Source: a bacterium (GTDB taxonomy: Bacteria; Babelota; Babeliae; Babelales; RVW-14). From it: a DNA stretch of 18,557 nucleotides. Of this stretch, positions 1 through 18,557 are shown piece after piece (position 1 is the stretch's first letter; every line of letters begins with the position of its first letter). The stretch spans positions 1 to 18,557 of the forward strand of contig JBDRBF010000028.1 of assembly GCA_043822925.1 (NCBI GenBank), written 5' to 3'. The notes beneath the pieces were generated by a model that was given only the letters and a program-made list of their open reading frames with translations, did not search any database and was not told the DNA's origin. Made by a program: the position numbers and the translations under genes.

Positions 1-8232: not shown

Positions 8233-9936
8233 ATGTTAAAACCAAAAATCTTGGATACGCTCAAAAATTATTCACTACAACTATTTCTTAATGATTTAAT
8301 GGCTGGTTTTATTGTCGGAATCGTAGCTTTACCACTTGCTATTGCCTTTGCAATAGCAAGTGGTGTTACCCCAGACAAAGGCATCTATACTGCAATTATC
8401 GCAGGCTTTATTATTTCTGCGCTTGGCGGCAGCCGCATCCAAATTGGTGGACCAACCGGAGCTTTTGTTGCGATTTTATACGGAATTGTTCTTCAGCACG
8501 GCATACCTGGACTACTCGTTGCAACTATGCTCGCTGGTTTTATGCTCATAATAATGGGACTCGCGAAATTCGGATCGGTCATTAAATTCATACCACATTC
8601 TGTTATTGTTGGTTTTACCGCAGGACTTGCCCTGCTCATCATGTCTTCGCAAATAAGTGAGCTTCTGGGACTCAACTTACACAAGCTCCCTGTAGACTTT
8701 GTCGAAAAAATGCACATGATTTACCATAATTTAGACAAAACAAACATATATGCTCTATTTATATGCACAAGCACCATGCTAAGCATATTTATCATGAGCA
8801 AACTTTCTAGATACATTCCAGGCTCTCTCATCGCAATAATTATAACAGCCGCACTCGTAAAAATATTTAACATACCTGTCGAGACAATTGGCTCCCGTTT
8901 CGGCGAAATTCCTCACCATTTTCCATCATTCGCCTGGCCAACTATTAATTTTAAAACGGTTCAACAATTACTTAATCCAGCTTTTACTATAGCCCTACTT
9001 GGTGCGATAGAAACACTACTATCTGACGTTGTCGCAGATAGTATGATCGGCGGGAAACACCGTCCCAATATGGAACTTATTGCTCTAGGCATAGCAAATA
9101 TTGCCAGTCCCCTATTTGGTGGATTACCTGCAACAGGTGCCATGGCAAAAACCACGACAAATTTTAAAAGCGGTGGACGCACTCCTATAGCAGGAATTTT
9201 TCACGCTTTTGTTATTTTAGTTATAATGCTCTTTTTTGGAAAACTTGCAGGCCTCATACCTCTTTCATGTTTAGCCGGAATTTTAATAATCGTTGCATAT
9301 AACATGAGTGAATGGCGAGGAGCTATCGCAATAATAAAAACATCTGTAAGTAGCGCCTTTGTTCTGATTATCACATTTGTGCTCACAATAGTTGTCGACC
9401 TAACAGTCGCTCTAGAAATAGGTTTAATTTTAGCGACACTCATCTTTGTACGTAACATGAGTCTATACACAAACATATCAATTTTAATGCCAACAACTGG
9501 ATCAAACAATAATACAAATATAGACACTAATACAGACACAAATTCTGATGATAGCATTGACAGTGAAATCGATCTCACGCTTACTGTTAAAAAAAATATT
9601 CCAGCAGAAACAATCGTTTATGAAATTAATGGGCCACTTTTTTTTGGTGCCGCTTATAAATTCAAAGAAGCTCTTGCAACCATCGCCAACACGCCAAAAG
9701 TAATAATTTTACGTATGAGACATGTCCCAATGATCGATTCAACAGGATTACATTTGCTTGAAGAATCAATTCATCAACTGAGCAAAAAAGGTGTAGTCTT
9801 TATTATCTCTGGAGCTCAGCCACAAGTCTCACACCTCCTGAAAAACTCTGGAATCGTAAAAAAAATTGGCATAGAAAATATTTGTGAAACATTTGATAAA
9901 GCACTTAAACGCGCTACTGACTTGTGTAAAAAATAA
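8233..9936 (+). CDS. SulP/SLC26-family anion transporter with STAS domain
   Basis: DLMAGFIVGIVALPLAIAFAIASG, GGSRIQIGGPTGAF, multiple TM segments, STAS motifs YEINGPLFFGAA and RMRHVPMIDSTG. Confidence 0.95.
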   Translation: MLKPKILDTLKNYSLQLFLNDLMAGFIVGIVALPLAIAFAIASGVTPDKGIYTAIIAGFIISALGGSRIQIGGPTGAFVAILYGIVLQHGIPGLLVATMLAGFMLIIMGLAKFGSVIKFIPHSVIVGFTAGLALLIMSSQISELLGLNLHKLPVDFVEKMHMIYHNLDKTNIYALFICTSTMLSIFIMSKLSRYIPGSLIAIIITAALVKIFNIPVETIGSRFGEIPHHFPSFAWPTINFKTVQQLLNPAFTIALLGAIETLLSDVVADSMIGGKHRPNMELIALGIANIASPLFGGLPATGAMAKTTTNFKSGGRTPIAGIFHAFVILVIMLFFGKLAGLIPLSCLAGILIIVAYNMSEWRGAIAIIKTSVSSAFVLIITFVLTIVVDLTVALEIGLILATLIFVRNMSLYTNISILMPTTGSNNNTNIDTNTDTNSDDSIDSEIDLTLTVKKNIPAETIVYEINGPLFFGAAYKFKEALATIANTPKVIILRMRHVPMIDSTGLHLLEESIHQLSKKGVVFIISGAQPQVSHLLKNSGIVKKIGIENICETFDKALKRATDLCKK

Positions 9937-9953
9937 AAACAAATAGACGCATT

Positions 9954-10532
9954 TTATTCCCCAAGAAGCGCATCTATTTTCTTGAGATGCTTATTAATAT
10001 TGTCTTTATTCACGCTTGCAACACTCGTAATTTCATACATAAGATTTTTTTTAATCCCAACAAACCTAAAAATCGTTTTAATTTGTTTACGTAAGCAATT
10101 GCCGGTTCCCAGAACTTTATATATCCAGGGCATACCCATAGTAGCAACAACAAACGTCTTTTTTATATGATGTTTTTGCTTATTGGGGTTATACCCATTT
10201 TCGTCCAATGCAAACCCAGCAACCAAATCAAACCATGCTTTTAATATACCCGGCATACAAAATGTATAAACCGGGAAACAAATAACCAGTATATCTGCGT
10301 CAAAAAACTGTTTTTTGCTCTCCTGAAAAAACTCAAATTCTTCCAGCGAAGTCTTAGTCGTTGATAGCTCTTTTTGAGCCTGTGTATAAAATGGAATATG
10401 GCGATTATGTTTATACAAATCGAGTTTAGTAACCTCATGACCCTGCTTCTCAAACCTATTTATAATATGCTTAAACAAAAATCGATTCAAACAAACTTGC
10501 TTATCATGAGCCAAAACAGCCAGCACTTTCAT
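9954..10532 (-). CDS. Flavodoxin-fold NAD(P)H-dependent oxidoreductase (quinone/azoreductase-like, Flavodoxin_2)
   Basis: MKVLAVLAH, GHEVTKLDLY, ADILVICFPVYTFCMPGILKAWFD, VVATMG. Confidence 0.88.
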   Translation of the reverse strand: MKVLAVLAHDKQVCLNRFLFKHIINRFEKQGHEVTKLDLYKHNRHIPFYTQAQKELSTTKTSLEEFEFFQESKKQFFDADILVICFPVYTFCMPGILKAWFDLVAGFALDENGYNPNKQKHHIKKTFVVATMGMPWIYKVLGTGNCLRKQIKTIFRFVGIKKNLMYEITSVASVNKDNINKHLKKIDALLGE

Positions 10533-10659
10533 AAACCTACTCTTTCACCATAAATACCCATAAACCTGGCATACTTGCCGTAATTCTACTTACTTGTCAT
10601 AATTATACTTAATTATCAATCAGAGCAATAATTTTACGTTAAAATTTTCAGGAGTTTTC

Positions 10660-12108
10660 ATGGAAATCCGTACCAGATTCGCCCCCAGCCCTACCGGCTA
10701 TGTTCACGTTGGAGGCCTACGAACCGCACTTTATAGTTATTTATACGCAAAAAAGCATACCGGCTCATTTCTTTTACGCATAGAAGACACAGATAAAACG
10801 CGAGAAGTTCCAGGCTCGCTTGAAAATATTATAAAAGCTTTAAACTGGGCTGGAATAACTTTTGACGAAGGCCCCGGCAAAAACGAAAAATACGGCCCCT
10901 ATATCCAATCAGAACGCCTAGATCTTTACAAAAAACATGCCGAACAATTAGTAGCAGCCGGACACGCGTATTACTGTTTTTGCTCGTCTGAACGTCTGGC
11001 AACAGTACGCGAACAACAAACAGCTGCAAAGATGCCACCAGCGTACGATAAACATTGTCGCCATTTAACCCCAGAGCAAGTACAACAAAAGTTAGCAGAA
11101 AATCCCACGCACGTCATACGCATGAAAATACCAACAGAAGGCCAAGTAACGTTTACAGACTTAATACGTGGCCCCGTAACGTTTAATTTTAAAGTAGTCG
11201 ATGATCAAGTTATTTTAAAATCTGACGGCTTTCCAACATATCACCTAGCTGCCGTTATCGATGACCATTTTATGAAAATAACACACGTAATACGTGGTGA
11301 AGAATGGCTCTCAAGTACGCCAAAACACTTATTGTTATACAAATATTTCGGCTGGCAAGCTCCTGAATTTGCACACTTACCCCTACTGCTTAATCCAGAT
11401 AAAAGTAAATTAAGTAAACGCCAAGGCGATGTAGCCGTCGAAGATTATCGAGATAAAGGCTACCTGAAAGATGCACTAGTTAACTTTGTTGCTCTTTTAG
11501 GCTGGAACCCCGGTGAAGGCACAACACGCGAGATATTCTCACTCGAAGAACTTATTCAAGAATTCTCGCTCGAGCATGTTGGCAAATCTGGTTCTGTATT
11601 TAACCTAGAAAAGCTTAACTGGCTCAACCAGCAATATATACACTACAAAACAACTGACCAAGAATTATTGGCACTTTTAAAACCATTATTTATAGAACAA
11701 AATTGGGTAAATTTTTCAGACAACTTTTTCTTAAAAGTTATAAACTTAATAAAAGACAGAGCAATAATCTTGCCAGATTTTGTTGTGCATGGACGTGTTT
11801 GTTTTGAATGTCCAACAGAGTTTGACGCCAAAATGCGTGAAAAAGGCTGGCTACTAGAAACACCTGCAATCATGGCAGAGCTTGCGCAAAAACTCTCACA
11901 AGCCCCTGTTCTTGATCTGGCGACAATAGAACAAATATTACGCGCGCATGCTGAATCCAACCAACTAAGTCTTGGAAAACTCATGCTCCCATTACGCCTG
12001 GCTCTTACTGGCGTGGCCCAAGGACCAAGCATGTTTCATTTAATCGAAGTCTTAGATAAAGAAGAAACAGTTTTACGTATTAATAACGCAATAACGGCTC
12101 TTAAATAA
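10660..12108 (+). CDS. gltX: Glutamate--tRNA ligase
   Basis: RTRFAPSPTGYVHVGG (HIGH motif), LRIEDTD, YYCFCS..YDKHCRH zinc site, DGFPTYHLA, HVIRGEEW, KLSKR (KMSKS motif); RBS AGGAG. Confidence 0.98.
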   Translation: MEIRTRFAPSPTGYVHVGGLRTALYSYLYAKKHTGSFLLRIEDTDKTREVPGSLENIIKALNWAGITFDEGPGKNEKYGPYIQSERLDLYKKHAEQLVAAGHAYYCFCSSERLATVREQQTAAKMPPAYDKHCRHLTPEQVQQKLAENPTHVIRMKIPTEGQVTFTDLIRGPVTFNFKVVDDQVILKSDGFPTYHLAAVIDDHFMKITHVIRGEEWLSSTPKHLLLYKYFGWQAPEFAHLPLLLNPDKSKLSKRQGDVAVEDYRDKGYLKDALVNFVALLGWNPGEGTTREIFSLEELIQEFSLEHVGKSGSVFNLEKLNWLNQQYIHYKTTDQELLALLKPLFIEQNWVNFSDNFFLKVINLIKDRAIILPDFVVHGRVCFECPTEFDAKMREKGWLLETPAIMAELAQKLSQAPVLDLATIEQILRAHAESNQLSLGKLMLPLRLALTGVAQGPSMFHLIEVLDKEETVLRINNAITALK

Positions 12109-12145
12109 ATTAAATAATTAATTTATTAGTTTATTAATTAAACGC

Positions 12146-12190
12146 ATATAGCAAAAAGCCCCGATAATACATCGGGGATTTTTGCTATAT
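12146..12190. terminator. Bidirectional intrinsic terminator between gltX and the convergent pseudogene
   Basis: ATATAGCAAAAAGCCCCGAT-AATAC-ATCGGGGATTTTTGCTATAT: GC-rich stem with A/T tracts on both sides. Confidence 0.85.
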
Positions 12191-12206
12191 AATCAAACTT
12201 CTATTA

Positions 12207-13359
12207 TCAAAATAACCGTAAGACTTTCTTCGGGTCAAATGGCCCAGTAGAAAATTCTACCAAAATCCTACTTTCCACCATTTTTTTAAGTCTTGTACTT
12301 GTTGTTCTCGGGGTAACAGCCCAAAGAGCCTGTGCTTTTTTAGGGGATATCGTCTTATGTTTTTTTTAAATACTCTTTTATTGGCTTATCCCAATCACCA
12401 ATAATATTCTGCTTCTGTTTTTCATGATACAACGTTACTTTAAAAAAATTACCCACTTCTTCAAACTTTGGAGCAAGAATTCCATGCTGCTGGCAAACAG
12501 TCTGCATTCTTTTAAAACCAGAACCCCACTGTTCTATTAACTCAAGCTCCCTAAACACACGCCCAATAACCCGGTTACGCAACGGTGAAATCCCAGACAA
12601 TGGCAGCTTCCATACTGAGACCAAACGGCAAACATCCCGAATTAGTTATTTCTATACGGTCATCAAAAATTGCAACGTGAATCGAAGCTCCCATAATTGA
12701 ATAATCAGTATGTACCAAGGCATTAGTTATCGCCTCTCTTAAAACAACATCTGGATATTGTAGAACTTTCTTATGCCTTGTGGCCCCAATTTCAATTGCC
12801 ATTGAAGTATGGCGTCTAATAAAAGAAAGCACATGCTTTAAAGCAACTGAAATTTTGAAATATTATTAAAAAATTCTTTTGCTAACTCAAGATTAATATT
12901 TGATAAAGCACAAGAAAAATTAGGCTGTTCATCAAAGTGTTTATATTCCTGTAGGCGCTGTATTTGTGAAATAGTTTAGCTATCAGCAAGCCGATTCATT
13001 GAACCAAGACGAACATAAGTCCCCCCTGACATACCTTTTGCTTTAATATAAAATGGACCAAAACGGTGCGGCACCGAAACAATAAGAAGATCACGGCTTT
13101 GTAACGTATAAAACAGAAATGATGGGAATATTTGCGGAAAAACTGAGTCAGCAACGGCACTGGCTAATTTTTCTTCTTCTTGAAGAACATCTCCCAGCCC
13201 AACGACCTCTTTTGTTTTATCTGCGATTCCAATAATCAGTGAGCCTCCCGCAGTATTTGCAAACGCGACTATTGTTTGAATTATTTTTTGTAAAGACGTG
13301 GTACATTCTTTGAACTCAAGTGTCTTGCCTTTATTTTGAATTAGTAATTCGTTTATCAT
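12207..13359 (-). pseudogene. Degraded AlbA_2 (Schlafen-like) + HATPase_c_4 + winged-HTH gene (family often annotated as ATP-binding protein / RecG-like transcriptional regulator)
   Basis: Fragments read in order: KTLEFKE..IVAFANTAGGSLIIG..YVRLGS; LREAITNALVHTDYS..IFDDRIEITNSG; LRNRVIGRVFRELELIEQWGSG; AQALWAVTPRTTSTRLKKMVESRIL ending at TGA 12207-12209. Interrupted by an in-frame stop (12976-12978), a frame change near 12855, and frameshifts near 12601 and 12360. Confidence 0.88.
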
Positions 13360-13490
13360 ACAAAAACCCCTTAAATCACCGAGCAATCATAACTTATTTC
13401 TTCTCTACCTAGAAAACAACCTAGAAACCAACAATGCACAAGCGCTTCTAGGTTTGCACATAAAAAACCCGCCAAACAGACGACATGCAT

Positions 13491-13528
13491 AAAAAAAGCC
13501 CCGACTTTTTATCATCGAGGCTTTTCTT
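13491..13528 (-). terminator. Intrinsic terminator downstream of the PHP phosphatase gene
   Basis: Minus strand reads AAAAGCCTCGA-loop-TCGGGGCTTTTTTT, about 35 nt after the stop at 13562. Confidence 0.7.
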
Positions 13529-13561
13529 AAAATCAAAACAAAAAATTAATCCCAAATATTT

Positions 13562-14377
13562 TTATATCTTCACAAAAACAGGCTGTCTATTTTCAAAATA
13601 CGTAACATATTTAAAACCAATTTCAGCCAACTGTTTAATCACAACTTCAAAATTACTGCCGATACTTGACGAACTGTGTGCATCAGAACCAATGGTTATA
13701 ATCTGACCACCGAGCTCTTTATATCGTTTTATAACCCCATATTCAGGATGAGTAAAACCAAGTTTGCGTGCAAGCCCGGCCGTATTAATCTCTATCCCCT
13801 TGCCATTTTCTATAATTTTTTTAAAAATCATATCTAATAAATTTTTTTGATCTTCATATTTTAAAGCAGGATCTGTATATGGGCTATAACGACACGCATA
13901 GCCAATGTGTCCAACAACATCAAAATCGTTACCCATTGCACAAACAGATTCGTAAATCTCTTCAAGATATCGCGTATACGCTTGATTCTTAGTCTTATTA
14001 TCATAAAACCCACCATCGCTACCAAGACTTTTTCTATCAACAGAGTGAACCGAACAAATAACAAAATCAAAATTATATGTATTTACAATCTCTGCTGACT
14101 TGAGTGCTACATGCGGCTGAAAGCCAAGCTCTAAGCCTTTTAATATTTTAATCTTACCGGCAAAATCATGTTGGGCCTGATTCAAAACACGGATACGTTG
14201 TTCAAAATCAAAAGATAAATCCATTGCCGGATCTGGGTAGTCTAAATCCATGTGATCAGTAAATATAAGCCCACCAAGTCCATTTTTAATGGCACTCTGA
14301 ACTCCATCTCTAACAGCCATTTGGCTATCAGCAGAAAAATAGCTATGCGTATGACAGTCGACGATAGATTTTAACAT
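13562..14377 (-). CDS. PHP-family phosphatase, histidinol-phosphatase HisJ type
   Basis: DCHTHSYFSAD, FTDH, GLELG, DFVICSVH, DVVGHIGY, GIEINTAG, ITIGSDAH. True substrate not determinable from sequence. Confidence 0.88.
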   Translation of the reverse strand: MLKSIVDCHTHSYFSADSQMAVRDGVQSAIKNGLGGLIFTDHMDLDYPDPAMDLSFDFEQRIRVLNQAQHDFAGKIKILKGLELGFQPHVALKSAEIVNTYNFDFVICSVHSVDRKSLGSDGGFYDNKTKNQAYTRYLEEIYESVCAMGNDFDVVGHIGYACRYSPYTDPALKYEDQKNLLDMIFKKIIENGKGIEINTAGLARKLGFTHPEYGVIKRYKELGGQIITIGSDAHSSSSIGSNFEVVIKQLAEIGFKYVTYFENRQPVFVKI

Positions 14378-14511
14378 CCGGCACCTTTATATAATATAAA
14401 AAATAGCATAAAAAAGGCCCCCAATAATTTATATACTCCTATTTTACGCTAAAATTACATTTTCAGCAAAAACCCTGTTTTTATAACGTTTTTAGTTTAA
14501 AATATGCCACT

Positions 14512-14549
14512 TTGCACCCATGTGCAATAAACAGCCCATATGCTATACT
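14512..14549 (+). promoter_or_regulatory. Putative extended -10 promoter with a palindromic operator-like site
   Basis: TG-C-TATACT (14541-14549); palindrome TTGCAC-CCAT-GTGCAA (14512-14527) overlaps the -35 position. Confidence 0.45.
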
Positions 14550-14651
14550 GATAAAACGTGGGGTTTTCTTATACAAGGTACACAAATCTGTCCTAAAAAA
14601 TGGGATCTAACGATTCTAAATAGTTCTGGAATACCAAGAAGGGGTATATTT

Positions 14652-15350
14652 ATGTATAACAATTTTGATAATAATTACTCAGGCACAAATTCAATAACCA
14701 AGGTTATGTACAAAGTATATGCATGGATGGGGGCTGCGCTGGCTATAACAGCCGCGACAGCATATGGCGTGTATTCACATACACCACTATTCACTGCGCT
14801 TGTAACCAATAAACTTCTGTATCTTGGTCTGATTCTTACGCAATTTGCACTCGTTCTGGCCCTCTCATTTTTCTTAAAAAAGATGAGCTTTGGCTCAGCA
14901 GCCCTTGCATACATCGTGTACGCTATAACATCTGGCGCAACACTTTCAGTTATATTCGCGCTCTATCAATTACCATCAATCGTAACTATATTGTGCGTTA
15001 CGATGGCAATGTTTTTTGTAATGGCCCTTTATGGTTATTACACAAAAGCTGATTTGACCAGCATGGGTAACATCATGCTCATTGCTCTTTTTGGATTTAT
15101 TATTGCAAGTGTCGTTAATATGTTTTTACACAATAGTATGCTTGAACTTTTTTGCGCATGGCTCGGTGTAATAATTTTTACCGGCTTAATTGCATATGAT
15201 ACGCAAAAAATAAAAGATATCTCAGCTAACATGATCGAACAAGGCGAGCCAACAAACAAAATCGCATTATTCGGCGCATTAACGCTTTATCTTGACGTCG
15301 TAAACTTATTCTTAAGTTTATTAAGATTATTTGGTAAAAAGAAAGACTAA
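14652..15350 (+). CDS. Bax inhibitor-1/YccA (YbhL-like) membrane protein
   Basis: KVYAWM, GYYTKADLTSMG, GVIIFTGLIAYDTQKIK, GALTLYLDVVNLFLSLLRLFG; about 7 TM segments. ATG 14652 follows AAGGGG and is preferred over 14520. Confidence 0.93.
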   Translation: MYNNFDNNYSGTNSITKVMYKVYAWMGAALAITAATAYGVYSHTPLFTALVTNKLLYLGLILTQFALVLALSFFLKKMSFGSAALAYIVYAITSGATLSVIFALYQLPSIVTILCVTMAMFFVMALYGYYTKADLTSMGNIMLIALFGFIIASVVNMFLHNSMLELFCAWLGVIIFTGLIAYDTQKIKDISANMIEQGEPTNKIALFGALTLYLDVVNLFLSLLRLFGKKKD

Positions 15351-15400
15351 CGAAGTCCGACGTAGCCCTACGAAGCCCCCTGGGCGTAGTATGGGCGAAG
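15350..15400. repeat. GC-rich REP-like nested palindromic element
   Basis: ACGAAGTCCG ACGTAGCCCT ACGAAGCCCC C TGGGCGTAGTA TGGGCGAAG: five CGWAG motifs, with GCCC/GGGC arms, directly after the stop codon. Confidence 0.55.
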
Positions 15401-15537
15401 AATAACGACATGATTTCTTGACACCCATACAATGGAAAACTTGAGAAAATTAGCCGTAAATACCTCGAAAATCTTTCAAAACACCTTGATTTCAGCACGC
15501 TCAAGCAAACAAACATTAAAAATATCTATAGAAAAAA

Positions 15538-15579
15538 GTGCACATGTTTGGTATAAATTTTTATACCAAACATGTGCAC
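15538..15579. repeat. 42-bp palindrome (perfect 20-bp arms, 2-nt spacer)
   Basis: GTGCACATGTTTGGTATAAA-TT-TTTATACCAAACATGTGCAC. Confidence 0.95.
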
Positions 15580-15618
15580 AAAAAAGAAGCCTGGCCAAAC
15601 AACCAAGCTTCTTTTTTT
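15580..15618. terminator. Intrinsic terminator, probably bidirectional, ending the SBP-pLGIC operon
   Basis: AAAAAAGAAGCCTGG-CCAAACAA-CCAAGCTTCTTTTTTT. Fully paired (one G-U) on the minus strand, about 17 nt after the stop at 15636. Confidence 0.8.
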
Positions 15619-15635
15619 GAAAATCTAAGAAATAA

Positions 15636-16715
15636 TTAAATCCAATAAATCGTCAAAAACACCACTAATAACACAAGAATCAGTACGAATAAAATGTCAT
15701 TGAGATTTTCAAGCTTTTCATTACGCAATTTCTTTGTTTGCTCATCAAGATTACCACTTTTATGCAAAACCAATACGATATATGTTTGTAAAAATAATAT
15801 CAAGAGAGAAAGAAAAACAACCAGGTAATAAACCTTATCAATATGCGTTATATATCCAACACGTGGCGAAACTGAATCAATCACTAATCTAAAAAGTACC
15901 AAGGCAGGCACGCCAGCCGAGACAAGACCAATTCGATTAGAATCTGTAATATTTAACATCATTGAAATCAACATAAGAAAGAACAAAATAAAAAGTGGAA
16001 AATAAAGCGAAACCGGCAACCGTGCACTAACATTTTCAAATCCTACAGTAAACGCAACGCAGGGATATGTAATATTCATACGAGAATCTTGAGGATTAAA
16101 ATCTGCCTTAATATACCCAGCACAAGCAACTGTTTCTTTTGGCTTCCAATTTTCAACTAACATATTTTCTGGCAAAGTTATACTTCCAGGCTCGGTAACA
16201 AAAACCAATTCTTGCGCCGTCACACTTTTATTCTGCAAAATAAAACTCAGCTTATGATCACCAATAGGAAAAAAATTATACTTAAGAACCGCCATAAAAT
16301 TTGCTTGAATGTGATAACTAACAAGCACTTCTTTATCAAGTATTTTTATAATCGGCGGCGATTTATAAATAAGACTTCCATCCCCAAGCAACTTACTATT
16401 TTTCAGCGTAAACTTACCAAGCGTATCCAAAGACTCTGTCGCTTGAGCGAATCTAAACCAAACAGTTGCATCGATTGAAAAATTATTACTAGAAAATGAA
16501 AAATCCGGAAAACTATTAACATGTATTCCAACAGTTACCGGCGTAGCCAATTTCTTAATTTTATCGTCCACCTGCAAAAGTTTAGGGAATTCTTCACTAT
16601 GAATAGTTTGTTTATATTGTAAAACGAAAAGAAGCATTATATAACAAACAACCGCAAGTATCGACATCAATTGAAATTTAGTCGTTTTAATAATTCTCAG
16701 CAAATCAAACGTCAT
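15636..16715 (-). CDS. Prokaryotic pentameric ligand-gated ion channel (pLGIC / Pro-loop receptor) homolog
   Basis: Beta-sandwich pattern PVTVGIHVNSF..NNFSIDATVWFRF; Pro-loop YNFFPIGDHKLSF; ENW; M1 with Pro (LYFPLFILFFLMLISMML); M2 starting at Arg; M2-M3 loop PRVGYITHID; M3; C-terminal M4. Confidence 0.8.
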   Translation of the reverse strand: MTFDLLRIIKTTKFQLMSILAVVCYIMLLFVLQYKQTIHSEEFPKLLQVDDKIKKLATPVTVGIHVNSFPDFSFSSNNFSIDATVWFRFAQATESLDTLGKFTLKNSKLLGDGSLIYKSPPIIKILDKEVLVSYHIQANFMAVLKYNFFPIGDHKLSFILQNKSVTAQELVFVTEPGSITLPENMLVENWKPKETVACAGYIKADFNPQDSRMNITYPCVAFTVGFENVSARLPVSLYFPLFILFFLMLISMMLNITDSNRIGLVSAGVPALVLFRLVIDSVSPRVGYITHIDKVYYLVVFLSLLILFLQTYIVLVLHKSGNLDEQTKKLRNEKLENLNDILFVLILVLLVVFLTIYWI

Positions 16716-16718
16716 AAT

Positions 16719-17876
16719 TTATCCCTTTATAATTGATATTTCTCTACCAAAAGCATGCCGATTAGTCTCATCAAAATTAACCATAAATCCATCTATCATA
16801 TGTTGTTTCATATTTTCTATTGCTTTAATAATTTTTTCTTTAGTTATCGTTCCAGATATATTTTTTATGGCATCGATTATTATCGCCGTACTCACGTAAT
16901 AGCTAAACGCTAAAATATTTGGAATCTCTTCTGGAAAATATTTTTTCATATCTTCTAGATATTGTTTGGCTAAAAGCATCTGACTTGTTTTTGGATCTGG
17001 CACAGCCGAACTATAATAAAAATCAGCACCACGCGCCTGAACAATGTCTCCGACAAAAAGCGTAGAATCTATGCCGAAAAACGTAACTCCATAATGCCCC
17101 TGCGTAAAAAAATTATTAATTAATTTCACAACCGGCATACTCGTCGATAAGCAAATAACTATTTTAGGATCAGATTCTATCAATCTTTTAACAGCACCAG
17201 CTATATCAAGCGTAAATCTATTGTACGACGCTATAGCAACAGGCTTAATGTCATGCGCAACAAGTTCTTTAGTCAGCTCATTCGAAGCATCTGTCGAAAA
17301 ATCATCATCAGCATGAAAAATGGCTATTTTTTTTAGTTTTATATTTTTCTCAATATAATCAACTATCGCCGTTAGTTGTGGTTTTAAAAGTCCTGGACCA
17401 TTAATTATATGAGTTAATTTTGGATCACGAAACTGTTGGTCGCCACTCCATGGGAAAAAAAGCGCAATTTTTTCTGTTTTAATAAGAGGCAATAACTTAA
17501 GCACACTTCGTGTACCCATATTTCCAATAAACATGTCTATGCCATCTTTGAGTAACCGCTCAACGTTTTCTTCTGTTTTACGTGGGTCGCCGGCATCATT
17601 CACGCTCACCAATTTTAACATCTTGCCATGCACCCCACCACTATCATTAACGTGATTCATACGCGCCTGAATCGCTTTTTGTATAATATTCCCATAAAGC
17701 CCAAAAGCGCCATCCAAACTCGCCGACTGCCCAAACACAATGCTATTATTACTTGCAGGCTCTTGATTTACTCTTTTTTTATCTATAACTACCTGATCTC
17801 CTAGGCCATCACTTACAAGACCAATAAAAACACAGATACTTATGAAAAACACAAAAATTATCTTTTTGATCTTCAC
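16719..17876 (-). CDS. Type I (LIV/Venus flytrap) periplasmic ligand-binding protein, branched-chain amino acid SBP-like
   Basis: Signal or anchor sequence, then IVFGQSASLDG..VNDSGGVHGKMLKLVSVNDAGDP..GNMGT..KKIAIFHADDDF. GTG 17876 follows GGAG; the ORF-track start at 17888 is an alternative. Confidence 0.9.
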   Translation of the reverse strand: MKIKKIIFVFFISICVFIGLVSDGLGDQVVIDKKRVNQEPASNNSIVFGQSASLDGAFGLYGNIIQKAIQARMNHVNDSGGVHGKMLKLVSVNDAGDPRKTEENVERLLKDGIDMFIGNMGTRSVLKLLPLIKTEKIALFFPWSGDQQFRDPKLTHIINGPGLLKPQLTAIVDYIEKNIKLKKIAIFHADDDFSTDASNELTKELVAHDIKPVAIASYNRFTLDIAGAVKRLIESDPKIVICLSTSMPVVKLINNFFTQGHYGVTFFGIDSTLFVGDIVQARGADFYYSSAVPDPKTSQMLLAKQYLEDMKKYFPEEIPNILAFSYYVSTAIIIDAIKNISGTITKEKIIKAIENMKQHMIDGFMVNFDETNRHAFGREISIIKG

Positions 17877-17957
17877 GGCACTCTCCACTGGTAATGGTTA
17901 AAAATAAACACGTTACTTTTAGAGACTATTTATTTTCCCTCCTGTAAAGCAATAGTT

Positions 17958-18188
17958 TTGATAGAAATCTGGCTCGCGGTCAAAGCAATAATTCAAAACG
18001 TGCCTGAAGCAAACGACCCTCACATTTTTTTCTATGATAAAGACGGTGACCCTATTTATAGCGCCCCATATAATGGAAAACCTGAATTTGGCCCACAAGA
18101 CCGTACGTACTTTGAATTTGACGTTGATTTAAGCAAACTTACTGACATTGAATATACATATCGTAAGCCTTGGTATAAATTTTGGTAG
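17958..18188 (+). CDS. Small hypothetical protein or 5'-truncated remnant ending in KPWYKFW
   Basis: Protein-like composition and a KxWxKFW-type C-terminal motif, but a weak TTG start with no clear RBS. Confidence 0.45.
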   Translation: MIEIWLAVKAIIQNVPEANDPHIFFYDKDGDPIYSAPYNGKPEFGPQDRTYFEFDVDLSKLTDIEYTYRKPWYKFW

Positions 18189-18208
18189 AAATACGAAAGA
18201 ACAATCCT

Positions 18209-18557
18209 ATGCTTTTCAAAAAATCACACCCCTTCCCCCCGGCAATCCTGAGCATCATAACAACTTTTGCATTTTCAGGATTAAATGCCATGTACCCTCC
18301 AATTCTCCCTGCAAATAACGAAATAATAAAAGGTGCAGCTTTTTTTAAACTTCACTCAAAAGATCAGTGTTCAAAAAAATACAAAAATAGCACAATTTCG
18401 TATAGCTCATCAAAATGCATGGATTACCATAATCAATCCAATTTTAATAACCTATCACGATAAATCGGGAAAATGCATAGCCATAGTCAATCCATTTCCT
18501 CATCCGTTTACCGAATTAAAACTAAAATATTGGAATGACTATTGGGATGATTATATA
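18209..18557 (+). pseudogene. Probable frameshifted exported-protein gene (partial; runs off the window)
   Basis: ATG 18209 gives signal-like MLFKKSHPFPPAILSIITTFAFSGLNAM. A second frame is open from 18330 to the window end (KVQLFLNFTQKISVQ...YWNDYWDDYI). It could instead be a separate gene starting at GTG 18333. Confidence 0.35.

Follow-up and report, generated by a model that had tools for sequence, protein, structure and literature searches.

The locus described here raises the question of how a pLGIC (Pro-loop receptor) might pass a signal from its extracellular domain to its pore when both partners of the salt bridge normally associated with this step are missing. The window, i.e. the whole stretch of DNA analysed, comprises 18,557 nucleotides. 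The bridge between the Pro-loop Asp and the pre-M1 Arg is regarded as part of the coupling machinery of nearly all pLGICs. According to Table 1 of Jaiteh 2016, which covers 561 pLGICs, the Pro-loop Asp is present in 93% (Glu in 3%) and the pre-M1 Arg in 94%, while the aromatic F/Y and the Pro of the Pro-loop reach 96% and 100%, respectively. In the account of bacterial channels by Tasneem et al. 2005 (PMC549065), nearly all members are likewise said to carry the aromatic-Pro-aromatic-Asp signature together with the basic residue. With Ala in place of the canonical Asp, both ELIC and GLIC were reported to be inactive, and the Arg-to-Ala mutant was reported as inactive in ELIC and unexpressed in GLIC (Bertozzi 2016).

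The channel gene (positions 15636..16715; the channel locus and all of its features given below lie on the reverse strand) is an intact open reading frame of 359 aa, and its product is best explained as a functional, strongly divergent prokaryotic pLGIC. Its predicted layout runs from an N-terminal TM helix through a β-sandwich extracellular domain to helices M1–M4, with a very short M3–M4 loop. The AF2 model of the 359-aa protein (pLDDT 86.2, pTM 0.75) has the extracellular β-sandwich and four TM helices that define the pLGIC fold, and Foldseek against PDB matched it to glycine and GABA-A receptors, sTeLIC and GLIC (E ~1e-17, TM 0.59-0.75). A structure search of the ESM Atlas returned Neur_chan_LBD clusters (TM 0.71-0.78). 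GLIC was also matched by profiles built from 49 close homologues (best E 3e-6) and from 121 sequences of the wider family (E 4.5e-18). All curated-model thresholds for the family are nevertheless failed by the channel: there was no match in Pfam (Neur_chan_LBD, Neur_chan_memb) at E 0.01, and the NCBIfam scores of 29.5 bits for LIC (cutoff 280) and 19.8 for LGIC_1 (cutoff 500) were both below the mark. With Pfam opened to E 10, Neur_chan_memb was found in 15 of the 49 close members (best E 0.029) and Neur_chan_LBD in three. The un-annotated wider family comprises 654 clusters at 50% identity (E up to 0.001); no description of the subfamily was found in the literature outside subscription journals, including in searches combining pLGIC with Dependentiae.

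A hydrophobic helix (residues 12-35, 16611..16682) precedes the extracellular domain. It is modelled with a pLDDT of 91 over residues 11-30, and the consensus conserves T12, F14, Q15, L16, Y25, Q33 and Y34; the helix probably stays in the mature protein as a fifth TM segment instead of being cleaved off as a signal peptide. Some relatives carry extra N-terminal TM or cytoplasmic extensions preceding this helix.

The tip of the Pro-loop reads F149-P150-I151-G152-D153-H154 (16254..16271). Its F-P is kept, G152 (16260..16262) occupies the canonical Asp site (GLIC D122) and H154 stands at the site of GLIC Q124. Residues 225-240 read G-F-E-N-V-S-A-R-L-P-V-S-L-Y-F-P, where N228 (16032..16034), 12 residues ahead of the M1 Pro P240, takes the pre-M1 Arg site (GLIC R192). 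DSSP on the AF2 model delimits strand β10 at 215-228, with N228 as its last residue, and helix M1 at 232-253. Both sites had been proposed in the initial annotation from the motif and from the spacing to the M1 Pro, and the profile alignments confirm them. In a single-sequence search against PDB chains, the glycine receptor aligned with its FPMDVQ to FPIGDH and with its pre-M1 E-R pair to E-N228 (E 0.016). The profile of 49 homologues paired columns 152, 228 and 240 (P240) with GLIC D122, R192 and P204; the three pairings were repeated with the 121-sequence profile, and the GLIC alignments were ungapped around both motifs.

Neither residue is a peculiarity of this copy. The 49 close homologues (36-73% identity, with TM6/Babeliales names) have G25, E11, S7, A2, T2, C1 and Q1 at column 152, with Asp in none, and N26, S15, G4, E2, R1 and Q1 at column 228, with Lys in none. 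Gly and Asn are thus the commonest states, and a single sequence keeps the Arg. Since the Asp and the Arg occur in 93% and 94% of pLGICs, yet their loss is common to the homologues, the joint absence goes beyond chance.

The channel retains five of the seven residues that are most conserved among pLGICs; the two that it lacks are the partners of the salt bridge. Among 189 aligned sequences, column 149 is F in 182 and Y in seven, and P150 is invariant (189/189), F149-P150 being aligned to GLIC Y119-P120. The β9 Trp W190 (GLIC W160) is present in 182/189, the M1 Pro P240 in 188/189 and the M2–M3 loop Pro P284, aligned to the 23' Pro, in all 189. H154 is found in 184/189. The strongest conservation in the channel falls on the F-P tip, H154, the M2–M3 loop (P284, G287, Y288, D293) and G/S230-R232, whereas consensus conservation of loop C (residues 204-215) is poor.

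In a FastTree phylogeny of the 189 sequences, midpoint-rooted, the channel belongs to a clade of 78 (support 100) in which 63 members have neither charge, ten the acid only, three both and two the base only. Outside this clade (n=111), 64 sequences have both charges, 18 the acid only, 21 the base only and eight neither. Because the tree is midpoint-rooted, it is only by taking canonical pLGICs as an outgroup that the change can be read as a loss. Sites 152 and 228 change 24 and 25 times on the tree, respectively, and are labile across the whole family, so the pair may have mattered less in this family from the start. An independent-pairs test on the tree for correlated loss at 152 and 228 was not significant (median p 0.625). 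At the orthologous genome loci, D152 occurs in none of 13 and R228 in one (L004), and the 13 loci hold intact open reading frames of 353-372 aa. Pairs involving the studied gene gave pN of 0.36-0.43 against pS of 0.72-0.88; synonymous sites are saturated in every ortholog pair (pS 0.72-0.89; in the best pair, L007-L014, dN is 0.24 and dS at least 2.4), and dN/dS is therefore no reliable measure for this gene. Among the 49 homologues, whose identity to the channel goes down to 36%, 16 columns are invariant and a further 32 nearly so.

These data bear on two readings that would deprive the missing pair of its significance. One is an alignment artefact, with D153 and R232 as the true canonical pair and the register off by one and four residues. 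The identity to solved channels is just 11-16% and the single-sequence match is weak, which leaves some room for such an error. However, relatives whose alignment to the channel is gap-free have Asp in columns 152 and 153 alike and R/K in columns 228 and 232 alike, and their alignment to GLIC D122 and R192 is equally free of gaps (E 4.5e-18). Columns 149-154 are gap-free in 189/189 sequences and the spacing from F226 to P240 is constant in 187/189, so that the two sites stand at fixed distances from the invariant P150 (+2) and from P240 (-12), and β10 ends at 228. Neither the profile alignments nor the secondary-structure boundaries put D153 or R232 at the canonical positions; the artefact is largely refuted and we regard it as very improbable. 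The other reading is a decaying or relaxed copy, a pseudogene in the making. All that would fit it is the absence of the pair and a single substitution unique to this copy, G225 (D in 41/49). It is contradicted by the intact reading frame of ortholog-like length, by the clade-wide state, by pN well below pS and by a conserved operon partner, the upstream stop lying only 3 nt from the channel start codon. The decay of one copy is refuted, its probability being close to nil. As the missing pair is common to the orthologues, it represents a selected lineage trait, and the earlier suggestion that the loss is not random decay is borne out; neither the 49 homologues nor the 13 locus orthologues retain the D/R pair.

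Two features that had escaped the initial annotation change along with the pair. In the β1–β2 loop, S73 (16497..16499) falls on or beside the site of GLIC D32, the residue that completes the charged triad. Column 73 is D in 42 and N in 17 of the 67 sequences with the pair, as opposed to S in 56 of the 71 without it, and Ser is found in 70/78 of the channel's clade. Against GLIC this column falls opposite D31 in a weak alignment (-0.2 bits), the β1–β2 loops being of equal length. The acid at column 73 goes with the pair. The pore helix is the second feature, remodelled in the same clade. M2 (residues 260-282, 15870..15938) can be aligned gap-free to both GLIC and the glycine receptor over positions 0' to 23', which assigns R261 to 0', P270 (15906-15908) to 9', L274 to 13', F275 to 14', R276 to 15', L277 to 16' and D280 to 19'; P284 (23') lies just beyond the helix in the M2–M3 loop. 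P270, R261 and P284 are invariant in 49/49 close homologues. Sequences with the pair have T37/S15 at 9', A/G/S at 13' and F57 at 16', versus P61, L57 and L42/M16, respectively, in those without it. Among 141 representatives of the wider family the 9' residue is T in 61, P in 29, S in 26, A in 13 and L in four. The 9' residue of pLGICs is generally hydrophobic, usually Leu, and forms the gate in the middle of the pore; the channel has P270 in place of such a hydrophobic gate. The co-changing positions mark one clade and are therefore phylogenetically confounded.

The channel is preceded by a gene for a LivJ/LivK-type periplasmic binding protein of 389 aa (16719..17888; Peripla_BP_6, E 7e-41), whose stop codon lies 3 nt before the channel ATG. 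Its profile matched Leu/Ile/Val-binding proteins in PDB, best 4kv7 at 4.1e-31. In 12 of 14 related loci the binding-protein gene immediately precedes the channel gene in the same orientation, the two being -23 to +23 nt apart. Of the two exceptions, L009 is truncated by the end of its contig, and L012 is without the gene, no remnant being found there even at E 10. Six distant relatives have Peripla_BP_6 fused C-terminally to the channel, with a Metallophos domain between the two in four of them. A conserved operon or fusion with a binding-protein module is thus a property of the channel locus. No ABC permease or ATPase was found among the 46 flanking ORFs of the 14 loci. We also considered the N-terminal extensions of three clade members (P0068, P0071, P0079) as binding proteins, but neither the A2 profile (searched at E 10) nor Pfam matched them; the Metallophos gene of the window at 5454-6704, considered as kin of the fusions, is an unrelated SbcD. 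A terminator-like hairpin of 19 pairs followed by a T run (15538..15579), 57 nt past the channel stop, likely marks the end of a two-gene operon; the consensus scan that located it found four sites versus 2.0 expected in shuffled sequences.

How such a channel might be coupled is a matter on which several readings compete. The initial annotation had envisaged a shifted salt bridge, in which D153 (16257..16259; aligned to GLIC S123) and R232 (16020..16022; aligned to GLIC S196), one and four residues downstream, would take over the task of D122-R192. D153, the second acid of the Pro-loop, occurs in 39/49 close homologues and in 141/189 of the wider set; R232, a second basic residue behind the conserved G/S230, is R in 40 and K in four of the 49, and R in 145 and K in 24 of the 189. 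Moreover, most of the close homologues (37/49) have Gly or some other small residue in column 152, which could let the loop tip re-orient, and in the AF2 model R232 opens M1 at the domain interface. The good conservation of both residues in the close family therefore stands, while their role as a replacement fares poorly. The commonest state at 152-153-228-232 is D-D-R-R (22/189), and in 141 representatives of the wider family D is present at column 153 in 103 and R/K at column 232 in 125. D153 is ancestral to the wider family and R232 family-wide, both older than the loss; coexisting with the canonical pair in relatives, they are not replacements that arose with the loss. Covariation is also lacking: acid at 153 and base at 232 were found together 129 times against ~130 expected under independence, and the independent-pairs test for their correlated evolution on the tree was not significant (median p 1). 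Of 22 sequences (among 189) with no acid at 152 or 153, 20 keep R/K232, and five of the 13 locus orthologues (L002, L004, L007, L011, L014) have R232 without any Pro-loop acid. D153 itself changes 28 times on the tree. We thus consider a shifted bridge weakly supported and unlikely; D153-R232 may contribute to coupling, but would not be an obligate pair.

A different reading holds that coupling was lost and not rewired, leaving a leak channel, a channel otherwise regulated (by pH, ions, lipid or voltage) or a membrane dock for the binding protein. The inactive GLIC and ELIC mutants cited above, the replacement of the hydrophobic 9' gate residue by an invariant Pro and the poor conservation of loop C all speak for it. 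Against it, conservation in the protein peaks at the F-P tip, H154, the M2–M3 loop and G/S230-R232, which an interface that transmits no signal would hardly explain. A ligand-controlled device is also favoured by the binding-protein fusions and by the tightness and conservation of the operon. We rate the loss of coupling as rather improbable, slightly more so than the shifted bridge.

The reading that we favour, with some confidence, is that of a divergent functional pLGIC, co-transcribed with a LivJ-like protein, that lost the triad at the base of its clade and is coupled through the remaining contacts. In canonical channels the extracellular domain is coupled to the pore by an electrostatic triad, which consists of one Asp each in the β1–β2 loop and the Pro-loop and of the pre-M1 Arg. 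In essence, a single loss of this triad probably took place, at the root of the channel's clade, and would have been kept under selection. The same clade appears to have changed three pore-lining sites of M2, namely 9' from Thr/Ser to Pro, 13' from a small residue to Leu and 16' from Phe to Leu/Met. Coupling could then proceed through retained non-electrostatic contacts (the F149-P150 tip, P284 and P240), with the family-specific residues H154, G/S230, R232, R276 and D293 taking part. As these contacts and residues already stand alongside the canonical pair in relatives, the pair may have been redundant and could be lost. The binding protein would deliver or sense the ligand, acting on the extracellular domain of the channel, and an amino acid or similar small solute is the likely ligand. 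More speculatively, the channel may represent a new branch of pLGICs whose agonist is the ligand-loaded binding protein itself, docking on the extracellular domain and acting on a pore kinked by the 9' Pro through an interface devoid of the entire triad, which is regarded as almost indispensable for pLGIC gating; we put this forward as a tentative and, on balance, doubtful extension. If true, nature itself would have demonstrated that coupling can do without the D-R bridge.

The channel resembles GLIC, ELIC and sTeLIC in the fold of a β-sandwich and four TM helices with a minimal M3–M4 loop, and has in common with them the Pro-loop F/Y-P, the β9 Trp, the M1 Pro, the M2–M3 Pro and F at 14'; the length of the β1–β2 loop is equal to that in GLIC. 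Unlike GLIC, it is devoid of the Pro-loop Asp, the pre-M1 Arg and the β1–β2 Asp, has His for Q124, Pro at 9' (Ile in GLIC) and Arg at 15', and possesses an extra conserved N-terminal TM helix and a dedicated binding-protein gene alongside. Bacterial pLGICs paired with a periplasmic binding-protein module were likewise described in PMC549065, where these modules were proposed to act as sensors of small ligands or to raise their concentration at the channel. The cases set out there comprise PBP-I modules fused N-terminally and stand-alone PBP-II proteins encoded in operons with the channel, whereas here a stand-alone protein of PBP-I type (Peripla_BP_6) is encoded upstream, and the fusions of the distant relatives have the binding protein at the C-terminal end, behind M4. 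DeCLIC, as presented in PMC12664993, is also a prokaryotic pLGIC with gating modulated by an additional periplasmic module, but its N-terminal accessory domain is fused and is not of the binding-protein fold. Ionotropic glutamate receptors, in which modules of the binding-protein fold control a channel, offer an analogy drawn in both PMC549065 and PMC12664993; they are tetrameric, with a P-loop pore and an unrelated architecture, and the likeness is functional and not one of homology.

The interest of the finding is mechanistic and evolutionary, with no direct applied consequence. An element held to be near-universal is missing from an evidently selected subfamily, together with the Asp at position 73, while all hallmarks of a non-electrostatic kind are retained; for structural biologists the subfamily provides a natural test of which interface contacts gating truly needs, and since the wider family holds both states, matched comparisons are on offer. 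The nearest relatives' names would place the bacterium in the Dependentiae (TM6), a poorly understood phylum whose members are reported to live inside protists. In these bacteria, the regular pairing with an orphan LivJ-like binding protein suggests a two-component ligand-sensing channel.

Within the window, the divergent 359-aa channel protein P0001 is encoded by an open ORF at 15636-16715 (minus strand). A Pfam search returned no match for it at E 0.01, and the NCBIfam models LIC (E 3.1e-7, 29.5 bits, cutoff 280) and LGIC_1 matched only below threshold. Despite these sub-threshold family models, the modelled fold is unambiguously that of a pLGIC. The AF2 model, built on 49 homologues (pLDDT 86.2), comprises an N-terminal helix (residues 2-35), a β-sandwich (58-228) and the helices M1 (232-253), M2 (260-282), M3 (291-322) and M4 (325-358); a Foldseek search of the PDB matched it to glycine and GABA-A receptors, sTeLIC and GLIC (E ~1e-17, TM 0.59-0.75). 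The hydrophobic stretch of the N-terminal helix (residues 12-35; 16611-16682, minus strand) is conserved, precedes the extracellular domain and is modelled with a pLDDT of 91 across residues 11-30. Because relatives have extra TM or cytoplasmic segments ahead of it, this helix is probably kept as a fifth TM segment instead of being cleaved off as a signal peptide; such a fifth helix is unusual for pLGICs.

Two sets of relatives were analysed. A word-indexed search gave 48 homologues (36-73% identity), the few named ones from candidate division TM6 or Candidatus Babeliales, which with P0001 make a 49-row alignment. A search run exhaustively over 50%-identity representatives gave 654 proteins at E <= 0.001 (382 at E <= 1e-10); the channel domains of the best 150 of these and the close set, less five fragments (P0050, P0073, P0074, P0181 and P0186), form a 189-sequence alignment.

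The Pro-loop tip of P0001 (residues 149-154) reads F-P-I-G-D-H, and residues 225-240 read G-F-E-N-V-S-A-R-L-P-V-S-L-Y-F-P. G152 (16260-16262, minus strand) and N228 (16032-16034, minus strand; 12 residues ahead of P240) thus lie exactly where the initial annotation had placed them, in the stead of the canonical Pro-loop Asp (GLIC D122) and pre-M1 Arg (GLIC R192). A single-sequence search set FPIGDH opposite the glycine receptor FPMDVQ and E-N228 opposite its E-R (E 0.016). The 49-homologue profile paired 152 with GLIC D122, 228 with R192 and P240 with P204 (best E 3e-6), and a wider-family profile of 121 sequences repeated these pairings (E 4.5e-18), with 153 opposite S123, H154 opposite Q124, 232 opposite S196 and W190 opposite W160. 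Columns 149-154 are gap-free in 189/189 sequences, the spacing F226-P240 is constant in 187/189, and DSSP on the model ends β10 at 228 and begins M1 at 232. As alignments, spacing and predicted boundaries agree on 152 and 228, a reading in which D153 and R232 would be the true canonical residues is not supported, and it is very improbable that the missing pair is an alignment artefact.

The same state is common among the closest relatives. Column 152 holds G25, E11, S7, A2, T2, C1 and Q1 in the 49 rows, with no Asp, and column 228 holds N26, S15, G4, E2, R1 and Q1; further columns have D39 at 153, H46 at 154, and R40 and K4 at 232. Among the 13 full-length orthologues from genome records, none has D at 152 and a single one (locus L004) has R at 228. 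Orthologues therefore share the non-D/non-R state, and the absence of both bridge residues is a trait of the lineage. The sole clear idiosyncrasy of the P0001 copy near the interface is G225 (16041-16043, minus strand), a β10 position with Gly in P0001 alone and Asp in 41/49 close homologues and 88/141 representatives (from the best 150 of 654, less fragments).

Constraint on the channel is evident from the orthologue ORFs, which are intact and constant in length, from the 49-row alignment, in which 16 columns are invariant and 32 nearly so, and from retained hallmarks: Table 1 of Jaiteh 2016 lists seven residues as the most conserved in pLGICs, of which P0001 keeps F149, P150, W190, P240 and P284, the two of the salt bridge alone being missing. 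Synonymous sites are saturated (pS 0.72-0.89 across all orthologue pairs, with pN 0.36-0.43 for those of P0001; dN 0.24 and dS at least 2.4 for the best pair, L007-L014). The earlier view that the substitutions are not random decay holds up, given the intact ORFs, the clade-wide state and the invariant columns; decay of this copy has a practically negligible probability.

In the wider family (141 representatives from the best 150 of 654), column 152 is D61, E23, N20, G17 and S10, column 228 is R52, K37, N18, S11 and Q10, column 153 is D103 and column 232 is R105 and K20. A midpoint-rooted FastTree of the 189 sequences, with these four trait columns excluded, places P0001 in a clade of 78 (support 100), in which 63 members have neither bridge charge, 10 the acid only, 3 both and 2 the base only; the other 111 sequences count 8, 18, 64 and 21, respectively. 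The clade also has Pro at M2 9' in 73/78 and Ser at column 73 (β1-β2 loop) in 70/78. Comparing the 67 sequences with both charges against the 71 with neither, which is phylogenetically confounded because essentially one clade is marked, column 73 is D42/N17 vs S56, 9' T37/S15 vs P61, 13' A/G/S vs L57, 16' F57 vs L42/M16, and column 291 L/I vs H43. In a weak gapless alignment with equal loop length, column 73 falls opposite GLIC D31, adjoining D32, which Bertozzi 2016 gives as the third member of a branched salt bridge with R192. Since Asp/Asn to Ser at column 73 tracks the loss of the other charges, the whole triad appears to have been lost together, along with a remodelled pore.

Pro at 9' (P270; 15906-15908, minus strand) is present in 49/49 close homologues, and the wider family has mostly Thr or Ser there among the matches listed. 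This position is normally a hydrophobic Leu/Ile gate in pLGICs; any hydrophobic gate may lie higher in the pore, as 13' and 16' are Leu. Five relatives look like another architectural branch: P0098 and P0112 have an N-terminal multi-TM extension with a DUF5985 match, P0110, P0131 and P0155 are of similar size (541-561 aa) and arrangement, with the channel in the C-terminal part, but had no Pfam match, and M2 15' is non-Arg in all five.

It had been proposed that D153 and R232 could form a shifted replacement bridge. However, D-D-R-R is the commonest state at 152-153-228-232 (22/189, among the matches listed plus the close set; the G-D-N-R of P0001 occurs in 14/189 of the same), so both residues are ancestral extras coexisting with the canonical pair, older than its loss. 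Acid 153 and base 232 occur together 129 times vs ~130 expected under independence. On the tree, the acid at 152 changes 24 times, the base at 228 25 times, the acid at 153 28 times and the base at 232 16 times, and independent-pairs sign tests were not significant for 152 vs 228 (median p 0.625) or 153 vs 232 (median p 1). R/K232 persists in 20/22 of the sequences (22/189) without acid at 152 or 153, and 5/13 locus orthologues lack a Pro-loop acid yet have R232. R232 is thus independent of D153, and the bridge would be facultative at best; an obligate one is unlikely.

Immediately upstream lies a Peripla_BP_6 gene (16719-17888, minus strand; E 7e-41), whose stop codon is 3 nt ahead of the channel ATG and whose closest PDB relatives are Leu/Ile/Val-binding proteins (4kv7, 4.1e-31); a terminator-like hairpin (15538-15579) follows the channel gene. 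The order binding protein then channel recurs in 12/14 genome loci, the two genes lying -23 to +23 nt apart. Of the exceptions, L009 ends at a contig edge and L012 lacks the binding-protein gene, with no remnant even at E 10; there, SbcC is followed by a 625-nt gap (3376-4000) before the channel gene. No ABC permease or ATPase was found among 46 flanking ORFs within 4 kb at the 14 loci, the neighbours being SbcC, KdtA, Lon and similar, and the LivJ-like protein is on this evidence an orphan travelling with the channel. Among the matches listed, six distant relatives of 971-1112 aa (P0107, P0138, P0148, P0173, P0175 and P0184) continue past the channel into a C-terminal Peripla_BP_6; in four of the six a calcineurin-like phosphoesterase (Metallophos) separates the two, and P0148 and P0173 gave no such match. 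Tasneem et al. 2005 describe in general terms how bacterial pLGICs and binding proteins are fused or share operons, as N-terminal PBP-I fusions and PBP-II operons, in contrast to the C-terminal fusions and upstream gene seen here. The window also encodes a 695-aa WD40-repeat protein (387-2474), a Schlafen AlbA_2 domain protein (12976-13386), a Bax1-I family membrane protein (14520-15350) and a 267-aa ORF (7402-8205) with no Pfam or NCBIfam match; this eukaryote-like domain mix is in keeping with a symbiont genome of the Dependentiae type.

Both the pLGIC superfamily and its tie to binding proteins are already known, and Table 1 of Jaiteh 2016 has ~6-7% of catalogued pLGICs without the Asp or the Arg. 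The novelty lies in how the features combine: the subfamily is coherent and un-annotated, lacks all of the triad, and has an invariant 9' Pro, an additional, conserved TM helix at the N-terminus and a dedicated orphan binding protein; a literature search of limited coverage found no paper on it. Besides the M2-M3 Pro and the F-P tip, which is hydrophobic, the best conserved positions are H154, G/S230, R232, R276 (15') and D293. That coupling was lost instead of rewired is quite unlikely. We favour, with moderate confidence, a functional pLGIC in which the electrostatic triad was lost once in the subfamily of P0001, a loss tolerated because those five residues would have formed a second interface layer already present in the family, and in which, from synteny and fusions only, the binding protein would control the channel.

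Follow-up and report, generated by a model that had tools for sequence, protein, structure and literature searches.

The stretch of DNA analysed here (the window; 18,557 nucleotides) is a whole contig. It carries two adjacent genes on the minus strand, one encoding a secreted periplasmic binding protein of type I (SBP; P0001) and one encoding a divergent homologue (P0002) of the pLGICs, ion channels that are pentameric and ligand-gated. Their features are the following:

16719..17888, minus strand: gene for P0001, the secreted periplasmic binding protein of type I (longest ORF, 389 aa, GTG start)
17883..17886, minus strand: putative GGAG ribosome-binding site of the SBP gene, six bases before GTG 17876, read by eye
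16749..17741, minus strand: Peripla_BP_6 (LIVBP-like, two-lobe) domain of P0001 (Pfam, residues 50-380; a genome search with PF13458 gave the same coordinates)
16723..16727, minus strand: AAGGG, Shine-Dalgarno-like ribosome-binding site of the channel gene, within the last SBP codons, read by eye
15636..16715, minus strand: gene for the divergent pLGIC homologue P0002 (359 aa, ATG start), assigned from the ORF, profiles and Atlas structural neighbours
16602..16685, minus strand: N-terminal hydrophobic helix of P0002 (residues 11-38, from hydropathy), possible signal anchor or additional TM0
16032..16601, minus strand: periplasmic (extracellular-type) domain of P0002 (residues 39-228), with the Pro-loop FPIGDH at 149-154
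15639..16031, minus strand: four-helix channel domain M1-M4 of P0002 (residues 229-359), aligned to M1-M4 of GLIC; its M3-M4 loop is short
15538..15617, minus strand: two tandem terminator hairpins with T-runs (15617-15580 and 15579-15538), 3' of the channel stop codon

The stop codon of the SBP gene (TAA, 16721-16719) is followed after 3 bases by the ATG of the channel gene (16715-16713), and the two genes are likely to be translationally coupled. The spacing is typical of related loci, where the median gap was 3 nt and 58 of 62 pairs had 30 nt or less (duplicate loci removed by hand). The tandem hairpins had a folding energy of -52.2 kcal/mol (z -10.9), and none of 200 shuffles folded equally well. 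The second one, a 19-bp perfect palindrome that was also picked up by a terminator consensus scan, could terminate the convergent Bax1-I gene (14520-15350) as well; this gene is the nearest neighbour of the operon. The ORFs, the sequence and the hairpins thus confirm the two-gene operon with 3-nt spacing and a closing terminator that had been proposed in the original prediction.

About 670 bases are visible upstream of the pair. A promoter scan gave 12 sites against a shuffle mean of 13.4, with no excess. Among three runs of RNA reads, one (X6) gave two contigs, restricted to 17582-17883 in the 5' part of the SBP gene, for which DNA carry-over is possible; the other two runs gave no contig, and none bridging the SBP and channel genes was found in the three.

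Family assignment of the two proteins

P0001 matched Peripla_BP_6 with E 7e-41 and 141.5 bits (cut-off 31.7) over residues 50-380, a match above the gathering score that spans profile positions 2-329 of 343, which bears out its earlier description as a LIV-type binding protein. A profile of the SBP family matched PDB entry 4kv7 with E 2.2e-46 across both lobes and 338 profile positions. The N-terminus has a hydrophobic stretch (residues 1-31, from hydropathy), and Sec-type signal peptides were judged by eye to be present in 36 relatives. A lipoprotein anchor was considered and rejected, as inspection by eye of these 36 relatives showed that a conserved lipobox Cys is absent. By its Pfam match and its export signal, P0001 is classed as a soluble, Sec-exported LIVBP-like binding protein. 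The true start of the gene is probably GTG 17876 and not GTG 17888, because the former has the GGAG site six bases upstream and the latter has no such site.

The assignment of P0002 depended on profiles. As a single sequence it had no match to the two pLGIC models of Pfam, Neur_chan_LBD and Neur_chan_memb, and 45 orthologues gave weak hits to them in 2/45 and 10/45 cases (best E 0.033 and 0.029, respectively). The match to NCBIfam LIC had E 3.1e-7 and 29.5 bits, far from the cut-off of 280, and a single-sequence phmmer search of the PDB returned GlyR alpha-1 alone (E 0.016). The failure of P0002 to reach the Pfam gathering score is a limit of model sensitivity and no argument against homology. 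With one profile of channel sequences (A1) the best E in the PDB was 3e-6, and all 60 listed chains were pLGICs; with a 108-sequence family profile, GLIC was matched from the Pro-loop through M4 with E 3.5e-18, and 247 distinct PDB chains were found at E <= 0.01. The structures nearest to the ESM Atlas model of P0002 (pTM 0.74, pLDDT 0.81) belonged to pLGIC clusters, with TM values of 0.69-0.84 over residues 53-359 or more. Similar clusters are also listed in the Atlas, and the few members recorded for them belong to Cyanobacteriota, Bacillota and Planctomycetota. The identification of the 359-aa protein as a pLGIC, made beforehand from its hallmarks, therefore stands, although these hallmarks are visible only with profiles.

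Hydropathy placed hydrophobic segments at residues 229-259, 261-283, 289-320 and 334-359. The N-terminal helix is conserved in part of the family, and some Atlas neighbours align from residues 1-6 onward. In the 108 channel sequences the Pro-loop, which aligns with that of GLIC, had P150 in 108 and H154 in 106; Pro240 of M1 (107/108) and Pro284 between M2 and M3 (108/108) aligned with the corresponding GLIC residues, and R276 and D293 were also near-invariant. P270 of M2 was invariant in type 1 channels (45/45) and faced the gate residue of GlyR and GLIC in the HMMER alignment, at what we take to be position 9' in the prime numbering used here for all M2 positions. A proline at this position is atypical for a conducting pore. 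Small and polar residues occupied the aligned 2', 6' and 13' positions in the wider family, and the loop-C region (about residues 200-217) looked variable in the alignment of orthologues, judged by eye. From the profiles and the model, P0002 is assigned as a very divergent homologue within the pLGIC superfamily, with a beta-sandwich domain, four TM helices and the conserved prolines; as such it would be expected to form a pentamer, to conduct ions and to be gated by a ligand.

Conservation of the pair, natural fusions and a third partner

The genome (92% complete) has exactly two channel genes and exactly two Peripla_BP_6 genes, arranged as two SBP-then-channel pairs. In 28 of 29 orthologous loci the channel gene had an SBP gene as its neighbour, and so it did in 20 of 20 loci of second and third paralogues from the same family; in 37 of 40 hand-picked loci from 11 families an SBP gene lay near it (34 direct and three second neighbours); these counts are of non-independent events, because kin inherit operons by descent. 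The types of the two partners matched in all 60 pairs (30 CH1-SB1 and 30 CH2-SB2). A related-loci search with the A1 alignment yielded 14 loci and no new architecture. All came from Dependentiae, TM6 or Babeliales MAGs, or from MAGs labelled uncultured Pseudomonadota, and the organism names bear out the suspicion that the organism, a groundwater bacterium, is of the Dependentiae type.

Of 261 genomes, 159 had the channel and 166 had Peripla_BP_6 (searched at E 1e-5). When the two lists were compared by hand, 142 genomes had both, 17 had the channel only, many of them incomplete, and 24 had Peripla_BP_6 only. Both genes were absent from two families (f3, 0/16, and f5, 0/14). In three orthologous loci (L029, L053 and L054) the position of the SBP gene is taken by FtsW or other genes. 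These loci and the 17 of 159 channel genomes lacking an SBP match indicate that the channel is able to exist without its partner. The adjacency is not due to chance, and judging by these genomes it has been kept across the phylum Dependentiae. Its conservation in relatives had been set as a test in the original prediction, which had also suggested a survey for fused versions.

Among 19 long relatives scanned, six had the channel and then Peripla_BP_6 in a single chain of about 1100 aa, and four of these six also had a Metallophos match, in the order channel-Metallophos-Peripla_BP_6. According to hydropathy the fusions lack any hydrophobic segment beyond M4, which would make their added domains periplasmic, like the sensor domain of the channel. 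In most modules there is also a third component, a Metallophos phosphoesterase of the periplasm. Of 19 paralogue loci scanned, 12 had it as the downstream gene, and in many loci it was fused to the PBP; GNHE, which we take to be the Metallophos motif, was retained by 14 of the 19 partners that were inspected.

The Metallophos gene was absent from the type-1 module, both in the window's pair and in orthologous loci. A Metallophos gene at 5454-6704 of the window was rejected as the missing partner: the search for the channel-linked type found its orthologue on another contig (C8; E about 1e-73 to 1e-82), and the window contig gave no match at E 1e-4. As read from gene content, the window pair represents a Dependentiae module of binding protein, channel and Metallophos that is reduced to two parts. 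The original prediction had overlooked the second paralogous pair, the Metallophos partner and this reduced nature of the window pair.

Possible roles of the pair

Proteins of the Peripla_BP_6 family usually work with LivHMGF-type importers. A fused relative is listed in one source as a substrate-binding protein of branched-chain amino acid transport, and P0001 might in the same way serve an ABC importer encoded elsewhere, its adjacency to the channel gene being a historical accident. No ABC permease or ATPase was found by Pfam among the 15 window ORFs, in agreement with what had been said of both sides of the operon. The original prediction had also considered that the SBP might group and work with a LIV ABC transporter encoded elsewhere. 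No LivH/LivM pair and no LivHMGF transporter was found in the genome, which is 92% complete, so that for this organism taken alone a Liv transporter on a missing contig is possible; LivH, LivM and LivG/LivF, which would place P0001 in a HAAT (LivJHMGF) import system, were thus not found as a set. The single BPD_transp_2 permease gene sits in a self-contained operon of ABC_sub_bind, permease and one ATPase. Of 35 genomes from the same family, 15 lack BPD_transp_2, yet 34 have the pair; only one genome (G137) has a LivH-LivM tandem, and it adjoins a separate and much stronger Peripla_BP_6 match. The adjacency, the cognate pairing and the fusions point the opposite way as well, and we regard the importer explanation as very improbable. 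The more probable partner of the SBP is the channel, not a transporter. None of the three conditions under which the original prediction would have fallen (no pLGIC fold, no conserved adjacency, a LIV transporter as partner) was borne out.

Our preferred interpretation, which we hold to be reasonably probable, is that the SBP is the dedicated ligand sensor of the channel and gates or modulates it by contact. The SBP would close on a small periplasmic solute, the loaded SBP would dock on the periplasmic domain of the channel, and the docked SBP would open or modulate the pore. In the original prediction the candidate ligands were an amino acid, an amide or a GABA-like compound. A chemical cue would in this manner be converted into ion flux or a change in membrane potential, and the cue, in a host-dependent bacterium, would probably be a host metabolite. 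Chemotaxis is an unlikely output in such a phylum.

The SBP could alternatively do no more than concentrate or pre-select a solute near the membrane, as proposed in the available text of Tasneem et al., 2005 (PMC549065); the solute itself would then bind the inter-subunit pocket of the channel and open it, with no gating contact by the SBP. The channel has retained a full periplasmic domain, and the channels without an SBP described above (three loci and 17 of 159 genomes) must be gated some other way. However, covalent fusions and the matching of 60 of 60 pairs fit a physical complex more easily than a diffusible hand-off, and the variable loop-C is unlike a conserved orthosteric pocket, a weak argument. 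We consider this alternative unlikely. A further possibility is that the pLGIC homologue is no longer mainly a channel and forms a pentameric platform holding a phosphoesterase and the SBP, for instance for the capture or processing of host phosphoesters, with the window pair as a remnant. This would suit the proline that type 1 M2 has at aligned 9' and the Metallophos partner of most modules, downstream or fused to the PBP or to both, with GNHE in 14 of 19. Type 1 modules, in the window and in its orthologues, have no Metallophos gene, however, and the near-invariant gating hallmarks (P150, P240, P284, R276 and D293 over 108 sequences) argue for a working allosteric channel. The wider family also has small and polar residues at 2', 6' and 13'. 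A platform of this kind seems quite unlikely to us.

Contact gating by the SBP might also be part of a larger scheme, which we offer as a speculative extension of low probability. In this three-part, enzyme-coupled sensor of Dependentiae, Metallophos would free a product from a host phosphoester, the SBP would capture the product, and the loaded SBP would gate the pentameric channel. Split, two-part and fully fused versions would exist, and the window pair would be the enzyme-free one.

If the SBP does act on the channel, a role would be found for the sole Peripla_BP_6 proteins of many reduced, host-dependent Dependentiae genomes, which would otherwise be annotated automatically as orphan transporter parts, and there would be a possible route by which Dependentiae might sense the host. 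To our knowledge, hardly any prokaryotic pLGIC has a known native ligand or physiological role, and the structural models GLIC, ELIC and DeCLIC are studied with surrogate stimuli. Here the ligand can be searched for on a soluble, easily produced SBP, which gives a handle on the ligand of a pLGIC. For cryo-EM the stoichiometry is set by the natural fusions, and the split and fused forms permit a direct test of whether a clamshell gates a pentameric channel in trans.

Comparison with known systems

P0002 belongs to the same superfamily as GLIC, the proton-gated channel of Gloeobacter, and resembles it in its size, its short M3-M4 loop and its lack of Cys-loop cysteines. Unlike GLIC it has no Glu at the aligned -1'/-2' positions, in what is presumably the standard numbering. 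An N-terminal hydrophobic helix, a proline at 9' of type 1 M2 and a dedicated SBP distinguish it from GLIC, ELIC and DeCLIC. The accessory domain of DeCLIC, in the available text on that channel, is an N-terminal jelly-roll pair and not a PBP (PMC12664993). P0001 shares with LivJ/LivK and other HAAT SBPs the fold, the Pfam family and signal-peptide export, with full-length matches to 4kv7, 3lop and the LivJ/LivK structures. In contrast to LivJ/LivK, Peripla_BP_6 genes in this genome are always beside a channel gene, and no LivHMGF was found.

The pairing of PBPs with pLGICs is already known in principle. The available text of Tasneem, Iyer, Jakobsson and Aravind (2005; PMC549065) describes bacterial pLGICs with PBP-type sensors, either fused or in predicted operons, that were predicted to be small-solute chemoreceptors, so the earlier statement that some prokaryotic pLGICs have fused or neighbouring sensor domains was right. 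In those systems, PBP-I domains are fused at the N-terminus (alpha-proteobacteria), and PBP-II or Cache proteins stand alone in operons. The Dependentiae loci share the principle of a pLGIC core with a PBP sensor and differ in PBP class and layout: PBP-I stands alone upstream of the channel, the fusions are C-terminal, after M4, Metallophos is added as a regular third partner, and the channel clade is one that is missed by Pfam. In the main text of Jaiteh et al., 2016 (PMC4795631), no mention was found of PBP partners, operons or additional domains.

The amino-terminal domain of ionotropic glutamate receptors is LIVBP-like, according to the available texts of two sources (PMC549065; PMC12664993). 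The likeness lies in a LIVBP clamshell that regulates a ligand-gated channel. Those receptors are tetrameric, have a pore loop and always carry the clamshell fused, whereas the channel described here belongs among the pentameric ones, with a clamshell that is mostly a protein of its own; if the preferred interpretation is true, the pair would be a pentameric counterpart of these receptor domains. Free periplasmic binding proteins act in trans on membrane receptors in Tar with maltose-binding protein and in LuxQ with LuxP, but there the output is a kinase cascade, and in the Dependentiae pair it would be an ion channel.

The two-gene unit and its products

The binding protein (SBP) P0001 and the channel homologue P0002 are encoded as follows.

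17888 to 16719, minus strand: P0001 gene, 389 aa, GTG start (ORF call)
16727 to 16723, minus strand: AAGGG run inside the end of the SBP gene (sequence read)
16715 to 15636, minus strand: P0002 gene, 359 aa, ATG start (ORF call)
15617 to 15580 and 15579 to 15538, minus strand: two tandem hairpins, each followed by a T-run, directly past the channel stop
14520 to 15350, convergent: Bax1-I family gene, next to the channel gene

Three bases separate the SBP stop codon (TAA, 16721-16719) from the channel ATG at 16715 in the sequence as read, a layout typical of translational coupling. GTG 17876 is a more likely SBP start than GTG 17888, because GGAG lies six bases upstream and the product would begin with MKIKK and a hydrophobic core. 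The tandem hairpins fold at -52.2 kcal/mol (z -10.9; none of 200 shuffles folded as well), and the second was also found by a consensus scan. This second element (15538-15579) lies between convergent genes and probably terminates transcription from both directions; it is a perfect 19-bp palindromic hairpin flanked on one side by T-runs and on the other by A-runs. The gap and the hairpins bear out the predicted two-gene unit closed by a terminator. The Pfam scan of 15 window ORFs revealed no ABC permease or ATPase. In a groundwater metatranscriptome (run X6), contigs cover only the 5' part of the SBP gene (17582-17883), and one ends at 17883, close to the proposed ribosome-binding site.

The window is one entire 18.6-kb contig of a 1.52-Mb genome (86 contigs, rated 92% complete). 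Relatives carry the names candidate division TM6, Candidatus Babeliales or Candidatus Dependentiae, in line with the guess made for this organism, and some MAGs bear the label uncultured Pseudomonadota. Near-identical DNA occurs in groundwater metagenomes; run X1 contains 0.68 of the sampled words, and 9 of its 11 contigs compared are at least 99% alike. Elsewhere the window encodes a 695-aa WD40 beta-propeller protein (387-2474) with many eukaryote-type propeller matches; host-associated bacteria often have eukaryote-like repeat proteins of this sort. A short Schlafen/AlbA_2-domain ORF (12976-13386, 136 aa) adjoins a PHP-domain protein (13562-14377), and only short ORFs lie from 12108 to 12976.

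P0001 matched Peripla_BP_6 in Pfam (E 7e-41, residues 50-380). Its closest solved relative was 4kv7 (E 1.3e-21 with the single sequence), and a 36-sequence SBP profile matched 4kv7 over both lobes (E 2.2e-46), in agreement with its description as a LIV-type binding protein. The N-terminus has a hydrophobic stretch by hydropathy, and the signal peptides of relatives, judged by eye, are Sec-type and have no conserved lipobox cysteine; P0001 is taken to be a soluble periplasmic protein.

For P0002, the Pfam scan gave no significant match and NCBIfam gave weak ones (LIC 3.1e-7, 29.5 bits against a cut-off of 280; LGIC_1 4.2e-4). Searched alone against the PDB, it found the glycine receptor alpha-1 (E 0.016). 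A profile of 45 orthologues matched 106 PDB sequences at E up to 1 (best 3e-6), and all 60 of the PDB matches listed were pLGICs. A wider-family profile of 108 sequences matched GLIC at E 3.5e-18, aligned from the Pro-loop through M4, and found 247 distinct PDB chains at E up to 0.01. At the level of homology, these profile searches settle P0002 as a pLGIC. The ESM Atlas model of exactly this protein (pTM 0.74, pLDDT 0.81) has bacterial pLGIC clusters as its closest structures (TM 0.69-0.84); in one, named proton-gated ion channel, 90% of the members carry Neur_chan_LBD. The pLGIC identity originally proposed was thus confirmed; in the HMM comparison, GLIC was recovered by the family profile and Pfam remained silent on P0002.

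Hydropathy placed an N-terminal helix at 11-38 and further helices at 229-259, 261-283, 289-320 and 334-359, with a short M3-M4 loop. The N-terminal helix is an unusual feature; as it is partly conserved, it may be kept as a fifth helix rather than cleaved. Six pLGIC-family residues are nearly invariant in the wider-family alignment.

Table. Nearly invariant residues of P0002 (108 sequences)
P150, Pro-loop, 108/108
H154, Pro-loop, 106/108
P240, M1, 107/108
R276, M2, 102/108
P284, M2-M3 loop, 108/108
D293, start of M3, 108/108

An unusual M2 feature is P270, invariant in the window's orthologue group (45/45), which HMMER aligned to the 9' residue of GlyR and GLIC; this position is mostly Thr in the wider channel family. 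No Glu was found at the aligned -1'/-2' positions.

Pairing of binding protein and channel

The genome encodes exactly two channel-family and exactly two Peripla_BP_6 genes, arranged as two pairs with the SBP gene first in each. The second lies on contig C8, together with a gene considered below.

L098:1581-4005 (= L002:120-2544), G000 C8: paralogous SBP (440 aa), then channel, whose ORF overlaps the SBP ORF (longest-ORF call)
L098:10810-12606 (G000 C8, about 15.3-17.1 kb), minus strand: Metallophos gene, 598 aa, GNHE kept

The two pairs are mutually only 26-28% identical, so the duplication is old. Downstream of the C8 pair are genes for a 349-aa protein without Pfam match and for one of 753 aa whose faint Chlamydia-PMP-like match (E 9e-4) does not reach Pfam's cut-off.

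Across the phylum, the channel family was present in 159 of 261 genomes and Peripla_BP_6 in 166; by hand comparison, 142 had both, 17 only the channel and 24 only the binding protein. Families f3 (0/16) and f5 (0/14) had neither. In 28 of the 29 best orthologous loci (tblastn, the window's own excluded; two of the 28 cut by a contig end), the SBP gene lay immediately upstream of the channel gene on the same strand; the remaining locus, L029, lacked it. Among 40 loci, hand-chosen from those listed to spread over 11 families, a Peripla_BP_6 gene adjoined the channel gene in 34, stood one gene further away in 3, and was not seen in L045, L053 and L054. It was directly upstream in all 20 second- or third-paralogue loci of the window's own family. 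The adjacency is therefore kept in 28/29, 37/40 and 20/20 loci. The gap has a median of 3 nt, and 58 of 62 pairs have one of 30 nt or less (duplicate loci removed by hand). Partner types were never swapped: 30 channels of the window's type had SBPs of that type, and 30 of the paralogous type had paralogous SBPs. Since these loci are kin by descent, the counts show that the pairing has been kept over a long time, not that it arose independently.

In four loci of the orthologue group (L029, L050, L053, L054) the channel gene is followed by one for a Kdo transferase (Glycos_transf_N), and in L053 and L054 FtsW/RodA precedes the channel in place of the SBP; these neighbours place the window's channel type among cell-envelope genes in several relatives.

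The only BPD_transp_2 permease gene of the genome lies on contig C24 between an ABC_sub_bind gene and one ABC ATPase, a cluster whose gene content marks it as a self-contained system of another type. A BPD_transp_2 permease was absent from 15 of 35 same-family genomes, several rated 91-95% complete, and SBP-channel pairs were present in 34 of the 35. Among them, a LivH-LivM tandem occurs only in G137, where it adjoins a separate Peripla_BP_6 gene of the canonical kind with a far stronger Pfam score (1.2e-63). Some Dependentiae have such a second, canonical class of Peripla_BP_6 genes (about 420-450 aa; Pfam E 1e-55 to 1e-79), for example G137:C4:51279-55487, beside that tandem, and G092:C8:67059-70606, three in tandem; many genomes with it lack the channel family.

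Fusions and a Metallophos partner

An exhaustive representative search for channel relatives gave 654 clusters (E up to 1e-3), and 19 long relatives were scanned against Pfam. Six (about 970-1110 aa) have the channel N-terminal and Peripla_BP_6 C-terminal, four of these with a Metallophos match in between; two have an N-terminal DUF5985 membrane domain, and in 11 the extra part has no Pfam match. Hydropathy showed no hydrophobic segment after M4 in the channel-Peripla_BP_6 fusions, which places the added domains in the periplasm, on the side of the channel's sensor domain. Four arrangements occur across the loci.

SBP, then channel (the window's type)
SBP, channel, then Metallophos protein (12 of 19 downstream genes scanned in paralogue loci)
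Channel, then Metallophos-Peripla_BP_6 protein of about 750 aa
Channel, then protein of >1100 aa with Metallophos and two Peripla_BP_6 domains

GNHE, a catalytic signature of this enzyme family, was present in 14 of 19 Metallophos partners examined. In relatives the channel-linked Metallophos gene directly follows the channel gene. The window's genome has one orthologue of this type (E 1e-73 to 1e-82; its other Metallophos genes 1e-13 to 1e-18), the C8 gene, which is encoded on the other strand some 7 kb away from the second pair. The window's pair is thus a two-part version, lacking the enzyme, of a broader three-part module. The window's own Metallophos gene (5454-6704, 416 aa), directly after a GlmU-like nucleotidyl/acetyl-transferase gene, was ruled out as a member, having no match to that type.

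Several relatives have other architectures. Those of about 550 aa (P0098, P0112; L056-L058 of family f18) have an N-terminal block of some six hydrophobic helices, matching DUF5985 in two, and in the f18 loci a Metallophos-Peripla_BP_6 gene follows the channel gene. Others, of 600 to 1560 aa (P0080-P0082, P0068, P0071, P0079; L044-L046), have long N-terminal extensions without Pfam match, some with many hydrophobic segments. In three genomes a conserved 458-477-aa protein without Pfam match or hydrophobic segment lies between two tandem channel modules (L059:4468-5844, L060:4497-5930, L061:4599-6005); its homologue in the window's genome is at C20:27282-28775 (E 1e-40 to 1e-49).

A probable dedicated sensor and its precedents

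The binding protein is most likely a dedicated partner of the channel. In the simplest mechanism, which we infer, its clamshell would shut on a periplasmic solute, the closed SBP would dock onto the channel's periplasmic domain, and the pore would then open or be modulated. Tasneem et al. suggested a hand-off, the solute itself binding the channel; this seems less likely here, as strict cognate pairing and covalent fusions speak for a physical complex rather than diffusion of the solute. The atypical M2 proline, and the minority of loci and genomes in which the channel has no SBP, call for caution about gating by the SBP; that the pentamer mainly serves to hold a periplasmic enzyme and its binding protein seems slightly more doubtful still than the hand-off. 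The split chemoreceptor originally predicted, in which the SBP acts on the channel in trans, withstood each comparison that could have contradicted it: the fold, the adjacency, and a LIV transporter, the genome's sole BPD_transp_2 permease lying in a separate ABC_sub_bind system.

The core idea of a PBP sensor with a pLGIC is twenty years old. Tasneem et al. (2005; PMC549065) described N-terminal PBP-I fusions to pLGICs in alpha-proteobacteria and pLGIC operons with stand-alone PBP-II or Cache proteins, the sensors being proposed to cooperate with the channel. The principle was therefore already known, and the precedent claimed for fused or neighbouring sensor domains matches that account. Searches of the openly accessible literature found no prior description of five points that appear to be new: the stand-alone PBP-I partner, C-terminal fusion after M4, the Metallophos partner, a channel clade invisible to Pfam, and the spread of the module across a host-dependent phylum. 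The pair gives experimenters a practical way to search for the native stimulus of a prokaryotic pLGIC. Compared with the systems of Tasneem et al., the stand-alone partner here is a PBP-I rather than a PBP-II or Cache protein, and the fusion is C-terminal, after M4, whereas their PBP-I fusions are N-terminal.
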